From a virus, in the IMG/VR virus record IMGVR_UViG_3300009506_000011, positions 20,187 to 84,186 of that record: a stretch of DNA of 64,000 nucleotides, one strand, 5' to 3'. Under the pieces are notes generated by a model. The model worked only from the letters and a program-made list of their open reading frames with translations. It was not told the origin of the DNA and did no database searches. A program made the position numbers and the translations under genes. Shown here piece after piece: positions 1 through 64,000 of the stretch (positions within the stretch are counted from its first letter, which is position 1; every line of letters begins with the position of its first letter).

Positions 1-2
1 AG

Positions 3-749
3 GCGGGCATAGACGGCGCCACACAGTATCCCGACAACCTCAACAGCTTCTGCGGCAGCTTCGACTCGCAGGAAACGGGGACCCTCACCCTCGTCACTCG
101 CGGCCCCATCCGCTGCAAGGCCGAGAGCTACGAGCGCACCGAGACCAAGGACCTCCGTGACTGCGCCGCCGTCACAGCCGTGTTTTTGGCCGACAACGAG
201 GACGACAGCTCCGTCGCCGACTTCCACGCCCCGAGCGCCAAGAGCATCGCGGAGTCCCTCGCCTACGCGGCGATAGCGGCCTGCGAGGACGCGGGCGTCA
301 CGAGCGCCAACCTCATCGGCATCGGCGAGCTGACGGCGCAGCTCGTCGGCTACGCCAACTTCCCGGGCAACTTCGTCGGGGAGTACGAGCAGCTCGGCAA
401 CCAGATCGTCTCCTCGATCGCCAAGGTGGAGGAGGAGTTCGCCAAGAGCGCGGCCGATGCGACGAACGACGGCGAGACGCTGCTCACGCAGCCGGAGAAG
501 AGCCGGGGCTTGCGAGCGCTGCGGCGGCTCGCCGACGTCATTCCCCGCATCGGCGCCGAGCAGACGGAGGACGCCGATCGCATTATCAGCGTCACATATG
601 ACGACGCCGTGACGATCTTCGATGTGGCCGTCCGCGTGAGCCAAGATGCGGGCGAGCTGCTGGCGCTCAACCGGCAGCTTCCGGATCCGCTGCTGATCCC
701 GCCGCGCACGCCGGTGTTCGTGCGGGATACTCAGGTGGCAGCGGCTTAG
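3..749 (+). CDS. Mu-like tail DNA-circularization protein (gpN-like), 5'-truncated
   Basis: Frame is open from position 3 (..GTLTLVTRGPIRCKAESYER..AVFLAD). C-terminal LysM-like ELLALNRQLPDPLLIP. Lies upstream of the baseplate hub gene. Confidence 0.7.
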   Translation, partial: AGIDGATQYPDNLNSFCGSFDSQETGTLTLVTRGPIRCKAESYERTETKDLRDCAAVTAVFLADNEDDSSVADFHAPSAKSIAESLAYAAIAACEDAGVTSANLIGIGELTAQLVGYANFPGNFVGEYEQLGNQIVSSIAKVEEEFAKSAADATNDGETLLTQPEKSRGLRALRRLADVIPRIGAEQTEDADRIISVTYDDAVTIFDVAVRVSQDAGELLALNRQLPDPLLIPPRTPVFVRDTQVAAA

Positions 750-1191
750 CGCCGCTCGGACTCAAGTTGCTGGCACGCCTCGGCGAGCGCGGGCAAGTGC
801 TCGCCAAGCTTGCGCATTGCCTCAACCGTCTCTGGATTGGCGAATGCGTCCCGAGTGCGAAGGCGAGCGACTCCGGCGGCCCGAGCCGGCAAGCGCGCGC
901 GACGCGCTGGCACCAATCGTCCGAGTGCCGCCGCAGCAGATCCCTCAAGTCGGCGCCGCGTTGCGCGTAGACCGTCAGCACCTGCCGGACGATGACCGAG
1001 CCGAGCCGCTGCCGGCGGCCGTGGTCGGGATGCCAAGCCCACCAGGGCCAGCGGTGCCGGTCCTTCCCGGCCAGCGGCGCGTACCGCGCCCTCTCGTGCT
1101 CCGAGGCGAAGCGCCAGCTCTTCAGGTCGCCAGGCAGCGCCTCGACGACGCGCCGTGCGAGGTAGCTGTCGGGTGCTCCCATGGCGTTCAC
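746..1191 (-). pseudogene. Hypothetical protein with apparent frameshift near 851
   Basis: GTG start overlaps the upstream stop. A protein-like N-part (MGAPDSYLARR..PESLAFALG) continues best in another frame (DAFANPETVEAMRKL..ESERR*). The break is at a GGG run. Confidence 0.5.
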
Positions 1192-1712
1192 CTGCGAGCT
1201 GGTCGCTGGCAGCGTAGCAGCTGCTGCACGGCGTCCCATAGCTCACGCTCCGTTCCGGCTCGATCGGGTCTCTCGTGGTCGAACCACCATGACCACGCCT
1301 TGTCGACCACGTTCTGCTCCGCCGCCGCTTCTTCCGCCACGGAGGGCGTTGGTAATGCACGCGATGCAGCGCCGCCGAATTGGTTGATAAAAGCATGCCG
1401 TAAATTCTCGGCAGCCATAGCCGATGCCGTGGCCAAGGACGCAGCTTGCCTTGATCGCCGCCGCAGTCTGTAGCGCGTGGTTTCTCTTGAGCCAGGGCGA
1501 CCTGACTTGTAGGCGACGCGCTCCACCGCTCCAGCGTCCACGAGAGAATAAAGCACGCCTCGGACGGTGCCGCCGTGGCTAACCACTTTGCGATATAGCT
1601 CTGTGAGCACCAGGCCATCGGGGGCATCTCGGAGGGCCTGTTCGATGTCCCTCTTCACCCGGCTGATGGTGCTGGGCAGCGCTCTCGAAAATCTGGTCAT
1701 TTTGGGCATCAC
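1188..1712 (-). CDS. Winged-helix DNA-binding protein
   Basis: IEQALRDAPDGLVLTELYRKV..TVRGVLYSLVDAGAVER wHTH pattern. Confidence 0.6.
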   Translation of the reverse strand: MMPKMTRFSRALPSTISRVKRDIEQALRDAPDGLVLTELYRKVVSHGGTVRGVLYSLVDAGAVERVAYKSGRPGSRETTRYRLRRRSRQAASLATASAMAAENLRHAFINQFGGAASRALPTPSVAEEAAAEQNVVDKAWSWWFDHERPDRAGTERELWDAVQQLLRCQRPARR

Positions 1713-2068
1713 GCCACCTCGGTCTCGGCGATCCAGAAGTCGGGCGGGCCGAAGTCCTTGACGCCGGCGGCGGCGACCGCTGCAACAACGCGGCTCCAGC
1801 CGTCCACCGCCGCGTCGTAGCGCTCGCTGTAGGTCACCGGGATGGCGGACACCTGCACCGTTGCGAGGAACGGCACGCCGTCCCTGCCGCTCGCGCCCAC
1901 GGCCAGCCAGAAGCCGGCCAGGTGATACGGCTTTTCGGCATCGATGTAGGCGAGGTAGGCACCGATGCGACTCAGCTCGTCGTCGAGGTCGCTGTAAAGC
2001 TCGTCGTCCTCGTCGTTCAGGTTCTCGATCTTCGCTCCGAAGAGCACCCCATGCGTCATCTGTCCCAT
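1709..2068 (-). CDS. Hypothetical protein (leaderless)
   Basis: ATG lies 7 nt after the -10 of a TTGACT-N17-TAGCCA promoter; coupled to the next gene. Confidence 0.6.
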   Translation of the reverse strand: MGQMTHGVLFGAKIENLNDEDDELYSDLDDELSRIGAYLAYIDAEKPYHLAGFWLAVGASGRDGVPFLATVQVSAIPVTYSERYDAAVDGWSRVVAAVAAAGVKDFGPPDFWIAETEVA

Positions 2069-2104
2069 GGCTAGCTGGCTAGCAAAGGCTAGCTGGCTAG
2101 TCAA
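2069..2104 (-). promoter_or_regulatory. sigma70-like promoter with two GCTAGCTGGCTAG boxes
   Basis: TTGACT(2104-2099)-N17-TAGCCA(2081-2076). Confidence 0.6.
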
Positions 2105-2146
2105 GCCTCGTGTGGGCCGCGACGCGCCGCCGCGCTACCATGAGCC

Positions 2147-3277
2147 ATGGCAAGCCGCCGTCCCGATGTCATCCGCCTCCAGACGCCTGCCGGCTTCATC
2201 GCTGGCTTCGAGTCCCTCGAGGTGGTGAACGACATCGCTGGCATCTCTGAGGCGATCATCCGCTTCGGCGACGATCGCAGCTGGGGCTACCTCGTGCCGC
2301 TCATTTCTCCAGGGAACGAGATCACCGTTTTTTTGAACCAGCGGCCGCGGCTGAAGGGCCGCGTCGAGATCACGGAGCCGACCGCCGAGGTGGGCAGCGG
2401 CACCGTCTTTCAGCTGAACGTGCGGACCAAGAAGGCGGACGCCCACGTCGCCAGCGCCGAGCCGGTCACCGTACAGGACGTCAGCGTCGCCGACTTCGGG
2501 ATTTCGCTTTACGAGCAGATTGGTCTGACCAGGGCCAACTTTCGTTTCGCCGAGTTCGCCGACCGGGACCTGATGACCGGCAAGGCCGGCGGCGCCGCTC
2601 CGCCGCTCGACTTCGAGACGATCAAGCCCGACCAGGCGAAGGTTCAGCCGCCGGAGACGATCGCCGACTGCTTCGAGCGGCACCTCCGCCGCTTCCGCGC
2701 GACCCACTGGGACGGGCCGACGGGCGAGATCCTGGTCGGCCGTCCGGACGACACGCAGCCGCCGCTCTACCGGCTGCAGTGCAAGCGCGGGCCGACCGCC
2801 AAGGCGAACAACGTGCTCAGCTGCCGCCGGATCATCGACTGGTCCGAGGTCCCCAGCCAGGTCACCGTCTACGGCCAGACGCACGGCAGGGACGTGGCTA
2901 GCTCCCAGTTCAAGGCCGTCGCCGTCAACGACGTCGTGGCGGACGTGGCGGCGCGGACGGGGCACTTCCGGCGCAACGTCATCGTTCAGGACCAGCAGGC
3001 GAAGAGCATCGAGGAAGCGCAGCGGACGGCCACCCGCGAGCTCTCCGCCCGCCGCCGGCGGCAGGACGCCTGGGAGCTGACGGTGGACGGCTGGAGCTAC
3101 TGGAACGGCAACGAGCAGATCAACTGGGCAAACAACACCACCGTCGACATCGACGTCGAGCCGCTCGGCGGTCCCGTCGGCCGCTTCCTGATCGTCCGGG
3201 TACAGCTGCGGCTCACGCTTGACGGCGCTGCCGTGACGGTGATCACGGTGGTGGCGCCGGGGATCTGGGTGCTGTAG
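2147..3277 (+). CDS. Baseplate hub protein (Mu gpP/gp44-like)
   Basis: 376 aa; KVQPPETIADCFERHLRR and NNVLSC..SEVPSQVTVYGQ; sits between the gpN-like and spike genes. Confidence 0.8.
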   Translation: MASRRPDVIRLQTPAGFIAGFESLEVVNDIAGISEAIIRFGDDRSWGYLVPLISPGNEITVFLNQRPRLKGRVEITEPTAEVGSGTVFQLNVRTKKADAHVASAEPVTVQDVSVADFGISLYEQIGLTRANFRFAEFADRDLMTGKAGGAAPPLDFETIKPDQAKVQPPETIADCFERHLRRFRATHWDGPTGEILVGRPDDTQPPLYRLQCKRGPTAKANNVLSCRRIIDWSEVPSQVTVYGQTHGRDVASSQFKAVAVNDVVADVAARTGHFRRNVIVQDQQAKSIEEAQRTATRELSARRRRQDAWELTVDGWSYWNGNEQINWANNTTVDIDVEPLGGPVGRFLIVRVQLRLTLDGAAVTVITVVAPGIWVL

Positions 3278-3363
3278 TCGCAGCCCGCGGAATCGAACCG
3301 CGACACTTCCCCACCTAAGAAGGACAGTGCCAAGCGCCAAATGCAGGCGCCTCCAGGACTGCG
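3278..3363 (-). ncRNA. Non-canonical tRNA-like RNA (UAG at anticodon position)
   Basis: 7-bp acceptor CGCAGTC/GGCTGCG; T arm CGCGG-TTCGATT-CCGCG; 7-bp D-like stem; long anticodon-like arm with loop CT-TAG-GT; no CCA; upstream promoter. Confidence 0.65.
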
Positions 3364-3431
3364 TGTTGCGCGAGATGAAGGCCAGGCCCTGGTGCCGACA
3401 CTACTCGATGCCGTGTCCGTCGCGCAGATGA

Positions 3432-3492
3432 TCCGTAGCAGGACTCGGCCTGCTAGTCAACTAGCGTTGCCCGTGAAACGCTAGCGTGCTAG
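3432..3492 (-). promoter_or_regulatory. Promoter for the tRNA-like RNA plus GCTAGCGTGCTAG box
   Basis: TTGACT(3460-3455)-N17-TACGGA; 13-mer at 3480-3492. Confidence 0.55.
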
Positions 3493-3500
3493 TCAGCCGT

Positions 3501-3950
3501 ATGGCATGCAGATACCCAAACCCCTGCGATTGCTTTATTTGCAGGCCCGACGGCCTACTTGCCGCGGCGCGGCGCCGGCCCACGCCAGGACAAGACCCCG
3601 TGGCGGATATGGCCGAGCCGGTGACGTTCGCCGCGCAACCGCCGGACTGGGCGAGTCAGAGCGACGACCCGCTCGCCGACCTTGCAGCGGCGGAGGGTCG
3701 GCTTGGCCCGGCACCGCGACCGATCATCGTGCCACGCGCCTTCGCCGACGAGCATGGCGCGGCGCTGCAGCGGCTCGGCGCCGAGCTGGTCAGCATCGAC
3801 GGGATGCCCTATCAGCCGCCCGCGAAAAGCGAGGAAGAGATCGCTGAGCAGATCGCTGGCTACGAGCGCGGCGTGCAAGCGACCACAGCGCAGCTGCTTG
3901 ACGTCTTCAGCCAGCTCGTCATCGCGGTCGCGCCAGCGCGGACCAGCTAG
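3501..3950 (+). CDS. Hypothetical protein
   Basis: ORF with typical codon pattern; N-terminal CxCxxC. Confidence 0.5.
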   Translation: MACRYPNPCDCFICRPDGLLAAARRRPTPGQDPVADMAEPVTFAAQPPDWASQSDDPLADLAAAEGRLGPAPRPIIVPRAFADEHGAALQRLGAELVSIDGMPYQPPAKSEEEIAEQIAGYERGVQATTAQLLDVFSQLVIAVAPARTS

Positions 3951-4097
3951 CCTGTACCCGGCCTCGTAGCCTGGTGTGCTCATGCTAGCTGCACACCGGC
4001 CGAGTCGCGCCTCAGCGGACAGGCCGGCAGCGAGGCAGCTCCTAACATAGGTTGCTAGCAGGACGCTCCGCCGCCGTCAACGTGGTAGACTCGGCGC

Positions 4098-4970
4098 ATG
4101 TCAGCAGGCAACCGGATGATCGAGCTGGGCCGCGTGCTCGCGACCAGCGTTACGCCCACGAACCGAGCGATCCTCGGCAACATCGGCTCCCTCGGCGACG
4201 ATAATACCGGCGATCAGGGCGATATTGGCAACGATGAGCGCTTTTTCACCCATCCCGTCTACTGCCGGCCGCTCGGCCACGTGAAGGAGGAGGACGCCAC
4301 GCCGCTCAACCCGGCGGGCGTCTGCGAGTCGGTCATCATCCGATCGGCGGACGAGGTCTATCCCATCGGCTACCGCGACCTGCGCCTCAGCCGGCTGGTG
4401 AACCCGATCGAAGGCGAGGTGGGGATCGTCGGCTACCAGGGCGGTTTCATCAGCCTGCGGCCGAACGCGGACGGCGACGGGACGAACTTCCTGCTCTACG
4501 GCGCCCGACGGGGAACTGACGGCGAGGTGGAGGCGGCCAGCTCGATCGCCATCGACTCGACCAGCTCTCAGAGGCAGATCCTGCTTCAGCACGAGCTCGG
4601 CCAGACGCTCACGCTGAACAAGGACGGGGGCGTCGTCATGGCCAACGCCGCCAACGACGCTTGGCTTGAGGTGAATCCGGACGGGATCTCGCTGAACGGC
4701 AACACCGCGATCACCGGCGCCGTCCGCGAGGTGACGGTGGGCGATCCGCTGTCGGCGCAGAACGTGGCGCTGGCGCCGGACCTGATCACCTTCGTCCAGA
4801 ACGCCGGCCCGACCTTGACGGCTCTCATGACGGCCGTCAACGTGCTGGCGCCGGGGACGTTTACCCCTGCGCAGATCACGGCCATGGCCAACGCCTTCGC
4901 GCCGTACGTGGCCGCGACAACCGTCCAGTCGACGATCCTCAAGGCATCGCCCTTCCTGCCATCGCCGTGA
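4098..4970 (+). CDS. Baseplate spike/assembly protein (gpV / Mu gp45-like)
   Basis: RDLRL..EGEVGI motif, beta-helix-like repeats, position in the tail module. Confidence 0.75.
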   Translation: MSAGNRMIELGRVLATSVTPTNRAILGNIGSLGDDNTGDQGDIGNDERFFTHPVYCRPLGHVKEEDATPLNPAGVCESVIIRSADEVYPIGYRDLRLSRLVNPIEGEVGIVGYQGGFISLRPNADGDGTNFLLYGARRGTDGEVEAASSIAIDSTSSQRQILLQHELGQTLTLNKDGGVVMANAANDAWLEVNPDGISLNGNTAITGAVREVTVGDPLSAQNVALAPDLITFVQNAGPTLTALMTAVNVLAPGTFTPAQITAMANAFAPYVAATTVQSTILKASPFLPSP

Positions 4971-5182
4971 GCAGCTGCGCCTTCCCGCCGATCCAGCCGC
5001 CAGGCTTCGCGCCGCCGGGCTTGCCCGGCGTGCCGGCGCTTCCGCCGACGCCGACGCCGCCTGACTACCCCGGCCTGCCATTCCCACCGATCCAGCCGCC
5101 AGGCTTCGCGCCGCCGGGCTTGCCCGGCGTGCCGGCGCTTCCGCCGCAGCCGACGCTGGACTGTCCGCTTGACGCGCCGTGA
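4967..5182 (+). CDS. Small proline-rich virion-associated protein
   Basis: GTGA-coupled to the spike gene; CAFPP..CPLD with a duplicated 22-aa Pro-rich unit. Confidence 0.55.
   Translation: MSSCAFPPIQPPGFAPPGLPGVPALPPTPTPPDYPGLPFPPIQPPGFAPPGLPGVPALPPQPTLDCPLDAP
4982..5146 (+). repeat. 66-bp direct repeat, 2 copies (4982-5047, 5081-5146)
   Basis: Copies differ by 1 mismatch; in-frame coding duplication. Confidence 0.9.
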
Positions 5183-5203
5183 GAACGGCAGCACCTTCTC
5201 GCC

Positions 5204-5740
5204 ATGCGCAAGCTCGCTCCGTTCCTCCTCCTTGCTCTCCTCCTTCCGCTGATCGCCGCCTGGGACTTCGGCATCGAGCACCGGCACCAGCCGCTGCTGC
5301 TCGGCGACGCTACAGGCTGGGAGCACGACCGCGCTACCCTCGTCCAGACCGGGACGGGGCAGGTATGGCTCGAGCTGCCGCAGCTCTACGACGGCGAGAC
5401 GCTCGGCTACGTCGAGGTACGTTACCAGGGCGGCGCCGGCCACACGAGCAATCCGGTCGGTCTCGGGATCGTGACGCCGCGGCTCGACGTCTACCACGTC
5501 GACCGCGACGGCAAGGAGACGAAGCTCTGCTGGGGGCAGGACGATCCGCATCAGAGCCCGGCCGCCTACGAGCAGCCGCACAGCGTCTACGCCACCGGCT
5601 GCGAGCACGCCGTGGACCCCGCGAGCGGCCGCATCGTGGCGCGGTGGTCAGGCGAGTTTACGGAGGGGTGGTACGACGGTGGACCAGCTGACTTTCACCT
5701 CGGTGCTAAGGTACTGTCGATCACGACCGTGACATACTAG
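5204..5740 (+). CDS. Signal-peptide protein paralogous to the C-terminal domain of tail protein 11334-12056
   Basis: Signal peptide MRKLAPFLLLALLLPLIAA; shared LxDGxxL..GH..P..PRLxVY..DG..Y..H..H..D..GE pattern. Confidence 0.7.
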   Translation: MRKLAPFLLLALLLPLIAAWDFGIEHRHQPLLLGDATGWEHDRATLVQTGTGQVWLELPQLYDGETLGYVEVRYQGGAGHTSNPVGLGIVTPRLDVYHVDRDGKETKLCWGQDDPHQSPAAYEQPHSVYATGCEHAVDPASGRIVARWSGEFTEGWYDGGPADFHLGAKVLSITTVTY

Positions 5741-6151
5741 CTCGAAGCCCATCATGAGGTACTCGACGCCGGGGACCGGGTAGCCACAGCACTGCGGTCG
5801 GTTGACGCCGCCCATCAGCATCCGCGCAGATTGCCGCAGAAGCTGGTCGTAGCTGGGTCCGCCGCCTGGCCGGTTGTCCTCCGCCGCGCGGGGACCTAGG
5901 ACGCGGTCGCACCGGCTGCACCGCCACGCCGGCGCCACCACGGAGGACGTCTCGCCTTCGCCGATTCCCCAGTCAGCGAAGAGCCACCACCGGTAGGGGT
6001 TTCTCAAGTCGGCGGGATAATGCTGCCGGGCCGCGTGTAGCTGCCGTGGCGATGGTCGCTTCGGATGCGTCTGAGCGTAGAGCTTCAGCGAATCCCGAGG
6101 CGATAGCACCGTGTACCGCGTGCCGCTCGGCGTCAGGACCTTGTAGCTCAT
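5648..6151 (-). CDS. Hypothetical protein with CxxC/CC Zn motif
   Basis: MSYKVLTP start, ATGA-coupled to the upstream gene. Confidence 0.5.
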   Translation of the reverse strand: MSYKVLTPSGTRYTVLSPRDSLKLYAQTHPKRPSPRQLHAARQHYPADLRNPYRWWLFADWGIGEGETSSVVAPAWRCSRCDRVLGPRAAEDNRPGGGPSYDQLLRQSARMLMGGVNRPQCCGYPVPGVEYLMMGFELVCHGRDRQYLSTEVKVSWSTVVPPLRKLA

Positions 6152-6597
6152 GGGTTTCGGATCCGGTTGTCGGCGCGGCCTGGCCGACTCGTGCGGAACG
6201 TCAGCTCGACGCACGGCTCCCGCCACTCGTCGCCGTGGCCGTTGTTGCCGAGCTTGACGAAGCGGCCGGTCTTAGGCCGGCGGAAGCCAAAGGCGCAGCT
6301 ATGTCGGGAGTGCCAGGACCAGAACAGCTCTAGGCCGAGCAGCTTGTGCTCGTGCATGTCGAACGCCCAGCGACGAAGCTCCTCGTGCCATACTTGCCAT
6401 GGCCAGCCGTCCCTGGTGGTAATCGCCAGATCCAGGAATGGCTCGCGCAGCAGGTCGCCCCGGTGGCCTAGCCTGACTCGCCGGATGCCGACGGCTCCGC
6501 CGTGGCCGTCATGCCAGAACCAGTACAGCTCATGAGGGCCAAGCTGGTACTCGTGATTGTCCCAGCCCCAACGGCGCAGCCGCTCACGCCAGCTCAT
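6148..6597 (-). CDS. Hypothetical protein
   Basis: Trp/His-rich ORF within a coupled operon. Confidence 0.55.
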   Translation of the reverse strand: MSWRERLRRWGWDNHEYQLGPHELYWFWHDGHGGAVGIRRVRLGHRGDLLREPFLDLAITTRDGWPWQVWHEELRRWAFDMHEHKLLGLELFWSWHSRHSCAFGFRRPKTGRFVKLGNNGHGDEWREPCVELTFRTSRPGRADNRIRNP

Positions 6598-6684
6598 GGC
6601 ACCCGACTCTGTACTTTCGCAGCTCGGCCTTCTCCTCGTCTGTCAGATCCGGCAACTCAAAGCCCCATCGATCAAGCAACCGTT

Positions 6685-7239
6685 TCATGGCCACCTCGTC
6701 AGCTGGACATCGTCCGGCACTCGTGCCTTGCTCCGGGCGAGCGGATGCTTCGGGCTTCCGTCGCTGTTCTTGCCGAGGCACCACAGCTCGCGGCGCTCGT
6801 CTCGGCGCAGCGGCGCGGCTAGCCGCTGGCGGATCGACTCGCCGCGCTCAAGCGTCCACGGCTGCAGCAGTGCGCCCCAGGCTGCCACCACAAGCTCGGC
6901 TGACTGCGCGGCTCGCAGGACGTGGTAGTCATTGTGGACGCCCACAGCGGCCAGCAGACCGCGCTGCTTGATGGTCCGCTCGACCACCGCCGGATCGGTG
7001 GCTCGGAGAGCGAAGAGATTGACGACGATCAGGCTGCCGAATCCCCACCGGCGGCTGAAGCGGATGCAACGGCGGATCGTTGGATCGTCTTGCTCCGCGT
7101 CCGCGGTGGATGGATTGCACATGATCCAGCAGACGACCGGCCCGCCGCCGCCGCACGGTCGCACGAGGGTCCAGCGGTAGCGTCCGCAGCCGCTGATCCC
7201 GGCACCGTAGCCGACGGCGAGCGTGAGCTGCTGTGTCAC
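6685..7239 (-). CDS. DUF1643 family protein
   Basis: CGRYRWTL..WIMCNPSTADAEQDDPTIRRC..NLFALRATDP..AWG..KHPL. Confidence 0.9.
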   Translation of the reverse strand: MTQQLTLAVGYGAGISGCGRYRWTLVRPCGGGGPVVCWIMCNPSTADAEQDDPTIRRCIRFSRRWGFGSLIVVNLFALRATDPAVVERTIKQRGLLAAVGVHNDYHVLRAAQSAELVVAAWGALLQPWTLERGESIRQRLAAPLRRDERRELWCLGKNSDGSPKHPLARSKARVPDDVQLTRWP

Positions 7240-8057
7240 GACCGCCGCCGCTCCCGGAGAGCAAGTTCGATTTTGGCGTGTGCGGCGTCGGCATCATGTC
7301 GGCTTCGGATGCCACCTAGTAGCGTGGCGTAGTCAGCCTCTGCCGGCGCGGCGTGGCCGCTCGCGAGCACGTCCTCTGGCTTCAGCCGCACCAGCAGTTG
7401 GGCGCACAGCTCCGTCGCTCCTTCGCGTCCCAGCTCTGTGATGAGGCGCTGTGCGGTGGTCTCGGGGTCCGTGACGAGGTCCGTGGGCGTCTGGCCTTCG
7501 AGGTGGAGACTCACCTCGAAGGCTGCTAGGTGGCAGTCATCGCATGCATCTGACAAGCGCTCGTGACAGACCAGCTCGGAACGGATCTGCTCTATCCTCT
7601 CTGGCGTGCACTGGGATATGACATCGTTGCACGGTTCAGCGGGGGCCGTCTCTACTGTCAGCCAGGCGATGAGATCTCCCAGGTCAGCGCCGATCCAGTC
7701 GGCCGCCGCCCACATCGGCTCCGGCTCGCCAACTTCGAGTAGGACGGCCGTCGGCTTGTCTGCGCCGATGGCGTAGCCAAGCTCGAGGTGAGCGCTCCGG
7801 CCGCACGGCATGACGAGCACCAGCGCGTCGCAAGATTCGAGCGCCTGCATATCGCAGACGAAGCTCCGCTGGGCGATGGGGTGCTTCAGCGCCTCGACGA
7901 CCTCCTCTGCCGACCAGCTCTCCCAGGCTGGATCAATATCCGACCAGTGGAAGTCAGCGTGGGTGCGGAAGTCGTAGACATCGTTGCCGGCGGCGCGCAG
8001 CGCCTGAACGACGCCGGGCTGTCGCGGATTTCTCCAGCTGCTTGCAACATAGATCAT
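7236..8057 (-). CDS. Nucleoside 2-deoxyribosyltransferase-like protein with C-terminal extension
   Basis: IYVASSWRN..D..AL..CDALVLVMPCGRSAHLELGYAIG. Confidence 0.8.
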   Translation of the reverse strand: MIYVASSWRNPRQPGVVQALRAAGNDVYDFRTHADFHWSDIDPAWESWSAEEVVEALKHPIAQRSFVCDMQALESCDALVLVMPCGRSAHLELGYAIGADKPTAVLLEVGEPEPMWAAADWIGADLGDLIAWLTVETAPAEPCNDVISQCTPERIEQIRSELVCHERLSDACDDCHLAAFEVSLHLEGQTPTDLVTDPETTAQRLITELGREGATELCAQLLVRLKPEDVLASGHAAPAEADYATLLGGIRSRHDADAAHAKIELALRERRRS

Positions 8058-8092
8058 GCCCCGACACTACAGCACCTGCGCCGCCTAGTCAA
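8058..8092 (-). promoter_or_regulatory. Leaderless sigma70-like promoter
   Basis: TTGACT(8092-8087)-N17-TAGTGT, then 6 nt to ATG. Confidence 0.65.
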
Positions 8093-8145
8093 CTAGTAAC
8101 TGCTAGCAGGATAGCCCCGGCGGCGGCCGGCGGTAGAATTGGCTC

Positions 8146-8574
8146 ATGGTCTTCATCCCGCCGTGTGGCGTCTCGCCGCTGTCCGCCTACGTGCTCGGAG
8201 CGGCGGTGCCAGCGCCAGACAGCCCCCCGGTGTACCGCGCGGACGCCTTCGACCTGGCGACCGGTGAGCTGGCCAGCGTGGTCGGCGGGATCGACCCCAC
8301 AGACGCCGCCGTGCAGGACGCGTTCACGATCCGGCGCGGCTCGGGCGCAGTCACCGAGGGCGGCCACGCGTTCGACGCGATCAAGCACAACGAAGACCAG
8401 ACGCCCCGGCGGCTGCAGGATGAGGCCGGCGTCATCTTCAAGCCCTTCGTTGAGCGCCGGGACGTGGACCTCCTTCGGAGCAGCACGAAAAGCGGAGCAG
8501 CCGATCACCAGGAGCTGACGGTCGAGTACTACAACCGCGCCCGAGCCCAGAAGGAGACGGTGAGGCCGGCATGA
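8146..8574 (+). CDS. Baseplate wedge / sheath initiator (Mu gp46-like)
   Basis: 142 aa directly upstream of baseplate J; IRRGSG motif. Confidence 0.6.
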   Translation: MVFIPPCGVSPLSAYVLGAAVPAPDSPPVYRADAFDLATGELASVVGGIDPTDAAVQDAFTIRRGSGAVTEGGHAFDAIKHNEDQTPRRLQDEAGVIFKPFVERRDVDLLRSSTKSGAADHQELTVEYYNRARAQKETVRPA

Positions 8575-10127
8575 CGATCGAGGCTCGAGCGGTCGAGCGC
8601 GCCTTCCCGCTCTACGACCTCGGCGCGCTCGAGGCGGAGATGCTCGCCAACTTCAGGGTGGGACTCCGCGAGCTGCCGAACCCAGACACCGGCCTGCCGT
8701 TCACAGAGCGCGAGATCGCCACCACGACGGCGCGGCTGTCGCGCTACTGGCGCGAGGCGAGGGCGCTGGATCTGGCCCTCCAGGGCGGGCAGCAGCGTGC
8801 GCTGTACCTCGCCGATCAGAATCGCATCGATCGCTCATCCTCGCTCTATCTCACCTCCCACCACGGGTCGACGTGGGGCGAGGCGCCGCTCGCGGCGGTC
8901 GGCGGTAGCGGTCTCGTCTCCGCCGTGGCCGAGCCGGGTGCGATCTTTCTCGGCAGCACAACGATCCCAGACCCGGGAGCGACGCAGTGCACCCGAAACG
9001 GCCTGACCTACCAGGTCCTCTTCACCGTTGTGACGCCGTTCGGCGGCTCGGCGGAGCTCACGCTGAAAGGCGTGGACACAGGCCAGGAAACGAATCTCAG
9101 CCCCGGCGACGTGCTCCAGTGGTCGGCCAACAAGCCGGGCGGCGCGCAGGCAACGTGCACGGTGACGCAGCAGTTCAGGGGTGGGGCGCCGAAGGAGAGC
9201 GCCGGCCAGTTTGCCAAGCGGCTGCTCGCGCGCATCGCGCACAAGCCAGCAGCGGGCAACGATGCGCAGATGCGAGCCTGGGCGCGCGCCGCGACCGTCG
9301 CCGTAGAGGACGCCTTCGTCTACTCCTGCGCCTTGCATGCCGGAACGACGGTGGTGTGCGTGACACAGAAGCGCGGCGGAGTCCCGGGTCCGGATGGCAG
9401 GATCCCATCGATCGGAACGCTCACGGACGTGACGCTGTACCTCGTACCGCCGGGGTCACCGGTGGTGCCGGCAAACCCGCTGATTCTGGTCACGCTGCCC
9501 ACCAAAGAGCCGGCCGCGCTACAGATTGGCCTGTCGCTGCCGTTCGGGCAGGCAGCCGGCTGGAAGGACTTCGAGCCCTGGCCGCCGGCGCTGTGCACCG
9601 TGTCCTCGGTCGCCTCCCCGACGGAGTTTCAGGTGCAGACGCTTTCCTCGCCGCCGGCTGGCGTACCGGCGCTGATGGCCTGGGTGGAGTCCCTGTCCCG
9701 GTTTGAGCGGCTGCAGGTGCAGTCCGTCACCATCGACAGCTTCCCCTTTTTCGACGTGGTGCTGAATGCGGCGCCGACGTCTCCTATTGTCGAGAATCAG
9801 GTCATCTCGCCCGCGCTGTTCACGGACGCCAGGCAGCTGCTCCTGGGCGAGACGATAGAGGCGTACTTCGACAGCCTCGGGCCGGGCGAGGTGGTGAACC
9901 TGGCCACCGACACGCGAGCACACCGAGCCTACCGTTTCCCAGAGCCGAACGAGGAGTATCCCCAGCGCGCCGGCGCGGGCATCCTGGCCTGGCTTCAGGA
10001 CGCCTTCGGCGCCGCGCTTGCTGACAGCACAGCAAGCGGCGGCGGCACGCCGCCTATTCCCGCAGACCCCAGCCTCGGACCGGCAATGATGGTGCCGGGC
10101 TCCGTCTTTATCTACGCGTTGACCTGA
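8571..10127 (+). CDS. Baseplate J-like protein
   Basis: GVDTGQETNL..GGAPKES..RLLARI..AAGNDAQMRAWA. Confidence 0.85.
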   Translation: MTIEARAVERAFPLYDLGALEAEMLANFRVGLRELPNPDTGLPFTEREIATTTARLSRYWREARALDLALQGGQQRALYLADQNRIDRSSSLYLTSHHGSTWGEAPLAAVGGSGLVSAVAEPGAIFLGSTTIPDPGATQCTRNGLTYQVLFTVVTPFGGSAELTLKGVDTGQETNLSPGDVLQWSANKPGGAQATCTVTQQFRGGAPKESAGQFAKRLLARIAHKPAAGNDAQMRAWARAATVAVEDAFVYSCALHAGTTVVCVTQKRGGVPGPDGRIPSIGTLTDVTLYLVPPGSPVVPANPLILVTLPTKEPAALQIGLSLPFGQAAGWKDFEPWPPALCTVSSVASPTEFQVQTLSSPPAGVPALMAWVESLSRFERLQVQSVTIDSFPFFDVVLNAAPTSPIVENQVISPALFTDARQLLLGETIEAYFDSLGPGEVVNLATDTRAHRAYRFPEPNEEYPQRAGAGILAWLQDAFGAALADSTASGGGTPPIPADPSLGPAMMVPGSVFIYALT

Positions 10128-10609
10128 TGGCACTACCCCCCGCACGTCTCACGAAGGGCGATCTCGGCGGCGTCAAAGTCGACGAGGGAACACCGACCAA
10201 CAACCAGAAGTACCACCTCGGCAGGGAGATCAACCTGTCGAATGACCTTGTCGTGGGCATGAACCTCACCACGCCGCGCACTCTGGTGCTGACGGAGTGG
10301 GACGATCCGGACATGGTCGTGCTGTTCTCCGGCGAAACCTGGGATCCGGAGGAGGCGGCTGTGCCGACCGTCACGCGGCCGACCGGTGCGGGCAAGTACG
10401 TCATCGAGTACGCCGCCAGCTACACGGACTACGACGGCAACGAGATCGCGCCGGCGCTCATCGCCGCAGACGTCGCCATTCAGGATCTCAACACCGCGCT
10501 GCGCGCTCGGGCGAAGGTCCAGGCGGATGGCCGGACCGTCGATGTCTGGATCTGGGACAAGGACACGAACGTCTTCACCGACGCGCGGGTGCTGGTGACG
10601 GTGTACTGA
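10127..10609 (+). CDS. Tail/baseplate-associated protein
   Basis: Translationally coupled within the baseplate operon; TGAGKYVI beta motif. Confidence 0.55.
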   Translation: MALPPARLTKGDLGGVKVDEGTPTNNQKYHLGREINLSNDLVVGMNLTTPRTLVLTEWDDPDMVVLFSGETWDPEEAAVPTVTRPTGAGKYVIEYAASYTDYDGNEIAPALIAADVAIQDLNTALRARAKVQADGRTVDVWIWDKDTNVFTDARVLVTVY

Positions 10610-11325
10610 TGGGCAGCCTCAACCCGCTCAACCCGCTGCCGATGCATCTCGGCGGCGATCCGGCCCCGGCTGAGAGGGTCTGGCGCATGCTTCGCAAAGC
10701 CCTCGGCCGCACGCGCCTCGGCCGCGGTCGTGAGGTGGCGGGGCCGGTCGGCGGTATCGAGGATCTCTGGCGGCAGTGCAAGGCCCGCGCGGTGGCCAAG
10801 GTCGAGCAGCTCGTCGAGCTGGCGAGCGAGCAAGCTTGGCCAGACCGCGCAACCGTTCATATCCCGGTCTACGAGGAGCAGCTCCACATCTCGCCCGTGG
10901 GCAACGAGGAGCAGCGCCGGCAGGTCGTCGCGGCGCGCGTGACGAAGCAGCTTTACGCCGTCATCCCGGATCTGCAGCGTGAGCTGCAGGAGATCGATCC
11001 GGGTCTCAGCGTGGTCGTGCCGCCGGCCGAGCAAGCGACGGTTTTCCACCACGGCAAAAGCTACGCCGGCCGGCCCTACAACGGGAGCTACGGCACGCGC
11101 TACGCCGCCTACGCCCCGAACTACAGCACCCACTTCAAGGTGTACGTGCTCTGGAGCGGGCTTCCGAGCGGCCTCCCGGACGAGTACACGCTCGACCGCG
11201 TGCGCCGGCACCTGAACGAGGTGCTGCCGAGCTGGTTCGACTTCGTCATTTCGAACGGCGCGGGCTTCTACCTCGATGGCGGCGTCGACGGGACGAGCCG
11301 GCTGGACTTCACCTCGTTCGACTAG
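10609..11325 (+). CDS. Baseplate protein (Mu gp48 / tail protein I-like)
   Basis: EQAWPDRA..IPVYEEQL..EEQRRQVVAAR; LPSWFDF. Confidence 0.7.
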   Translation: MGSLNPLNPLPMHLGGDPAPAERVWRMLRKALGRTRLGRGREVAGPVGGIEDLWRQCKARAVAKVEQLVELASEQAWPDRATVHIPVYEEQLHISPVGNEEQRRQVVAARVTKQLYAVIPDLQRELQEIDPGLSVVVPPAEQATVFHHGKSYAGRPYNGSYGTRYAAYAPNYSTHFKVYVLWSGLPSGLPDEYTLDRVRRHLNEVLPSWFDFVISNGAGFYLDGGVDGTSRLDFTSFD

Positions 11326-11333
11326 GAGCAGCG

Positions 11334-12056
11334 ATGGCCAACTTTTCACGCGTCAACCCGCTCGGCTGGGCGATCTACGAGAAGCTCCTCGCGGCGCAGA
11401 TGAACCAGCTGGACATCAACATGACGCTCGCCGTCAATGGCCAGGGCTCGACCCATACGCCGCTTGAGGACATTGTCCTAAAGGGACCGTTTGGTCTGAG
11501 GCTTGAGGACAGCCAGCTCAAGTACGAGGACGATCGAGTCGTGCCCCGGCGGCAGCCGATGAACGGCGCCATCTTCGACAGCGGCGAGTGGGAGTGGTCC
11601 GTTAATGGGGTGCAGCTGCGCCAAGGCAGCACGGCTGATAGCGGAGCATGGCTGCGGCTTTACCTCACCAATCTGCCGGACGGCGGCAAGCTCACGTCGG
11701 TCACGGTGTCTTGGGATGGCCCATCCGGTCACAGCGCCGATCCAATCCTCGGCCCAGGGCCCCCGCCGTTCCTGATCGATTTGCCGCGGCTCGAAGTGTA
11801 TCGCGCCGCGCAGGACGGCACTGTCTATTCTCTCGGTGTTGCGATCGACAACGTGGTCACGCGCGCTCTCTATCAGGAGTCACACGAGATCACGGTCACA
11901 TGCGGCGACCACGTCATCGACCTCGTCAACAACGCCTACTACATCCGCTTTCGGGGCGAGTATGATCCGAGCCCACCGTTTGGCGACTTCCTGCCGTTCG
12001 GTCTCCTAGAGGCCATCAAAACGAGCTGCAAGGTGTCAGCTCAAAGCGAGTACTGA
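11334..12056 (+). CDS. Tail fibre / receptor-binding-like protein
   Basis: N-terminal W..EKLLAAQMNQLD baseplate-anchor motif; beta-rich C domain. Confidence 0.65.
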   Translation: MANFSRVNPLGWAIYEKLLAAQMNQLDINMTLAVNGQGSTHTPLEDIVLKGPFGLRLEDSQLKYEDDRVVPRRQPMNGAIFDSGEWEWSVNGVQLRQGSTADSGAWLRLYLTNLPDGGKLTSVTVSWDGPSGHSADPILGPGPPPFLIDLPRLEVYRAAQDGTVYSLGVAIDNVVTRALYQESHEITVTCGDHVIDLVNNAYYIRFRGEYDPSPPFGDFLPFGLLEAIKTSCKVSAQSEY

Positions 12057-12427
12057 TGAGATATCTGCCGTTCATCCTGTTGGTCGGCTGCTTGGCCGAG
12101 CTGAGCGTGTCCGACGAGCGAGCGCTCGATTGGAGCGACTGCAAGCGGTCAGAAGAGCCATGCCCAGCGCACGGCATCGCCTACGAATGCGACGCTGCGG
12201 TGGAGATCCCGGAGCACTGCGACTGGCTCGGCCAGCTCGTCTGCTGCGAGTACCTGCCGCCCGTCGACGTGTCGCTGCCGGCGCCTCCGATCGAGTGCGA
12301 GCGGCTGGACGACCCGGAGCACAAGCTCTGCCCCGTCGGCATCGCTCACACGTGTCGCGTGCTGCCGCCGCACTGCCAGTGGTCCGAGTCGGGACCGCCG
12401 GTGGCGTGCTGCATGCCGCTGATCTAG
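12056..12427 (+). CDS. Cysteine-rich lipoprotein
   Basis: Lipobox-like LLVGC; two repeated C..CP.GIA..C..P.HC.W..CC units. Confidence 0.6.
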   Translation: MRYLPFILLVGCLAELSVSDERALDWSDCKRSEEPCPAHGIAYECDAAVEIPEHCDWLGQLVCCEYLPPVDVSLPAPPIECERLDDPEHKLCPVGIAHTCRVLPPHCQWSESGPPVACCMPLI

Positions 12428-12738
12428 TCCACGGGCGCGACGTAGCAGAGCCGTCCGTGCACGCGGATCTCCCCGCTGCCGTCGCGGCGGTAGGCCGCGC
12501 TGGATGCCTCCTCTTGGCTCCGCGTCGCAGGACCAAGCGGCTCGTGCGTCGCGGCGTCGTAGAGGGTGCGCTCGATTCCAAGGCTGGCCGACAGCGCGCG
12601 GCGCAGCTCCGGGATGCTGAGCCGCCGGCCTGACATGTGGCGGATGGTGAGGTGCATCTCGGCGAGCACGGCCACCCACTGCTCGGCCTCCAGCACGGTC
12701 ACGTCCGCCATCTCGCGCTTCGTGACACGTGAGCTCAT
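12424..12738 (-). CDS. Hypothetical protein
   Basis: MSSRVTKREM start; end of the leftward operon. Confidence 0.5.
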   Translation of the reverse strand: MSSRVTKREMADVTVLEAEQWVAVLAEMHLTIRHMSGRRLSIPELRRALSASLGIERTLYDAATHEPLGPATRSQEEASSAAYRRDGSGEIRVHGRLCYVAPVD

Positions 12739-12913
12739 TTCCCCACCTTGCTCGCCGGCAGGTTGTGCAACGGCAGCTCGAGGCCGCGCTCGGTCATCTC
12801 GGGACACAGCCGACGCTGGCAACACCAGCACGTGACCTCGTGCTTGGTCGCCTCGGCGGCCGACGCGCAGCCGACCGCCGAGGGTTCGATGGGGATCCGC
12901 GATCCTGGGCAGG

Positions 12914-13348
12914 TCATCCGTCGACTCCGTGTAGTCGACCGTCGATCGTCTCGCCGAGGTAGTCGACGCGCTCCATGTTGCCATCGTCGTCATACCAGAC
13001 CAACTCGTGAGCGATATGGAAGCTCTTGCGCAGGATTTTCTGTCCTGCGGTCCTCATTGGGCCGCCGTAGATAATGGCGTGTCGCACCATCGCCGGTGTC
13101 ACTGTCTCGTAATGCGGCACCGTGAAATACCGGTGGCGTACCCTGGTTCGCGGGGCGCCGGTCGCCGAACGGCCCCGACGATGCCGGCCACACCGGAGCA
13201 TCCCCTTGCCGGGGCGATTCTCGCAGCCGCACATCCATTTGGCGGTCGGCCGCTCGCTTTCAGGGATCGTCCAATAGCCAGGCTCGTGCTCGTCCCACTC
13301 ATGGTGATCGCCGGGCTGGTGGGGCCGCTCCAGGCTGCAGCAGGTCAT
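12914..13348 (-). CDS. Hypothetical protein
   Basis: ATGA-coupled ORF. Confidence 0.5.
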   Translation of the reverse strand: MTCCSLERPHQPGDHHEWDEHEPGYWTIPESERPTAKWMCGCENRPGKGMLRCGRHRRGRSATGAPRTRVRHRYFTVPHYETVTPAMVRHAIIYGGPMRTAGQKILRKSFHIAHELVWYDDDGNMERVDYLGETIDGRLHGVDG

Positions 13349-13851
13349 TGGCCGGCCTCGGCCAGAGCGTCCACGATCAGGACGACGGCTCGCACGTAGG
13401 CGCCGCCGTCGCCAGCGAGTGCGAGCCGGCAGGTCTCCACCAGCGCAACGTCGCAGTGCTCGGCCGCCTCCTGCTGCAGCGCTGTGATGCGGTCGTGGTC
13501 AATCGCCTCGGGGTCGAAGTCTCCGGCGTACCAGAGCGAGTAGAGCGACGAGGCGCTGCGTCGCCGGGCGCTATCCGTGGGGAGGCGCCAGCCGAAATCG
13601 AGGTGAGCGGCGCCGAGCTCGGCGACCGTCTCCCCGGTGCTGAGGTACGCCTCCCCAGTCTCCTCGGCGTACCAGGCGTAGCGACCGTCGGCGCAGCGCT
13701 TCGCGGCGAGAACCTCGACGCCGCGAGCGAGCGCCGCCTCAAAGGGACCGGTCCACTCGGCGGTGAGCTCCGCGTCCGTGTCAGGATCGCAGTAGGCGTA
13801 GGTCAGGGTTACGACGCGGCTTGGCCGCAATGCCAGCTCGAGGGTCAGCAT
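13345..13851 (-). CDS. Hypothetical protein
   Basis: GGAGG RBS; MLTLEL start. Confidence 0.55.
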   Translation of the reverse strand: MLTLELALRPSRVVTLTYAYCDPDTDAELTAEWTGPFEAALARGVEVLAAKRCADGRYAWYAEETGEAYLSTGETVAELGAAHLDFGWRLPTDSARRRSASSLYSLWYAGDFDPEAIDHDRITALQQEAAEHCDVALVETCRLALAGDGGAYVRAVVLIVDALAEAGQ

Positions 13852-14306
13852 GACGTCCAACCTCCGTCGGCGTGAACCCATCCGCGCCGGCGCTCACCGT
13901 CGAAAACCTCGCCGTCGTAGCCGAGCTCAGCCGCGCGCGCGGCCGCGTCCTCGACGGAGCCAAAGCGCTCGTCGCTCACATCCGGCGGCGGCGCCTCGTC
14001 GTCCGGTGACGAGGTGAGCGTGAGCGCCAGGGGCAGGAGCACCACCCAGGCGTCCGGCTCACGCTGGTAGAGATCCTCGGCCATGGCATTGACCAGCTCG
14101 GCAATCTCATCGTTAGCAGCGACGCCGAAGCCATCGACCCAGCTGCGATCGGTTTCGCGGCCGACTTCAACGGTGACATCGGGCCAGCGCGCCTTGATGC
14201 GCCGCTCCAGCTCCACGCAAAAGCGCGTGTGCGACGCCTCCAGGTCGACGCCGTCCCAGCCGTCGCCGTAAAGTGAGTCTTGCAGCTGTCCGTAGAAAAT
14301 ATTCAT
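13845..14306 (-). CDS. Hypothetical acidic protein
   Basis: AGGAG RBS directly downstream of the hammerhead. Confidence 0.65.
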   Translation of the reverse strand: MNIFYGQLQDSLYGDGWDGVDLEASHTRFCVELERRIKARWPDVTVEVGRETDRSWVDGFGVAANDEIAELVNAMAEDLYQREPDAWVVLLPLALTLTSSPDDEAPPPDVSDERFGSVEDAAARAAELGYDGEVFDGERRRGWVHADGGWTSC

Positions 14307-14317
14307 CGTATTCTCCT

Positions 14318-14385
14318 GCGGAGGGCGGCTCCGCGTGCCTCGTCAGCGCCGGCGCGACCCGGCGGACGCCTCACGGCGTTTCGGC
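14318..14385 (-). ncRNA. Type II hammerhead ribozyme with 3' hairpin
   Basis: gcc-GAAA-cgcc(gtga)ggcg-TC-cgccgg(gtcgcg)ccggcg-CTGACGA-ggc; complete core; GUC cleavage triplet. Confidence 0.9.
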
Positions 14386-14448
14386 TCTTTCGAGTGTCAC
14401 GGCTTTCGCCGGCCTATGGCATGGCACACCTCCTCTCCTGTGTCCCCC

Positions 14449-14997
14449 TCACACAATGCGCTGCACGACGTCGTAGCTGACGCACGCCAGCGCGGCGATC
14501 TCGTAGCGCGTATAGCCTGCCTCGTGCAGGCAGCGGACCATCTTCTGTTGCCGAGCCGACAGCGTACCGGGGCGGCCGGTGCGCACGATCCGCCGGCCGT
14601 CCGGTCCGCGCAGCACTCGGATGTGCCGCCGGCCAGGCCGCGCCGGTCCGAGCTCCACGTAGCCGTGCCGCTCCAACGTTTGGAGGTGCGCCATGATCTG
14701 GCCATCTCCGGCTACCTGCAGCTGCTCGGCCAACTCACTCAGCGACGGCGAGCGACCGGCGCGCCGCTGGTACTCGATCACCAGCTCGAGCAGCTGCCGC
14801 CGGCGCTCACTCAGTGGCCGCTTCGGCGCGAAGGTGTCCGGCCGCACCAGGGTGATCGTGGAGCCGCACCGGCAGTTTCGCTGCTCGGCTACCTCGCCAG
14901 CATCGAGCAGCTCGGGGTCGACAGCGCCGACGAGCGGCAGCCGGCGCCACGCTGCGCGGCTGTAGGAGGCTCCGCAGGAGCACGTCACGGCGCTCAC
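14449..14997 (-). CDS. LexA-type DNA-binding domain regulator with Zn motif and a second HTH
   Basis: LSERRRQLLELVIEYQRRAGRSPSLSELAEQL..HLQTLERHGYV; no peptidase domain. Confidence 0.8.
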   Translation of the reverse strand: MSAVTCSCGASYSRAAWRRLPLVGAVDPELLDAGEVAEQRNCRCGSTITLVRPDTFAPKRPLSERRRQLLELVIEYQRRAGRSPSLSELAEQLQVAGDGQIMAHLQTLERHGYVELGPARPGRRHIRVLRGPDGRRIVRTGRPGTLSARQQKMVRCLHEAGYTRYEIAALACVSYDVVQRIV

Positions 14998-15239
14998 GCT
15001 GTCGCCTCGTAAATAGCTCGCACGCGGCGCCAAGTCCGCTGCGTGATGCGGCCGCCGTCGCCGTCGCGATAGAACCGACGGTAGCTACCGTCGGCACGCA
15101 GCACGCCAGCGTAGCCGTGCTCGCGCGCGTATCGGCGCGCATTCGACCACGGCGATCGGCCGCCGCCACGCCAGTCGGCCAGGACCCGGATCGCGCCGGT
15201 GCGTCGCACGGTGATGGTGATATCGATGTCGTCGCTCAT
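14994..15239 (-). CDS. Hypothetical protein
   Basis: MSDDIDITI; coupled to neighbouring genes. Confidence 0.5.
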   Translation of the reverse strand: MSDDIDITITVRRTGAIRVLADWRGGGRSPWSNARRYAREHGYAGVLRADGSYRRFYRDGDGGRITQRTWRRVRAIYEATA

Positions 15240-15241
15240 GC

Positions 15242-15697
15242 TCACTCCGCTGCGGCAGCTACGAGCTGCCGTGCAAAAGGCGCGTCCTGTGCGCCGAGGT
15301 AATCTCGCCAGGTGTCGTCCGCGGTGGGGTAGTCCTCGCTCGAATAGGCCAGGTCGTCGAGCAGGCGACCGTACTGCGCAGCGGCGGCGACCACGGCGCG
15401 CCAGGTAGCGCCGTCGGCAATCACGCGGTAGCCGGTCACGATCCACCGCACCGCGTACTCGTCGCGGTCCGGCTCGGGACTGAGGCGGCCGCTCAGCTCG
15501 ACCAGCTGGTCGCCGTCCTGCACCGCCATCGAGTAGTAGCGCGTGTAGCGCGCCAGCTCGAGCAGGCTGGTGCACGCGCTCACGCCGAGCGGCTGCGTGG
15601 CCGAGGACTCGTCGTCCGCGGTCCAGCCGTCAGGACGGTGCGGATCGAGCATCGTGGCGAGCGGCTCGCCAGCGGGGTGGATGCGATAGGCAATCAC
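15242..15697 (-). CDS. Hypothetical protein
   Basis: GTGA-coupled; VIAYRIH..GVSAC motif. Confidence 0.6.
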   Translation of the reverse strand: MIAYRIHPAGEPLATMLDPHRPDGWTADDESSATQPLGVSACTSLLELARYTRYYSMAVQDGDQLVELSGRLSPEPDRDEYAVRWIVTGYRVIADGATWRAVVAAAAQYGRLLDDLAYSSEDYPTADDTWRDYLGAQDAPFARQLVAAAAE

Positions 15698-15843
15698 GAC
15701 TGCACCTGCCTGCGACCGATGAGCTTGCCGCTCGGACCTACCTCGGCGCGGTAGAGCTTGCCACCGCGACGATAGGTCACTACGGTGCCTACGCGCGCGG
15801 AGGAGTAGCGGTTGGAGCGGTCGGTTTTGCTGTTGTGTGCCAT
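15694..15843 (-). CDS. Small basic protein (49 aa, absent from the ORF track)
   Basis: MAHNSKTDRSNRYSSARVGTVVTYRRGGKLYRAEVGPSGKLIGRRQVQS*; first gene after the sigma54-like promoter; stop overlaps the next GTG. Confidence 0.6.
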   Translation of the reverse strand: MAHNSKTDRSNRYSSARVGTVVTYRRGGKLYRAEVGPSGKLIGRRQVQS

Positions 15844-15856
15844 GCCAGCCTAATGT

Positions 15857-15900
15857 GCACGATCTATGCCAGATGTTCGAGTCGTTGGCATAGCACGTGC
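15857..15900. promoter_or_regulatory. Back-to-back sigma54-like (-24/-12) promoters
   Basis: Minus strand TGGCAT-AGATC-GTGC (15871-15857); plus strand TGGCAT-AGCAC-GTGC (15886-15900); each 13-14 nt from an ATG. Confidence 0.65.
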
Positions 15901-15914
15901 CCAAGGCCACCAAT

Positions 15915-16205
15915 ATGATTTTTGCAGCAGCCATTGAGGCGGCGCAGCGTGAGCTAGCGCTGCGATATTACGACGATCCTGGACGCGAACCTGCGCCGGT
16001 GGAGCTGGCGCTTGAGCAGCAGCTGCTCGGCCTGCAGCGGCTCGCGACACTGTACCGCCGGCACCGGCACGATCCGGAGGCTGTAACAGCGGCGCTCGGC
16101 CTCACGGCAGCGGCGCTGCAATTACACTCACAGTGTAGAGCGCAAATCCTGCACGCGGTTTGCGCAGTCCGGCAGCTGCTAAATGCGCGGAACCTGGCGA
16201 GCTAG
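15915..16205 (+). CDS. Hypothetical protein
   Basis: ATG 14 nt after the -12 box. Confidence 0.5.
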   Translation: MIFAAAIEAAQRELALRYYDDPGREPAPVELALEQQLLGLQRLATLYRRHRHDPEAVTAALGLTAAALQLHSQCRAQILHAVCAVRQLLNARNLAS

Positions 16206-16235
16206 CCATGCCACGGTCGGCGTTCAAGCGGTCAA

Positions 16236-16282
16236 CGCGCAATTCTTGCACCTGAACGCGGCGCCGGTGCAGGAATTGCGCG
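16236..16282. repeat. 17-bp-arm inverted repeat (candidate enhancer/UAS or hairpin)
   Basis: cgcgcaattcttgcacc-N13-ggtgcaggaattgcgcg, 1 mismatch. Confidence 0.7.
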
Positions 16283-16333
16283 CAGCTCATAGCGCGCTAT
16301 GCGACTTTCAGCAGGTTTTCGCAGCTGGATAGT

Positions 16334-16348
16334 TGGCACGGAACGTGC
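16334..16348 (+). promoter_or_regulatory. sigma54-like promoter
   Basis: TGGCAC-GGAAC-GTGC, 13 nt before ATG 16362. Confidence 0.65.
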
Positions 16349-16361
16349 AAAATCGCCTGGC

Positions 16362-16787
16362 ATGCGACTTTACCTCTACGACATCGATACCTGCGAAGAG
16401 CTGGCTTCCTACGCGCTGGACGGCACCAGCGAAGCTGGAATCTACAACGGCCGCCGCTACATGGACACGTGCCTCGGCTACACGATTCGCGAAGGCCGGA
16501 AGGTACGCGTCCTCCGCGCGGAGGACTTCAGCGGCCGCCGGATCGTCGCCAAGGATTGGTCGCCGTGCACTGGCGATGGCCGGCGGCGGCCTGGCGGCTG
16601 GAGCGAGTGGACGCTGCTCGTCAGCCGTGAGCGCGGCTGGCAAGGCAACGAGGCTGACGTGCCTGGCGGCACGCCGCACGCGGAGCTACCACCGCGCCTG
16701 CAGCAGCTGCTGGCTCGCGTGAAGCGCGAGAACGCCAAGCGCGGCCGAGCCTATCGGCGCGCCGTAGCCGAGGCGGTGGCGGCGTGA
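16362..16787 (+). CDS. Hypothetical protein
   Basis: MRLYLYDIDTCEE; first gene of the rightward operon. Confidence 0.6.
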   Translation: MRLYLYDIDTCEELASYALDGTSEAGIYNGRRYMDTCLGYTIREGRKVRVLRAEDFSGRRIVAKDWSPCTGDGRRRPGGWSEWTLLVSRERGWQGNEADVPGGTPHAELPPRLQQLLARVKRENAKRGRAYRRAVAEAVAA

Positions 16788-17014
16788 GGACCGCCTACCT
16801 GAACGTGCTGGTGTCGCCAGCTGGCCAAGCTGTCGAAGCCAACGTGAGCCGGCATCCGGCGGCGGAGCTGCCGCCGGTGCGGTACCGCACCGGCATTCAC
16901 CGGCACCGGCTGGTGTTGGTGCTGGAAGGCCGGACGCTGCTCGACGCGCACGAGGCTGCCTTGCGCGCCTGCCAATCGACCGAGCTAGCGTGGCTGCTGC
17001 CACTGCTCGGATGA
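16784..17014 (+). CDS. Hypothetical protein
   Basis: GTGA-coupled; stop abuts the hammerhead. Confidence 0.5.
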   Translation: MRTAYLNVLVSPAGQAVEANVSRHPAAELPPVRYRTGIHRHRLVLVLEGRTLLDAHEAALRACQSTELAWLLPLLG

Positions 17015-17015
17015 C

Positions 17016-17082
17016 GCCGAAACGCCGTGAGGCGTCCGCCGGTCGCGCCGGCGCTGACGAGGCACGCGGAGTCGCACTCCGC
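17016..17082 (+). ncRNA. Type II hammerhead ribozyme with 3' hairpin
   Basis: gcc-GAAA-cgcc(gtga)ggcg-TC-cgccgg(tcgcg)ccggcg-CTGACGA-ggc; predicted cleavage after C17036. Confidence 0.9.
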
Positions 17083-17106
17083 ACTCCGCCCACCGAAAGA
17101 AACACC

Positions 17107-18132
17107 ATGAAGATCCGAGTTATCGTAGACCAGAAAACCGCACTCCGAGAAGGCATCGACGCGCCGACGAGCGCCTGCCTGATCGATATCGATCCTGCCG
17201 AGCTGACGGAGGAGGAGCGCGAGGTGCTCGCGTCCCTGCTCGCGTCCAACCACGACACCACCGCGTCGACACTGCAGGCCGCGTACGGTCAGTACCGCCA
17301 TCTCGAGGTGGTGTCGCAGGACCTCGGCGGACTTCGGCGCGGCCTCGCCGATCTGATCGCCTGGCGTGACCAGGTGCAGGCCGAGTGCATCGAGAAGCGT
17401 CGCGAAGCGGACGATCGGATCGACGCCGCCATTGCAAACCCGCCGCCGCCGCGCCGGCAGCTGGTCCGGCTGTCCGGCGGCGGCGTCATCGACGCCTACA
17501 GCGAGGACGAGACCACGATGGCGCTGGAGCTGCCGAGCGCGCCGGCGCCCGGCTACCTGCCTCACGCCTCCGAGGAGGCGCAGGAGCGGCTGTCGGCCGC
17601 GCGGCGCGCTGTCGACTTGGAGGAGGCGCGGCTGCGCGAGGCTGCGCGACCGGAGCTTGAGCGGCTCGTCGCCGCTCGCGACGAGAAGCGCCGTCTCGCC
17701 GAGGAGGCGAAGCAGGCCGAGTACAACGCCGTCTACCAGCGCCTGCCGGTGATCCTGCGCGAGCGGCACAGAGCCGGCTACGCCTCTCCTGGCGAGGTCC
17801 GACTTGCCTTCCAGCAGCAGGTGCTGGCCGACACTGGCCAGGAGCTGGATCCTTGGTGCACGGCCGAAAATGCCAGCTCCGGAGAGCTGGCATGGCTGAG
17901 CAACGACGAGTTCCTCGCGCTCCAGCGCGCTCGCGCGGCTGCGCCTCCCGGCGCCACAGTGACGCCGGCGCTGATTTGGCTGAGCGAGCGGAGGCCAGCC
18001 ACCGAGGCGGAGCTCGACGACGACCTGGCCGACGAGGACGACGAGATCGAGGAGCGCATCGACGAGAGGCGCGTGTTTCTCGTGCGGTGGACGGTCGGCG
18101 GCGTGCCGATCACCGCCGTCGTGCCCATGTAG
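17107..18132 (+). CDS. Hypothetical coiled-coil protein flanked by hammerheads
   Basis: MKIRVIVDQK start; 341 aa. Confidence 0.7.
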   Translation: MKIRVIVDQKTALREGIDAPTSACLIDIDPAELTEEEREVLASLLASNHDTTASTLQAAYGQYRHLEVVSQDLGGLRRGLADLIAWRDQVQAECIEKRREADDRIDAAIANPPPPRRQLVRLSGGGVIDAYSEDETTMALELPSAPAPGYLPHASEEAQERLSAARRAVDLEEARLREAARPELERLVAARDEKRRLAEEAKQAEYNAVYQRLPVILRERHRAGYASPGEVRLAFQQQVLADTGQELDPWCTAENASSGELAWLSNDEFLALQRARAAAPPGATVTPALIWLSERRPATEAELDDDLADEDDEIEERIDERRVFLVRWTVGGVPITAVVPM

Positions 18133-18211
18133 CCGAAACGTTGCCGCGCGAGCGGCGGCGTCCACCGGTAGCACCGTGTGCCGATGATGGCAGAGCGAGG
18201 TAGCTCCTCGC
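18132..18211 (+). ncRNA. Hammerhead ribozyme variant (CCGAUGA-U core)
   Basis: gcc-GAAA, 9-bp stem III with GCGA loop, TC, stem I, CCGATGAT-ggc; covarying 3' hairpin. Confidence 0.7.
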
Positions 18212-18223
18212 AGGAGGACAATC

Positions 18224-18757
18224 GTGATCATCACCACCTCGGCGGTCACCGCCGATCCCAACGACACCTATCAGCCGTACCGGATGCGGCTCGCTTTCGC
18301 GCCGTCAGGCCAGTATGCCGGCAGCTCCGCCACGCTGGATCTGATCGCCTATTACTCGGAGTACAGCGACACACACGAGCTGCACGGTCCCTACTGGCAG
18401 CTCGAATGCAACGCCCCGGCCTGCGAGCGGCCGGCGGTTTTCCGCGGTTCGCGAGACGAGCTGGCCGAGCTAGCCATGTGGTGGCTCGCTCGATTCGCCC
18501 CCGGACCCTACGAGGTGCCGGAGGAGCTCGAGGATCTCGCGGACGACGAATCTGCGGACGGCTGGGGATGGTACATCCGCGCTTCTCTCGCCGATCTCGT
18601 CGGCGTCCCAGCAGAGGATCAGTGGCTCGACCGGCGCGAGGCTGGCCGCGACGAAGAGTGTGACTGGCTCGCCGCGTCGGTCAACGACATGGCCGGCTGG
18701 CTACGCGGAGCCTACGACAGCGCTGGCATGAGCCGTGCCTATGAGGTGCGGTCATGA
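18224..18757 (+). CDS. Hypothetical acidic protein
   Basis: AGGAGG RBS; GTG start. Confidence 0.65.
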   Translation: MIITTSAVTADPNDTYQPYRMRLAFAPSGQYAGSSATLDLIAYYSEYSDTHELHGPYWQLECNAPACERPAVFRGSRDELAELAMWWLARFAPGPYEVPEELEDLADDESADGWGWYIRASLADLVGVPAEDQWLDRREAGRDEECDWLAASVNDMAGWLRGAYDSAGMSRAYEVRS

Positions 18758-18902
18758 GGCTCAGCATCATACGGCGGCGCCTGCTGCTGAGGCGCCTGCT
18801 AGAGAAAGGGTGCTCTGTGCGGCTACGCCGCATCGTCGAGCGCAACTGGAACCTGACTACGAGCTTGGCACCGTTGGTCAAACAGGATGAGCGAGGTGTG
18901 CC

Positions 18903-19517
18903 ATGCGAGCGCTGAGCATCCGCCAGCCCTGGCCAGAAGCGATCCTGCGGCCACCGTCGAGGGAATTCCCCTCGCCGAAGAGGATCGAGAATCGGACGTG
19001 CCGAGATGGCACGGCCGGCCAGCCGTGCTCTCACCGCGGTCCGGTGCTGCTCCACGCGAGCAGCGGCATGGCCGCCGCCGAGCTCAGCTCGGCGCTCGAC
19101 ATGTGGCGAGCCGCTCGGCTCATCACCGCCAGCGCGTCCCTCGGTGTCGTGACCGCGTTGCGGCGCGGTGGTATCGTCGGCTACTGCCGCGCGCTCGGTC
19201 ACCTCCGGCCAGACGGCACGGCCGCCGTGGTCGTCGATGGCGAGCCGCGGACCATGTCCGCCGCCGAAGTGCGGCGGCGCTTTGACCTGCGGTGGTGGAG
19301 TGGCGGCCACGGCCTGCTCCTGACCGACGTTGAGCAGCTGCCTTTCGTGCCATGCAGCGGCGCCCTCAACATGTGGCAGGTGCCTGCCGAGGTGCTCCAG
19401 CAGCTCGAAACGGCCGGCCGACGGTTCGACCGCTACGGCAACCTGCTCTACCGGACTCGCGTGCGCGGACACGAGCGATGGGTGACCATTCCGCGCGATG
19501 AAAGGATTGCGTCATGA
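18903..19517 (+). CDS. ASCH domain protein
   Basis: ALSIRQPW..KRIENRT..HRGPVLLHAS..GGIVG. Confidence 0.85.
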   Translation: MRALSIRQPWPEAILRPPSREFPSPKRIENRTCRDGTAGQPCSHRGPVLLHASSGMAAAELSSALDMWRAARLITASASLGVVTALRRGGIVGYCRALGHLRPDGTAAVVVDGEPRTMSAAEVRRRFDLRWWSGGHGLLLTDVEQLPFVPCSGALNMWQVPAEVLQQLETAGRRFDRYGNLLYRTRVRGHERWVTIPRDERIAS

Positions 19518-20203
19518 TCTGCGCCATTTGCTACTCCCCAACTTCCTACTCCCCAACTTCCTCACTCAACCCCCTGATCGTCGCGGCCGTGCGCGAGTGC
19601 GCCACGGTCGCCGAGGCTGCCCGGTGGCAGCGCCAGAGGACAGCGACGAACCCCGAGATCGTCAGCGGCTGCAATGCCTTGTGCGAGCTGCCAGGCGCCA
19701 AGCCCGGTGACCTGGTCGAGTGCTTCGGCGATGACTGGCTGCAGACCGGCGAGCTGACTGGCGTCGACGACGTGACGCAGTACCAGTGCCGTTGGCTCAT
19801 CGAGCCGCGTCTGCTCGACGCTCGCGACCTTTTGCTGCGAGGGACCGAGCGGACGAGGGATCAGCTCCCGGAGCAGTACGGCGACGTCAGCGCCGCGTTG
19901 ACGGTCGTCACGCACGCGATCCTCAGCGGCGCACTGCATGACCGGGAGGCGGAGCTGCGCGAGGCATGGTCCGTCGTCGAGGAGGCATACCGGTGCGCCT
20001 GCCGCAGCACCGGCATGGCCAACGAGGTCATGCGTGAGCAAACTCAGCCGCGCGACGAGGTGCGCTCGGCTATGGCTGCGCTGCCCCGTTTGCAGTCGAT
20101 GTCGGCGCTGCTGGAGCGCGCGCTCAAGTGCTGCACCGCGGCGCTACGCTTGGCACTCGGCCGCTCCGACGCCGGCCAGCTCATTGCGGAGGTGGCGTCG
20201 TGA
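19514..20203 (+). CDS. Hypothetical protein
   Basis: ATGA-coupled; 15-bp tandem duplication at 19531-19560. Confidence 0.55.
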   Translation: MICAICYSPTSYSPTSSLNPLIVAAVRECATVAEAARWQRQRTATNPEIVSGCNALCELPGAKPGDLVECFGDDWLQTGELTGVDDVTQYQCRWLIEPRLLDARDLLLRGTERTRDQLPEQYGDVSAALTVVTHAILSGALHDREAELREAWSVVEEAYRCACRSTGMANEVMREQTQPRDEVRSAMAALPRLQSMSALLERALKCCTAALRLALGRSDAGQLIAEVAS

Positions 20204-20354
20204 GCGCCTGGCGCGCCTTCCAAGGCGCAAATGGCTGGTATGTGGCCTGGGAGTCGGACGATGGTTTTCACCATCAGCCGTCGTTTCCGCGGTGGCTGAC
20301 GGAAGAGGAAGCGCGTCGCGAGGCGCGGCGTCGCAATGAGGAGGAGGACGAGAT

Positions 20355-21314
20355 ATGAGCACGCGACTATACGCAGCCGCGCCCCGGCGCGGCGTTATCC
20401 CTGGCACTGGCTGCGAGCACGCGGCCGATCCGTTGCTCGGCTGGTGCGCCGAGTGTGGCTGGGCCTGGGAGCCAGACGAGAGCCGGCTGCCAAGAGGCAC
20501 AGCGGTAGGACCAGACGAGCTGATGGCAGCGATGCTCCGCGCGCCGCTCGACCGCTGCTCGCGATGTGGCGCGAACGCATGCGCTCGAACCGGACCGAGG
20601 GTTTGGGCCGAGTGGCTCTATGAGCGGCTGGACGGCGATCTGCTCGGCGCGGCCTACTACGGTCGCAGCCAGCTCCTGCCGGCGGAGGTCTACTCCGCCT
20701 GCGAAGCGCACGAGATGTCGGCCAGGCAGCTCGAGTGGTGGTGGCTCGAGGTCGGGGAGCGATGGCACGAGCTCGCCGACAACCCCCGAGCCCGGTGGCT
20801 CGACGATTGCCACGGTTACGGTCCGAGCTACGCGCCGCTTGGCGAGATGTACCCGGACATCGTCGCCGACGGCCACGATCCGAGCACCTGTCCGGCGTGC
20901 AGAGCGTACCTCGGCGTGCCAGAGCCGTACCTCGATCTACCGAGGTGGTGCCATGCGGCGATGGACGATGCGTATGTTGGCCACGGCCGCGCCCTGACCG
21001 CCATCGCTGCTCAGGCCGATGTGGCCGCCGCGGTCGCGGCGCGCGCCATGTCCGTCTGGCCGTACGTGCCGAAGGACCCCACGGACGGATTCTGGCTGCT
21101 CCGCGGAGAAACCGCCCGCGGCCCATACAAGGCGCGGGAGCAGGCCGAGCTGGCGGCGAAGCAGCTCGGCGGACGCGTGCGCGAAGTGCGGCACGGCTGC
21201 TGGCAGCCGGAGCCAGCGGACATGAGCGGCAGCGAGCCGCAGGTTCCGCCCGGCGCGAAGCTACCGGATGTCCCATTGGTATGCCACCGGCAAGCGGTCA
21301 GCGGGGGAGTATGA
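20355..21314 (+). CDS. Hypothetical Cys-rich protein
   Basis: GGAGG RBS; several CxxC motifs. Confidence 0.55.
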   Translation: MSTRLYAAAPRRGVIPGTGCEHAADPLLGWCAECGWAWEPDESRLPRGTAVGPDELMAAMLRAPLDRCSRCGANACARTGPRVWAEWLYERLDGDLLGAAYYGRSQLLPAEVYSACEAHEMSARQLEWWWLEVGERWHELADNPRARWLDDCHGYGPSYAPLGEMYPDIVADGHDPSTCPACRAYLGVPEPYLDLPRWCHAAMDDAYVGHGRALTAIAAQADVAAAVAARAMSVWPYVPKDPTDGFWLLRGETARGPYKAREQAELAAKQLGGRVREVRHGCWQPEPADMSGSEPQVPPGAKLPDVPLVCHRQAVSGGV

Positions 21315-21452
21315 CCTGGACGACGAGCTGTGCGGCGTGCCAGGCGTCTATAATGTCACGTCGCAACCGCATGATGATGGGTGGCACTATATGGTGCTCT
21401 GCCTCCCGAGCACGGCGGCGGAGCACGGATGGGAGCTGACCGACACGCCAGA

Positions 21453-22586
21453 CTAGCTGGCGTGCCACAGCAGCCGCGCCTGCGCCACCTCCGCTGGCGG
21501 CACCGGCCCGCCGATGTATCGGAATGACGCGGTCATCTGGGCTAAGCGGGTTTGCGTCGTTTGGTGCCGCCAGTGTATCGCGCGCCGCACCTTGCGCTCG
21601 CGCACCATCTCCCAATTTGGCGAATGCATCCGCGACGCCACCTGCGCCGGATGGGTGGGGGTCGTGCGCAGGCCGAGCCCGTTGGTCGCGGCGATGGCGC
21701 CAATCTTGTCGCTCAGCGCTGTCCCGATGCCGATCCCCTGAAAGTCTGGCAGCACGACCGTCCGGCTCGTGCGCCAGGTGTTTTTGACGTATCGGTGGGG
21801 GAATGGCATCACGCCGCAGAAGGCTGACGGGGCCCCGTCAATGAGCCCCATGAAGCACTTGGCAGACTTGTTCAGCTCGTGCGTCAGGTAGTGATGCGGA
21901 GCGAACCACGGCCAAGCCGCATGCTCGCAGCGGACGATCTCCAGCTCGATCCGGGGCCGGGGTTGAACCGACCTCCACGTCACAAGGCCGACGTGAGGCG
22001 CTGGGCGAGGCTCTAGGATCCAATCGGGCTGCAGCCACTCGACGAGGTCATCGTGGCAGGAGACTGCCACGAATCGCCGGTTTGACCGGCGCACGTGCTT
22101 TGCGACCGCAGCGCTGCCGATCTGGGCCACCTTCCGGTGGACGACGCTGGTGTACTCGTCGATTGCCACAAGCGGCCGCGGGTCGACCAGTGCTCTGGCG
22201 AGGTTGCACCGGAAGCGCTCGCCGTTGGACAGGACCCGGAACGGACGGAGCCACGCCGGCGGCGACGAGAAGCCCACAGACGACAGAGCCCTGATGACGT
22301 TGTCGATGGGCAATGCCTCATCAAACTCAGTGACCACGGCGCCGTCGCCCCAGTCGTAACCCTCGATCAGTGCATCGCCGAAGAGGTGCCGGGCAATGCT
22401 TGTCTTGCCGCAGCCGCTCGGGCCGGTAATGAGCCCGATGCTCCACGGCCTCGCGTCGAGGTCCACGTCAGCGCGAATCTCCACCACGCTTTCAGCGGCA
22501 GACGGGATGTCGTACATTCCCTCCACTTGCTTCACCCGGGCCGTTCGCTCAACGCCCGTCGCAAGCCTCAGATCAACGCGCGGCAT
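21453..22586 (-). CDS. ABC-type ATPase fused to a GNAT acetyltransferase
   Basis: Walker A GPSGCGKT, signature LSNGE, Walker B IDEY; C-terminal RTVVLPDFQGIGIG. Confidence 0.85.
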   Translation of the reverse strand: MPRVDLRLATGVERTARVKQVEGMYDIPSAAESVVEIRADVDLDARPWSIGLITGPSGCGKTSIARHLFGDALIEGYDWGDGAVVTEFDEALPIDNVIRALSSVGFSSPPAWLRPFRVLSNGERFRCNLARALVDPRPLVAIDEYTSVVHRKVAQIGSAAVAKHVRRSNRRFVAVSCHDDLVEWLQPDWILEPRPAPHVGLVTWRSVQPRPRIELEIVRCEHAAWPWFAPHHYLTHELNKSAKCFMGLIDGAPSAFCGVMPFPHRYVKNTWRTSRTVVLPDFQGIGIGTALSDKIGAIAATNGLGLRTTPTHPAQVASRMHSPNWEMVRERKVRRAIHWRHQTTQTRLAQMTASFRYIGGPVPPAEVAQARLLWHAS

Positions 22587-23191
22587 GGCCAGCCCAGCTC
22601 CTCCAGCTCGCGCAGCTTTTCGAGCTGGTCCTCTTCGCCCTCGCACTCGACGACGATCGCGAACTGCTTCTGAGCGTCGCCCTGCCTGCGTCGCTGCTTG
22701 TTTCGCTCCTGGCTCTTGTCTGGCTCAGGCTCGATCTCAAGGCTCAGCAGCTGAGCGAACTGCTCCTCCGCGAACCCCAGGTCGAGCGCGTCGCTGACGT
22801 CCAGCTCGATGGGGCGAAGCGCCTCTGCCAGCGCCTCGTCCGTCCAGCTGCCCCGGCGCGTGTAGAGCTGCACCGTCAGCCGGCGCGCCTCGGCCTCGGT
22901 GATCCCGTCGAGGTAGACCGCCGGGCCTTCGAGCAGTCCGACGTCCAGAGCGCAGGTCCAGCGCTGCTCGCCGTCGATGATGACGTTGCGCTCCTCACCC
23001 TTTTCGTCCGTGCGCCAGACGAGCAGCGCCTGCGAGCTGAGCCAGCCCTCCTTCATGAAGCCAGCCTTCATGCTCTCGCGCTCCAGCTCGGTCATGGTGT
23101 TGCCATTCCAGCCGTTGGGCCGGAGCTTCGTCAAATCAACGATCTCAGTCTTGCCGCGGACGTGCGGCTGTCGCTTGCGCTTCTTCGCCAT
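22568..23191 (-). CDS. ParB/Srx-like protein
   Basis: LRPNGWNGNTM..IIDGEQRW. Confidence 0.8.
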   Translation of the reverse strand: MAKKRKRQPHVRGKTEIVDLTKLRPNGWNGNTMTELERESMKAGFMKEGWLSSQALLVWRTDEKGEERNVIIDGEQRWTCALDVGLLEGPAVYLDGITEAEARRLTVQLYTRRGSWTDEALAEALRPIELDVSDALDLGFAEEQFAQLLSLEIEPEPDKSQERNKQRRRQGDAQKQFAIVVECEGEEDQLEKLRELEELGWPCRALI

Positions 23192-23441
23192 CTCTCCTCC
23201 GTCGAGCCATTGCTCGTACCGCCGCCAGCCGACGCTCGCGGTCGAGCTGCCAGCGGATCGGCGGATACAGCCTCGCCCATCGCTGTACCGTGCTAGCTGG
23301 CCAAGCTAGCTTTGCCATGTCGCCCCCGGCGCGGCGGATGGCGGCCATGACGAGGCGCCTCGCCGCCGCCTCCCCACGCCTCAGCCGCGCGCCGAGGGAC
23401 CGGCCGCTGTCAGCCACTGGAGCTGGCCAGGACGGCATCAT
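23145..23441 (-). CDS. Small HTH-like protein
   Basis: AIRRAGGDMAKL..STVQRW; coupled to neighbouring genes. Confidence 0.45.
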   Translation of the reverse strand: MMPSWPAPVADSGRSLGARLRRGEAAARRLVMAAIRRAGGDMAKLAWPASTVQRWARLYPPIRWQLDRERRLAAVRAMARRRRDGEEAQATAARPRQD

Positions 23442-24313
23442 GCCGCGCAGAGCCCCCACGCGACGCAGCTCGGCGTCCCCTCAAAAAACCAGTCGTGCTG
23501 CCGGCCGCCGCGGCTCGTCCGCGCCCAGCTCACCGCCTCGTCGATCGGCCGGTTGGTGCTCTTGATGTCGTCGTCGCGCCGGGCAAGCTCGGCCTTGGTC
23601 AGCTGCCGGGAGAACATCGTCGGCGGCGTCAACCCGAGGCTGTCGAAGGTCTCTCCCCGCGCCTCATAGCGAAGGCGCGCCGCCTCTTGGACGTCGGCCT
23701 CGAGCTGCCGGATCTCGTCGATGCGCGCGGGATCCAGGTCCGCTACCAGCCGGATCGCCGCCTTGCCAGAGCAGACACAGGGCCAGCAGCCGACACGCTC
23801 GGCGCCTTGCAGGTAGAGAGGGTTGGGCGCCAAACCGTGCCGGCGGTGGATCGCGATGACCTCGTCCTTCGTCCAGTCGATGATCGGCCGCCATACCTCG
23901 ACATCTCCCCACGCCAAACGACCGCGTGGCACGTCACGCTCCGGCAGCTTCGCGCGGCGGCGGGACTCCTCGCGACGCACGCCTACCGCGTTGACGACGT
24001 GATCATCAAACCGTGCCATCCAGGCCGCCATCGGCTCAAGCTTGAGTGTGCGCGTACACCATCTCATGCGGGGCGTACGGCTGGGAAACATGCCTTTCTT
24101 GCGGCACCAGTCGGCAAAGCCGCCGCCGGGCGAGCGCACCACGTCGATCTGGCCGAGCTTGTCCTGCAGCGGTCCCAGCACGTACTCGACGGTGGACGGG
24201 TGCTCCCATCCCGTGTCGGCGAAAACCCGCAGGTGCTCGATGCCTTGCTCCAGCAGGTAGAGGCACGCAGCGGCGCTGTCCTTGCCGCCGCTCACGCTCA
24301 CAATCGTGGTCAC
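23438..24313 (-). CDS. PAPS-reductase-family (CysH/DndC-like) protein
   Basis: SVSGGKDS PP-loop, FADTGWE, RWCT..LK, GVRREESRRR, NPLY..RVGCWPC. Confidence 0.9.
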   Translation of the reverse strand: MTTIVSVSGGKDSAAACLYLLEQGIEHLRVFADTGWEHPSTVEYVLGPLQDKLGQIDVVRSPGGGFADWCRKKGMFPSRTPRMRWCTRTLKLEPMAAWMARFDDHVVNAVGVRREESRRRAKLPERDVPRGRLAWGDVEVWRPIIDWTKDEVIAIHRRHGLAPNPLYLQGAERVGCWPCVCSGKAAIRLVADLDPARIDEIRQLEADVQEAARLRYEARGETFDSLGLTPPTMFSRQLTKAELARRDDDIKSTNRPIDEAVSWARTSRGGRQHDWFFEGTPSCVAWGLCAA

Positions 24314-24597
24314 TGCACCCCCGGCAGATGAAGCAGCAGCCGCAGCCAGGCCGGGGTTCGGCGCGCTTCCCGCGCCATCCGCGCTCGTCTGGCTGGACTG
24401 CTGTCCGTCAACGCCTCATGCCAGCACTGTCGCCGCCGTTGCAGCTCCTGGCGGACCTTGAAGGTAAGCCACGCTTCTAGCCACTTGAGCAGCGCGCCAG
24501 CACGCGGTCCGCGGTTTTCTAGACGCGGGCGGGAATCGAACCCGCCCCCGGGACTGGAACCCGGGGCCCGCCATCGGGCCGCGTGCTGGCGCTTCAT
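24310..24597 (-). CDS. Possible leader ORF containing the tRNA-like structure
   Basis: Leaderless ATG after the promoter; GTGA-coupled to the PAPS reductase gene. Confidence 0.35.
   Translation of the reverse strand: MKRQHAARWRAPGSSPGGGFDSRPRLENRGPRAGALLKWLEAWLTFKVRQELQRRRQCWHEALTDSSPARRARMAREARRTPAWLRLLLHLPGVQ
24523..24584 (-). ncRNA. Minimal tRNA-like four-way junction (CCA at anticodon position)
   Basis: ACGCG|GCCCG-ATGG-CGGGC|CCCGGG-TTCCAGT-CCCGGG|GGCGGG-TTCGATT-CCCGCC|CGCGT; all stems perfectly paired. Confidence 0.75.
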
Positions 24598-24632
24598 TCT
24601 GCCATGCTAGCGTGCTAGGCGGCAGACGTCAA
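24598..24632 (-). promoter_or_regulatory. Promoter overlapping a GCTAGCGTGCTAG box
   Basis: TTGACG(24632-24627)-N17-TAGCAT; 13-mer at 24606-24618. Confidence 0.7.
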
Positions 24633-24946
24633 GCCTTCCAGGCGCGGGCCGAGATCTCGCAGCTGTCGCCGCCGGGCCACACGGTGGCGGTGCCGTGGTA
24701 GGTCGCCGAGATCTGCTCGTCGCCCAGCCGGTGCGTCAGGACCAGGGTGCCGTCCACCGGGATCTCGTCTGCGCACGGCGGTCCCTCGGTGACGTCGCAG
24801 CGGACCGTGGCCGAGCCGTCGGAGTGGTCGAGTGTGACCGCCGCGTCCAGCGACAGCGCCGGCGGAAGCTCGTCTCGCCACCGACGGCGGATCTGCACCA
24901 TGGCCTCCAGCGCCAGCCAGAGCGCCACAGCGAAGGCCGATCCCAT
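24629..24946 (-). CDS. Hypothetical protein with N-terminal hydrophobic segment
   Basis: MGSAFAVALWLAL; TGATG coupling. Confidence 0.5.
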   Translation of the reverse strand: MGSAFAVALWLALEAMVQIRRRWRDELPPALSLDAAVTLDHSDGSATVRCDVTEGPPCADEIPVDGTLVLTHRLGDEQISATYHGTATVWPGGDSCEISARAWKA

Positions 24947-25680
24947 CAGGCTCTCGACCTCCGGCGGATCAGCACCTGGAGCAGCTGAAGGAGAACGGCG
25001 CCCGTCATGCAGGCGTTGATCGCGACGACCTCGGACCAGACCTCGAGCAGCGTTCTGCCGGTCGCCCACGGAAGCGCGGCGGTCGCGATCGAGCCGGCCA
25101 AGAGAGCAATCGCGCAACCGGCCGCCGGCGATGGCGCCGGCCGGCCGCTGTCAAAAAGCCAGCGGCGCAGGTAGAGCAGGGACACGAGCAGGCCGCCCAG
25201 CTCAACGGCGTAGTAGAGCGAGAGCAGGTCATCGCCTCGAAGCTCCGGGTAGGCGACGACTACGAACAGCCACAGGCCGAGTCCAGCCGCGGCGACAGAC
25301 CACCACGAATAATTTGTGATTTTGAGCCACATTGTGACAGGGTTCGGGCCACTTGTGCTCATGGTTTTCGCGGAATCATTGGAGTTGCACCGCGAATATT
25401 TCGGAGCAGAAAAGACACACACTGCCAGCGCCGGCAGCGCGAGGATCGAAGCGAGGTACAGGCCCGCTTCGCCATGGCGAGCTGCCAGCCCCCAGCCGCT
25501 GCGGACGTCGTCCGTCGGCGGCTGCGCCGCGCTCAACGCAAGCCTCAGAAGGTCGAGGACGACGACGATCCAGAGGTACCACGCCACCGGCCTGACGCGG
25601 CTGTCCCGCCGAGCGGCCGCCACAGCGGCAACGCCCGCGACGCCAGACAGCGCCAGCAGGCTGACGTGGAGCACGGTCAT
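24946..25680 (-). CDS. Multi-pass membrane protein
   Basis: About 7 hydrophobic segments. Confidence 0.7.
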   Translation of the reverse strand: MTVLHVSLLALSGVAGVAAVAAARRDSRVRPVAWYLWIVVVLDLLRLALSAAQPPTDDVRSGWGLAARHGEAGLYLASILALPALAVCVFSAPKYSRCNSNDSAKTMSTSGPNPVTMWLKITNYSWWSVAAAGLGLWLFVVVAYPELRGDDLLSLYYAVELGGLLVSLLYLRRWLFDSGRPAPSPAAGCAIALLAGSIATAALPWATGRTLLEVWSEVVAINACMTGAVLLQLLQVLIRRRSRA

Positions 25681-26230
25681 GGCTCAGCCGCGAAGCTTCC
25701 AGAGCGCCAGCGCCGCGTCCGGGTGGACGATAACGCCGGCGAAGTCGGCGGAGTCGTAGGTGACCTGGCGGCCCTCGACGTCGCACGGCAGCTGCTCGCC
25801 CCGGTGAAGCTCGGGATCCTGGTAGATGACGAGCTCACCTCCGTCGATCGTGGGCTTCCAAGGGTTGGGTGGTGTTCCTCCTGCTGGCATGACCGGAAGA
25901 TAGCCGGTCATGAGCACCGGGGCTAGCTGGCGGCCGCCTCATATCCACGAGCCGGTTCATGGGCTGATCGTCCAATTGCAGAACGGATCGAAGCGATCAC
26001 CCTTTGGGCCGCGGAAGAAGCAAAACCAGTGACCGATGCCGTGGCGGCCATAGCGCACCTTCTCGGCACGCTCGTAGCACTTGAGCGCGTCACCATCGCG
26101 CCCGAGCCGTGCGAGTCGGCTAGCCTCGCGATAAAGGCCATCGCAGCGAAATTGCTGCGTGACGATGTGCAGCTTGGTCCGCCTCCGCATCCCACTTGCC
26201 TACCACGGTCGGCTCTGCTAGTCAACTAGC

Positions 26231-26725
26231 ATGCGATGCCCAAAATGCGGCGAAGCCGCCGAGCTGCTCAAGAAACCGTGCTGCGAGGACGCGTGGTCTG
26301 ACCACGTGGTCGACCACCCAAACGAGGCCGTCGCGGCGCTCCAACGGGGAGACTACGGAGGCGCCGCCAAGGCCGCAACCGAGCAGCTGGCGGTGGCCTT
26401 CGCCGTCATCACCGCAGCTGACCTCGCCAGCGGCGCTTCGCATCTGAGCGAGTTTCTTGTCTCGGGACGGGGCATCGCTCAAGTAACCTCTGCCGGACCG
26501 GTGGAGGCGCGGCTCGTGGCGAAGCTCAGAGCGAGCATCGGGCGTACCGCCGGCTCCGTCGTTTCCCGCGACGAGCAGCACACCGTCATGGCTGTGCTGC
26601 GGGTCAAGCTCGACTGGCGGACCAGGCTCCGCGCGCTTTGGCGTGGTCGGCTCGCCATCGAGACGTCTGTCATGACGGAGCGCCTGCCCGGTCGCGCCTC
26701 CTGGAGCTGTCGCGTGGTAGGCTGA
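26231..26725 (+). CDS. Hypothetical protein
   Basis: N-terminal CPKC..CC; divergent from the TTGACT promoter at 26225. Confidence 0.5.
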   Translation: MRCPKCGEAAELLKKPCCEDAWSDHVVDHPNEAVAALQRGDYGGAAKAATEQLAVAFAVITAADLASGASHLSEFLVSGRGIAQVTSAGPVEARLVAKLRASIGRTAGSVVSRDEQHTVMAVLRVKLDWRTRLRALWRGRLAIETSVMTERLPGRASWSCRVVG

Positions 26726-26728
26726 GCC

Positions 26729-27115
26729 ATGCCGGATTTTCAGCTCAAGCCCATCGGCTCCGAGGTGGTCGACTGGGACGATCCCGCGACGACGGACACG
26801 CCGAGCCGGCTCAACCCGGTGGTGCGCCACCCGCACAAGTATCACCGGATCTTCCGAAACTTTCCTCTCACGATCAAGGCCATCGTGGACGGCATCGAGG
26901 GACCCGCGGATGGCGCACTCGGTGGCCGGCTCTTCGCTTGGAGCTGGGTGGTCACGCGGGAGTCTGGCTACGCGCCGCCGATTCCGACGTCTGCCGGCTT
27001 CAGCAGCACGGTGGTTTTCCCGGCCTTCCACTTCCTCACCGGCCACTACGAGCTGCTGTGCTCGCGGCCTGACGGTGGCGCCGTAGGCGTCACCTTCGAG
27101 ATCGAGGACACCTGA
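26729..27115 (+). CDS. Probable virion structural protein
   Basis: TAGGCT-N5-ATG leaderless start like the other tail genes; beta-rich. Confidence 0.5.
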   Translation: MPDFQLKPIGSEVVDWDDPATTDTPSRLNPVVRHPHKYHRIFRNFPLTIKAIVDGIEGPADGALGGRLFAWSWVVTRESGYAPPIPTSAGFSSTVVFPAFHFLTGHYELLCSRPDGGAVGVTFEIEDT

Positions 27116-27804
27116 GACGGCCGGCCCCACTCATAGAGCGCAATGGCCAACGCCCCTTCAACGGTCAAGCCCGAAACGCGCCCCTGCATCGGAATGGTCG
27201 CGTAGCGAACCGGTAGTCCCCTGGGAAGCCCAGAGCTTTCCCCGCCGAGCAACAGCGTGTCAACTGTCTCGAAATCAACGCCATCGAGCGAGTTCAGGGT
27301 GCCGGTTTCCAACGCTAGCACCCCGTTACCGACTGGCAGTTTATCGATGCCAGCGACATCAACGCGCCCCTTCGCGCCGTAGAGGTTGCCGCTCAACCCA
27401 CCAGCGCACCTGTGGGTAAGCAAGCTGCGCACGCCGAACGCCTCACAGGTCCGAACGGCGCGGTTGAGGTTGCGGCCGACGCGGTGCAGCACAACGCGTC
27501 CCACGGTGCACATGGTCAGCAAGCGGACCAGCAAGCCGGTACGGTCACGGCCGTGAAAGCAGTGCACGAGCAGCGGCCTGCCAGCCGACAGGGCGACGCT
27601 AAGCGCTGCTTGGGCTCCAGCGCCGCTGTAGCTTACTGGACTCTTCCGGTAGCCAATGCCGGCGCTGAGGCAGGCGCGCTCGACGACTGGCCTTGGTCGT
27701 TGCGTCAGGTCCAGTACGGCCTGCCCACCGGCGGCAGCAAAAGCAACGATATCTCTGCGCCTTGGCAGAGCTGAGCGCCAGATCCCTGGTAGAAACTCCT
27801 TCAT
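27046..27804 (-). CDS. Cys-dependent (DSP/PTP) phosphatase fused to a SPOUT (TrmH/TrmL-like) RNA methyltransferase
   Basis: LLVHCFHGRDRTG; NLNRAVRTCEAFGV..LLLGGESSGLP..IPMQGRVSGLTVEGALAIALYE. Confidence 0.85.
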   Translation of the reverse strand: MKEFLPGIWRSALPRRRDIVAFAAAGGQAVLDLTQRPRPVVERACLSAGIGYRKSPVSYSGAGAQAALSVALSAGRPLLVHCFHGRDRTGLLVRLLTMCTVGRVVLHRVGRNLNRAVRTCEAFGVRSLLTHRCAGGLSGNLYGAKGRVDVAGIDKLPVGNGVLALETGTLNSLDGVDFETVDTLLLGGESSGLPRGLPVRYATIPMQGRVSGLTVEGALAIALYEWGRPSQVSSISKVTPTAPPSGREHSSS

Positions 27805-28562
27805 GTCGTTCCGTCTATGACTTCGCGATCTCCGCAGATTTCACGTAGCAGGTCTGGGTAATAAGCCAGCTCCCACTCAACACGCCCGAAGCCGGCACCT
27901 CGCTTGCCGCCTAGGCTCGCAACCCTGATCTTGCGGCGGTCAAAGAGTCCGCCTCGGGTCATAGCATAGGCAGGGTGGACAGGAAGCTTGTGCTTGTAGA
28001 GGTACGCGAAGACGTCTTCTGGCTGCCACCATCCAATCGGAGCGCAAGTGTGGGCCGTGGCGATGCCGTAGAACTTCATCCGCATGTTCCGGCCGCTGCT
28101 CTCCTCCCCTCGAATGCCGGATACGTGGCGCTCGCCGTAGCGTTCGCGAGCCAGCGCGAAGCCGCGTTCAAGCGTCCCCTTTGCATGCCAGCCGTCGGAA
28201 TCGCGTAAGCAATGCACGACGATCTCATCATACGGTAGCGGATACTTGCGCAGGAATCGGTCTCGGACCTCGCCACACTCCGGCGAGCATATGGGCTCAA
28301 CGCGCACCCAAACAAGGGGCAGCCGCACCGTCTCACGATAGAACAGGCGCCACGCCAGGTGCGCCGCTACCGTTGAGTCCTTGCCCCAGCTCACACCGAC
28401 GTAGCAGGGGCCTGACTGTGCGAACTTGTGCAGCTCCCGGATGGCCTTCTGCTCCTTGCGCTCCAGTGCCCTGAGCCGAGCGCGCAGGTGGTCCTCACGC
28501 TCGCACGTCTTCCAATGCGCGATGTCGTCTGAGCGATGTCGTGGCGAGGGAACAAGGGTCAT
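27801..28562 (-). CDS. cysH: Type IV-B-associated CysH-like (PAPS reductase family) protein
   Basis: VSWGKDS, SGIRGEESSGR, PIGWWQPEDVFAYL..LPVHPAY; in the csf operon. Confidence 0.85.
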   Translation of the reverse strand: MTLVPSPRHRSDDIAHWKTCEREDHLRARLRALERKEQKAIRELHKFAQSGPCYVGVSWGKDSTVAAHLAWRLFYRETVRLPLVWVRVEPICSPECGEVRDRFLRKYPLPYDEIVVHCLRDSDGWHAKGTLERGFALARERYGERHVSGIRGEESSGRNMRMKFYGIATAHTCAPIGWWQPEDVFAYLYKHKLPVHPAYAMTRGGLFDRRKIRVASLGGKRGAGFGRVEWELAYYPDLLREICGDREVIDGTT

Positions 28563-29499
28563 GCCGCGCTAACCACAATCCGACCAAAGCCGAAGGCCGT
28601 GCGTCCACCGAGCCCCGGCCCATTGGCAGCGCACCTCAGCAGAAACTCGCCCACGGCGTTTGTGTCCACCACCACGTGCCCAACCCAACCGGAGATCAGG
28701 CCATACTTACCGCCCATGTCGACGACCTCCTTGCGGCTGTCGTGTGAGATCACTTTGAGCATGAGGCTGTCCCGGTCGAAGCTGTCCACGCCGACGCGCT
28801 CGGGCAGCTCGGTGGCTAGGGCCGCGGTCAGGGACGTCTGCGTCGGCTGGATTCTCAGTGTGGCCCTGCCGGTGGACTGGATGACGACAGGCGTCAGGGC
28901 GTCGATCCGCAGCTTGCGATGACCTCGTTTGGAGACGCGCGGGTACCGCGGTCGCCAGCAGGCGCCGAACCCCACCTCGACGGGCGCCTGAACAGCTCCG
29001 CTCCGACGCGCCGCTGCTCGTACAGGGCCCGTGCGGCCTCGGCATCACGAACGTAGATTGCCCAGCCGATGCCGCGCCTGTGGGGCAGCAACGCCCATTC
29101 TGGCCAGCGCTGGTGCTGCAATCCGAGCAGCGTGGTCATGAGCCCATGAAGGGCGCGTGTGTTGCGGTGGTCAACCGGCCAGCGCGGCTCTGGCTCGATG
29201 AACAGCTCGAAGCCCAGGCCCGGCATGTAACCGGCATACGGCGGAGCTCCGAGCAGCCAAGGCTGACGCTTGCTGCAGCCTCGCTTCGCTGCGCACCATC
29301 TGGCATTGCGCGCCCGAGCACTTGCCACAGACCGCGGCGTCGCCAGCTTGGAACGCTGCCGGCGCTTCCCTTGGCAAACCGGGGCGCCGCAGGTCTTCTG
29401 GTGCTTGCCCCTGGGCACGAATGGGGCCTCGCAGACTGCGCATCGGTACGTTGTGGAGATGCCGTCGGCGGTAGTGTAAACCTCAGCTTGGGACTGCAC
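28559..29499 (-). CDS. cas6: Zn-finger-Cas6-like RAMP, frameshift near 28983
   Basis: AAGGAG RBS with GTG start; CAVC..CGAPVC; ALHG; LTPVVI; GWVG; C-terminal G-loop GLGGRTAFGFG; two ORFs join with +1 nt at a CCC run. Confidence 0.7.
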
Positions 29500-30133
29500 A
29501 GAGCTGCTCCTTGGCATGTGCCCAGTAGGGGTACGTCAACGTGCGGTAGGCCATCTGCGGGTCAGCTAGGCCCGGCCAGTCGGGTGGCAGTGAGCGAAGC
29601 GGGCGCCCGTCGCGCACCACCGGGAAGCCGTCCCACGGCTCGCATGGCTCGACCGACCAGCGGCGGACCTTGCCCAGTCCAACGCCGCGCTTCTTGCCGA
29701 GATAGCTGATGATGGCGAGCAGCTGCGCAATCTCGACGCGCTCGCCGATACACCACCAGCACATGGCGTCGTTCACCATGTGCTGCCCCTCGAGCGGCAA
29801 ACGATAGCTCTTGCAGGGGCCAGCGCTGATGAGGACCCGCCGAAGCTTCGCGTCGCCCATGGCCTGCGCCTCGGCGAGTGGAAAACGGCGGTTGACCCAC
29901 CGGCGCTCCACGCACTCGACCTCGGAGACGCTGAACGACGCGAGGTGAAAGCGGCCGTCTGGCTCGCGCTCAATCGGGATCTCGATAGGCTGCACATCGG
30001 CAGCGCTGAGCGGCGGCGGCATCCCGTCCCGACGCGCCACCGCAGCGGCAAGCAAGGCGTCGATGGCCAGCGGTCCGCCGGGGAGCGCGATGGGGCCCAG
30101 CAGCTCGGCGGTGATGATGAGCGGCTCAGGCAT
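29483..30133 (-). CDS. csf3: Type IV Cas5-like subunit Csf3
   Basis: PLIITAEL..LAIDALLAA..GPCKSYRLP..YLGKKRGVGLGKVRRW..LR.LP..PYW. Confidence 0.85.
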   Translation of the reverse strand: MPEPLIITAELLGPIALPGGPLAIDALLAAAVARRDGMPPPLSAADVQPIEIPIEREPDGRFHLASFSVSEVECVERRWVNRRFPLAEAQAMGDAKLRRVLISAGPCKSYRLPLEGQHMVNDAMCWWCIGERVEIAQLLAIISYLGKKRGVGLGKVRRWSVEPCEPWDGFPVVRDGRPLRSLPPDWPGLADPQMAYRTLTYPYWAHAKEQLCAVPS

Positions 30134-31112
30134 TGACCGACCGGAGGAACTCGGCGATGCGGTCCTTCCGCTTCGCCACGTGGCTCCTGAACAGCGAGCC
30201 TACCTGCTCAGCGAGCGCGGTTACGTCTACCGGGGTCAGCTCGGCGGTCGTCACGAAACGGACGTCCTGCCCGGCTACGACGCGGAGCAAGCCGTGTCCG
30301 GTGCCGCGTTTGCCGCCCACCCGAGCGTTGGTCAAAAAGGCCGCCATGGCCACCTGAAACGTATCGAACTGCAGGTCGTCGTAAACGGTTGCCTCGCATG
30401 CCCAGGAAAAGCAGCTCCCTTGTGCGACACGCTCAAAGCGGCGCGGCATCATGCTGGACTTCTCGCGCTCCCTCCCGACTGCGTCGCCCTCGGCGCTGGC
30501 TTGCTCTGAGGCGGTGAGCCGGCGGTTGATCTCGACCTGATCTCCGACCGGAAGCAGCCGACGCTTTTGCGGGCTGAGGGTCGGATCCATGCGGGTGCGC
30601 TGGACCTCCTCGACGTGGGCCCGGCAGGTGTCCAGCTCACCGAAGTGCTCGGCCGCGAATGCCAGGGCCCAGCTTGGGACGTAGCGAACCGACTCCTCGC
30701 AGATGAGCGTCGCGTCCTCGACGACGAGCTGGCCGGGAATGACGCGGTTGTCTGAGCAGCCACCGAACAGCGTCATGCTGGGCACGAGCTCGCACAGCTC
30801 CCGGTAGCGGTCCAGGTTGATGGTGCCAGCGGAGCCGCGGCCTGTGACCATGCCGCCGGCGAAAAGCAGGCGCAGCGCCGCCTCTGAGAGCTTCTCTTCG
30901 CCCAGCAGCTCAGCGGCCTCGAGAAGGGCATAGGCCGCTGCCTCGCGCATCCCGTGGCGCATCGTGTCGCCGGTGATGATCGGCACGTGGGCCCAGCCGC
31001 CGTTGTGCCGGAGCTTCCGGCGCATGATGACCGCCTCGTTGCCGATTGTTTCCTCGTGATGAGCAATCGGCAGCGCCGCCTCAAGCACGCACTCATATCG
31101 CTTCAGTCGCAT
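30126..31112 (-). CDS. csf2: Type IV Cas7-like backbone Csf2
   Basis: PIAHH..VPIITGDTMRHGMRE..LLFAGG..SMTLFGG..VGGKRGTGHG. Confidence 0.9.
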   Translation of the reverse strand: MRLKRYECVLEAALPIAHHEETIGNEAVIMRRKLRHNGGWAHVPIITGDTMRHGMREAAAYALLEAAELLGEEKLSEAALRLLFAGGMVTGRGSAGTINLDRYRELCELVPSMTLFGGCSDNRVIPGQLVVEDATLICEESVRYVPSWALAFAAEHFGELDTCRAHVEEVQRTRMDPTLSPQKRRLLPVGDQVEINRRLTASEQASAEGDAVGREREKSSMMPRRFERVAQGSCFSWACEATVYDDLQFDTFQVAMAAFLTNARVGGKRGTGHGLLRVVAGQDVRFVTTAELTPVDVTALAEQVGSLFRSHVAKRKDRIAEFLRSVNA

Positions 31113-31554
31113 CTCTACCTCTCTTATCCCAGCACTGCAGACATTGTCCCATCGGCGGAAGATCATAGGACATGACCAATCCGCACGTTTTGCATGTACG
31201 TTTCCTGCTTTCGGCAGCAAGCCGAGCCATGGCCATCAGCAGGCCGTACTCCCGCTCAACTAGGTCGAGCCATTCACCGGCAGCTCCCAGCTCCCCGACA
31301 GCGGCGCCGAGGTCAACCAAAGCCCGGCAGCCATCCTTGCCGAGCGTCGGAAGCTGCAGCCCCCGCTGCATCGCCGTCGCCCACTCGTCCGGGCTGGCCG
31401 TCCGTCTGGCGGCGCTCAGCATCCTGTTCTGGATTTGCTCCCAGTGCTTCAGCGGGCTGCCGCCGGCGGCAAGGTAGGCCCTTCGCAGCTCGAGCAGCAG
31501 CTCCACGGTCTTGGTTCGCAGGCTTTCGCGCTGCTTTTCGTCCAGCCTTGGCAC
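31093..31554 (-). CDS. cas11: Type IV-B small subunit (Cas11-like) with C-terminal CxxC-CxxC
   Basis: AAGGAGG RBS; helical KHWEQIQNRMLSAARR..EW..RGLQL; located between csf1 and csf2. Confidence 0.7.
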   Translation of the reverse strand: MPRLDEKQRESLRTKTVELLLELRRAYLAAGGSPLKHWEQIQNRMLSAARRTASPDEWATAMQRGLQLPTLGKDGCRALVDLGAAVGELGAAGEWLDLVEREYGLLMAMARLAAESRKRTCKTCGLVMSYDLPPMGQCLQCWDKRGRDATEAI

Positions 31555-32299
31555 GCTTCGCCTCCTTTTCTGCGGCCATGCGCCGCTTGACTTGGTCCTC
31601 GTCGCGCTGCGCCAGCCACAGCGCCAGCGCGAACCATCCGCCGCCGCGCAGCTGTCCGCCTTTGGCCTCGAAGCGCTGCAACGTCTCGCTGCACAGCTGC
31701 CAGGCGCGCGCCTCGTAGCGCCCCGTTTCAAGCTCGGCTTTGGTGGCGCCAGCAGTCAGCAAAGACGCCAGCTCGTCAACAAGCGCCCATCCAGCCTCGT
31801 CGCCGGGAAGCCGGATCCTGGTCTCGTCGAACAGCACCCAGCCGCCGGGACCAGGAGGGTTCACCGGGGTCCACGGCAACACGTGTTTCTGGCCGCTGTC
31901 GGCGATGGCCGCAAACCAAACGCCACGGTGTGGCCGCCGGAGAAACTCAAGCACGACGGGCTTCTCGCCCTTGCTCGCGTTCAGGTACCGCGGCTCAGCC
32001 GCCGCGTCGTACAGGTGGGAGTAGTTGCGGTAGTTGCCGCCGAGCTTCTTACCGGGGGCTGGGGGGCGCCCGGGGACCGGGGAAAGCCTGGCACAGAAGT
32101 AGACGCACGGCTCGCAGACCCATTTGCTCTCTGGACAGCGAACGCGGTTTTGGCCTGTGAAGGTTGAGCCGTTCCACAAGCTGACTGGCTGGCCCCGTGT
32201 CAGCGAGGCGGCGCAAAGCCAGCAGCGACCATCGGCCGGCGCGCAATCGGTGTGCATCGGAGCGCCGAGGTGGTGGTGCAGCAGGCGCGTGGCGCTCAT
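31313..32299 (-). CDS. csf1: Type IV large subunit Csf1 (Cas8-like)
   Basis: CWLC..STFTGQN..SKWVCEPC Zn finger; IADSGQKHVLPW.PVN. Confidence 0.85.
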   Translation of the reverse strand: MSATRLLHHHLGAPMHTDCAPADGRCWLCAASLTRGQPVSLWNGSTFTGQNRVRCPESKWVCEPCVYFCARLSPVPGRPPAPGKKLGGNYRNYSHLYDAAAEPRYLNASKGEKPVVLEFLRRPHRGVWFAAIADSGQKHVLPWTPVNPPGPGGWVLFDETRIRLPGDEAGWALVDELASLLTAGATKAELETGRYEARAWQLCSETLQRFEAKGGQLRGGGWFALALWLAQRDEDQVKRRMAAEKEAKRAKAGRKAARKPANQDRGAAARAAKGLPCRRRQPAEALGANPEQDAERRQTDGQPGRVGDGDAAGAAASDARQGWLPGFG

Positions 32300-32335
32300 G
32301 ACGGGCATCCTGCCAGCCGCTAGCGTGCTAGTCAA
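32300..32335 (-). promoter_or_regulatory. Leaderless promoter of the csf operon with GCTAGCGTGCTAG box
   Basis: TTGACT(32335-32330)-N17-CAGGAT, then 7 nt to ATG; 13-mer at 32319-32331. Confidence 0.7.
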
Positions 32336-32382
32336 GGAAAACCGACAGAGCCTGACGCGGCTGTCTGGCCTACTCTGTCCAG

Positions 32383-32745
32383 GTGCCAGATCCGCGCTAC
32401 ACGCCCTACGATGAGCTGTCGGCCCATTGGGTCGGCGCTGAGGCTCTCAAGCTCTCGCTTGTCGACCCCCTCTCACCGCTGCGGGCCAACGTCCCGATCG
32501 ATCTGGCAGTCGACTACAGCGGCGCCGGGGAGGAGGGCGTGACGCTGCCGCTCGAGCAGCTGGTCGTCGGTCCCTCACCGGAGAGCTTCCGGCGCCACGT
32601 TCACCGCCGGCAGACGCCGAGCATCATCACGTTCACGCCGCCGCAGGGCGGACGCCACATCGTCACGCTCCGCCAGATTGGCGGCGACAAGCTCTTCGGC
32701 AAGCTGGCCGTAGAGGTGGAAGGAGAGCTTCTGGATGGGAGCTGA
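32383..32745 (+). CDS. Probable virion structural protein
   Basis: TACTCT-N6-GTG start; overlaps the tail fibre start. Confidence 0.5.
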   Translation: MPDPRYTPYDELSAHWVGAEALKLSLVDPLSPLRANVPIDLAVDYSGAGEEGVTLPLEQLVVGPSPESFRRHVHRRQTPSIITFTPPQGGRHIVTLRQIGGDKLFGKLAVEVEGELLDGS

Positions 32746-34516
32746 GTTCAGCATCGAAGGCAGCGTCTCGGGCTTTTCACCGTACAGCGACGTCGGCAAG
32801 GACATCGAGCCGGGCGAAACCGTCACGCTCAAGCTCGAGAACCCCGGGACCGTATCGCAGGTCCGCTTCGATATCGAGTTCAAGTCGACGAGCTACGTCC
32901 CGAGCATCACGCTCTCCCCGCCGAGCGGCATGCCCGCCAAGCCGAGCGACGACGTCACCTTCGTGGCGCCGGTGGACGTCGTGGCCAGCTACAAGATCCG
33001 GTGCATCACCGGCGACGGGACGGCTGACGGCGCGGTCAAGAGCCGCATCGTGGCCATCCGGAGCGCCATCGGGCTGCGGCACGTCATCGTCACGGAAAGG
33101 GACGAGTACCAGCGGCCTTACGGATGGGCGGAAGCCATCAACGAAACGGTCGACCAGACGGTGGCAGCGGTCGGTGGCGACATCACAGGCCCCGGCGCGT
33201 CGACGGATGGCGCTATCGCCACCTGGAACGGCGCCAGCGGCAACCAGCTGCGCAACAACTCGCTGGCGATCATCCCGCCCGGCACCGGCCGGCTGCAGCT
33301 CACCGAGCGGATCGAGCTAGGTGACAGCCCCACGGACAATGGTCTCAACTTGGAGCAGCTGTACGGCGTGAGCTGGAACACCGAGCTTGGAGCGGCTCGC
33401 GCCATCGGGATCGAGAACGGCACCGATCTGACCATCGGCGACGTGACCAACATCGACTACGTTCTGCTGCAGGCGAAAGCCTCGAAGGCGGTGAACGTGG
33501 ACATCGGCGGCACCACCGAGCTGGCGGTGGAGACGGGCCGCGCTCGAGTGTCGAACGAGCTGAAGCTGACGGGCAAGCTCAAGATGGGGCCGACGCCCCC
33601 GGACGGCACCGGGATCAACCTCTCGACCACGCAGCCGATCACCGGGGAAACGGTGGCGCCGGATGCTGGCCAGGCGCACATGATGAGCGTCGATGCGAGC
33701 AACCGGCTGCTGCTCGGCGAAAATGGCAACCTCGGCGATGTGTACATCCGGACAAGGACCGGCAACAACGTTTATGTCGAGATCGGCGGCGCCAACAAGC
33801 TCACCGTCGGAAGCTCGCTTGTCAGCGTGTCGTCAAGCCTGAGCATCGGCGCTGTTCCGGCTCCGAGTGGCACCCTTGCTCTGCCCAAGACCGCTTCGGT
33901 GCGCGCGTCGAATCAGGGTGAGGATGACTACGTGCCGATGATTGCCACAGACGCGGGAGATCAGCTGCTCCTTGGTGGCAACTACGTCGGCAACAAGGGC
34001 ATGCGGCTCGACGTCCAAACCGGCTACATCATCGCTGCAGCTATCGCCGGGACAACAGAGCTGTCTGTTGAAGCTGGCAAGGTGGTCGTGGTCCACAATC
34101 TGGAGGTGCAGGGGGGCGAGGCGTGGGTGCCGCTTGAGCCTATCTACTACGAGATGCTCACGACGCGGATCACGACAAACGATGTCGACTTGGAAGATAT
34201 CACCGGCGCATCCGTGGCCGTTACGTTGCCAGCGGAATGCCGCCTCATCTGCGAGATGCACTGCCAGACCTCGGCGGGCACCACCTCGTGCACCGGTCTC
34301 TGGGCAATCAACATCAATGGCGTGGACAAGACGACGATGGGGCGCACCATGTCCGGCGTCAGCGACATCGGCTCTGTGAGCGTGATGGCATCGGCTGATC
34401 TGGCCGCTGGCGGACCGTATACGGTCAAGGGTCGCCACCGACGCGCCGGTGGAGCTGGCACTGTGCAAACCGAGAAGGTCCAGCTCATCGTCCGAGTTTA
34501 CGTCAAGCCAGTCTGA
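32735..34516 (+). CDS. Tail fibre protein
   Basis: GDITGPGASTDGAIATWNG..G..L motif; three internal repeats; beta-rich C-terminal domain. Confidence 0.8.
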   Translation: MGAEFSIEGSVSGFSPYSDVGKDIEPGETVTLKLENPGTVSQVRFDIEFKSTSYVPSITLSPPSGMPAKPSDDVTFVAPVDVVASYKIRCITGDGTADGAVKSRIVAIRSAIGLRHVIVTERDEYQRPYGWAEAINETVDQTVAAVGGDITGPGASTDGAIATWNGASGNQLRNNSLAIIPPGTGRLQLTERIELGDSPTDNGLNLEQLYGVSWNTELGAARAIGIENGTDLTIGDVTNIDYVLLQAKASKAVNVDIGGTTELAVETGRARVSNELKLTGKLKMGPTPPDGTGINLSTTQPITGETVAPDAGQAHMMSVDASNRLLLGENGNLGDVYIRTRTGNNVYVEIGGANKLTVGSSLVSVSSSLSIGAVPAPSGTLALPKTASVRASNQGEDDYVPMIATDAGDQLLLGGNYVGNKGMRLDVQTGYIIAAAIAGTTELSVEAGKVVVVHNLEVQGGEAWVPLEPIYYEMLTTRITTNDVDLEDITGASVAVTLPAECRLICEMHCQTSAGTTSCTGLWAININGVDKTTMGRTMSGVSDIGSVSVMASADLAAGGPYTVKGRHRRAGGAGTVQTEKVQLIVRVYVKPV

Positions 34517-35781
34517 GCGCCGCTCGCGCGCTCCAGGTCCCTCTTGACGGCCTGCAGAAGGTTGTGTAGCGCGCGCTTCGTCCACCGCCTCGGGGGCGTG
34601 CTGATAACACCATCGAGGTTGGCTATGATGCGCTCAATCTGCTCGATGAGCTGGCTCATTCTCAGGGGCTGGAAGCCGTGCAGCGCTTGCTTTGCGCGCC
34701 GATAGGCGCGGGTGAGGGCGGGGTCAATGCCTTGGGTGGTGATCGGCCACTGCGCGACAGCTCCGACGAGCGGCGAGAGCGCGGCGAAGCGGTCGGAAAT
34801 GCTCTCAGCTTGCGCTTTGAGGCTTGCGCTGCCGAGGCCAGGCGCAAGCCCGGCCAGGACGACGGACGCCTCCTCAATGGCCTTGTGCTCAGCGCTGCGG
34901 ATGTGCTCCCAGGCCGGTTGGCGCTTGTCGAAGACGGCCGCCTCGAGCGCGACGAGGCGGCCCACTACCTGCGCGATGTCCGTGCGAGCAAAGAGCTGCT
35001 CGGGCTCGGCGTGCTCACGGATCTGGCGGATGACGGTCGCGAGATCCATCGTCATCCGTTTCTCAAGGCCGCCGTCGCGAGGGTGAGCCGGGCGGGCCAG
35101 CGCTTTCTCCCAGGCGTCGCAGGCGCGCCAGAGCTGCTCAGCAAGCGTGCCTCTTGCCGCGGCCCGGATCTCGGCGCCTTGCATGCCGGGGCCGCCTGGC
35201 AGTCGCTCGTCCGCGCAGCCGTCGCAATCGCCGCCACCGGCAGCGCATTCCGCCAGCGGTTGGTTCCTGTAGCAAAGCTCCGGCCTTTTCGGAGCGACCT
35301 TCGCGGCAGGCATGACGTCCCGGCGAGTCACCTCGATCAGGTCGATGCCTTCTGTCTTTCCGGTCAGCTCTCGCAAGCGTCGACCAGCGGTCAGCAGCTC
35401 CCCACGTTCACGCTCGCGTGCGGTTATGTGCCTGGTGATGGCTGCAATGGCGCCGATGGCGTCCAGCGGGATTTCGGACAAGCCAACGGCCTCCTCCAGC
35501 TGGCGGATCCACCATGCGTCGCCGTGCATCCCGGTCATTCGCACCGTGAGGCGGCCGAGCACGTCCTCGATTGGGCTGGTTGCTGAGACGTCCTTGAAAT
35601 CACAGGCGCCGACAATCTGGCTGCACCACCAGGCATCGCGGTCGTGCAGCTCGCCAGCTGGTGGCTGCAGGCTCTGATATAGCGCCTGCACCACCGAAAG
35701 AGGCAGCGTCACCAGGAGGTCATGCGTGCCTGCCGCTTTGATTGCTTGGTGGAGTCGCTCGGAGAGATCCAGAAAATTCAC
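34498..35781 (-). CDS. Hypothetical protein
   Basis: GTGA-coupled to the ATPase gene. Confidence 0.55.
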   Translation of the reverse strand: MNFLDLSERLHQAIKAAGTHDLLVTLPLSVVQALYQSLQPPAGELHDRDAWWCSQIVGACDFKDVSATSPIEDVLGRLTVRMTGMHGDAWWIRQLEEAVGLSEIPLDAIGAIAAITRHITARERERGELLTAGRRLRELTGKTEGIDLIEVTRRDVMPAAKVAPKRPELCYRNQPLAECAAGGGDCDGCADERLPGGPGMQGAEIRAAARGTLAEQLWRACDAWEKALARPAHPRDGGLEKRMTMDLATVIRQIREHAEPEQLFARTDIAQVVGRLVALEAAVFDKRQPAWEHIRSAEHKAIEEASVVLAGLAPGLGSASLKAQAESISDRFAALSPLVGAVAQWPITTQGIDPALTRAYRRAKQALHGFQPLRMSQLIEQIERIIANLDGVISTPPRRWTKRALHNLLQAVKRDLERASGAQTGLT

Positions 35782-37307
35782 GACACCACCTCCGCGGTCC
35801 CGTCGTCCACGTAAATGGTGCACGTCTCCTCGGGGGTCCGAGCGACGCGCTCGATGATCACGACAACGCCGCGATCTTCTGCACGCTGTCGCAGTGCGGC
35901 GAGCGCCTCGGCGTCGAAGCGGTCGTCGCGCATGATGACGAGCCCGATGTGCGTCGCCTGCTTGAAGGCCACAGTGAGAGCCGCCTCCCATTGCTCACGG
36001 TGGCTGGCCACCTCGATCGGTCGGCCGTGGATGGTGATGCCGTTCTCGTCGAAGCCGAGGCCGTCGGGCAGGTCCGCCTCGGCAAGCTGCTCGTCCTTCT
36101 CGGCCTGGATCTCTTTGAGGCGTTGTTTCAGCCGGGCCACCTCCTGGCGTCGAGCCTCGAGCTTCTTCTTGGTGGCGAGATAGCTCGCGCGCCCGTCCAC
36201 CTTGCAATTGATTGCCTCGGCGCCGCTGATGTCTGCGAGCGTGGCGGTATCGTCCTCCCGCACGAAGGCGGCGATGGCGTCTCGCGTTGCAGCGAGCTGC
36301 TGCGCAGCAGCCTCGGAGGCGGGTGCCAGGGCCGCCTTCAGCTGCTTCTCGTGCCAGGCCAGCTGCTGGTTTAAGCCAGCCTCGCCGACGCACCGAAGCA
36401 GCACCCGGTGGGCGTCATTGGCAGCCGCAACGGCCTGCTGCGCTACGTGTTTGGCGTCGGACAGCTGCTGCTTCGCCTCGGCCAGCTGCTGCTCCAGCTC
36501 CGCCACGCGCTGCTCCAGCGGCGCAACCGGCGCTCGCGCGTCTGTGAGGGTCACGCGAGCCTCGGCCAGCACGCCGAGCTGAGCCTCGCAGGCATCGAGC
36601 GCAGTTTTCCGCTGCTCGGCCGCCTTGAGGGCAGCGGACAGATCGGTCTCCTTTCGGTTGTGCGCCAGCTGCCGCTGAAGCTTCTCGGTGAGCGCCTTGA
36701 CGTCACGGCGATCCGCCGGCGCGTCCTCGAGCGGCGGCAGCGCTCGGAGCTGGCCCTCGAGGTCCGATACGACCTTGTTGACCTCGGCGCGGTGGGCATA
36801 GACCTCGTCCCTCTCCCGGTCCAGCTTGTCCCAGTCGAGCTTCGCGACCTTGCGCAGAATAGCGCCTTGCTCGCGCCGGCCGGCGGGCGTCTTGCCGAGG
36901 TCCAAGAAGGCGGCGGGATCCACGGCGCCACACTTCGCCCAAAGGCTCTGCAGGAGCGTCTCGGCCGACTTCGTGACGCGCTCGCCGGGGGAATGACCTG
37001 GCGCACCGATGACCTTGAGGGTGCGCTTCAGGGTACCATTGCGCTCCAGCTTCCAGGTCCGCTCTACGACCATGTCTTGGTCGGTGTAGATGGTGACGCT
37101 GGCGAAGCTCGCGTCGCCGTGTAGCAGGTCTGGCGGCTCGGCAGCCTTGCCCGCGAGGCAGGTCTCGATCGCTCGGGTAAGCGAGGTCTTGCCTTGCTTG
37201 TTGCGACCCGCGACGATCTCGAGCGCGCCGCCCTTGAAGGTCAGGTCGCAGCCCCTAAGCCGCATGAAGTTTTCGATCTGGACGCCGGTGATGAGCATGG
37301 GCTTCAT
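35778..37307 (-). CDS. SMC/SbcC-like coiled-coil ATPase
   Basis: IENFMRL, Walker A GRNKQGKTS, long coiled coil. Confidence 0.85.
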   Translation of the reverse strand: MKPMLITGVQIENFMRLRGCDLTFKGGALEIVAGRNKQGKTSLTRAIETCLAGKAAEPPDLLHGDASFASVTIYTDQDMVVERTWKLERNGTLKRTLKVIGAPGHSPGERVTKSAETLLQSLWAKCGAVDPAAFLDLGKTPAGRREQGAILRKVAKLDWDKLDRERDEVYAHRAEVNKVVSDLEGQLRALPPLEDAPADRRDVKALTEKLQRQLAHNRKETDLSAALKAAEQRKTALDACEAQLGVLAEARVTLTDARAPVAPLEQRVAELEQQLAEAKQQLSDAKHVAQQAVAAANDAHRVLLRCVGEAGLNQQLAWHEKQLKAALAPASEAAAQQLAATRDAIAAFVREDDTATLADISGAEAINCKVDGRASYLATKKKLEARRQEVARLKQRLKEIQAEKDEQLAEADLPDGLGFDENGITIHGRPIEVASHREQWEAALTVAFKQATHIGLVIMRDDRFDAEALAALRQRAEDRGVVVIIERVARTPEETCTIYVDDGTAEVVS

Positions 37308-38233
37308 GCTGCACCGCCTTCCTTGGCCGGCGGCGGAATCATCTCACCGTCCGGGCTCAGCTCCCAGCCGGCGGCGATCTCCTCCGGCGTCAGGCCGCTC
37401 GTAGGAGTGGACGGCTCCGCCGGAGTGTCTGGCTCGCTCACCTCGATGCCGTGCCGCTGGATAGCATCGGCGATTTGCGCGTCGATCAGCTCGACGGGCC
37501 GGCGCGCGTCCTCGACAGCCATGGCGCGGGTCAGCAGCTGGTCTTCGGTGTCTGCCGGCGCCAGCTTGAGCACCTGCCGAACGGCCGTCTTTTTGAACAT
37601 TTCCTCTTCCCAGTTCTTCCACGGGGAAAAGTCGCTGTCGCTGCCGCGGTTTACGTCGCGGCGCTTAATGACCTCGGCCCGGGACAGGACCCTGAACATC
37701 GGCGTCGTATCGCCCCTTACCTGCGCCGTGCCATAAGCCCACGATATGGGCCGGGTGTGACGCTCGGGGTTAGTCAGGTCGGGAATGTGCCGTATGTGCC
37801 GGTTGGTGCCTAGCTCGTAGTAAAAGTCGTCGCCAGCGTACACCACCTCGCCGGCGATGTCGGTGACCAGGCCGGAGCGACGCGCCAGCACGCACAGGCC
37901 CCGATAGTCGATGATGGCAGTGCATTCCAGCACGCGGCCCTTCTTGAAAGGCACGAGCCAGACTCCGCCAGCCATGCTCGGCATCAGGCCAAGCTGTGCC
38001 GTGGTGAGCAAGCAGATGAAGAAGCTGCCGGGAGTGCATAGTGCCAGCTTTGGCTCCTTGGTCACTGCCGTCATGGTGGCGCGGAGAAACCGCTCTACGC
38101 CCATCTGCCGCGGGACGGCGTTTTTGATCTGCGGCTCCATCCGCTTGATGAGGCCCCGTAGCTCGGTCGCGGGGTCCTTATCTCGCTTTTGAATCTGTCC
38201 GTTTGGGGCCGTTTGGGGCGTTCTGCTAGCCAT
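37304..38233 (-). CDS. recT: RecT single-strand annealing protein
   Basis: PKLALCTPGS..QLGL..WLVPF..IDYRGL..LARRSG..SPWKNWEEEMFKKT. Confidence 0.92.
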   Translation of the reverse strand: MASRTPQTAPNGQIQKRDKDPATELRGLIKRMEPQIKNAVPRQMGVERFLRATMTAVTKEPKLALCTPGSFFICLLTTAQLGLMPSMAGGVWLVPFKKGRVLECTAIIDYRGLCVLARRSGLVTDIAGEVVYAGDDFYYELGTNRHIRHIPDLTNPERHTRPISWAYGTAQVRGDTTPMFRVLSRAEVIKRRDVNRGSDSDFSPWKNWEEEMFKKTAVRQVLKLAPADTEDQLLTRAMAVEDARRPVELIDAQIADAIQRHGIEVSEPDTPAEPSTPTSGLTPEEIAAGWELSPDGEMIPPPAKEGGAA

Positions 38234-39233
38234 GCTTCTTTATCCTCAATGGTCTACTGGTTGACGGCTTCACCACCTGGGCGACAATGTGCTGCCGGCC
38301 AAGCTCTTTGGCGAAGTCGTGATGGTTCCCCGGCGGCGTCACCTTGACGTAACCGGAGCGCTCCTGCGTTCGCAGGGTGATCTGAAAGTCGGCGACGAAG
38401 CCGCGTTCAGCGGCGCCCATCGCAAGCCGAATGCGCGCCTCGCTTGCTCGGAGTGCTGCCTCGGTGGTCCGCGCCTCGGCGCGGAGCCGCACAATCTCGT
38501 CGGCGTAGCAGGCGAGGTCCTCGGACAAGACGACCTCGCTGCCATCGTCCTCGGGGTAGTGGCGCGCGATGGCACGGGCGGCCGACTCGCTGCCGTCTGG
38601 CTCCGGCGGGTCCCGGTCGATGACGCGCTGCCAGAAACGCTCACCGTGCCAGATGATGCGGCGGATCATCCGCTCGTCCCGTGGGATGTCCTGCCAGACG
38701 AAGCGCGCGCCGCCGATGAGGCAGGCGATGGCGCCGCGGCTGGCCCCCGTAACGAGCAGCTGGTGCTGGACCTGGATGAAGTACGGCTCCGGCGCACCAT
38801 CCGCCCAGTCGGCAATCTGGTAGGCGGAGTGCGTCTTGGCTTCGAGGGGTTGCCATCTGGCCTTGTTCGCTGCTACTTCCTCGATGCTCAAAAGCTCGAC
38901 TTCGCTCGGCTCCAGCGTCCAAGCATCCAGCGTGCATTGCGCCCAGGGATGCTCACGGCTCCGCAGCAGCTGGCCGCTCGGCCGCACGAGCCGCCCGGTG
39001 CGCTCGCCGAAGGTTTGGATGATGATGGGCTCAAGCTTGTGGCCCCACTCGATCGCCTCGACGTCCGACGGGTCGACCGGCGGGATCTCGCCCATCTTTT
39101 CGAGCGCGAGCTCGTAGGCGCTGCGCCACTTGCTCAGGCCCATGACCGCCGCCATCTCGGAGGCGCCAATGCCGGCGGTGCGCTTCTCGAGCCAGTCCTC
39201 GCGGTCGTCGCAGGGGATGACGTCGTAGGTCAT
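38226..39233 (-). CDS. YqaJ-like viral recombinase exonuclease
   Basis: WLEKRTAGIGASE..WGHKLEP..TLD..LEAKT..YFIQVQHQL. Confidence 0.92.
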   Translation of the reverse strand: MTYDVIPCDDREDWLEKRTAGIGASEMAAVMGLSKWRSAYELALEKMGEIPPVDPSDVEAIEWGHKLEPIIIQTFGERTGRLVRPSGQLLRSREHPWAQCTLDAWTLEPSEVELLSIEEVAANKARWQPLEAKTHSAYQIADWADGAPEPYFIQVQHQLLVTGASRGAIACLIGGARFVWQDIPRDERMIRRIIWHGERFWQRVIDRDPPEPDGSESAARAIARHYPEDDGSEVVLSEDLACYADEIVRLRAEARTTEAALRASEARIRLAMGAAERGFVADFQITLRTQERSGYVKVTPPGNHHDFAKELGRQHIVAQVVKPSTSRPLRIKKHG

Positions 39234-39892
39234 GGCTGCCCCATGAGGCGGGGCTCGCGCTCGGCGAGCAGGTCCCTATCGCTAAGCCCCATGAGGCGCC
39301 GCTGATCGTCTTCGGTGACGGGTCCTGAGAAAGGTATGGGGTCGGCTGCGACAAATCCCAGCTGCTCCATTGCTCGAGCGGCGCGTGGCGCCAATGGCAG
39401 GTCGGCGCCACACTGCAGCGCCGCATAGCCGGAGCCGCCGCACCAGCCGCACCGACCAGCCTGCGGCTGCCAGCCTTTGGCGGTGAAGACGACCGGGTAC
39501 GCCTTGTGACGCTTGCGCCAGCCTCGTCGCCACCGCCGGAAGGAAAGACCGGTTAGAACGAGGCTGATCATGGCGCCTCCAGTGGAGGCATGTTCGGCCC
39601 CGGTAGCGGCGGCTCAGCCGGCTCTTCTCCGACCGACATCGTAAGGCCCCGGTTCCACGCTCGGCCGGCTTGCCTGCGGACGATGGCGCGCCGTTTCGCC
39701 TCCCGCGCTGCCTCGGAATCGGTCTCGCGCAGAGCCACGATGGCCGCGTCGGCGACGAGCCGGGCGGTTGCGCACGAGTCATCGTGCAGAGCGAACGACG
39801 GAGACGACGGCCGCAGCTCGGTGTCCTCGAATGGCCACAGGCAACCGAGGAAAAGAATCACCAGACCGCCAGGCCCGGCGCGCTTGCACAGC

Positions 39893-40081
39893 TCATCCAG
39901 CGTCATCGCTCACCTCGTTCGGATCCCTGAAGCCCAGCGTCGCCAGCGCCTCGCGGATCCTCGTCTTGCTGTTGTCGTTCACGGCGTCGCCCGAGAGGTA
40001 CCGCCGCACCGTCTGCGGCGACACAACCGCCTTGGCGGCGACTCGGACCACGTCATGGCTAGATGTCACATCGGGTTGCAT
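39893..40081 (-). CDS. Small Cro/LacI-like HTH protein
   Basis: VAAKAVVSPQTVRRYLSG; divergent from the repressor. Confidence 0.65.
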   Translation of the reverse strand: MQPDVTSSHDVVRVAAKAVVSPQTVRRYLSGDAVNDNSKTRIREALATLGFRDPNEVSDDAG

Positions 40082-40167
40082 GGTGCCAATTGAGCACAGC
40101 CGGTTAGGGTTGTCAACAGAAAAGTGACTAGTTGACCGCTTGTCCAGTAGTTTGCTAGTATCTGGAC
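40082..40167. promoter_or_regulatory. Divergent promoter / switch region
   Basis: Plus strand TTGACC-N18-TAGTAT-N6-ATG; minus strand TTGACA-N17-TCAATT-N6-ATG. Confidence 0.65.
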
Positions 40168-40512
40168 ATGCCTACCCCCACTCCCCTCGGCCGGCGTCTG
40201 AAGCTGGCTCGGCTGATGACCTTCCCGCCGGTGCCGGAGGCCGGACCGGAGCCGGCGGCTGGCTGGCAACGTGTCAGCCAGCGGGAGCTGAGCCTGATGG
40301 CCGGTCGGTCTGACGGCCTCGTCGGTCACCTCGAAGGGGGCCGGACGAAGGACTCGACGGTTGAAACCACGACGCGGCTCTGCGCGATCCTGGGCATCAC
40401 CACCGACTGGCTCGCCACCGGCAAGCAGCCGGCGCATCCTGGCGGCGGCGAGCTGAACGCCGAAATCGTCAACCACGCCGTGCGAGCCACACGAACGACG
40501 GAGGCGGCGTGA
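40168..40512 (+). CDS. XRE-family HTH repressor
   Basis: LGRRLKLAR..SQRELS..VGHLEGGR..LCAILGITTDWLATG. Confidence 0.85.
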   Translation: MPTPTPLGRRLKLARLMTFPPVPEAGPEPAAGWQRVSQRELSLMAGRSDGLVGHLEGGRTKDSTVETTTRLCAILGITTDWLATGKQPAHPGGGELNAEIVNHAVRATRTTEAA

Positions 40513-41157
40513 TGCCCGGGGAACTGCCGGATGACGTGATGCGCCGGCTCTGTGAGGCAGATCCGCTGGCGGACTTGAAGAGTCGGTGATCGAGCAGGCG
40601 GTAAGCTTACTAGTTGACTAGCGATGCGCGCCGCGGTAGTCTGTCGTCGGAGGTGACCGATGGCGACGATGAGCGAGCTGGGCTTTACCTGGTACGGACG
40701 CGAGAATAACGGCGGCTGGCGCTTCGATGTGCGGCTGCGGGATCCGGCGGTTCGAGCTGCGCAGCTGGAGCGCTGGAGCGAGGAACGAAAGGAGCGTTGC
40801 CGGGCCCTGATCCGCCGGCCGCACTGCAAGCGGCCGCGCAAGCTGAAGCTCCTTCGGCGGATATATGGCGGGCGACAGCAGCTGCCACCCGACGTGCAGC
40901 AGCTGGACGGCCAGCTCATGAACCGGCATGCACGGCGTGCGCTATGAGCTGGCTACGAGACGAGTACGGCGAGGTCAGCTGGCTATTCGCCGGGATCGTC
41001 GCTCTGGCGCTGCTGATCACCGAGGAAGGCGTAGCCGTTTGCCGGTGCAGAAGGCAGCCGTGATCTGCCTACGTTGCCAGGAGACGGGTGTGCTCGTCCC
41101 GCGCCTGCGCGAGCGGCTGCTCGCCGTCATCATCGCAGCGGCCTGGAGGGGATGCTG

Positions 41158-41529
41158 ATGAAGCTCATCTACGTGGCCGGCCCCTACCGGGCCGCAAACC
41201 ACTGGCTCATCGAGCAGAACATCCACCGCGCGCGTGAGCTTGGCGCTCGCCTCGCCCAGCTCGGCGCAGCGCCCCTGATCCCGCACGCAAACACGGCACA
41301 CTGGGACGGCCTTTGCTCGGACGAGTTCTGGCTCAAGGCTGGCATCGAGATGCTCCGGCGCTGCGATGGTGTCGTGCTTGTCAAGGGGTGGTCGGAGTCC
41401 CGGGGCACGTTGGCCGAGGTTGATGAGGCTCACCGGCGCGGACTACCGGTGCTTGGAAAGCCGAGCCCGCCAGACGATATCCTCGCGGAGTGGCTGGCAC
41501 GCGTCCGCAAGCGAGCGATGCGACCATGA
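41158..41529 (+). CDS. DUF4406/DUF1937-like (NDT-fold) protein
   Basis: IYVAGPY..PH.N..W..L.RCD..GWSESRG..E. Confidence 0.8.
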   Translation: MKLIYVAGPYRAANHWLIEQNIHRARELGARLAQLGAAPLIPHANTAHWDGLCSDEFWLKAGIEMLRRCDGVVLVKGWSESRGTLAEVDEAHRRGLPVLGKPSPPDDILAEWLARVRKRAMRP

Positions 41530-41791
41530 GCGCCACAGACGCCATCCTTCAGCAGCACCTGCTCGACGCGCCGGCGGGCCTCGAGCTGTCCTGCTCGCGG
41601 CTGCTCGAAGGTCGCTACCACGCTTGCTGGGTCGGCTCCCTCCAGAATGGCATGCGGATCGCCGCGCTCGGGATGGGGCCGACTCGCGAGGCCGCCATCG
41701 TCGCGGCGTCGCTCACGCTTGAGCGAGCGCTGCTCTGCGATGCCGCCTCCGACCTCGGCAACCTTGGCGTCTGGCTACCGCGGGGACAAGC

Positions 41792-42562
41792 ATGAGCCTC
41801 TTCGACCAGGGGCCGGGGCGGGAAGCGCTGCTCGCCGCTGTCGAGGGTGTCCACCAGGCTGACGCGGTGGAGTGGCTCGCGGGCCTGCCGCCGGAGTCTG
41901 TCGACCTGGTCATCACGGACCCGGCCTACGAGAGCCTCGAGAGGCATCGGGCGCACGGCACGACCACGCGGCTGAAGCACTGGTTCCCCATCTTCCCCAA
42001 CGCGCGCTTCGCGGAGCTGCTGGCGCAGGTCTACCGCGTCCTGCGGCCGGACAGCCACTTCTACTTTCAGTGCGACGAGGAGACGGCGGACGTGGTCAAG
42101 CCGCTCGGGCGCGCCGCCGGCTTCAGGTTCTGGAAGTCGCTCATCTGGGACAAGGTGGATCTCGGGATGGGGTATCACTACCGGTGCCGGTGCGAGCGCA
42201 TCCTGTTCTTCGAGAAGGGCAAGCGGAAGCTCAACGACCTCAGCGTGCCAGACGTGCTGCAGTTCCGGCGCGTGCGCAACGGCTCCCCCACCGAGAAGCC
42301 CGTGGAGCTGTACGAGGTGCTGGTCCGGCAGAGCTCCGAGCGAGGTGAGGTCGTGGCGGATCCGTTTCTCGGCTCCGGCGCCTGCGGCGAGGCCGCGCTG
42401 CGGCTCGGCCGGCGCTTCGGTGGCTGCGACATCTCGGAAGCGGCGGTCGGCTGCGCCACGGTCCGGCTTGCCCCGTGGTTCGTCGCTAGCCGATTTCGCC
42501 AGCCGGTCCACATCTCCGGGGCATTGGCGAGCGCCGGTTTGCTGCCAGACGAAAAGGCTTGA
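41792..42562 (+). CDS. DNA N4/N6 methyltransferase (beta class)
   Basis: VDLVITDPAY, PTEKPVEL, DPFLGSG. Confidence 0.88.
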   Translation: MSLFDQGPGREALLAAVEGVHQADAVEWLAGLPPESVDLVITDPAYESLERHRAHGTTTRLKHWFPIFPNARFAELLAQVYRVLRPDSHFYFQCDEETADVVKPLGRAAGFRFWKSLIWDKVDLGMGYHYRCRCERILFFEKGKRKLNDLSVPDVLQFRRVRNGSPTEKPVELYEVLVRQSSERGEVVADPFLGSGACGEAALRLGRRFGGCDISEAAVGCATVRLAPWFVASRFRQPVHISGALASAGLLPDEKA

Positions 42563-42593
42563 CGGCACTGGACGAGTTGTTCACGATGTCCTC

Positions 42594-42803
42594 GTGAAAA
42601 CTACGAGCAACGCGCGTCACGTTGACGTCCCGATGACGGGCACTTTTTGGCGGTACCTGAAGGAGCTACGTCAGCGGCTCGGTACATCGAGCTGGGCGGA
42701 GACATTTCGAGCCGCTGTCCGTGAAGCGGTTGATCGGCGGCGAAGAGAGGACGCTGAGGCAGGTCGTCACCTATCCTTGGTAGGGGAGCCAGAGCAAGAC
42801 TGA
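42594..42803 (+). CDS. Ribbon-helix-helix-like regulator
   Basis: TTGACG-N17-CACGAT-N6-GTG; LKELRQRLG.SSWAETFRAAV. Confidence 0.55.
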   Translation: MKTTSNARHVDVPMTGTFWRYLKELRQRLGTSSWAETFRAAVREAVDRRRREDAEAGRHLSLVGEPEQD

Positions 42804-43999
42804 TGGCCCGCGGCCGCATGCTTCTCAAGTCGCTGAGCCTTTGTGGCCAGCTTGCCGATCTGTCAGACGACACGGCACGACTGCTCTTCTGCATGTGCGT
42901 CCCACACCTTGATCGGGAGGGACGTTTGCAGGGCGATCCCCGGCGTCTCGCGGCGACCGTGTGGCCGCTGCTGCACGGTCCGCAGCCGACCGCACGAGCG
43001 CTGGCGGAGCTCGTTGAGCAGCGACTCGTCGCCGTCTACGACGATGAGCGCGGTCAGACTGTCGTTTGGTTCCCGGCCTTCGAGCGCTCACAGCCTGGGC
43101 TCCGACGGGACAGAGAGGCGGAGAGCAGCTACGGTCCGCCGCCTTCGTGCGAGCCCTCTGGTTTGGTGCCTGCGTGGCTGCGGGAGTACTCCGGACCTAC
43201 TCCGGAGCAATCCCGCGGTGGTCCGGAGTACTCCGGAGTTTTCCCGGAGTACTCCGGACCTACTCCGGAGCAACCCGAGCTAAGTGTTCGAAAGGTGGAA
43301 ACTCCGGAGTTTTCCCGGAGTACTCCGGGAGTGCTCCCGCCTAAATCAAAGGAAAGTAAAGGAAGGGAGGTTGCCGCGCGTGCGCGCGTAGCAACCGCCG
43401 CGCCACCACCACAACAGGAGCAGGCGGTCTGCGAAGGGTGCGACGATATCGCCGAGTGCGGTGCCGATGGTGTGCCAGTGGGATGGGCGGATGGGCTCTG
43501 CCCCGAGTGCCAGCGCCACGACGTGAGCCAAACCGCCGGCTACCTCCAAAGCATCAAGAACCAAGGAGCCAAGCCAGCGCCACCGTCCAAGCTCGGAACG
43601 GCACCCATGAACCCGGTGGCGCGCCAGCTGGCGGAGCATATTAGGACTCACCGGCGCTTCGATGGCATCGACGCTGGCGAGATCGGCAACAGCAACGCTC
43701 ACCTCGTCGAGACGGGTGGCAAGTCGCTAACCTGGCTGAAGGAGGCGATCGACGAGTGCAACCGGGACGCCGGCTCAGCCGCCGCCGCCAGGCGGCCCTG
43801 GTCCGACGATGTCCTCGCGCAGAAGCTTGGTCGCTACCTCTGGAAGGCAAGGCGCCCGGAGCCGAGCGATGCGGGAGAGGAGATCCACCATCACCCCCCG
43901 CTCTTCGTGGACAACGGACCGCGCCCGACCCCGGAGCAAACGCGGCAGTTTGCGGCCGAGGCGCTGGCGAAGTTCCGCGCCGGCAGGAAGGTGCCATGA
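42803..43999 (+). CDS. Phage replication initiator protein
   Basis: MARGRML..LSDDTARLLF..DREGRL.GDP; internal iterons; upstream of DnaB. Confidence 0.75.
   Translation: MARGRMLLKSLSLCGQLADLSDDTARLLFCMCVPHLDREGRLQGDPRRLAATVWPLLHGPQPTARALAELVEQRLVAVYDDERGQTVVWFPAFERSQPGLRRDREAESSYGPPPSCEPSGLVPAWLREYSGPTPEQSRGGPEYSGVFPEYSGPTPEQPELSVRKVETPEFSRSTPGVLPPKSKESKGREVAARARVATAAPPPQQEQAVCEGCDDIAECGADGVPVGWADGLCPECQRHDVSQTAGYLQSIKNQGAKPAPPSKLGTAPMNPVARQLAEHIRTHRRFDGIDAGEIGNSNAHLVETGGKSLTWLKEAIDECNRDAGSAAAARRPWSDDVLAQKLGRYLWKARRPEPSDAGEEIHHHPPLFVDNGPRPTPEQTRQFAAEALAKFRAGRKVP
43182..43339. repeat. Iteron cluster (probable origin)
   Basis: Multiple GGAGTACTCC / ACTCCGGAG palindromic repeats inside the initiator gene. 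Confidence 0.75.
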
Positions 44000-44778
44000 C
44001 GCTAGCCCCCTTCTTCCCCTACTACGGCAGCTGTTGGACCATGGCGCGGCTGTACCCTCGGCCGCGCCACGACCGCCTGATCGAGCCCTTCGCTGGCTCG
44101 GCCTGCTACAGCCTGCACCACCCCGAGCGCGACGTGGTGCTCGTCGAGCGGGACCCCGTCATCGCCGAGCTGTGGCGGTGGCTGCTACGGGTGACGCCGG
44201 CGGAGGTGCTCGCCCTGCCTGATCTCGAGGCGGGGCAGTCGACAGACGATCTGCCACTCGAGTGGGCCGCCCGTTCGCTGATCGGTTTTTGGACGAATCA
44301 GGGCAGCGCTCAGCCGCGCATGACGGCCACGACGTGGACCAAGGAAGCCATGAGCGAAAATCCCGCTGTGAACCGCGGGCGCACGTTCTGGGGGCGCCGC
44401 GCCCGCCACCGCGTCGCCCGGCAGCTCGAGGCGATCCGGCACTGGACGGTGGTTGAGGGCGACGCGATGGATCAAGAGCGCTTCCCTCCAGCCGGCGCTT
44501 GCGAAACCCGGTGCACGTGGTTTGTCGATCCGCCCTACTTCGGGCGGCCCGGCAGCCATTACCGTTTCGGCTCAAAGCTGATCGACTATCGCGAGCTAGG
44601 CGCCTGGTGCCAGATGCTACCGGGGCAGGTCATGGTGCGCGAGCAGCTCGGCGCCGACTGGCTGCCCTTCGAGGAGCTGGGCACCGTCAACGGGCAGCGG
44701 GGCAAGTCGACGGAGGTGGTGTGGTTTAGCGACGAAGGGGACCGCCCAGGGTGGCGGCAGCCGGAGCTGTTCGGATGA
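43996..44778 (+). CDS. Dam-like DNA adenine methyltransferase
   Basis: FPYYG, IEPFAGSA, FVDPPY. Confidence 0.85.
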   Translation: MTLAPFFPYYGSCWTMARLYPRPRHDRLIEPFAGSACYSLHHPERDVVLVERDPVIAELWRWLLRVTPAEVLALPDLEAGQSTDDLPLEWAARSLIGFWTNQGSAQPRMTATTWTKEAMSENPAVNRGRTFWGRRARHRVARQLEAIRHWTVVEGDAMDQERFPPAGACETRCTWFVDPPYFGRPGSHYRFGSKLIDYRELGAWCQMLPGQVMVREQLGADWLPFEELGTVNGQRGKSTEVVWFSDEGDRPGWRQPELFG

Positions 44779-45458
44779 CGGTCGCCGCGCTCTTCGTGGA
44801 TCCTCGTCCCGGCGGCGCCTACGTCGGGATCCCCGGCGTAGAGGTGTGGGGCGCCAGGCGCTGTCCGGAACGTCCAGAGGATGTGCGTCCTGACGAGCGC
44901 GACGCGCGGCTGTATGCCGGGCCGCACCCGGTTGTGGCGCACTCGCCTTGCGCACGGTGGGGCCGCTACTGGTCGGGCAATCCGCTGCAGCCGGGCCGGT
45001 TCAAGCTCGGCGACGACGGCGGTTGCTTCGCGGCGGCGCTGGCGGCGCTCTACCGGTGGCACGGCGTGCTCGAGCATCCGGAGGCATCGCACGCCTGGCG
45101 GCACTTCGGTCTGGCGCCGCCTCATCGTTGGGGTGGCTGGACAGTCGCTGGCTGGACACCAGCCGGGGAGCTGGTGTGGACGTGCTGCGTCGAGCAAGGT
45201 CACTACGGCCATCGCGCTCGCAAGGCGACGTGGCTGCTGATGGTGGGCGCCGAGCCGCCGCAGCTGATCTGGGGGCCGAGCAAAGCCGATCCGACGCTGC
45301 GGATCGACGAGGGATACCATTCGACGGACGAGCGCCGGCGCAAGCACCGCCGATCTTCTCCGGCTGGTCGGCTCGGTCCCCGTGAACGCGCCGCCACCCC
45401 ACCGGCCTTTCGCGACGTCCTGCTAGCAATAGCTAGGTCCGCCGGGAGGTCCTCATGA
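44775..45458 (+). CDS. Compact DNA cytosine methyltransferase-like protein
   Basis: VAALFV..DARLYAG..VVAHSPC..GVLEHP..YGH.ARKATWL. Confidence 0.7.
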   Translation: MTVAALFVDPRPGGAYVGIPGVEVWGARRCPERPEDVRPDERDARLYAGPHPVVAHSPCARWGRYWSGNPLQPGRFKLGDDGGCFAAALAALYRWHGVLEHPEASHAWRHFGLAPPHRWGGWTVAGWTPAGELVWTCCVEQGHYGHRARKATWLLMVGAEPPQLIWGPSKADPTLRIDEGYHSTDERRRKHRRSSPAGRLGPRERAATPPAFRDVLLAIARSAGRSS

Positions 45459-46834
45459 GCGACGCCGTGGCCAACCTGCCGCGGACTCCCTCGATTGCCG
45501 GTCGAGTGCCGCCCCATAACCTCGACGCCGAGGCGGCCGTGCTGTCAGCCTGCATGCTGTCTGGTGGCGCGCTTGACGATGTCATCCAGCTCGGCCTCAC
45601 CGGCAAGTTCTACTCGATCCCGAACGGCCTCATATGGGATGCCATCGTCGCCTGCTACGAGAAGGGGCAAGCCGTCGACATAGTGAACGTTGCCGCACGG
45701 CTCCGGGATCAGGAGGCGCTCGCCAAGGTGGGCGGCTCCAGGTATCTCGCGCAGCTCGTGGATGCGACGCCAGCGGTTACGCACATTGAGGACCACGCGC
45801 AGATCGTCCTGAAGAAAGCGCGCGTTCGGGACCTCATCCTGCATTGCCACCGGACGGCAGCGGAGGGTTACGGCACCCGAGACGAGGACGCCTTCTTTGA
45901 GGAGGCGGAAGCCGGCTTCGTCGCCACAGCTCGGGACCGCGAGCGCACCACCGTGAGACTCGGCGAATCGCTCAAAGACGCCTTCGACGAGCTGAGCGCG
46001 GCAGCTGAGCGCGGCGACAAGCTGACAGGTCTGCCCACCGGCTACCCGGACCTTGACAGGCTTCTAGCCGGATTGCACGCAGGCGATCACGTCGTCATTG
46101 CCGCCCGCCCCGGCATGGGCAAAACCGCGCTCGCGCTGAACATCGCCACCAACGTGGCATGGGGTCGCGGCCAGGGCAAAGCCGTCGCGCTTTTCTCGCT
46201 GGAGATGCCGCACAAGCAGATCTCAAAGCGGATGCTCTGCACCGAGGCTCGCGTGGACCTCAGCAAAGTCAGGTCAATGAACCTGTTTCAGGACGACTGG
46301 CAGGCGCTAACTGAGGCGTCGGCTTTGGTCGCACCACTGCCCATTTGGATCGACGACAAGCCTGGCATCACACTGCTCGACCTCCGGGCGAAGAGCCGCG
46401 CTATCAGACGAAAAGCGGAGCGCGAGGGATTCGAGCTGGCGCTCATCATTGTGGACTACCTCCAGCTCATGCGCGGCCGCGGTCACAACCGCGAGAATGA
46501 GATAAGCGAGATCTCGCGTGGCATGAAGGAGCTGGCGAAGGAGATGGGGCTGCCCGTCATCAGCCTGTCCCAGCTCAACCGCGAATGCGAAAAGCGCGGC
46601 AAGGACAAGCGGCCCATTCTGGCCGACCTCCGTGAATCCGGCGCCATCGAGCAGGATGCCGACGTCATCATCTTCATCTACCGGGACGAGTACTACAACC
46701 CCGAGACGACGGACGCCAGGGGTCTCGCGGAGCTTATCATAGCAAAGCAGCGCAACGGTCCTACGGGCAAGGTGCTGCTCCGCTACACCGGCGCCTACAC
46801 GCGCTTTGACACCCTCGCGCATGGTGGCATATGA
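45455..46834 (+). CDS. dnaB: Replicative DNA helicase
   Basis: PPHNLDAEAAVL, AARPGMGKT, IVDYLQL, SQLNR, DLRESGAIEQDAD, KQRNGPTG. Confidence 0.97.
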   Translation: MSDAVANLPRTPSIAGRVPPHNLDAEAAVLSACMLSGGALDDVIQLGLTGKFYSIPNGLIWDAIVACYEKGQAVDIVNVAARLRDQEALAKVGGSRYLAQLVDATPAVTHIEDHAQIVLKKARVRDLILHCHRTAAEGYGTRDEDAFFEEAEAGFVATARDRERTTVRLGESLKDAFDELSAAAERGDKLTGLPTGYPDLDRLLAGLHAGDHVVIAARPGMGKTALALNIATNVAWGRGQGKAVALFSLEMPHKQISKRMLCTEARVDLSKVRSMNLFQDDWQALTEASALVAPLPIWIDDKPGITLLDLRAKSRAIRRKAEREGFELALIIVDYLQLMRGRGHNRENEISEISRGMKELAKEMGLPVISLSQLNRECEKRGKDKRPILADLRESGAIEQDADVIIFIYRDEYYNPETTDARGLAELIIAKQRNGPTGKVLLRYTGAYTRFDTLAHGGI

Positions 46835-47417
46835 CGCAGCTAACGCTTTTCAGGGAGTACCGCCGCGAAGTCGCATTGATGGCGCCGCCGCGGCTGCGCC
46901 GGCTCGATAAGCCTCGCTTCGGTGTGGACGAGGCACAAGCTGCCGCTGACGCGTGGCGCTTCAACTGCGGCCCCGGCGCGCTATGCGGGGTGCTTGGCAT
47001 GACGCCGGATGAGCTGCGTCCGTACCTCGGGGACTTCGAGCGTCACGGCTACATGTCACCGACGCACATGTGGCAGGCGCTACGGCGGCTCCGCGCGCGG
47101 CACACGCGCCACATAGCCGGCCTGACCGAGCACTGGAAGCTGTCCCGGCTGCCGGTTTACGGCCTGGCTCGGGTGCAGTGGGGCGGACCGTGGTGCTTGC
47201 CAAGCGTCCCCGTGAAGGCGCGCACACCGAGACGCATTGGATCGGCTGCCGGCGTGAAGGCCCGGGCGTCGAGGTTTTTGACATCAACGCCATCTGCGAA
47301 GGCGGCTGGCTGCCGGCGCGGGAATGGTCCGAGCTGCTCGTGCCGTGGCTGCTGCAGGACAAGCCGCGCGCCGATGGGACGTGGTGGCTCAATGAAACGG
47401 CGGAGGTGAGGCTGTGA
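46831..47417 (+). pseudogene. Conserved-looking hypothetical protein with frameshift near 47222
   Basis: NCGPGAL..RVQWGGPWC..VKAR continues in another frame as HTETHWIG..VFDINA..W. Confidence 0.55.
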
Positions 47418-48129
47418 TTATCCTCGAAGAGAAGGACGCTGAAGCGGCACAAGGCATGCACGGCGGCGAGGTCTGTGAGGTGCGGCGGTGAGCGCAGACC
47501 TAGCAAGACGGATTGAGGAGCTGTCGCCACCGGACCAGCTCCGGCTGGCGGCTGAGCTGCTCGAAGAGCGGCGAGCAGATCTCGCTCTCCCCATCGTCCG
47601 GCGGATCGCGGAGGAGTTAGCGGTGGTGCTGCGGAGGCGCCGGTGAGCCGTCGTCGGCCGCTGCGAAAGCTGCCTTTGCGTCAGGCGTCGAGCTACCACC
47701 GGTGCATCGTCTGCCTGTGCGAGATCGGTGATGGGGTCGAGTACCGCGATGGTGGCTACCCGAGGCGAGCACATGTCGAGTGCGCCGAGCTGGTCGTCCT
47801 CGGGCAGAAACGCGAGCTGAGCAGAGACGACCTACGAGAGCTTGAGGAAGCTGAGGACGCCGTCAGCGAAGCCAAGGCCCAGGTGCATCGGGCAGAGCAG
47901 AACCTCCGCGCCGTCCGCGCCAAGCTGCTAGGCGCAACGCCATGAACCGCCGCCAAGCCAAGCGGCTCGCCCACCACATCGCAGCCGAGATCCTCTTCGC
48001 CCAGCTCGAGTCAGGCGAGCCTGATACCGACCGGTGGCCAGAGCTGTCGGAACGCGATATCGAGCGCGTGCGGGACGCGCTTGCTGAGCTGCACCGCTAC
48101 CACGGCGAGCTGTCGGACGGCGAGCTGCC

Positions 48130-48459
48130 ATGAACGCCGAGACGCAGCTGCAGCTCGCCATCCAGAAGGCGCTCGAGTGGCTGCCGGGCGTCAGGGTCTG
48201 GCGCTGCAACACCGGCGCCAGGAAGGGCGGGCGTCTCAAGTTCGGCCTCCGAGATCTGAGCGGCAACGTGGCAGGGACGCCGGACCTGATCGGCATCGCT
48301 TACGGCCGGCCGCTCGCGATCGAGGTGAAGCAGCCGGGGAACGAGCCCGAGCCTCATCAGGCCGTCTGGCTCGCTAGCTGGCGAGCTCTCGGCGGCATCG
48401 GCCTCGTCGTCCACAGCGTCTCGGGGGCGGTGAGGCTGGTGCAGGAGCAACGCCGTTGA
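48130..48459 (+). CDS. VRR-NUC domain nuclease
   Basis: ETQLQ..GTPDLIG..AIEVKQPG..Q..W. Confidence 0.88.
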   Translation: MNAETQLQLAIQKALEWLPGVRVWRCNTGARKGGRLKFGLRDLSGNVAGTPDLIGIAYGRPLAIEVKQPGNEPEPHQAVWLASWRALGGIGLVVHSVSGAVRLVQEQRR

Positions 48460-48491
48460 CTCGTAGGCTAGCAGCTGCTAGGATGCTAGCC
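48456..48491 (+). promoter_or_regulatory. Leaderless promoter with GCTAG boxes
   Basis: TTGACT-N17-TAGGAT-N7-ATG (48492). Confidence 0.65.
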
Positions 48492-50380
48492 ATGATGGTC
48501 CACGAGGATGAGGATGACGAACCGGCGCGGCTCTGCAGCGGCTATTTTCAGAAGCCATATCCTCCGGAGGTGCCGAGATTGGGACCCTGGACAGTCGGTC
48601 AGCGCGTCGTCAACCTGCGTCCGCTGGGTGACATAGTGGCGTTCAAGGGTGCCGTGGGCACGGTGCAGACCATCCTGGACCTCGGAGACGGCATGCTGCG
48701 GCTCTTCGTCGCCTACCCGAAGCTGTACGAGGGCCAGCCCCAGATTGACTACCTGCTCCGGGTGAACGAGCGTTCGACTTTCGTGGCACCGGTCGGAGGT
48801 TGGCCGGCGGAGCTTGAAACGTGAGCGATCTGCCTCATCCCAGGGGATACATCGTCGTCCGTCCGCTGCCCGGTGAGCGGCGGCAGCGCCTGGTCAAGGT
48901 TCGCTGCGAGGTCTGCCAGGAAGCAGCGCCGGCGCCGGATGGTCGGCTGCCCGAGGGTTGGGTGCGGGGGTCGCGGCGCGCCGCGGCGCGCTGTCCAACC
49001 TGTGAGCAGCGCGGTTTGCTGCTGGGGAGGAAGCCGTGACCGAGCGGCCCCAAGTGTTTTGGCGCATCAACGGCTTGCCGCCGGTCCACGAGGCGGCGAT
49101 GCTTCGGCTATTGCGAGGTGAAGGCACAGTGCCGCTCGATGTGCCGCTCGATGTGCTGTCCCACGACTTCGACATGCTCGTTGAGCCAGAGGAGTGCGTC
49201 GACTGCGGCGTCCAGCTCCTCCGAGGCGAGCTGGTCTACCAGCGGCCGCTCGAGGGCTGGATCCCCATCCGCGTTGGTCGCGGCGTTGCGCTGAGGCGGC
49301 CCCGCGCGTGGCTTGGCGGGGTGGCCTTCCCAGGCGTCACAGAGACGGTCTGCGGCTCATGCGCCGCTGCCGAGCTGCTGCCGCGGTACGACGAGCAGGA
49401 GCGCCAGCGCATCGTCGCCAGCGCGCGAGCGACCCTTTCCCGGTCGTGTTGCAATGCGCGAGTCGTGGTCAACGGTATCACCTGGAAAGCGACCGTGCGG
49501 CTTGACCAGGCGGAGTGGCTGATTGCCGCCGTCAGCCAGACCGAGGTGCTGCCGGGTTGCCACCTGTTCGGCTTCGCGCGGTGGACGCCGGACGGTGCTG
49601 AGCTGGACGTAGCAGGCTTGTCTCAGCCGGTGCGGCTCGCACTTGAGCGGGAGCTTGGCTCGAGCTGGAGGTGAGGTGATAAGCGGCTCACGAGCTTGGT
49701 GTGACGGTTGCCGATGCCAGGGCGCTGTGCCGGAGAGCGCGACCGAACCTGATGGCTGGACATGGGCGGACCTAGGCGGCTTCCTACAGGCGCTCTTTTG
49801 CCGATCGTGCTCCAAGGACGGCCGGCTGGGCATGCAGCTGCTGCGCGAAACCGACGCGTGCAAGCGCTGCGGCGGCAGCGGATATCAGCACGCGGTCCTG
49901 TCCACGAATAGCCACCGGTGCGGCTCGTGCGACGGCTCGGGCAGGAAAGCGGCATGAACCAGGACACGGACTTTGCCGCACTCGGAGTCGCGGCCGCGCT
50001 GCTCAGCTTGGTCGGGGATTTGCCGCAAGAGACGGACGAGGAGAAGCGGCTCAAGGCCGTGGCAGCTGACGCGCTCGAGGTCTTCGGCCTAGATCGCGAG
50101 CCGTCCGTCAGCCTCGGCGCGCTCATCGCCCGGGACATCCGCATCGCCCAGGCCAACGTAGCTGGCGTCGAGTGGCACGTCGCCGTGCTCACAGGCGACG
50201 CGGCTCGCGAGCTGGACGCCTGCGGCATCGTCGCGATCGACCGAGCCTATGCGGAGATCACCAAGGGACGGCTGCAGGTCGACGTGTCTCGGTCGAGCGG
50301 CTGTCCGATTGCTCTTGTGGCGGAGGGCGTGCCAGCGGTCGTGCTGCGCGCTCTGGCCAAGGCACTGCGTGGGGAGATCA

Positions 50381-51118
50381 ATGCCAAGACCCAGACGTAG
50401 GCGTTGCGGGGAGTGCAAGAAGCCGCTGCCGGTGGACGCGCACTGGAACCGGAAGTTCTGCCCGCCGTGCCGAAAGCAGCGAGACCGCCGACACAAGCGC
50501 CTGCCACCGGCAGTCCGCCCATCCGGGTTTCACACCCTCTGCACTGAATCGCGGATCGCTCAGCTGGAGTACGCCGCGTCCCTCGGTGGCTACCTGCGGA
50601 CCTGCGCCGGCAAGGTGGGGATCAGCGAGCGAGCGCTTCAGCGATGGCTGCAGCGTGGCTACGATGCGATGGTAGACGCCGGCATCGACCCCGACGAGCC
50701 CCCGGACGATGCGGAGAAGCTGGTGAAGGAGACGGAGCGTCCCTTCGTACGCCTCCGCCGTCGCTTCATGCGCGCGCGCGAGCAGGGTGCTCTCGTCTTG
50801 CTGCAGTCGCTCAACAAGTGCGGCATCGGCGGCCCCGTCTACGCTCCGGATCCCAACGCGCCGAAGCCCGAGGAGTACGAGGAGATCGTCCAGACGCTGG
50901 CCGCCGCCGGCCGCTCCGACCTCATCCCTATCCTCCGCCGTCCGGAGCAGAAGCAGGTCGGCTTCGTCGAGCCGGACGCACGCGCGGCGGCGAAGGCGCT
51001 GGCGCTCAGCCACGGCTACACCGAGAAGCAGCAGGTAGAGCTCTCAGGGAAGGTCGAAGGGACGGCCGCGCCGTCGCTCATGATCTTCTACCCCCCCGAA
51101 GACACCGACGACGAGTGA
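50381..51118 (+). CDS. Zn-finger plus HTH protein, probable terminase small subunit
   Basis: CGEC..FCPPC; CAGKVGISERALQRWL; DARAA..QQVELSG. Confidence 0.6.
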   Translation: MPRPRRRRCGECKKPLPVDAHWNRKFCPPCRKQRDRRHKRLPPAVRPSGFHTLCTESRIAQLEYAASLGGYLRTCAGKVGISERALQRWLQRGYDAMVDAGIDPDEPPDDAEKLVKETERPFVRLRRRFMRAREQGALVLLQSLNKCGIGGPVYAPDPNAPKPEEYEEIVQTLAAAGRSDLIPILRRPEQKQVGFVEPDARAAAKALALSHGYTEKQQVELSGKVEGTAAPSLMIFYPPEDTDDE

Positions 51119-51144
51119 GGCTGTCAATAGCGGAGTTTTGCGAC

Positions 51145-51909
51145 ATGAGCGATGGTGACGATATCGCAGGAGAAAAAACGACAGGTATGACATTGTCTGG
51201 CAGCGAGCTGCTGCAAACCGCCCAGAACGCTGGCATCGACGTGGACAGCTACCGCGTGCCGCCGCCGGCCTTGAGGACGGTGCCGACGGACCGCCTCGAC
51301 GAGCTACGCGCTTTCGCCGCGGCGCTGGAGCAGAATGGCGACCGCACGCTGGTGACGCCCGTGGCGTGCGAGGAGCACGGCGTCTACATGACAGGTTGGG
51401 GGTGGCATGGCAGCTGTCCGCGCTGCAGCGAGCAGCCGGAGCCGCTGATGGAGCTGCTGGAGGATCCCCTGTGCTGGCCCGGCCATGGCTTCTACTGGGT
51501 GGACTGGCGCGGACCTCGCGGCCAGTGGGTTTTCGGCGAGAGCTACCCGGTCCGCCGGCAGTACTTCGCGCGCCTCGCGGAGCTGCTCCCTGACATGGAT
51601 CCCGGAGAGGTGATCTTGGAGGCTGCAGCGAAGGAGATCGAGCGACTGCGCGCAGGCACGGACAACCTCCGCCAGCTGCTCCGCCTCGCCGTGCTGCGGA
51701 TGCGTGAGGCGGCGGACCAGTGGGATCGCTGGGAGCGTGACTCCGCGCTGGCGCCGCTAGCGCTCGACCAGGAGGTGGACGACGCGATGAACGAGCTGAT
51801 CCGCGCCGTCCGCTTCCAGCTGCCCGCCGCGGACGACTTGCTGCCGGCGCGCAGTGTCGAGCTGCCGGTTCGCAAGGCACTTCCGGAGGAGGCTTGCAGG
51901 CCAGCCTAG
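51145..51909 (+). CDS. Hypothetical protein
   Basis: Protein-like ORF; start uncertain. Confidence 0.5.
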   Translation: MSDGDDIAGEKTTGMTLSGSELLQTAQNAGIDVDSYRVPPPALRTVPTDRLDELRAFAAALEQNGDRTLVTPVACEEHGVYMTGWGWHGSCPRCSEQPEPLMELLEDPLCWPGHGFYWVDWRGPRGQWVFGESYPVRRQYFARLAELLPDMDPGEVILEAAAKEIERLRAGTDNLRQLLRLAVLRMREAADQWDRWERDSALAPLALDQEVDDAMNELIRAVRFQLPAADDLLPARSVELPVRKALPEEACRPA

Positions 51910-53048
51910 CCAACGACCGGCTCGGCTCGGCCAACAGCGACCACGTGCCGCTGCCGGTGCCTACGCAGCCGCGCGAGCACCGCAACCGCCGCGTCCACCG
52001 AATCCCGCACAAGACCATCTCCGTCGCGGAGCTACGCCGCTGGCGCGAGCTGGGCATCGGCTGGGCGACCATCGCCACGAGCCGCGGCCGCCGGCTCGCT
52101 CAACCCCGTGCCTGGGTCTGGGTCGACGAGGTGGAGCCAGACGACTACCAGCTGCTCGAGGACCACCGGCCAAAGTGCCGCGCCGACTGCCGGGACAACG
52201 GTTTGCGTCCTTGCCCCTTCGTCAGCTGCCGGCACAACCTCTACCTCGACGTCTGCGAGGACGGAGCCATCGAGCTGACGCGGCCGGAGCTTGAGCCGGG
52301 CGAGATGGAGTACAGCTGCGTGCTCGACCTCGTAGACGGCCTCGTTGGCGGGCTGGACGCGAAGCGGTCCGAGGACGCGGACGGCCCCGTCTGGAGCTTC
52401 ACGCTCGAGCCCGTGGGCGTGGCGATCAACCTGACCCGGGAGCGAGCGCGTCAGATCGAGAAGGAGGCAGAGGCAAAACTGTTCGTGATGCGTGGCCTGC
52501 CCCGGCCCGAGGGTGACGAGTGGCAGGAGGAAAGGAGCGTCTGTAAGTTGGCAAGGCTACAGCTGTTTATGTCGGAAACTGGGGCGAAGGCGCAGATCGT
52601 CCACGCGCCCGGTCAAGGCACGGGTCCGCGTCTGGACATGACCTGCAGCAAGTGCGGTAAGAGCGGCACACGGTGGTTCCAGGGCTGGACGCTGCTTGAG
52701 ATCCGCGTCATGGCAGGCGTCATCTGCAGCCAGCCGTCGGAGTGCTGCGGCGCACCCATCACCAGCCGGCTGGATGGCATGCCGGCAGCGCTCAACCGGC
52801 GGTACGTCTGCCGGGACCGGGACCGGCGCACGCAGATCACCGAAGCGCTCCGGCAGGCCGGCGCTGACGGTCTCAGCCTGCGGCAGCTGTGCAAGCGGGT
52901 TCCCGGCCGCTGGGCGGAGATCGCGAAGCAGGCGAACAAGCTGGCGGCAGATCGCAAGAGCCACGTCCAGCGCCGCTCGCGAGCGCCGGGCGAGCCGGAG
53001 AGATTTTTCTGCACGTTGCCGGCAACGGCGGCAGCGCTTGCTACTTGA
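51894..53048 (+). CDS. Sigma70 region-4-like DNA-binding protein with Cys-rich domain and C-terminal wHTH
   Basis: RPCPFVSCRHNLYLD..SCVLD..TLEPVG..NLTRERARQIE..A..KL. Confidence 0.7.
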   Translation: MQASLANDRLGSANSDHVPLPVPTQPREHRNRRVHRIPHKTISVAELRRWRELGIGWATIATSRGRRLAQPRAWVWVDEVEPDDYQLLEDHRPKCRADCRDNGLRPCPFVSCRHNLYLDVCEDGAIELTRPELEPGEMEYSCVLDLVDGLVGGLDAKRSEDADGPVWSFTLEPVGVAINLTRERARQIEKEAEAKLFVMRGLPRPEGDEWQEERSVCKLARLQLFMSETGAKAQIVHAPGQGTGPRLDMTCSKCGKSGTRWFQGWTLLEIRVMAGVICSQPSECCGAPITSRLDGMPAALNRRYVCRDRDRRTQITEALRQAGADGLSLRQLCKRVPGRWAEIAKQANKLAADRKSHVQRRSRAPGEPERFFCTLPATAAALAT

Positions 53049-53379
53049 CTAGTGGACGGCGTTGAGCGAGGATAGGTCATGCACGAAGATCTCAAAGCCA
53101 ACGCTGCGGCCATGCGGTCGTGGCTCAAAGTACCAGAAGGCGACCGCGAGGCCATCGCTGCCGCCTTGCCGGGCGATACCGACGCCCAGCATCGTCGAGG
53201 TGCTGGAGTCGAACGAACTGCACGACATTGGCACCCTGCACCCGAGCGTGCGGGGACCGCTCCTGCGGCAGGTCCGTGATGAGGCGCGGGTGCCAGACAG
53301 CTGGCGCGAGAGACCCCCCTATCGCCACCCGGCTGGACGCGAGGCTAGCGAAAGCCCTGCTAGCGTGCTAGCATGAGGC

Positions 53380-53784
53380 ATGTTCCTGCACGAGATGACG
53401 GTCCCGGAGCGGCTCGAGAGCATCGTCCGCATTGCCAGACGCCTAGCCAGGGCGCCGGCGCATGCCGCTTTCGTGACTGAGCGGCCGGATCTGGTGGTCG
53501 GTTGCCGAGGTAAGCCGGTCAAAGCACGCGGCACCTACATCGTCCTGGAAGTGACAGCGCCAGAGGGACGCTCATCGCCGGACGGCAGCCCCAACATGTG
53601 GAAGCTGGGGTTCGATGGTGAGCGGAAACACGCCGAGGACGTGCTGACCTACACGATGCTGCTGAGCCTCGCGCATGACGCCAACGTGTGCCCCCGGTGC
53701 CATGCGTGTTTGACGCGGCGGAAAGGCCCCGGGCTGCAGCGCTACAGCTGCGGCTGCGGCATGCAGGTCGTCGAGCGGACGTGA
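53380..53784 (+). CDS. Hypothetical Zn-ribbon protein preceded by a GCTAGCGTGCTAG box
   Basis: CPRC..CGC; 13-mer at 53359-53371. Confidence 0.55.
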   Translation: MFLHEMTVPERLESIVRIARRLARAPAHAAFVTERPDLVVGCRGKPVKARGTYIVLEVTAPEGRSSPDGSPNMWKLGFDGERKHAEDVLTYTMLLSLAHDANVCPRCHACLTRRKGPGLQRYSCGCGMQVVERT

Positions 53785-54028
53785 GACAAGCCATGATCAA
53801 CACTGCCTGGGCCTCGCCGTCGGCCTTATGTGGTCGCCGAGTTCAAGAACGGTACCGTTGTCTTGGACGACGGCTCGCTGGTCCCGGCTGGTTGCTCCTG
53901 GGAACCGCCACCCTCACCACCGCTGCCGCCACTACCGCCGGGTCCGCGGTGGTGGGAGCAAATTCGTGGGACGAGACGCCGTCGGTCGCCGAGCCGCCAG
54001 GTAGGCTTGGAGGCAACGCCGAGGGTAC

Positions 54029-55540
54029 GTGATGGCCGCGCCGGCGCAAGCCGACTTCGGCGCCTGGCGCAAGGAGCCGCCCCGGAGCAAGCAGCTCGTA
54101 GAGGTCGGCCAGGAGCAGTTTCAGGCGTGGGTGCCACATCCCGGCCCGCAGCGGATGTTCCTTGCCTGCACGGCGGACGAGGCGCTTTTCGGCGGCGCTG
54201 CCGGCCCCGGAAAAAGCGAGTGTCTTCTGATAGATGCGCTCAAGCACACCCATCATCCGCGCTACCAGGCGCTGCTGCTGCGCCGGACCTACGACGAGCT
54301 CAAGAAGAGCCTCATCCGGCAAAGCGAGGCGCTCTACGACAGGCTGCCAGAAGCGAACCGGCCCACCTACAACAAGAGCGATTACTCGTGGACCTTTCCG
54401 AGCGGAGCCCGGATCGACTTCGCCCACGTCGAGCACGAGAAGGACATCGAGCGCTTCAAGTCGGCGGCCTACCAGTACGTGGCGCTCGACGAGCTGACGA
54501 CCTTCACGCGCCGCCAGTGGGACTACATCAGGAGCCGTCTGCGCTCCGCCGAGGGCATCCCGTGCCGGCTCCGAGCCGGCAGCAACCCAGACGGCCCTGG
54601 ACAGGAGTGGGTGCGGAAGCGATTCGCCCCCTGGATCTACAAGCCAGGCGAGCGGACGGACGAGTACCGCGGCCCCTACGCCAAGCCGGGGCAGAAGCTC
54701 TGGCTCATCCGCGGCGAGGACGACGAGGACGTCGTCGTCCCGAAGGGCACGCCGCACGCCATGAGCCGGACCTACATCCCGGCGCTGCTCACCGACAACC
54801 CAAGCCTCACAGAGAACGACCCTGACTACATCAGCCGCCTCATGCAGCTGGACCGGCCTACACGCGAGGCGCTGCTCAAGGGCAACTGGTTCGCCCGCGC
54901 CGACGCCGGCGACCTCTTCGACCGTGACTGGTTCGAGATCGTGCCGCGCGGCCCTGAGAGCCTCGCCGTCGCTCGCGTCCGCTGGTGGGACCGCGCCGCC
55001 ACCGAGGGTGAGAAGAAGACCAAGAACGACCCAACGAAGGCCGGCGGGCCAGACTGGACGGCGGGGGTGCTGCTCTCCAAGGACCTGTTCGGCATCTGCT
55101 ATGTCGAGGACGTGGAGCGCTTCCAGGGGCCGCCCCACGTTGTGGAGAGGCGCATCGCTGAGGTTGCCGCCGCAGACAAGAAGCGCTACGGCCACGTCAC
55201 CATCGTGCTGGCTGAGGACCCCGGTTCGTCGGGCAAGTTCGAGATCTCCCACTACATGCGCAAGGTGCTCAACCAGTACGAGGCGAGGTCGATCAAGGAG
55301 TCAGGGGACAAGGTGACGCGCGCCAAGCCCGTCTCGGCGCAGGCTGAGCAAGGCAACGTCAAGGTGGTCCAGGGGCCCTGGAATGAAGTATTCCTGCGAG
55401 AAGTGAACAGCTTCCCCCTCGGCAAGAAGGACCAGGTTGACGGTCTCAGCGGCGCCTACTCCGTGGTCGCGCCGGTCGAAGGCAGCTTCGGCGGTGGCAC
55501 GGGCGGCAGCTACGCCTCCGGCCAGACGGGAGGCTACTGA
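54029..55540 (+). CDS. terL: Terminase large subunit
   Basis: FGGAAGPGKS, LDELTTF, SNPDGPG, WDRAA, GDKVTRA, KDQVD. Confidence 0.93.
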   Translation: MMAAPAQADFGAWRKEPPRSKQLVEVGQEQFQAWVPHPGPQRMFLACTADEALFGGAAGPGKSECLLIDALKHTHHPRYQALLLRRTYDELKKSLIRQSEALYDRLPEANRPTYNKSDYSWTFPSGARIDFAHVEHEKDIERFKSAAYQYVALDELTTFTRRQWDYIRSRLRSAEGIPCRLRAGSNPDGPGQEWVRKRFAPWIYKPGERTDEYRGPYAKPGQKLWLIRGEDDEDVVVPKGTPHAMSRTYIPALLTDNPSLTENDPDYISRLMQLDRPTREALLKGNWFARADAGDLFDRDWFEIVPRGPESLAVARVRWWDRAATEGEKKTKNDPTKAGGPDWTAGVLLSKDLFGICYVEDVERFQGPPHVVERRIAEVAAADKKRYGHVTIVLAEDPGSSGKFEISHYMRKVLNQYEARSIKESGDKVTRAKPVSAQAEQGNVKVVQGPWNEVFLREVNSFPLGKKDQVDGLSGAYSVVAPVEGSFGGGTGGSYASGQTGGY

Positions 55541-55852
55541 GATGATGGTCTTCGACGCGGCCAGAGGCACGATGGGCGCGATGGTGCCAGCGAAGGAGCT
55601 TCTCGCTCGCCGGACGCGCGACCTCTTCGCTTTCTGTGTCCTCTACGGCCGAGCCGCGGCTGGCGTCGCGCGCGATGAGCTGCGCGAGCTGCGCCGGTGT
55701 GCCAGGGGTCTCGGCTCCGCTCAAGCAGCGGCCAAGCTGGCAAGTCTGCGAGCGGACGCCGCTCTGCAGGCCGAGGCGCGCAGGTTCGACCACGCGGTCG
55801 ACTTCGACGTGGCTTTTGAGCGTCACGCGAACCGACGCGCGATCATGGGGTT

Positions 55853-56170
55853 GTGATGGTCACCGTGGACGAAGCCGTCTCGGCGCTGAACACGATGCTT
55901 GAGGCCGATCCCGATGCGATATCGGCACTCGTGCACAAGCGAGTGCCTTGCAACGAGCGGCTCGCCGACCACCCCACCTGCCAGGTGGGCGGTGGCGACG
56001 ATGGGCCATGGATCGTTGGCTTGCTCGGCGTCCTGAACGGGATTTTCGGACGCGCGAACGGCGCCGGTCACATCGCTGCCCTAGTCGACCCCGATGTCCT
56101 AACGCAACGCCTCGGCGAAGAGCCGAAGCCGTCGATAGGTCGCGTAATCCGCTTCGTGAGGAATGGCTGA
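55853..56170 (+). CDS. Conserved phage hypothetical protein
   Basis: RVPCNERLADHPTCQV..VGLLGVLNG. Confidence 0.65.
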   Translation: MMVTVDEAVSALNTMLEADPDAISALVHKRVPCNERLADHPTCQVGGGDDGPWIVGLLGVLNGIFGRANGAGHIAALVDPDVLTQRLGEEPKPSIGRVIRFVRNG

Positions 56171-57834
56171 TGGCTCCTCTGTCCTGGGCCGAGCTGCAGA
56201 AGATCATCGTGCCGCGGGAGGTCCCGACCTCCGAGGAGTACCGCTGGTATGCCGGCGCGAATGTCACGCCGCAGCGCATCCAGGAGGTGCTTCGGCAGGC
56301 CGAGTGCGGCTACATGGCGCCCCTCACCGACCTCGAAGACGAGATGCTCATGCTCGACGCGCATGGTGCAGCCGTCGCGCAGAAGCGCATGGCGGCGCTG
56401 CAGTCCCTGCCGTGGTCGGTAACCGCGGCCAAGGGCGAGGGCATCGACGACGGCCTGGCTGAGGAGATCGCCGACGCTACCCGGCGCATGTACGAAGGCA
56501 TCCCGGCTTTTGACGATGCCATCTACAACCAGGCATGGGGCACTTTCCACGCCCGCGCCTGCCACGAAATCCACTGGGACACCTATCCGCGCCGGCCGCA
56601 CTTCCGGCCGCGTGAGCTGCAATGGATCAAGGCGCGCCGTCTGAGCTTCGGCCCCGCGCGGCAGCTGCTCATCGTCGAGCCGTGGTTGGCCCCGAGCGGC
56701 TTCCAGAGCCGAGGCATAGACACTACCGCCTGGCCCTGCCACTTCTGGACCTTCACGCCGAAGCTCTTTGGTGAGTACCCCGAGAAGGAGGGGATCGGCC
56801 CGCGGATGCTCTACTGGATGCTTTTCAAGCGGCTCAGCTGGCGCTGGCGCTTGCTGCTGCTTGAGATCTTCGCGTTGCCGTGGCGAATCGTCAAAGCGCG
56901 ATACGACGCCAATGGCAACCCGATGGCGAGCGCCGACCAGATCAAGGCAGCCGCCGAGATAGTGCAGCGGCTCGGTCTCGACTCGACCGCGTGGCTCGGA
57001 CCCGGCATCGACATCGAAGTGGTCACGGTGGACGCCGCCTCTTCGGACCTCTTCCAGACGACGGGCGCGGACGCCGACCTCCAGCTGAGCAAGATCGCCC
57101 TCGGCAACACCGCCACCACCGAGGGGAACGAGAGCAACCGCTCAAACAGCATCATTCAGCTCGGCTCTGAGGAGCTGCTTAACGCCAAGGACGCGAGCGG
57201 CATGTCGGGGTCAATCAACCGCGACATCGGCATCCCGTTCACCGGCCTCAACTACGGTTGGGACAAGCTCGACCATGCCGCCGTCTTCAAGATCAAGGCC
57301 GAGCCGGCGCGCGATACGACGAAAGAGCTAGAGCATGCAGACAAGCTGCTCAGCATGGGCGCACCCATAGCGCTTAACCAGCTCTACGAGGTTTCCGGTT
57401 GGCGCGCGCCGAACGAGGAACCTTACGTCGTTCGCGGCGGCGATGGCATCGCTCGCGTCGTCGATCCGAGCGCGCCTGCAGCGCCAGAGCCAGAGCGTAA
57501 CCCGGACGATGCCGTGGCCGTCGCCGGTGACCTCGAAGACAGCGGCACCGGTCAAGCCGCGGAGAACGCCGAGGCCGACCTCGAAGCGCTGGAGCGAGCG
57601 AAGGCTCACCCGCAATGCAACGTAGCTCGGGACTGGCTTCGCGAAGAGGGTCTCGATGGGCAGGATATCGAGCGCGCCATTGAGCTGTGCTTGACGGGAC
57701 AAATCCGGCGGCTCGATACCGTACCGATGCTCACGGACGCGGCGGCGAGGCGGCTGAGCATGACGATCATCCCGCCTTTCCGCATCGTGCCGGCGCCAGG
57801 AGAGCCGGCTCGCCCCTTTCTCGGCTGGACATGA
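56170..57834 (+). CDS. Portal protein (DUF935 / Mu gp29-like)
   Basis: LRQAECG..DAH..KR..EIHW..FKR..W..E.F.LP..SKIALGNTATTE. Confidence 0.85.
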   Translation: MAPLSWAELQKIIVPREVPTSEEYRWYAGANVTPQRIQEVLRQAECGYMAPLTDLEDEMLMLDAHGAAVAQKRMAALQSLPWSVTAAKGEGIDDGLAEEIADATRRMYEGIPAFDDAIYNQAWGTFHARACHEIHWDTYPRRPHFRPRELQWIKARRLSFGPARQLLIVEPWLAPSGFQSRGIDTTAWPCHFWTFTPKLFGEYPEKEGIGPRMLYWMLFKRLSWRWRLLLLEIFALPWRIVKARYDANGNPMASADQIKAAAEIVQRLGLDSTAWLGPGIDIEVVTVDAASSDLFQTTGADADLQLSKIALGNTATTEGNESNRSNSIIQLGSEELLNAKDASGMSGSINRDIGIPFTGLNYGWDKLDHAAVFKIKAEPARDTTKELEHADKLLSMGAPIALNQLYEVSGWRAPNEEPYVVRGGDGIARVVDPSAPAAPEPERNPDDAVAVAGDLEDSGTGQAAENAEADLEALERAKAHPQCNVARDWLREEGLDGQDIERAIELCLTGQIRRLDTVPMLTDAAARRLSMTIIPPFRIVPAPGEPARPFLGWT

Positions 57835-58073
57835 CCTACGAGCGCCGGCCAGATCGCCGCTGGCGGAAGGCGGCGCGCAACGCGGTTCGATCGGCGCTTC
57901 GCAGCGGGACGATGAAGCCGGAGCCGTGCAAGCACGCGAGCAGTCTGTGCAGCGGGCGAGTGACGGCGCACCATCACAGCGGCTACAGCCGGCCCCATTG
58001 GCTGGACGTGGTCTGGCTCTGCCGCTACCACCACGCGCTGCAGCACCGACTGGAGCGAGCCACCGGCAGATAG
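57831..58073 (+). CDS. Small HNH-like endonuclease
   Basis: C..C..AHHHSGYSRP..V.WLCRYHH..H. Confidence 0.7.
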   Translation: MTYERRPDRRWRKAARNAVRSALRSGTMKPEPCKHASSLCSGRVTAHHHSGYSRPHWLDVVWLCRYHHALQHRLERATGR

Positions 58074-58192
58074 AAATTCGACAGACGGCTGCGGGGGTTT
58101 TTGACGATCTGTCGACCTATAAGCCGGCTGGCGCTACAACCGCTCAGAAAGAAAAGCGTCTCGTAGCGCCGCCAAGCGGCGCTCCGTCCGAC

Positions 58193-61100
58193 GTGGTGGA
58201 CGAGCAGCTTGTCGCCGGTGAGCTGGCCGCGCTGCGCATGACGAACCAGCTCCTGATCGCCGTCGGCCGCGCCGGGATCCTCGGCGACGTGGCAGACATC
58301 GTGAACCAGGCCGCCGGTTTGGTGGACGAGGCGCCGCTCGTTGATGCCATCTACCTCGCCACCGCGAAGGCCGCGATGCTCGGCGCCGACGACTCGGACG
58401 TTGAAGCAGAGGACGAGACGGTCATCGCGCCGGATCGCTTCGCACGGTGGGGCGGCGGCGCCGGTTGCGGCTGCGGCTGTGCCACCACGGCGGCCGCCCG
58501 TGCACCATCGTGTACCGGATCCAGAACCGCAGCACCGCCTGCTCAGCCGCGCTCAGCCCAGCCTCCCGAGCCCACTTCCTCGCTAGCTCACTTGCCGTCA
58601 TACTCCCTTGATCGCCAGAACGACGCCAACCCGGAAAGCCATCTTGACAGCGCCGGCGTTTTGGCGGATGCTCCCGCTGAAGGGGCGCAAGCCTCTGTCG
58701 TGAACTGCGTAGAAGGAACGGCTCCCCTTGCCAGCGAGCCACCGAACCCGGCAACCGCGCCGGGTTTGGCATTTGTGCTTGACGCGGCGCCGGAGCCGTG
58801 CTCAGCTGACGCTCGCAGCTCGGGGGCCTCTCGCGCTGCGGCCACCGAGCCCAGCCAAAAGCTCGTTGGCGCTGACTCAGAGCTTGAACCCGTAACCGGG
58901 AGCAAACGGGACCCGGCGGCAGGCGCCCCTGCTGAGGTTGCAGCCCCGTCGGGCGTAGACGGAGGCTGCGTCAATTTGGCCCTTGACAGCGCGGAGCCGT
59001 TGTGCTCTTCTACAAGCACGCCTCATGGAGCCATAGCTCGGGGCCGAGAAGCCGGCTTTGCCGGCTTTGCCATTATGGGGGCCTCACCGCCGGTGAGGGT
59101 TGACAGCGCGGCCGAGCCGTGCTGTAATGAGTCGAGCCTTGCCTGTTCGTTGAGCGCCGTTAGCCGTGAGTCTAGCGGCGTTTTTTTTGCTGGCCCCGCC
59201 GGCCGCCCCGGCTCCAAGTCGTTCACCGACGCCGTCCGGGAGTTCCGCAGCCGCGGCGCGGTGACGAGAGACGTCTTCGATGCGATGACCGCGGAGGAGC
59301 GCGCGCGGAGCTTCACGGTCGCTCGCCTCCTCACGAAGGAGAGCGTCGCCGTCGTCCAGGACGAGCTGGCGCGCGCCATCGAAGCCGGGGAGTCACTCCG
59401 CAAATTCCGCGTGAACCTCCGTCAGCGGATGCAGTCGAGCGGGATCGCCATCGCGCCGAAGTGGCGGTCAAAAGGCGACGCCGCGAGCCTCGACGCGCTG
59501 GACGCCAGCCACGTCGAGACGGTCTACCGCAACAGCGTGATGAGCGCCTACAGCGCCGGCCGGGCGAAGCACATGACGCAGCCGCACATCGTGGCGGCGC
59601 GGCCGTACTGGCAGAACATGACGGTGAACGACGGCCCGCCCCGGCAGCGGCCGACTCACCGCGCGGTGCACGGCTGGGTGATGCGCGCAGACGATCCTGG
59701 GTGGCAAGTCACATATGCCCCGCATGGCCACAATTGCCGCTGTAGAACTATCGTTAGATCGGCCGCCTGGGTCGAGCGCAACGGCCCCCGAATGCACTCC
59801 GGTCCGCTGCCGGACCTGCCTGATCCCGGCTGGACCTGCCGTCCACCGCCGGCGGTGGTGATCCCGCCCGAGCCGGTGCCGAAGCCAGACACCAAGGCGG
59901 AGCCGCCGCTGGCGCCACGTCCCTCCCGGGGTTCGAGCCTGCTGCGCGAAGGCGACGAGCAGCTCGACAACGAGACGCGCGCCGCACTCGAGCGGCTCGA
60001 CAGCTACGACAAGGACGAGCAGGGCCAGATCAGCATGCGAGCGCTCGGCTTCATCGAGCCGAAACCGACGGAGCTGGAGCGCATCAAGGAGCTGCTCGGC
60101 GCCCGAGGCGCCGCGCTCGAGCAGCGCTTCGGCCGCGCCATCGCCGAGCCGATGGCCGGCTACGAGATCGCCGCCGGCGCGAAGGTGGACGGCGCTGCCG
60201 CCGCCGAGGCGGCCAGGGCCTGGGATACCGTGCCGTTGCCCCGAGTGCTGCGCATCGGCAACAGCTACCACCTCCTCGACGGTGACGCAGCCGCCGCTGC
60301 CCAGGTGTCCAGCGAGCGGGGTCTGAGCGGCCTCGGCGCCTTGCGAGCGCGCGTTGTCGAGGCGCCCATCAACCGCCTCCCCAAGGCGCCTGCGAGCCGC
60401 GCTGACGCCGTCCGAGAGCTCGGCGAGGCGGCAACCGGCCTGCGGTCCGACCGCGCCTCACAGGCACGCATGCGGCTAGCTCTGCAGGACATACTCCACG
60501 GGGAGGGGATGGCGAGCCGGGACAACCTCGAGACCCGCGAGATGGCTGAACGGATCAGCGTGCTTCGCTCCAACGTCGTCCGCGCTGGCCACGCCTGGAA
60601 CGGCCAGGTGGAGATCGCCGCCTCGGTCCTGGACGAGGCGCAAGCCGGTCTCACCGCCGCGCGCGCCGGCCGGGAGCTGTCGGCGGGTCAGCAGCGCGCC
60701 ATCTCGACCCTTTTCCACGAGGAGATCCACGGCACCTCGCCCATCGCCAGGTCCGCTTACGAGGCGCATGGCGCGGCGCTTGAGGAGGCCGGCGCCGAGA
60801 TCCTCGCCCGACGGCAAGCGCGCAAGCTGCTCGGCTTGCGGAGCGCCGCCGCTGATGAGGCGCTCGGCCTGCCGACGAAGCCGATCACAAGCAAGGTCGG
60901 CGGCGGTGAGATGGCGTACGTCCGCGCCTATGAGGGGCCTGTGTCCAGGCTGCTGGTCACCGTCGGCCGCTACGACGTGAGCGCGGCAGACGTCGAGGCG
61001 GCGCTCGTCCGGATGCGCGCCGCGAGCGCTGCTCGGTTCGAGACGGCGGATGCGTACCTCTCGGGCTTCGTGGCCGAGCTGCCGGTGGCTGAAGCGCAGC

Positions 61101-61705
61101 GGCCGCTGCTAACCCGCCAGCTCAAGCAGGCGCTGCGGTCGACCACGCTGGAGCTGGGTTACTGGCGCGGACACGAGATCCGCAGAGTCGCCGCAGACGC
61201 ATGGGCCTACTCGGACACAGGCGAGTCGGTGTCGTCGCAGCCCGCCCGCGCTTGCGGCCGCTGCGGTGGCGCGGTCACAAGCGAAGGCCACGATGCCTGC
61301 CTCGGCACGCTCCCCGGGGTCATGAACGCGTGCTGCGGCCACGGTCGCATGGCTGACGCCTACGTCCAGCTGAACGATGGGCGCATCCTTCAGGGACAAG
61401 AGGCGGCAAAGTGGATCGCTGGCCATACGGCCACGTCAAAACGCGTACTTAGCGCATGGAGCAAACGCAAAAGACCCATTTCGTGCCAGGCGCGGTCAGC
61501 AGTCTACGAGCTGGAGCGCAACGACACCGCGGGAGCCGTCAGCGTGTTCGAGGCGGCTCTGAGCAAGGCTGAGCCGGCGGAGCTACAGGACCTCGCCCGG
61601 ATGCTGCTCCGGCTGCAGGACAACCCCGAGGCGGCCGCGGAGCTGCTCGACTACTTTGGCGAGCTAGCAGCAGTGCACCAAAGCGACCCCGCGGCTCGCC
61701 TGTGA
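58193..61705 (+). CDS. MuF (Mu gpF / SPP1 gp7-like) head morphogenesis protein with an insertion and C-terminal accessory domains; start uncertain
   Basis: RSFTVA..ETVYRN..AY.AGR..RPYW..RPTH..HG..W..PHGHNCRC; HEEIH..EE zincin motif. Confidence 0.8.
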   Translation: MVDEQLVAGELAALRMTNQLLIAVGRAGILGDVADIVNQAAGLVDEAPLVDAIYLATAKAAMLGADDSDVEAEDETVIAPDRFARWGGGAGCGCGCATTAAARAPSCTGSRTAAPPAQPRSAQPPEPTSSLAHLPSYSLDRQNDANPESHLDSAGVLADAPAEGAQASVVNCVEGTAPLASEPPNPATAPGLAFVLDAAPEPCSADARSSGASRAAATEPSQKLVGADSELEPVTGSKRDPAAGAPAEVAAPSGVDGGCVNLALDSAEPLCSSTSTPHGAIARGREAGFAGFAIMGASPPVRVDSAAEPCCNESSLACSLSAVSRESSGVFFAGPAGRPGSKSFTDAVREFRSRGAVTRDVFDAMTAEERARSFTVARLLTKESVAVVQDELARAIEAGESLRKFRVNLRQRMQSSGIAIAPKWRSKGDAASLDALDASHVETVYRNSVMSAYSAGRAKHMTQPHIVAARPYWQNMTVNDGPPRQRPTHRAVHGWVMRADDPGWQVTYAPHGHNCRCRTIVRSAAWVERNGPRMHSGPLPDLPDPGWTCRPPPAVVIPPEPVPKPDTKAEPPLAPRPSRGSSLLREGDEQLDNETRAALERLDSYDKDEQGQISMRALGFIEPKPTELERIKELLGARGAALEQRFGRAIAEPMAGYEIAAGAKVDGAAAAEAARAWDTVPLPRVLRIGNSYHLLDGDAAAAAQVSSERGLSGLGALRARVVEAPINRLPKAPASRADAVRELGEAATGLRSDRASQARMRLALQDILHGEGMASRDNLETREMAERISVLRSNVVRAGHAWNGQVEIAASVLDEAQAGLTAARAGRELSAGQQRAISTLFHEEIHGTSPIARSAYEAHGAALEEAGAEILARRQARKLLGLRSAAADEALGLPTKPITSKVGGGEMAYVRAYEGPVSRLLVTVGRYDVSAADVEAALVRMRAASAARFETADAYLSGFVAELPVAEAQRPLLTRQLKQALRSTTLELGYWRGHEIRRVAADAWAYSDTGESVSSQPARACGRCGGAVTSEGHDACLGTLPGVMNACCGHGRMADAYVQLNDGRILQGQEAAKWIAGHTATSKRVLSAWSKRKRPISCQARSAVYELERNDTAGAVSVFEAALSKAEPAELQDLARMLLRLQDNPEAAAELLDYFGELAAVHQSDPAARL
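58644..59188 (+). other. Four tandem promoter-like + structured-RNA units inside the MuF ORF
   Basis: TTGAC(A/G) at 58644, 58779, 58983 and 59100 with related spacers, each followed by hairpins. Confidence 0.6.
59153..59188 (+). terminator. Intrinsic terminator inside the MuF ORF
   Basis: AGCGCCGTTAG-N8-CTAGCGGCG followed by T8. Confidence 0.8.
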
Positions 61706-62625
61706 TGCAAATTGCGCGGCTGATACCGTGCGCCTACCCAGTCCTTCCAGGAAACGGTACGATCGAGGCCGCTTGCCACCCAGCGACAAAAGCCTAGCAG
61801 CTCGGGCGTGCGGCGATATGGCATGGGATACGGCGTGACACCGAGGTCCCGCAAGCGCGCACGGCGATAGTCCCTGTCTTCGTGGCTTTCTGCTTGGTCG
61901 TATCCGATCAGCATGTAGGCCATGACGTGACTCGGGCGCACGCCGGCGTCGAGCAGTCGACAAATGCCGCGCGTAACAACAAGCTCATCCTCGCGCCGAT
62001 CCCAAGCCACATAGAGCCGCTTGTCGCGCATGTTGATGGCACGGTAATCAACGCCTGCGATGGCGGCCGCTTGTTCCGCTGCCAGGCTCCTCACGTTGAT
62101 GCCTTGACAGAAGCTGACTCTGAAACCGGCCAGCTCAGCAACACGTTCACGCCAGGCCGACTGCCCGAAAAAATCTGCGTCTAGCAGTATCAAGTGGCGC
62201 GGATGGCATGAACCGCGCCACAGTTCAGGAATGGTGGCAACGGAGCGCGGCTGGCCCTCGGTCCGCGGAACGACGCAGAAGGAGCAGCGTTGGCGGCAAC
62301 CGCGAGATGTGAAGCCCATGGACGGCCCGAACCCCGGATACAGACTCCAGTCGTACCTGGCCTCAAGCTGCTCGAGATTCGCTTGCTCGTCTGCTCCCGG
62401 TCCACCGATTGCTGCATGCGGCCATTGCCGGCGCACTGCCGCTACCAGGGCCCTACTCGTGCTGAAGAGCGATGAGGCGTAGACTCGATCCCACCGACCG
62501 AAAAGCTCTCCGGGAATGCGCCCCCTAACCAAGGTCACCTCGTCGCCACGGTGATGTGCGGCGAGCCGCATCAAAGCGAGGTTCGGGAGTTTCCCATCGA
62601 GCTGCAACAAGAGCACGCGCATCAC
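61651..62625 (-). CDS. Radical SAM protein
   Basis: DGKLPNLALM; TSRGCRQRCSFCVVP (CxxxCxxC); YMLIGY. Confidence 0.88.
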   Translation of the reverse strand: MMRVLLLQLDGKLPNLALMRLAAHHRGDEVTLVRGRIPGELFGRWDRVYASSLFSTSRALVAAVRRQWPHAAIGGPGADEQANLEQLEARYDWSLYPGFGPSMGFTSRGCRQRCSFCVVPRTEGQPRSVATIPELWRGSCHPRHLILLDADFFGQSAWRERVAELAGFRVSFCQGINVRSLAAEQAAAIAGVDYRAINMRDKRLYVAWDRREDELVVTRGICRLLDAGVRPSHVMAYMLIGYDQAESHEDRDYRRARLRDLGVTPYPMPYRRTPELLGFCRWVASGLDRTVSWKDWVGARYQPRNLHHRRAAGSLWCTAASSPK

Positions 62626-62833
62626 GCTCCAGAGCCGCGTTTCGGCACGCGGCCGTGCTCGTCGGTATACCCCGGCTGTGCCTTGTCGCCGAATTTGTCT
62701 GCCCCCGGCTCGATCTCAAGCACGTCGAAGATGATGACGGTGCCGTCCGACAGCGTGACAGGCTTGCGGACGCGCTTGCCCGGCGGACGCTCGTCGAGCC
62801 GCTCCTTTGGCACGAAGCCACGGCGCCGGCGCA

Positions 62834-63055
62834 TCATGAGCTGAGCTTGACTAGGCCGCCGAACGCCTCAAAGACCTTGTCGGCGCGCTCGATTGCGTCA
62901 TCCCGTTGGTCGATCATGTCGAGCAGCAGCTCAATCTGCCACCTCGGGATTGGGATCTCCGTGCTTGAGCAGGCGCCGCCGGGATCATTGGCGCAGCGCT
63001 TGCGAATCTCGACGATCAGCCTGTCAACGAACGGACTGTACACACGTGTGCTCAT
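62834..63055 (-). CDS. Hypothetical protein
   Basis: AAGGAG RBS; coupled to neighbouring genes. Confidence 0.5.
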   Translation of the reverse strand: MSTRVYSPFVDRLIVEIRKRCANDPGGACSSTEIPIPRWQIELLLDMIDQRDDAIERADKVFEAFGGLVKLSS

Positions 63056-63405
63056 CTGCCTTGCTCCTTTGGCACGACCGCGGCGGCGCCATGCGCCGCC
63101 TCTGGCCATGGCCCATACATCGGCTCAAGCTGCATAGGCCCGCTCCAGGTGAGCCGAGCCGACTTGATGCGCGGAGTGTCGACGATCGGGAAGTGCGTTT
63201 CGTAGCTTCGCTCGACGATGAGACCATCCCCGAATGCAGCAAAGCGCTTACCGCGCAAGGCGCAGGTCGCCGGCTCCGGCACATTGACCACTTCGCCAAG
63301 GCTGAACCACTCCGGCTTCAGCGAGATGGTGACATTGACGTAGCCATCGCGACCGAGAGACGGCTCACCAGCCCCAACCTCGATGCCACCCAAGTAGGCG
63401 ATCAT
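63052..63405 (-). CDS. Hypothetical protein
   Basis: ATGA-coupled to the helicase gene. Confidence 0.5.
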   Translation of the reverse strand: MIAYLGGIEVGAGEPSLGRDGYVNVTISLKPEWFSLGEVVNVPEPATCALRGKRFAAFGDGLIVERSYETHFPIVDTPRIKSARLTWSGPMQLEPMYGPWPEAAHGAAAVVPKEQGR

Positions 63406-64000
63406 GCTCTGCCTCGCTCCTTCAGGTACTCCTCCGCCAGCCGCCGAATGTGGCCGGGGTCGACCTGCTGAATCGCTTCAACCAACGGCGCGTCGGGGTC
63501 GGTGATCCCGTCCGCCTGCTGGCGCTTCACCTCGAGCACGTCCAGCATGATCGGATCGCTGCCGTGGTCGGCGTAGAGGTAGTAGGAGACAACCGGCTCC
63601 GTCTGCCCGTCGCGGTGGATACGGCCGTCACACTGGTGATGCACCCTGGGGCTCCAGTCCAGCTCGCCGTGCACCACCGTTCGGCAAGCATGCTGCAGCC
63701 CATCCACGCCGGCGCCGGAACGCAGGGACATTATGAGCACGCGGCATTCGTCGCGCACGAACGCGTCGATCGCGTGCTCCTTCTGCCGAGGCGATTCGGT
63801 CCCGGTGTACATGGCGGGCGAAAGGTTGGCTAGCTCCTGCTGCCATATGCCGTAGACCTCGCGGTGCCAGCCATAGAGCAGCACCTTCTCGCCAGACTCG
63901 ACGAGCATGCGAACGAAGGCTGCCACGCATGGCGCCTTGGCGATGCCGGTTGCCTGCCGTAGCTTGATATCGAGCTGGCCGGCGGCGAGCATACGGTCGC
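63402..64000 (-). CDS. SNF2-family helicase, C-terminal part (5'-truncated)
   Basis: EKVLLY..SLRSGAGVDGLQ..ELDWSP..Q..GRIHRDGQ. Confidence 0.9.
   Translation of the reverse strand, partial: DRMLAAGQLDIKLRQATGIAKAPCVAAFVRMLVESGEKVLLYGWHREVYGIWQQELANLSPAMYTGTESPRQKEHAIDAFVRDECRVLIMSLRSGAGVDGLQHACRTVVHGELDWSPRVHHQCDGRIHRDGQTEPVVSYYLYADHGSDPIMLDVLEVKRQQADGITDPDAPLVEAIQQVDPGHIRRLAEEYLKERGRA

Follow-up and report, generated by a model that had tools for sequence, protein, structure and literature searches.

Gene content of the phage type IV-B operon

The locus lies on a complete 84-kb phage, of which a stretch of 64 kb (hereafter the window) was analysed. Its operon is encoded on the minus strand in the order csf1-cas11-csf2-csf3-Cas6-like-cysH, followed by P0001, a gene for a CX5R phosphatase-SPOUT fusion protein, as the last gene. 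The csf genes were assigned by NCBIfam and PADLOC profiles: csf1 (Cas8-like; 31313–32335; TIGR03114, E 2e-6; typeIV_Cas8, E 2e-23), csf2 (Cas7; 30126–31220; TIGR03115, E 1.3e-10; typeIV_Cas7, E 8e-40), and csf3 (Cas5; 29483–30133; TIGR03116, E 1.5e-12; typeIV_Cas5, E 2e-34). The ORF of the cas11-like small subunit (31093–31731; PADLOC typeIV_Cas11, E 5e-4) probably has its true start internally, near 31560, as suggested by a GC3 frame switch. The Cas6-like gene (28559–29517; Pfam and PADLOC Cas6) is split into two frames in this assembly; it is a single unbroken ORF in locus L019, and contigs of two other runs contain one extra G behind position 28981. In run X2, positions 27173–28537 had no coverage and no contig bridged the gap. 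The cysH-like PP-loop gene (P0002; 27801–28562; Pfam PAPS_reduct, E 3e-8) is of the Cas type. Its PP-loop S-W-G-K-D-S is invariant among 16 homologues, and the C-terminal Cys is not conserved.

The core genes csf1, cas11, csf2, csf3 and cysH-like are shared with known type IV-B systems, such as the Mycobacterium sp. JS623 complex and the Skermania phage SPI1 locus, as are carriage by a mobile element and the apparent lack of a CRISPR array, DinG and adaptation genes (PMC8175902, PMC7038947). No array was found in the 64 kb, and neither a helicase (DinG/RecD) nor adaptation genes (cas1/cas2) were found among the flanking ORFs scanned (~17 to 38 kb). ARAGORN detected no tRNA genes in the window, an Rfam gathering scan of the window returned nothing, and megablast of the operon against phages gave no match. 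The operon differs from known type IV-B loci by the addition of the Cas6-like and phosphatase-SPOUT genes. Cas6 has been reported to be rare in type IV-B (12 instances; PMC7038947). The SPI1 locus has no SPOUT gene, and the only type IV-B accessories described in the literature searched are cysH and, at some loci, an ADP-ribosyltransferase or N6-methylase. The same literature makes no mention of a phosphatase-SPOUT gene in type IV-B operons.

P0001 is a 252-aa protein encoded by a minus-strand ORF at 27046–27804. Its ATG (27804–27802) shares bases with the TGA of the cysH-like gene (27803–27801), so the ATGA-type translational coupling of the two genes that had been predicted is read directly from the sequence. 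The lower G+C content proposed for this part of the operon is real yet modest: 64.8% at 26–28 kb compared with ~67% overall, with GC3 values of 0.73 for P0001 and 0.71 for cysH, compared with 0.79–0.85 for csf2, csf3 and typical phage genes. In a related phage contig with flanks that are ~95% identical, the segment 27114–28564, which comprises exactly cysH and the fusion gene, is swapped for 1449 unlike bases. Thus, cysH and P0001 are exchanged as a unit.

A chance ORF was considered and rejected on the basis of domain matches and more than 100 homologues. The 24 full-length homologues (43–70% identity) stop at approximately residue 228 and therefore lack the last 24 codons of P0001 (27046–27120, minus strand). 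This non-conserved C-terminal tail is modeled with a pLDDT below 60, and its coding sequence overlaps a convergent ORF (26729–27115) at the latter's 3′ end. With the exception of a remote Jannaschia phosphatase, tblastn found no P0001 homologue in 50,697 phage and 72,556 plasmid records, and the ESM Atlas gave no usable match.

Architecture of the fusion protein

The original prediction described an HCxxGxDRTG domain joined to a TrmH/TrmL-type SPOUT domain in one protein, and both were identified by Pfam, predicted fold and motif. Y_phosphatase3 matches residues 61–97 (E 7e-6, above the cut-off), and SpoU_methylase matches residues 111–224 (E 2e-6; 28.6 bits, with a cut-off of 29.7). The AlphaFold2 model of the full-length protein has a pLDDT of 88 and a pTM of 0.81, and the phosphatase domain modeled alone reaches a pLDDT of 93.

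The N-terminal domain (residues 1–101; 27502–27804, minus strand) is a minimal cysteine-phosphatase domain, as indicated by PDB profile and Foldseek searches, with the P-loop HCFHGRDRTG at residues 81–90 (27535–27564, minus strand). The profile search of the PDB retrieved TpbA (4r0s/2m3v, E 3e-8), PtpB, AtPFA-DSP1 and Siw14, and the Foldseek search retrieved DUF442 (3gxh), AtPFA-DSP1, Siw14, SsoPTP and TpbA, with TM scores of 0.72–0.78 when normalized to the query and of only ~0.5 when normalized to the target. The difference between the two scores indicates that the domain corresponds to approximately two-thirds of a DSP domain. The matched part comprises the core sheet, the P-loop and the next helix; the domain ends right past the P-loop helix, at ~100 aa, and the C-terminal helices that complete a normal DSP domain are missing. 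Cys82, Gly85 and Arg88 are invariant among the 24 fusion homologues and in 13 phosphatase domains that are linked to csf and represent two subfamilies. The domain thus shares with DUF442, PFA-DSP/Siw14, TpbA and PtpB the central sheet and a P-loop of the form HCxxGxxRTG with invariant Cys and Arg, but it is shorter and has no clear general-acid Asp: neither the homologue alignment nor the PDB profile alignment contains an invariant Asp at the position equivalent to TpbA Asp105. P0001 has SGAGAQ where most homologues show GGD, and Asp32 is invariant in the homologues. The solved structures that are closest to the CX5R domain belong to phosphotyrosine or inositol pyrophosphate enzymes and not to RNA enzymes. 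The RNA 5′-phosphatase BVP and the RNGTT triphosphatase domain are weaker structural matches (TM query 0.59).

The C-terminal domain (residues 102–228; 27121–27501, minus strand) is a minimal SPOUT methyltransferase domain of the SpoU/TrmH class, as assigned by Foldseek, profiles and motifs. Foldseek matched it with a probability of 1.0 to TrmL/YibK, TrmH (1v2x), RlmB (1gz0) and TrmJ. For the AlphaFold2 model, the TM scores to TrmL/YibK chains are 0.64–0.69 (5co4_B: TM target 0.67, rmsd 2.7), and the rmsd across the SPOUT matches is 2.7–3.0. TrmH structures 1zjr, 7edc and 1v2x were also matched by profiles. HMM alignments place SpoU motif 1, VGRNLNRAVRT, at residues 109–119 (27448–27480, minus strand), with an Asn112-x5-Arg118 pattern in which N112-L-N-R-A-V-R118-T aligns with N-L-S-A-I-L-R-T of TrmH 1v2x. 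We take these Asn and Arg residues to be the counterparts of TrmH Asn35 and the catalytic Arg41.

All three SpoU motifs are conserved in the 44 SPOUT domains that were aligned, and the motif 1 Arg is invariant in 44/44. Motif 2 is maintained as GGE(S/T)xGLP (the TrmH-class form is GxExxG) and motif 3 as IP...(S/C)(G)LTVEAALAIALYEW. The latter departs from IPMxGxxxSLNVSxAxxIxLYE of TrmH in that xLTVE replaces SLNVS, with Thr and Glu in the positions of Asn and Ser. The features that are common to P0001, TrmL/YibK, TrmH, TrmJ and RlmB are the predicted α/β SPOUT fold and motif 1 (N-x5-R-T); motif 2 (GxE..G) and the hydrophobic helix of motif 3 with its final YE appear to correspond as well. The conserved SPOUT motifs and the invariant Cys and Arg of the CX5R domain indicate selection on the catalytic signatures. 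Compared with TrmL, TrmH and RlmB, the SPOUT domain of P0001 is smaller (~125 aa, with none of the RNA-binding extensions that TrmH or RlmB carry at the N- or C-terminus), carries the xLTVE variant of motif 3, is often fused to a phosphatase, and is encoded essentially only in type IV-B operons. NCBIfam models of TrmL, TrmH and RlmB matched weakly, far below the equivalog cut-offs. An assignment of P0001 as a generic housekeeping TrmL/TrmH enzyme was rejected based on family-specific scores and genomic context, and an assignment as a DNA methyltransferase was rejected based on its SPOUT class.

The SPOUT family and its phosphatase partners

Judged by sequence scores, the csf-linked SPOUT proteins form a small and distinct family: of 1.84 billion cluster representatives searched, 77 matched at E ≤ 1e-10. 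Generic SpoU proteins score ~10–100 bits below its members. Among 48 non-redundant loci, cysH is present in 42, csf3 in 36, csf2 in 31 and csf1 in 21, and the missing genes are explained by short or truncated contigs. The csf genes are present wherever the contig reaches, and the neighboring cysH-like gene is of the Cas type. SPOUT adjoins cysH/csf in bacterial-type and archaeal-type loci alike. The linkage of the family to cysH/csf loci is thus close to complete. This is in agreement with the original prediction of a cas accessory gene, and the search of the domain architecture and its neighborhoods did not reveal a common fusion that is unlinked to csf genes.

When viral loci were anchored on cysH, SPOUT was present in 5/76 and absent from 71/76, and others contain N6-adenine-type methyltransferases instead. 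This low frequency means that the core function of type IV-B can do without SPOUT and that P0001 is not a general component of this subtype. Between loci, SPOUT is the best-conserved component: in L017 its identity is 53%, compared with 25–30% for csf2, csf3 and cysH. Plasmid type IV-B loci were not found by tblastn with Csf2 of the window, which is too divergent a query, and sampling of 1,200 genomes with a Csf2 profile yielded only a handful of loci. Alignments of Csf2 and of the broad CysH family were too diverse for pattern scans.

The phosphatase that accompanies SPOUT varies. The CX5R domain is fused to the N-terminus of SPOUT in 29 proteins and to its C-terminus in 12 proteins, and is encoded by a separate neighboring gene at four loci. 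At 13 loci the gene directly upstream of SPOUT encodes a HAD protein whose DxDGT motif is intact, HAD-SPOUT fusions occur as well, and at one locus a calcineurin-like phosphoesterase is located between cysH and SPOUT. Phosphoesterases of three unrelated folds are therefore fused or adjacent to SPOUT, and at the loci examined all three are tied to SPOUT and never to cysH. At approximately half of the SPOUT loci, no phosphatase is seen. The phosphatase partner of SPOUT is thus replaced non-homologously; the tree of SPOUT domains is too poorly resolved for independent phosphatase gains to be counted. The presence of intact HAD (DxDGT) and metallophosphoesterase replacements argues that phosphatase activity itself is under selection.

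Proposed function in RNA modification

We favor, with a probability of roughly 0.55, a role of P0001 as a module for phosphate removal from RNA and ribose 2′-O-methylation that works together with the Csf complex and CysH. We infer its RNA substrate, 2′-O chemistry, target phosphate and biological role as follows. The C-terminal SPOUT domain would use S-adenosylmethionine to methylate a ribose 2′-OH of RNA, and the CX5R domain would beforehand remove a phosphate from the same RNA. The most economical target would be a terminal 3′-phosphate, 2′,3′-cyclic phosphate or 2′-phosphate, because such a phosphate blocks the 2′-OH; a 5′ tri- or diphosphate is an alternative. The fusion protein and the adjacent PP-loop CysH-like enzyme would act on RNA that the Csf ribonucleoprotein holds or selects, which may serve to stabilize guide RNA or to protect or repair RNA against host RNases. 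Points against this reading are the short CX5R domain with no evident general acid, the variant motif 3, the SPOUT loci that show no phosphatase, the low frequency of SPOUT among cysH-anchored viral loci, the failure to find a kinase or ligase, and the frameshift in the Cas6-like gene of this assembly. An RNA end-processing and 2′-O-methylation enzyme had already been predicted from this sequence. Comparative support for this presumptive assignment comes from the association with three unrelated phosphoesterase folds and from the conserved TrmH catalytic motif. The end-processing part is weakened by the phosphatase relatives, since DUF442, PFA-DSP/Siw14 and TpbA are closer than RNA triphosphatases.

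The proposed order of phosphatase and then methyltransferase would be as in bacterial Pnkp/Hen1 RNA repair or in the methylation of small-RNA 3′ ends by HEN1. Pnkp/Hen1 follows a route from phosphatase to 2′-O-methyltransferase to ligase, and its two known complexes have phosphatase domains from different superfamilies (PMC4411300). P0001 would share with Pnkp/Hen1, Pnkp1-Rnl-Hen1 and HEN1 the coupling of an end phosphatase to a ribose 2′-O-methyltransferase, and with Pnkp/Hen1 the use of phosphatases from different superfamilies in an equivalent role across systems. However, the Hen1 methyltransferase has a Rossmann fold and P0001 has a SPOUT fold, P0001 is partnered with Csf proteins and with a CysH-like enzyme of the PP-loop type, and the operon and its neighbors yielded neither a kinase nor a ligase nor a Hen1-type methyltransferase. 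The likeness, which rests on analogy, is thus one of logic and not of homology.

Other explanations place the activity of one or both domains elsewhere. The phosphatase might act on a non-RNA substrate, such as a signal of the nucleotide or polyphosphate kind, a product of CysH (pyrophosphate or an adenylated intermediate) or a phosphoprotein, so that the module would tune signaling or drive the CysH reaction without processing RNA ends. The closest solved structures, namely the PFA-DSP/Siw14 inositol-pyrophosphate phosphatases, TpbA and PtpB, would fit such a role, as would the activities proposed for CasCysH, namely AMPylation of targets or synthesis of second messengers (PMC13676074). We consider this unlikely, as the phosphatases of all three folds accompany SPOUT and never cysH at the loci examined. 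To our knowledge, the substrate methylated by SpoU-class SPOUT enzymes is the ribose of RNA. The surrounding Csf complex binds RNA (PMC7937560).

It is rather improbable that P0001 is a stand-alone tRNA/rRNA 2′-O-methyltransferase (TrmL/TrmH/TrmJ-like) that is independent of Csf, is placed in the operon for co-expression only, and modifies tRNA-like RNA of host or phage, for instance to weaken the effect of anticodon nucleases. Its closest solved folds are indeed tRNA enzymes (TrmL 5co4; TrmH 1v2x/1zjr/7edc), and the weak NCBIfam matches point in the same direction, but these scores are far too low for TrmL/TrmH equivalogs and the proteins form their own small group. The lack of RNA-binding extensions, the position next to cysH/csf in both bacterial- and archaeal-type loci and the failure of ARAGORN to find tRNA genes in the window also argue against it. 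Very improbable, finally, is a loss of catalysis in one domain or in both, which would leave them to bind RNA or SAM or to act structurally within the effector complex. The truncated phosphatase core, the deviation of SPOUT motif 3 from TrmH and the marginal scores of both Pfam matches would be consistent with this, but sequences down to ~25–40% identity all retain the nucleophile Cys, the P-loop Arg and the catalytic Arg of SPOUT, and the swap for intact HAD and metallophosphoesterase genes argues for a selected activity.

More tentatively, the proposed phosphate-removal and methylation module may be part of a wider pattern, in which a subset of type IV-B systems would be RNA-scaffolded RNA-modification machines and not interference complexes, a possibility that we regard as doubtful at present. 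In such a machine, an RNA would be chosen or bound by the Csf filament, and the phosphatase would clear a blocking terminal phosphate, for example a 2′,3′-cyclic phosphate produced by Cas6 or by a host RNase. 2′-O-methylation of the RNA by the Cas-specific SPOUT would follow, and the PP-loop CysH would use ATP to introduce one more modification. The product would be a nuclease-resistant guide or an ‘immunized’ RNA that aids the phage against RNA-targeting defenses of the host, and other loci would use the amino-methyltransferases found in the same slot as alternative modification heads.

Among the widespread CRISPR-Cas subtypes, only type IV-B is still without a known function, and its biological function and complete architecture were still called unclear in 2026 (PMC13676074). 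Until now, the CysH-like enzyme was the sole general clue. The SPOUT family adds a second enzyme family with a predictable chemistry, RNA ribose 2′-O-methylation, and its near-complete confinement to type IV-B operons together with its repeated tie to phosphatases points to RNA modification as the output of these systems. Many type IV-B loci with a variable ‘modification slot’ are carried by phages, and P0001 offers a concrete biochemical lead to the function of type IV-B.

Phage setting and organization of the operon

The fusion gene (27046–27804, minus strand) translates into a protein of 252 aa, P0001. Upstream of it lies cysH (27801–28562, minus strand), which encodes a PAPS-reductase/PP-loop protein; the TGA stop of cysH shares bases with the ATG of the fusion gene, in agreement with the ATGA coupling originally noted. 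The operon also comprises a Cas6-like gene that is split in two overlapping frames (28559–29517), csf3 (29483–30133), csf2 (30126–31220), a cas11-like ORF (within 31093–31731), and csf1 (31313–32335), all on the minus strand. One additional G follows position 28981 in contigs of two further sequencing runs, so the Cas6-like gene of these relatives is a single frame and the frameshift is particular to the assembly or strain of the window. In the stretch 31313–31731 (minus strand), the csf1 ORF is open down to 31313, yet the GC3 signal shifts to the cas11 frame at ~31590; either the two genes overlap by some 250–400 bases, or the csf1 tail is non-coding read-through. The C-terminal end of Cas11 is a CxxC...CxxC zinc ribbon.

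The IMG/VR virus record that contains the window (84,186 bp, from a marine sediment metagenome) has direct terminal repeats and is judged complete. It encodes a large terminase (54029–55540) and a baseplate-J-like protein (8571–10127), and no close isolate of the phage was found. The 64-kb window contains neither a CRISPR array nor a tRNA gene, and no Rfam family matched it. The locus is thus of type IV-B, lacks an array, is carried by a phage, and has two additional genes. A second PAPS-reductase-family gene (23438–24313, minus strand, E 8e-24) lies 3.5 kb from the Cas-linked cysH, next to a ParB-like ORF and an ABC-ATPase-GNAT fusion; together these genes (21453–24313, minus strand) probably form a nucleic-acid modification cluster of their own. 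Elsewhere, seven overlapping copies of a 21-nt direct repeat (GGAGTACTCCGGA...) at 43167–43348 may form an iteron or regulator-binding array.

The remark that this part of the operon is less GC-rich is correct, although the effect is modest: GC3 is 0.73 for the fusion gene and 0.71 for cysH, whereas csf2, csf3, and the majority of the window's genes have values of 0.79–0.85, and G+C in the 2-kb stretch around the fusion gene falls to 64.8%. When public contigs were aligned to 26900–29600, one 6.8-kb contig from another study had flanks ∼94–95% identical to the window, with 27113 joined to 28565 by 1449 unlike bases (<85% alike) that replace 1451 bases (27114–28564), suggesting that a cassette of two genes was swapped. 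Because the replaced stretch is exactly cysH and the fusion gene, these two genes probably exchange or diverge as one cassette, and their lower GC3 agrees with this.

Domain architecture of the fusion protein

Pfam assigns residues 61–97 of P0001 to Y_phosphatase3 (the cysteine-phosphatase P-loop region, E 7e-6) and residues 111–224 to SpoU_methylase (E 2e-6), while NCBIfam matches to TrmL/RlmB/TrmH are weak and far under the equivalog cut-offs. A family profile matched TpbA (E 3e-8), PtpB, AtPFA-DSP1, and Siw14 over residues 4–103 and TrmH over residues 103–226. With 24 homologues as input, AlphaFold2 gave a model (pLDDT 88, pTM 0.81) whose N-terminal half matches a DUF442 phosphatase and whose C-terminal half matches TrmL/YibK, TrmH, TrmJ, and RlmB (best 5co4_B, target TM 0.67, rmsd 2.7). 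The N-terminal domain modeled alone (pLDDT 93) superposes on DUF442, PFA-DSP1, Siw14, SsoPTP, and TpbA with TM scores of 0.72–0.78 over the query but only ∼0.5 over the targets, from which it is predicted to be a minimal CX5R core ending just past the P-loop helix.

In the SPOUT half, N112-x5-R118-T aligns with TrmH motif 1 (N-x5-R-T), whose Asn and Arg are TrmH Asn35 and the catalytic Arg41. The family sequence GGExxGLP aligns with TrmH motif 2, and motif 3 is also conserved, but reads xLTVE where TrmH has SLNVS.

Distribution of the SPOUT family and its phosphatase partners

A word-index search returned ∼45 relatives. When all of 1.84 billion cluster representatives were searched with an HMM, 376 proteins matched at E≤1e-3; the number fell to 77 with E≤1e-10 and to 35 with E≤1e-30, and ordinary SpoU proteins ranked below the family at ∼40–50 bits. 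Tblastn of 50,697 deposited phage genomes and 72,556 plasmids found no relative except a remote Jannaschia phosphatase. Scans of genome, viral, and metagenome contigs yielded 68 loci, annotated with iterative HMMs seeded from the window's proteins. Among the 48 non-redundant SPOUT loci, 42 contain a cysH-like gene, which directly adjoins the SPOUT gene, in either order, in every case; csf3 is present in 36, csf2 in 31, and csf1 in 21, and the loci short of these genes lie on contigs that are a few kb long or cut at the end. In the loci sampled, this rare family is therefore restricted to csf/cysH operons, and the possibility that the fusion is common and unlinked to csf genes does not hold. 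Among the proteins encoded in these loci, SPOUT shows the highest conservation (in L017, 53% identity compared with 29% for csf2, 30% for csf3, and 25% for cysH). Several 'MAG' matches proved identical to contigs that IMG/VR records as viral (L001 = L009, L003 = L013, L005 = L016), so their organism names should not be taken as hosts. In the database proteins P0047 (206 aa) and P0052 (199 aa), the Cas-type SPOUT domain continues either into the C-terminal part of a Cas6 (Pfam Cas6, E 4e-12) or into a zinc finger. Whether they are true fusions or result from frameshifts in the gene calls, they place SPOUT beside the Cas6-like gene in those loci.

The reverse census, anchored on Cas-type CysH in IMG/VR (80 loci, 76 non-redundant), found csf genes in 73/76 loci, SPOUT in five (two of them with CX5R), and a CX5R gene alone in one. 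When 401 Bacillota genomes were sampled with Csf2 as the anchor, two of four close loci had SPOUT, and Skermania phage SPI1 has csf1-cas11-csf2-csf3-cysH without SPOUT. Only a minority of phage type IV-B systems thus carry the SPOUT/phosphatase module, as an optional accessory. D12-class or N6_N4 amino-methyltransferases are encoded in ∼15 of the 76 loci, in the csf3-cysH slot or close beside the operon (L115:5159–6007, L123:3406–4206, L139:5207–6004, L151:5106–6023, L172:5090–6004, and L175:4925–5938, among others). They were never found together with SPOUT in either set of loci, which suggests a variable 'methyltransferase slot' in type IV-B operons. Proteins of unknown type occupy the csf3-cysH slot in other loci. 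Seven viral type IV-B loci (L122, L130, L132, L140, L142, L145, and L158) contain a pair of cysH-like genes, of which one is longer (about 375–430 aa).

The CX5R domain is fused N-terminally to SPOUT in 29 proteins, including the window's clade, and C-terminally in 12 (for instance P0034, whose two halves are clear homologues of those of P0001); in four loci it is encoded separately by a neighboring gene and belongs to a second subfamily (HCWKGSHRTG). A 120-aa HAD protein with an intact motif (KIAAIDFDGTI ... IDDR, DxDGT; nearest structure 2obb, E 2e-11) is encoded directly upstream of SPOUT in 13 other loci (L004:5962–6426, L045:403–780, L053:1003–1371, and 10 more), and HAD-SPOUT fusions occur in both domain orders (L014, L035, and P0063). 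One locus has a calcineurin-like metallophosphoesterase (L012:9238–10002, E 9e-17) between cysH and SPOUT. Roughly half of the SPOUT loci show no phosphatase. A phosphatase without SPOUT also occurs: L098, a type IV-B locus, has a CX5R gene (5540–6007) between csf3 and cysH but no SPOUT gene. Phosphoesterases of three unrelated folds are tied to SPOUT and, in the sampled loci, never to cysH; this recurrence is the strongest evidence that a dephosphorylation step may be functionally coupled to methylation.

In the literature searched (type IV reviews and surveys, a CRISPR-linked gene census, the 2025 classification update, a Bathyarchaeia virus IV-B report, and a 2026 IV-C paper), the type IV-B accessories named are cysH and, in some loci, an ADP-ribosyltransferase or N6-methylase. 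No SPOUT/SpoU methyltransferase or phosphatase is named there, although an earlier mention is possible, especially in subscription papers or supplementary tables, and PADLOC has no model for P0001.

Proposed role in RNA end modification

SpoU-class SPOUT enzymes are RNA ribose 2'-O-methyltransferases. The Csf complex is reported to bind RNA (PMC7937560), and CasCysH retains the PP-loop S-x-G-K-D-S, while its C-terminal Cys is not conserved (PMC8175902). The recurrence of a phosphatase partner suggests that the phosphatase would first free the methyl acceptor from a phosphate. The closest precedent in logic is Pnkp/Hen1, in which a phosphatase, a 2'-O-methyltransferase, and a ligase act in turn on an RNA 3' end and methylation protects the RNA from being cleaved again; the phosphatases of its two known complexes come from different superfamilies (PMC4411300). 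On the basis of the SpoU class, the RNA-binding Csf complex, the recurrent phosphatase, and this precedent, we favor RNA end dephosphorylation and 2'-O-methylation in concert with Csf and CysH, with a probability of roughly 0.55.

Alternatively, P0001 could be an independent tRNA/rRNA methylase, as its TrmH-like fold would allow; the linkage of the family to csf and cysH points to a role within the operon. The phosphatase could also act on a non-RNA substrate, and the RNA 5'-phosphatases BVP and RNGTT are weaker structural matches to its domain (TM 0.59 over the query); its partnership with a SpoU-class domain speaks for RNA. Finally, one or both domains could be dead and serve as a scaffold. 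No conserved general-acid Asp was found in the CX5R domain among the homologues; Cys82, Gly85, and Arg88 are invariant among them, and the motif 1 Arg is invariant in 44/44 distinct SPOUT domains collected.

If RNA ends are dephosphorylated and methylated as favored here, the substrate could be damaged or target RNA. It could also be a Csf-bound guide-like RNA, which would be stabilized in a HEN1-like manner, an attractive possibility where Cas6 leaves a 2',3'-cyclic phosphate.

Follow-up and report, generated by a model that had tools for sequence, protein, structure and literature searches.

A type IV-B operon with a Cas6-like gene

The window, a stretch of 64,000 nucleotides from virus record IMGVR_UViG_3300009506_000011, lies in a complete phage genome of 84,186 bp that has a 144-bp terminal repeat and genes for TerL, portal, and DnaB. 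Its minus strand carries an operon headed by csf1, encoding the Cas8-like large subunit (31313..32299, with a probable ATG at 32299; PADLOC Csf1_0_IV, E 2.4e-23), and continuing with a cas11-like small-subunit ORF (31093..31731), csf2 encoding Cas7 (30126..31220; PADLOC typeIV_Cas7, E 7.6e-40), and csf3 encoding Cas5 (29483..30133; PADLOC Csf3_0_IV, E 1.9e-34). The cas11-like ORF has no match to any family model searched and was recognized by its tblastn conservation in all related loci. Its true start is uncertain; toward the 5' end it overlaps the tail of csf1 in a different frame, and GC3 favors the cas11-like frame from about 31620.

A Cas6-like gene (28559..29517) sits between csf3 and a cysH-like gene of the PAPS reductase/PP-loop family (27801..28562; Pfam PF01507, E 2.8e-8, above the cut-off), whose start overlaps the stop codon of the Cas6-like gene. 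The cysH-like gene also has weak NCBIfam CysD/CysH/DndC matches and is found beside the operon in most related loci. The last operon gene (27046..27804) combines a Cys-phosphatase-like N-terminal part (Pfam Y_phosphatase3, E 6.9e-6) with a SPOUT (TrmL/SpoU-like) methyltransferase-like part (Pfam SpoU_methylase, E 1.8e-6; TIGR00185 TrmL, E 7e-4), and is absent from the other related loci compared. No helicase or cas1/cas2 match was obtained among the operon genes and the neighbors scanned. The assignment to type IV-B made in the initial annotation agrees with the PADLOC matches of Csf1, Csf2, and Csf3 (E 2e-23 to 1e-40), followed by the cysH-like gene.

The same csf1-cas11-csf2-csf3 set with a cysH-like gene makes up the canonical IV-B system of the Mycobacterium sp. 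JS623 megaplasmid (PMC7937560), which, as here, is without array, adaptation genes, helicase, or nuclease. The present locus differs in having a Cas6-like gene within the operon, in the appended phosphatase-SPOUT gene, and in being carried by a lytic-type tailed phage. Canonical IV-B is described as being without Cas6 (PMC7937560, PMC8175902, PMC11656645), only 12 IV-B loci with Cas6 having been noted as exceptions (PMC7038947), and one IV-B complex was found to assemble on RNA of heterogeneous sequence in the absence of Cas6 (PMC7937560). In reviews up to 2024, IV-B is without array and without Cas6, and the sole purified complex held heterogeneous RNA; the RNA component and the function of type IV-B are unsettled in the field. 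The operon with a Cas6-fold gene is a variant of type IV-B.

The Cas6-like protein and its family

The Cas6-like gene is one gene of about 313 aa if read through, spread over two minus-strand ORFs. The span 28559..29517 follows from the translations and the alignment to full-length homologs, and there is an alternative start, GVG, at 29499. The upstream ORF (28894..29517, 207 aa) encodes, by its translation and the secondary structure of a homolog model, a zinc ribbon followed by basic helices and the first RRM, and then runs into a 23-aa out-of-frame tail. The downstream half, delimited by homolog alignment as 28559..28984, holds the second RRM with the TP and GWVG motifs and the glycine-rich loop; as listed, its ORF spans 28559..28975 (138 aa) and starts with GTG at 28975. 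One profile of the family (A2) matches both halves, at E 8e-69 and 7e-63, and 12 homologs of 266-331 aa (most 308-331) span both in one frame, as had been anticipated when the two ORFs were read as a single gene. The junction proposed at that time, RRP/VEVGFG, recurs in the homolog alignment as ELFRRP/VEVGFG, and the closest homolog, P0003, has ELFRRPVQVRFG.

P0003 is intact and 71% identical to the window protein. In its AF2 model (pLDDT 75), a C4 zinc ribbon and basic helices precede a Cas6 fold of two RRMs, so the double RRM predicted earlier is present in the model of a homolog. In a Foldseek search of the PDB with this model, the top 48 matches were nearly all Cas6, Cse3, or type IV Cas6 chains, and VIA-align gave Z scores of 12.2 (6njy_A), 12.1 (4ilm), 11.8 (6fjw), and 11.2 (4c8y) for residues 86-308. 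These fold matches at Z 11-12, together with the conserved G-loop, uphold the Cas6-like identity. Each of the motifs listed in the initial annotation (C4 finger, ALHG, TP, GWVG, and GLGGRTAFGFG) was found in the translations.

The zinc-ribbon motif of the N-terminal finger reads C26-x2-C29-x13-C43-x4-C48 in translation (29374..29442, minus strand). Its four cysteines occur in 68-70% of 133 family representatives at positions with 71% occupancy, and are thus kept in essentially all that have the N-terminal region. In the first RRM, the histidines H124 (in ALHG) and H135 (29113..29148, minus strand) are near-invariant and form a candidate catalytic pair on the basis of conservation and the homolog model. 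They correspond to H113 and H124 of P0003 and are conserved in 99% and 97% of the 133 representatives; in another alignment (A3), conservation is complete for H113 and at least 90% for H124. Placed by model position rather than by superposition, one falls within helix alpha1 of the P0003 model and the other directly behind it, and they may be catalytic. The Cas6-type loop GLGGRTAFGFG is encoded at 28583..28615 (minus strand), with its four glycines 98% conserved. Conservation of 93-99% among the representatives extends, in P0003 numbering, over H113, H124, W141, P182, T198-P199, and the four G-loop glycines.

Searches by sequence gave consistent Cas6 matches below curated thresholds, which marks the family as a divergent branch. 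The downstream half matches Pfam PF10040 at E 0.007 and PADLOC Cas6 at E 1.3e-4, and among the 12 family members PF10040 matches 11 (best E 4.3e-5); PADLOC Cas6 matches go down to E 5e-8. On the window half and P0003, PF10040 scores 15.8-17.5 bits, below its cut-off of 25, and TIGR01877 scores at most 32 bits, under its cut-off of 58.65, so that the curated Cas6 thresholds (PF10040/PF01881, TIGR01877) are not reached. A family profile searched against the PDB retrieved 6fjw at E 0.0014 with the G-loops aligned, and the loop also aligns to that of Thermus thermophilus Cas6A (4C8Y). The first RRM alone gave chance matches against the PDB and none to a solved Cas6 by sequence, the A2 profile gave nothing in the PDB beyond a chance AlaRS zinc-motif match, and the N-terminal 86 residues searched against the ESM Atlas scored under 0.9, too low to be informative.

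The type IV-A Cas6 (Csf5) of Mahella australiensis (6NJY), also represented in complexes 7XFZ and 8RC3, shares the two-RRM fold, the G-loop, and the location in a csf operon, and no other structure matches as well as 6NJY (Z 12.2, 208 residues aligned, rmsd 4.3). Identity to it is only about 11%, however, there is no match to a Csf5 model, and the present protein has an extra N-terminal zinc ribbon with basic helices of about 85 residues. The locus also differs from type IV-A in being without CRISPR array or DinG and in its partner operon, which is IV-B with cas11 and a cysH-like gene. The stand-alone type I/III Cas6 proteins of T. thermophilus (TTHA0078, 4C8Y), S. thermophilus (6FJW), and S. 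solfataricus (4ILM) match in fold at Z 11-12; for 6FJW the C-terminal RRM, TP motif, and G-loop align in sequence as well (E 0.0014). As judged from the model and the fold match, the conserved histidine some 38 residues into the core would lie near the catalytic His37 of TTHA0078. Unlike these enzymes, the present protein has sub-threshold scores, no repeat array, and a zinc-ribbon fusion.

The zinc-ribbon Cas6-like protein belongs to a large, unnamed family, comprising 380 clusters at 50% identity with E <= 1e-3 and 205 with E <= 1e-30, and falling below Pfam and NCBIfam cut-offs. A tblastn search with P0003 gave no match in PLSDB plasmids or GenBank phages, and PLSDB plasmids held no near-identical DNA of the window. 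Family members so far come from uncultivated phages and MAG contigs only.

All 11 loci found through the Cas6-like protein have IV-B genes beside it, in two gene orders; csf genes are visible in nine of these loci, and two are short fragments. Among 26 phage IV-B loci found through Csf2, 13 carry the Cas6-like gene, and its presence is scattered over the Csf2 tree, the window's subclade having six other rows, all without it. Related phage IV-B loci have thus lost the gene repeatedly, and since half of them work without it, the Csf complex can do without the protein. That a large family with the Cas6 fold is conserved and built into IV-B operons of phages implies that at least this branch of IV-B recognizes a specific RNA.

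Proposed role of the intact protein

Most likely, the gene encodes an accessory to the Csf complex that binds or cleaves RNA and has recently been inactivated. As an explanation of the whole, we favor, at somewhat better than even confidence, a recently broken gene whose intact product is an RNA-handling Cas6 supplying RNA to the IV-B complex. The intact protein would bind, and probably cut, structured RNA by means of the near-invariant histidine pair in its first RRM. Its zinc ribbon may, as suggested in the initial annotation, add nucleic-acid binding. It may then stay with this RNA and hand it to, or cap, the Csf2/Cas11 filament, as Cas6 does in types I and IV-A, and the IV-B complex would thereby gain a defined RNA.

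With no array in cis, this RNA would probably be either a transcript of the host (its pre-crRNA or some other hairpin RNA) or a single-copy transcript of the phage. The suggestion of a substrate RNA belonging to the locus itself found no support: neither the 84-kb genome of the phage nor any of 15 related loci contains a CRISPR array, mini-array, or CRISPR-repeat-like element, and the search for CRISPR-DR-like elements gave no match even at E <= 1. Two more specific candidates fared no better: ARAGORN calls no tRNA in the window, where tRNA-like RNAs had been proposed as substrate, and the supposed repeat units at 58.6-59.2 kb amount to weak two-copy matches in the 58.3-59.5 kb region. An Rfam search returned nothing at gathering thresholds. 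Shared k-mers in the operon flanks revealed no common sequence motif beyond conserved coding sequence, and blastn between putative noncoding segments likewise returned conserved coding sequence only, with an ORF mask that was too leaky for the lower-GC loci. CRISPR-associated transposons, in which a mobile-element Cas6 binds host crRNAs, offer a precedent for an array-less element keeping a Cas6 (PMC11656645). These transposons, however, have their own arrays and a canonical Cas6, and use of host crRNA by the present family is a hypothesis.

The intact protein might instead be a noncatalytic Cas6-fold subunit that binds RNA or the complex, or a decoy that sequesters host pre-crRNA as an anti-CRISPR and does not feed Csf. 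Catalytically inert Cas6 and other RAMP proteins exist, and half of the loci manage without the gene. Such a role would also suit IV-B loci being without arrays and the negative correlation of IV-B with other CRISPR systems, for which crRNA sponging has been proposed (PMC7038947, PMC8175902). A purely structural role is nevertheless hard to reconcile with two histidines that are 97-99% conserved over 133 diverse representatives where Cas6 enzymes have catalytic residues, and the fact that the gene always lies next to csf genes, in both gene orders, is evidence that the protein acts together with the complex. We consider a noncatalytic subunit or decoy unlikely next to an RNA-handling Cas6 that serves the complex.

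A bolder extension of the RNA-supply reading, and a speculative one to which we give little credence, is that the zinc-ribbon Cas6 is the missing RNA-selection factor of IV-B. It would select and cut a defined non-CRISPR RNA (for example, a tRNA-like or other hairpin RNA of the host) or host pre-crRNA and load it into the Csf filament; the CysH-like enzyme, with the SPOUT methyltransferase-phosphatase, would modify the bound nucleic acid, and a clamp-binding-like peptide at the Csf1 C-terminus would dock the complex at replication forks. If so, IV-B would serve phages as an RNA-guided or RNA-directed machine for modification and would not be a degenerate CRISPR remnant.

Age and reality of the break

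The window has GGG at 28982..28984, corresponding to CCC on the coding strand, where close relatives have GGGG; one base is missing, and the frame of the GC3 coding signal changes at about 28980-29040. Two contigs from other studies place the break where the initial annotation had put a single-base frameshift. One (X2) is identical to the window over 262 nt except for an extra G after 28981 and has an intact frame, and the other (X3, about 95% identical, 26.5x) also has the extra G after 28981 and an intact frame. The Logan contig of the source sample (X1, 26.7x) has GGG as in the window, with no variant reported. In this phage population, a GGGG run in the gene has been shortened by one G.

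The break is recent, since substitutions between the window and X3 are mostly synonymous in each half's own frame: 27 of the 38 listed differences fall at third codon positions (p = 2e-6), and there are 10 amino-acid changes in 319 codons. According to the initial annotation, a frameshift confirmed in reads with no full-length protein would mark a decaying gene. The frameshift was read from contigs, which took the place of raw reads, and GGG is the consensus in both source-sample assemblies; the condition thus applies in part, and in this copy the gene was most likely broken recently.

An assembly or sequencing artifact, in which case the real phage would have GGGG and an intact gene, strikes us as quite improbable. 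The window is a metagenome-assembled virus record, and the break amounts to a single base in a homopolymer at which two related populations have an extra G. On the other hand, the independent Logan assembly of the source sample also reads GGG, at about 27x word depth, and a run of three versus four bases is not a typical site of short-read error. The closest Csf2 relatives, moreover, have lost the gene entirely, which makes decay plausible in this lineage.

It is highly improbable that the frameshift is functional, with programmed ribosomal slippage at C-CCG restoring the full length or separately made halves reassembling as a split Cas6. A GTG of its own (28975) opens the downstream half, which includes a whole RRM, and both halves keep coding-type GC3. 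Against a functional frameshift, the recent origin of the break by itself explains their intact codon bias, all 12 homologs and both close relatives are in one frame, neither a slippery heptamer nor a conserved stimulator lies at the site, and the GTG precedes the stop of the first ORF by about 80 nt, which leaves the halves uncoupled. Programmed frameshifting was rejected because the relatives are in frame.

The zinc-ribbon Cas6-like family is clearly functional in other genomes, and its function in this phage is probably lost or being lost. Since the copy is broken, the window serves as supporting evidence and is not the best experimental entry point. It is an evolutionary snapshot of a gene just inactivated in a lineage whose relatives have already deleted it, consistent with the published idea that IV-B arose by loss of Cas6-based processing.

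The Cas6-like gene and its operon

The source record, an 84,186-bp IMG/VR virus, is rated complete and has a 144-bp direct terminal repeat. Its genes for a large terminase, portal, head/DNA-pilot protein, baseplate wedge and DnaB-type helicase mark it as a tailed phage. The Cas6-like gene is the fifth of seven in a minus-strand operon ordered csf1 (Cas8-like large subunit), a cas11-like ORF, csf2 (Cas7), csf3 (Cas5), Cas6-like, cysH-like (PAPS reductase/PP-loop family) and a phosphatase-SPOUT fusion. The initial annotation of a type IV-B locus agrees with this content, as csf1, cas11-like, csf2, csf3 and cysH-like make up the type IV-B gene set. Type IV-B systems have been described as having neither Cas6 nor an array (PMC7937560, PMC8175902, PMC11656645), Pinilla-Redondo et al. 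noting “rare exceptions: only 12 instances” of Cas6 (PMC7038947). Published type IV-B carriers include prophages, some lytic phages and an archaeal virus (PMC10848311). No CRISPR array, mini-array or CRISPR-DR-like element was found anywhere in the 84 kb genome.

At 31313-31731 (minus strand) csf1 extends in a different frame for about 100 codons into the cas11-like ORF as a low-complexity, basic/Ala-rich tail, an overlap seen in the window and in related loci L002, L008, L022, L024, L031 and L033-L037. In most related loci the tail has a QL[SD]LF-type ending (QLSLF, QLDLF, QLTLF, QLGLW and others) resembling the bacterial sliding-clamp-binding motif; the window carries the variant QGWLPGFG. 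The 17-mer CGCTAGCGTGCTAGTCA occurs at 3479-3495 and again at 32318-32334, where it overlaps a TTGACT box immediately upstream of the csf1 start, and may be a shared phage promoter or operator element. The last operon gene (27046-27804, minus strand) resembles a Cys-phosphatase joined to a SPOUT (TrmL/SpoU-like) methyltransferase, with weak Pfam and NCBIfam matches, and was not found among the related loci compared. Some 3.5 kb away from the Cas-linked PAPS-reductase-like gene is a second one (23438-24313, minus strand), which in L021 hits the region that the cysH-like gene also hits (32% identity, E 3e-6).

Fold and family

An AlphaFold model (mean pLDDT 75) of P0003, the closest full-length homologue, was built from a 12-sequence alignment. 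Residues 1-34 form short beta hairpins bearing four cysteines, residues 35-66 two helices, and residue 86 onward two beta-alpha-beta-beta-alpha-beta units, the double RRM that had been expected. The top 48 significant Foldseek matches in the PDB are nearly all Cas6, Cse3 (Cas6e) or type IV Cas6 chains. VIA-align gave Z 12.2 to the Mahella type IV-A Cas6 (6njy_A; 208 residues, rmsd 4.3), 12.1 to Sulfolobus solfataricus Cas6 (4ilm), 11.8 to Streptococcus thermophilus Cas6 (6fjw) and 11.2 to Thermus thermophilus Cas6A (4c8y), all spanning residues 86-308, and scores of 6-7 for other RAMP proteins (Cmr3, Csm4-type chains) and single RRM proteins. At the sequence level, Pfam CRISPR_Cas6 gives sub-cut-off matches in 11/12 family members (best E 4.3e-5), PADLOC Cas6 models reach 5e-8, and a 56-sequence family profile matches 6FJW (E 0.0014), aligning both the TP motif and the G-loop. 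The earlier interpretation was largely right on protein identity. The protein has the structure that defines the Cas6 superfamily, but falls under curated sequence thresholds and lacks an array. We therefore class it, with high confidence as to its identity, as a divergent, zinc-ribbon-fused branch of that superfamily, and the locus as a Cas6-bearing variant of type IV-B.

Near-invariant residues in 133 representatives are H113, H124, W141, P182, T198-P199, R230 and four G-loop glycines (P0003 numbering; add 11 for the window), and the four cysteines are kept in essentially all members having the N-terminal region. In the modelled first RRM, helix alpha1 contains H113 and is followed four residues later by H124; judged from structural ranges, H124 would fall near catalytic His37 of TTHA0078 (H37A mutant, PDB 4C97). 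The first RRM gave no sequence match among solved Cas6 proteins.

When a profile was run against 1.84 billion cluster representatives, 380 clusters passed E <= 1e-3 and 205 passed E <= 1e-30. The zinc ribbon is present in about 70% of the aligned set, the remainder starting at the Cas6 core or carrying other N-terminal extensions, up to 780 aa. In five members of 600-780 aa (P0057, P0099, P0113, P0123, P0137) the core lies mid-protein with other domains flanking, one showing a weak ArsR-type HTH match. No curated Pfam or NCBIfam family covers these proteins, and tblastn of PLSDB plasmids and GenBank phages found no member, which may explain their near-absence from surveys of finished genomes.

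The frameshift, its age and gene loss

In the window the gene is divided between two overlapping minus-strand ORFs in different frames, 28894..29517 (207 aa) and 28559..28975 (138 aa), whose translations contain all the motifs noted initially (C-x2-C-x13-C-x4-C, ALHG, TP, GWVG and GLGGRTAFGFG). Searching with the upstream ORF gave 12 homologues of 266-331 aa, most 308-331, that align over both ORFs, the best being P0003 (71% identity). At the junction, ELFRRP/VEVGFG in the window aligns with ELFRRPVQVRFG in P0003. Adding one G to the GGG at 28982-28984 restores a single frame, bearing out the proposed single-base split, and third-position GC, a marker of the true reading frame in a genome this rich in GC, shifts from the first to the second ORF’s frame at about 28980-29040.

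The break was checked in Logan assembled contigs. Two contigs from other studies have an extra G after 28981: X2 (262 nt), otherwise identical to the window, and X3 (6.8 kb, 26.5x), about 95% identical. In an independent assembly of the source sample, a marine sediment metagenome, the corresponding contig (29.6 kb, 26.7x) is identical to the window and has GGG. Very close relatives thus have an intact gene, and the consensus of the source population is the broken form; an assembly artefact at GGG is improbable. Programmed frameshifting to a full-length protein is unlikely, as all relatives are in one frame and there is no slippery site. Within the gene, 27/38 listed differences between the window and X3 fall at third codon positions in each half’s own frame (p = 2e-6), and only 10/319 residues are altered, indicating that both halves were under purifying selection until very recently and that the break is young. 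This copy is probably a newly formed pseudogene from a family that is interesting and under-described. X3 diverges from the window exactly at 28565, just beyond the Cas6-like stop codon, and third-position GC of the cysH-like and phosphatase-SPOUT genes (27046-28565) is 0.72-0.73, below their neighbours, which suggests a recombination junction at which the downstream module was swapped.

Type IV-B genes lie directly beside the Cas6-like gene in 11/11 loci found via the protein, comprising seven viral and four MAG contigs (two from one Deltaproteobacteria/Myxococcota MAG, one Sorangium, one Acidobacteria). Nine have csf genes, and two short fragments show only the genes within reach (L003, cysH-like alone; L011, csf2 and csf3). 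Linkage is kept through two gene orders, csf3-Cas6-cysH as in the window or Cas6-csf1-cas11-csf2-csf3-cysH, which argues for shared function. The Acidobacteria locus L004 has an extra 498-aa gene (6490-7986) between csf3 and the Cas6-like gene, with a weak PADLOC PDC-M51A match (E 5e-6). The reverse search via Csf2 gave 26 viral contigs, 13 (10 distinct) with the Cas6-like gene, one with a remnant and 12 without. Its presence is scattered over the Csf2 tree, requiring at least four changes; the window groups with six others in one subclade (support 87/89), and none of those six has the gene. Repeated loss of an ancestral gene, of which the window copy would show the first step, is the simplest history.

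Proposed RNA handling, and candidate structured RNAs in the window

The intact protein would recognise structured RNA, probably cleave it, stay bound to the product and, by analogy with Cas6 of type I and IV-A complexes, pass it on to the Csf2/Cas11 filament. Because there is no array in cis, the expected RNA is either a host transcript or a phage RNA encoded in single copy. The obvious candidate would be host pre-crRNA, for which the binding of host crRNAs by CAST Cas6 proteins is a precedent (PMC11656645). The basic zinc-ribbon module may make further contacts, with nucleic acid or with partners. A necessary role is countered by the absence of the gene from half of related loci and by a plasmid IV-B complex that assembles on heterogeneous RNA without Cas6 (PMC7937560). 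We regard RNA loading as possible, at slightly under even chances, and the full account of Cas6 identity, loading into the Csf complex and recent inactivation as somewhat favored. No CRISPR-like repeat was found in 15 related loci, nor a shared sequence motif in the flanks of related loci.

At 24522-24584 (minus strand) lies a compact RNA with a four-way junction and a canonical T-arm (GGGUUCGAUUCCC). Its folding energy is -43.6 kcal/mol (z -2.1), and it has a weak match to the tRNA-like mascRNA family (E 0.45); ARAGORN called no tRNA there. The type II hammerhead ribozyme model matches over its full length, but below threshold (27-31 bits vs a gathering score of 37), at three places, 14329-14386 (minus strand), 17015-17071 (plus strand) and 18131-18199 (plus strand), the first two being inverted near-copies of each other.

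Follow-up and report, generated by a model that had tools for sequence, protein, structure and literature searches.

Within the window, by which we mean the whole 64-kb stretch of DNA analysed here from an 84-kb phage genome, the gene for a MuF/gp7-family head morphogenesis protein carries between its N-terminal and MuF domains an inserted segment of non-coding-like composition, which keeps the reading frame open and holds three matches to the phage's own promoter grammar together with the only T8 hairpin terminator of the genome. The arrangement suggests small RNA genes hidden inside a translated head gene. Going by the sequences and their comparison, we favor, tentatively and somewhat nearer to doubt than to assurance, a reading in which a translated, hypervariable MuF linker would host promoter-small RNA-terminator cassettes, whose terminators would be masked by ribosomes on the late mRNA. 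An earlier note on this DNA had called the segment dual-coded, which is a fair description, since constraints at the nucleic-acid level are found together with a frame that is kept open and with indels that preserve it.

The MuF open reading frame extends from 58196 to 61705 on the plus strand, with its start placed as in the database protein P0005 (1169 aa), although the frame is already open from 57926, upstream of that called start. PF04233 (Phage_Mu_F) matches residues 426-559 of the 1209-aa frame at 67.7 bits (cut-off 29.6; E=1.8e-18), phrog_220 of the PHROGs collection matches the ORF at E=9e-44, and a portal gene (Portal_Mu PF06074, 55948-57834) lies next to it with only a small HNH gene intervening, so that both domain content and portal adjacency identify the ORF as a member of the PF04233 head morphogenesis family. 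In the relative L089 the portal runs straight into MuF and, by this comparison, the HNH gene is a second lineage-specific insertion at the locus.

In P0002, P0003 and L089 (N-domain match of the latter, E=5e-9), the N-domain and the MuF domain are connected by about 27-32 aa and no insert is present, and tblastn matches to Mu-like phages start at the MuF domain, 14-20 aa into their genes. P0001 carries a different open insert of 372 aa at exactly the same site, between an N-domain and a MuF domain that are 78% and 93% identical to those studied here. The alignment with MuF homologues that had been proposed as a check on the insertion and its variability thus yields both insert-less linkers and modular in-frame variants, and the segment of about 750 nt that the earlier note placed between the N-terminal region and the MuF domain is borne out as an insertion: judged against its homologues, 58454-59200 is lineage-specific and lies in the N-domain/MuF linker (Table 1). 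We ruled out an assembly artefact as its origin, since Logan, which separately assembled the probable source run, has one 42-kb contig that covers 57500-60500 with zero differences. No second copy of the segment is found in the phage's own genome. Scans with the MuF protein and P0001 returned from IMG/VR the insert-less L089 as the only close relative, next to distant C-terminal or MuF-domain matches, and no relatives from JGI metagenome contigs or GTDB genomes. Likewise, exact DNA patterns for box 4, U2 and the U4 terminator had no match in viral, genome and metagenome collections, blastn of the insert had none among GenBank phages and PLSDB plasmids, protein word searches with shorter fragments found nothing, and a search for longer forms recovered, apart from the protein of the window itself, no more than a distant portal-MuF fusion.

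Table 1. Features of the MuF locus and of the segment inserted in its linker (window coordinates; z, folding z-score)
Feature	Position	Strand	Description
Small HNH endonuclease gene	57828..58073	+	phrog_2340 endonuclease, E=2e-11; between portal and MuF
MuF N-domain	58166..58453	+	ends ..VIAPDRFARW; GC3 0.84-0.92; matches P0001, P0002, P0003 and L089
Inserted segment	58454..59200	+	non-coding-like composition, MuF frame open; stands where relatives have a linker of ~30 aa
Module A	58496..58601		conserved piece; GC periodicity out of phase with MuF (GC 0.9-1.0 at coordinate%3==0)
Box 1	58644..58672	+	TTGACA-N17-GATGCT; degenerate promoter-like, lacks the TGC element
U1 body	58675..58769	+	long hairpin 58675-58736, terminator-like hairpin 58742-58769, then T-rich tail; z=-3.7
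Box 2	58779..58807	+	TTGACG-N14-TGC-TCAGCT; exact match to phage grammar
U2 body	58808..58982	+	closing hairpin 58940-58969; best-conserved unit among relatives; fold no better than shuffles, z=-0.6
Box 3	58983..59011	+	TTGACA-N14-TGC-TCTTCT; exact match to phage grammar
U3 body	59012..59099	+	hairpins 59048-59068 and 59082-59098; z=-2.0
Box 4	59100..59128	+	TTGACA-N14-TGC-TGTAAT; best sigma-70-like match of the genome, 11/12 plus TG
U4	59135..59190	+	predicted RNA of ~56 nt: ~17-nt single-stranded 5' part, 12-bp hairpin 59152-59183, T8 tail; z=-4.0
MuF domain (..GRPGSKSFTDAV..)	59201..59800	+	coding-type composition resumes, GC3 0.88-1.0

The composition of the insert differs from that of every confident gene of the phage in its flat GC3, with GC1/GC2/GC3 of about 0.70/0.66/0.64 in 58451-59200 against a GC3 of 0.84-1.0 in both flanks. 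In line with the earlier reading of the ORF as open throughout, the MuF frame of the insert is free of stops over 249 codons, against 8, 15, 6, 3 and 5 stops in the other five, and first-order Markov simulations put the chance of such an open frame at 0.005. Ala, Ser, Pro and Gly together make up 55% of the encoded residues and, from this composition, the linker would be a disordered, low-complexity spacer. A minus-strand ORF of 59 aa begins within module A and runs from 58601 down to 58425; we rejected it as a confident gene, for it has neither a Pfam or PHROG match nor a phage-type promoter and its frame is unconserved in P0001, where module A differs by 8 nt in length and is read in other frames. 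It is probably a relic.

Four TTGAC boxes, all oriented the same way as MuF, lie in the insert at the positions previously reported, with spacings of 135, 204 and 117 nt that are all multiples of 3 and with each box read as (L/V)D in the MuF frame; they are 79-92% alike over 12-24 nt. Over the two strands of the 84-kb genome, TTGACA itself is present in just 17 copies, three of which fall in the insert (boxes 1, 3 and 4), all as TTGACAGCG. The phage promoter grammar, TTGACN-N14-TGC-T, has 8 matches in the 64-kb window, where 0.21 would be expected. Five of them are intergenic and sit directly before gene starts or before the tRNA-like RNA at 3278-3460; the remaining three are boxes 2, 3 and 4, and even at the observed genome-wide rate the chance of 3 matches in 747 nt is about 4e-6. 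Compared with a sigma-70-type promoter (variant TTGACN-N14-TGC-TAGnnn), boxes 2-4 possess the -35 element, the 17-bp spacer and the TG(C) extended -10. In the -10 hexamer itself, for which A at position 2 and T at position 6 are expected, all three lack the A, which is present in box 1 alone; the accepted intergenic promoter at 40116 (TCAATT) lacks it as well. The description of the boxes as promoter-like repeats hence holds for boxes 2-4 in so far as they fit the phage grammar, and is weakened by the missing TGC of box 1 and by the poor -10 hexamers of boxes 2 and 3; in relatives the hexamer of box 2 is altered further (58803 C>T, 58804 A>G).

The sequences between and after the boxes contain hairpins, as proposed for a series of structured units with closing hairpins, the fold of U2 not going beyond that of its shuffles. 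The predicted terminator of the last unit is present: T8 at 59183-59190 follows a hairpin of -17 kcal/mol about 60 nt from box 4 and, among the seven T runs of at least 6 found on both strands of the whole genome, it is the single run of 8 and the lone T8 hairpin terminator. U4, whose 5' end we placed from the position of the -10, accordingly has the features of an intrinsic terminator and U1 matches them more weakly; the hairpins that close U2 and U3, with 2-3 T after the stem, do not. The last hairpin of U3 is read as SPPVR in the MuF frame, a peptide that also occurs in P0001. Rfam searches of 57500-60000 at E<=10 gave chance-level sRNA matches alone (14-19 bits), and the best-fitting of them, Burkholderia ncS01 at 17 bits, owes its score mainly to the terminator; no tRNA or tmRNA was found, and the complementarity of the U4 seed within the phage (best -37.1 kcal/mol) is not better than that of shuffled seeds (-38.1 kcal/mol). 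The degenerate box 1 and -10 hexamers, the fold of U2 and the confinement of canonical terminators to U4 and, weakly, U1 are points against the reading that we favor.

The comparative DNA consists of summaries of short metagenome contigs, possibly of mixed strains, and in such contigs from other studies the indels of determinable length (+141, -165 and +9 nt) are all multiples of 3. Module borders in relatives coincide with the boxes (58641, 58783, 58994 and 59201): module A is 86% identical in one X6 contig and replaced in frame in another, and the X2 relative matches through 58994, inside box 3, and then diverges. Two other studies supply X2 and X11 contigs in which U2 has kept about 95% identity, with no wobble bias, and it is thereby conserved no less than the flanking coding DNA (86-95%). 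Among the listed substitutions, those at codon position 3 number 2 of 8 in the insert vs 22 of 32 in the flanks (Fisher p=0.04). The terminator-like hairpin of U1 keeps its pairing in relatives, with A>G at 58746, T>C at 58767 and 9 nt inserted next to the loop; the listed substitutions are, however, transitions throughout, which easily preserve G-U pairing, so that the support for the structure is weak.

In the reading that we favor, the insert would be translated as part of MuF, where it would serve as a low-complexity spacer, and selection would for that reason keep stops out and indels in frame. Three or four cassettes within it would be built like the phage's other small-RNA genes, from a phage-type promoter, a structured RNA peculiar to the unit and a hairpin that closes it; in the U4 cassette, a near-consensus promoter would be followed ~60 nt on by the strongest intrinsic terminator of the genome. 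We propose that transcripts from the internal promoters, having no ribosome-binding site, would fold, terminate and thus yield short RNAs, and that late mRNA from upstream would be translated through the open frame, the ribosomes blocking formation of the terminator hairpins so that full-length MuF is made. The earlier note had held that full-length MuF would need antitermination; no dedicated mechanism of that kind is called for, since masking of the terminators could come from ribosomes that translate the open frame. Related phages would swap cassettes by recombination at the common promoter boxes, and the likeliest targets of the candidate RNAs would be host mRNAs or host defence systems.

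The MuF family includes portal-MuF fusions and members with variable C-terminal domains, and in the present protein the flanking N-domain and MuF domain are ordinary for the MuF/SPP1 gp7 family (PF04233), as is the position beside the portal gene. Its departure from the family is the insert of non-coding composition in the inter-domain linker, and to our knowledge no other member has one of 250-370 aa, P0001 and the metagenome variants excepted. Phage morons, in turn, are promoter-gene-terminator cassettes inserted between late-operon genes of lambdoid and Mu-like phages. The units predicted here resemble morons in being self-contained, in lying in the late structural region, in varying among relatives and, as we propose, in being exchanged at conserved boundary sequences; morons, however, stand between genes and usually code for protein, whereas these units stand inside an ORF, in frame, and have no plausible protein of their own. 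A further likeness is to bacterial small RNAs internal to ORFs, namely FtsO within ftsI and, with internal promoters, rlmD int and mglC int (PMC7815308). As in those cases, a single piece of DNA would encode part of a protein and a separate, here predicted, small RNA, at times from its own internal promoter, and nucleotide conservation goes beyond the needs of the protein. Those RNAs are nevertheless single and reside in well-conserved coding sequence of normal codon usage (PMC7815308), whereas the three or four cassettes predicted here, with their promoter and terminator signals, reside in a hypervariable insert of non-coding composition.

If expressed, the cassettes would amount to an array of complete transcription units carried within a translated gene, whose frame would there be open solely so that ribosomes carry the mRNA past the terminators. 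Such an arrangement would hide accessory RNA genes compactly, leaving the operon unbroken, and gene callers would never report the units. It would also widen the moron concept, which covers cassettes between genes, to cassettes inside them, provide a concrete viral case of translation-dependent terminator masking and supply further candidates for phage regulatory or anti-defence RNAs.

The strongest alternative, unlikely but deserving serious weight, is that intergenic or regulatory phage DNA, with promoters, small-RNA genes and a gene fragment, was caught in a permissive linker by illegitimate recombination, with the frame alone under selection and the signals left as decaying fossils. The flat GC and absent wobble bias are compatible with neutral drift, signs of degeneration are visible in box 1 and in the -10 hexamers of boxes 2 and 3, relatives differ widely in the length and content of the segment, and module A, which is absent from one variant and whose frame is unconserved in P0001, resembles a gene fragment. 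Neutral DNA should nonetheless diverge like wobble sites, and the near-identity of U2 across two other studies, set against the far more diverged wobble sites of the flanks, therefore counts against a relic. Furthermore, P0001 retains four or five boxes with exact D-to-C spacing, and the placement of the genome's best promoter match and best terminator 60 nt apart would be unlikely in decaying DNA. Should the units be relics all the same, a head-gene linker would still tolerate hundreds of essentially random residues.

We regard it as improbable that the segment is an internal regulatory region of the late operon, in which the tandem promoters, together with the U4 terminator, would attenuate or boost transcription of the MuF domain and what lies downstream, the short RNAs being by-products. 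The shared direction of the boxes and MuF would fit such a role, as would a strong promoter closely before a strong terminator, which is the PR'-tR' layout of lambda, and short RNAs from the late region, such as the PR'-tR' 6S RNA and StxS, can act as regulators (PMC7547250). The lambda unit, to which U4 is alike in that layout, lies upstream of the late genes, is non-coding and is read through by Q antitermination (PMC7547250), whereas U4 lies within a translated frame and a Q-like protein was not found. Moreover, the run of plus-strand genes closes with MuF, and a minus-strand gene at 61651-62625 converges on it, which leaves little downstream to regulate; past the terminator, the conserved MuF domain is reached without any in-frame start codon, the units are swapped or missing in relatives, and a PHROGs scan of 20 ORFs recognised neither an antiterminator nor an RNA polymerase, a weak negative.

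Distinctly improbable, in our estimate, is an explanation at the protein level alone, in which the linker is only disordered, (L/V)D-x5-C(S) works as a short peptide motif, such as a cleavage site for a protease or a contact made through Cys, and the DNA signals are incidental. The motif occurs in one frame throughout, four times here and four or five times in P0001, its D-to-C spacing is constant and the reading frame is kept open; only two of the three frames avoid a TGA inside TTGAC, however, so that a common frame is weak evidence. All four boxes use the codon CTT or GTT, which account for 9.8% of the Leu codons and 7.4% of the Val codons of the phage's genes, and such rare T-ending codons in 4 of 4 boxes suggest that selection has acted on TTGAC and not on Leu/Val-Asp. 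The residue before Asp is indeed either L or V while the TT stays, the same DNA pattern marks the five intergenic promoters, and flat GC3 without wobble bias also speaks against a protein-level repeat. Boxes 2 and 4 themselves fold into 6-10 bp hairpins in which G-U pairs are possible in plus-strand RNA only, and the boxes may thus, against the reading that we favor, act as RNA hairpins or as a peptide motif.

The phage carries a type IV-B (Csf) operon with a Cas6-like gene, and no CRISPR array is found anywhere in the 84 kb. We consider very improbable a bolder form of the favored reading, in which the tolerant linker of this essential head gene would be a landing pad for exchangeable cassettes whose small RNAs, made when untranslated and silenced by ribosomes otherwise, would be hypervariable, would counter defence or control the host and might be loaded into the type IV-B complex; if true, that complex would gain its long-missing RNA partners. 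The units had also been proposed as guides or decoys for the array-less Csf complex, a suggestion that finds no support here and that, together with the possibility of Racr-like mimics of a host CRISPR repeat, we judge highly improbable. Beyond the operon and the missing array, it draws on the hairpins of boxes 2 and 4 and on viral solitary repeat units and RNA anti-CRISPRs, which are small promoter-driven non-coding phage units, often near Mu-like structural genes and often just after a promoter (PMC10651486); the present units are likewise small, near structural genes and variable between relatives. In the search of Rfam families, the similarity to a CRISPR repeat that defines those units was not found, and the present units differ from each other. 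The boxes lack the near-identical repeats and regular spacing of ~55-75 nt of an array or mini-array, being irregularly spaced (117-204 nt), only two of the four form a hairpin and, if promoters, they lie outside the RNA that they drive. Rfam gave no CRISPR-DR family match even at E<=10. The RNA on which type IV-B complexes were found was heterogeneous and non-CRISPR (PMC7937560), and one would thus not expect it to bear a specific signature. The probability that the segment is spliced out as a group I/II intron, intein or other element, leaving a mature MuF without it, is close to negligible: an insertion in a conserved gene adjoining an HNH endonuclease gene would suit such an element, but a frame open over 249 and 372 codons and in-frame indels are things that a spliced element does not need, group I/II intron covariance models had no match in 57500-60000 at E<=10, and as to an intein or Hint domain, Pfam over the whole ORF at E<=0.01 gave PF04233 only and PHROGs nothing in 58076-59200. 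Removal of the segment, the other route to a full-length MuF that had been raised, is unlikely on the same grounds of a conserved frame and no intron or intein signature.

As side observations, the source lineage is a marine-sediment phage, and it also carries tRNA-like RNAs, ribozymes and the array-less CRISPR-derived complex.

Comparison with homologues bears out the earlier note's placement of an insertion between the N-domain and the MuF domain of the phage's MuF-family head morphogenesis protein. Searching 1.8 billion protein representatives with residues 1-375 returned three relatives. In the portal-MuF fusion P0002, in P0003 and at locus L089 of IMG/VR, each of which holds both domains in one protein, the linker measures only 27-32 residues. 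P0001, a protein from a 6.1-kb Logan contig, shows 78% identity over the N-domain and 93% over the MuF domain and carries a different 372-residue insert at exactly the same site, between ..APDRFARW and AGRPGSKSF.., which is likewise open and contains VD-x5-CS in four or five copies; the MuF-domain homology of MP48 and Mushu, both Mu-like phages, sets in 14-20 residues past their start codon. A Logan assembly of what is probably the source run ruled out an assembly artefact: 57500-60500 lies within one 42-kb contig with 0 differences, a match built from the same reads and hence not independent sequencing. Imperfect 23-nt direct repeats (78%) containing GGCGGCCGCCC lie 709 nt apart and enclose most of the insert; microhomology at the junction is one possible origin, chance in such GC-rich DNA another.

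The anatomy of the insert is real. As first claimed, it carries TTGACA in boxes 1, 3 and 4 and TTGACG in box 2, spaced by 135, 204 and 117 nt, and its composition is non-coding-like (GC at codon positions 1/2/3 of about 0.70/0.66/0.64 over 58451-59200 in the MuF frame), with a flanking GC3 of 0.84-0.92 directly upstream and 0.88-1.0 directly downstream. The MuF frame remains open throughout, with 0 stops in 249 codons; the remaining five frames hold 8, 15, 6, 3 and 5, and an open frame arises in 0.5% of trials with simulated sequences of the same composition.

Coordinates of the features discussed (window-based)
Feature	Position	Strand	Remark
TTGAC-N15-TGCT, intergenic	2104, 3460, 4080, 40116	-	
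TTGAC-N15-TGCT, intergenic	48456	+	
tRNA-like RNA	3278-3460		
Small ORF	4967-5182		
Perfect direct repeat	4988-5135		about 60 nt, distance 99 nt, within small ORF
Replication-initiator gene	42803-43999		
Iteron-like array	43183-43340		21-nt repeats of GGAGTACTCCGG type
Terminase large subunit	54029-55540		
Mu-type portal	55948-57834		
Small HNH endonuclease	57828-58073		between portal and MuF
MuF-family ORF, long	end 61705		frame open from 57926
Insert	58454-59200		
Minus-strand ORF	58425-58601	-	59 aa
23-nt direct repeats	58485-58507, 59194-59216		
Module A	58496-58601		
Boxes 1-4	58644, 58779, 58983, 59100		
Hairpin	58742-58769		
T8 run	59183-59190		
MuF C-terminal part	59801-61705		630 aa
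Convergent gene	61651-62625	-	after MuF

For the function of this segment we propose, tentatively and at slightly below an even chance, a translated insert that also hosts promoter-driven small RNA cassettes whose terminators are masked by translation. Late mRNA would be translated straight through the insert, which would account for its open frame, and the ribosomes would keep terminator hairpins from forming; transcripts from the internal promoters, which lack both a ribosome-binding site and a usable start codon, would fold and stop as short RNAs (predicted length about 56 nt for U4, the unit after box 4), and cassettes could be exchanged via recombination at the common boxes. Such masking replaces the antitermination or removal previously invoked for full-length MuF, and the proposal agrees with the earlier note's dual-coded cassette; transcription itself is a prediction.

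The boxes share a promoter pattern that is the phage's own. This pattern, TTGAC-N15-TGCT, is laid out like a sigma-70 promoter (17-bp spacer, extended -10 TG) and matches 8 times in the window versus 0.21 expected. Three matches are boxes 2-4, and all five outside the insert stand immediately 5' of gene starts, one preceding the tRNA-like RNA and several taking the form GCTAGCC-ATG. Promoters of the form TTGACN-N14-TGC-TAGnnn at 2066-2104 (-), 40081-40116 (-), 40132-40170 (+) and 48456-48494 (+) are followed by ATG about 7 nt on, and many phage mRNAs therefore look leaderless. Box 4 (TTGACA-N17-TGTAAT) is the genome's best consensus match; box 1 has no TGC element, boxes 2 and 3 have poor -10 hexamers, and that of box 2 is altered further in relatives. 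A tolerated relic, namely captured DNA with decaying signals in a permissive linker, is unlikely in our estimation, if still a serious contender.

Hairpins stand before boxes 2, 3 and 4, and the segment ends in a 12-bp hairpin with T8. U2, the unit after box 2, is not detectably structured (z=-0.6), and a canonical terminator is found only in U4 and, more weakly, U1. The T8 run, preceded by a -17 kcal/mol hairpin, is the genome's only one and lies 60 nt past box 4; reading these signals as a late-operon attenuator appears improbable. The run codes as GTT TTT TTT, a slippery U-rich heptamer with 26 codons to a stop in the +1 frame and 186 open codons in the -1 frame, and transcriptional or translational slippage could yield alternative products.

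Contigs from three other studies, read as summaries of short contigs and possibly mixed strains, reveal modular variants of this same insert in relatives. Module A, a conserved piece 5' of box 1, gains 141 bases in one contig and gives way to just 17 bases in a second one (net -165), and the hairpin between boxes 1 and 2 has a 9-base insertion in a relative; all indels of determinable length are multiples of three, and variant borders (58641, 58783, 58994, 59201) fall at the TTGAC boxes and the insert end. Codon position 3 holds 22/32 listed substitutions in the flanks versus 2/8 in the insert (Fisher p=0.04). In two studies U2 nevertheless keeps about 95% identity, no less than the flanks (86-95%) and well beyond their wobble sites, which is suggestive, within short and maybe mixed-strain contigs, of constraint on the nucleotides themselves. 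Selection appears to act on the reading frame and not on the amino-acid sequence: P0001 reads module A in other frames, its length off by 8 nt, a further sign that the module's peptide is unimportant. A peptide motif at the protein level is a long shot, since (L/V)D occurs in 4/4 boxes through CTT or GTT (9.8% of Leu and 7.4% of Val codons in this phage), the residue varying while TT stays, which argues for selection on TTGAC and not on the peptide. The minus strand has a 59-aa ORF (MTASELARKW..LRFWIRYT..) whose ATG closely follows an AAGGGAG box and whose GC3 periodicity is strong. It is probably what is left of a captured gene; it has no family match, and its frame is not kept in P0001.

Type IV-B complexes bind heterogeneous RNA (PMC7937560), which leaves a slight chance for the suggestion that the units are guides or decoys for the phage's array-less Csf complex. 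This idea found no support: the whole genome holds no CRISPR array, the insert matches no CRISPR repeat or other RNA family in Rfam, the spacing is irregular, and the U4 seed has no target within the phage beyond chance, leaving Csf or Racr (RNA anti-CRISPR) RNAs very improbable. Beside an insert that reads through in frame, its splicing out is scarcely credible. Among known systems, the closest parallels come from sRNAs internal to ORFs, for example FtsO (PMC7815308), from phage morons, from StxS, the short RNA of PR'-tR' (PMC7547250), and from viral solitary repeat units (PMC10651486). None of these joins an array of full promoter-terminator units to an in-frame, hypervariable, non-coding-like insert in a structural gene.

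The full IMG/VR record, from a marine-sediment metagenome, comprises 84,186 bp with a 144-bp terminal repeat, and the window takes in its bases 20187-84186. The HNH gene is itself an insertion: in L089 MuF comes immediately after the portal gene, and P0002 and P0006 are portal-MuF fusions. The first in-frame MuF start is GTG at 58193/58196, with no canonical one within 58076-58190, and GTG 58196 is the start of the 1169-aa database copy, P0005. The MuF C-terminal part has no Pfam match. It carries HEEIH, which resembles HExxH, and a module rich in Cys at residues about 1030-1110 of the 1209-aa frame; some 80 IMG/VR loci match this module at 40-60% identity, which makes it a widespread phage domain. 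The convergent gene contains a CxxxCxxC-like motif and gives a faint radical-SAM match (E=0.03). Elsewhere, a perfect direct repeat lies within a small ORF, and the iteron-like array in or beside the replication-initiator gene is probably the origin of replication.
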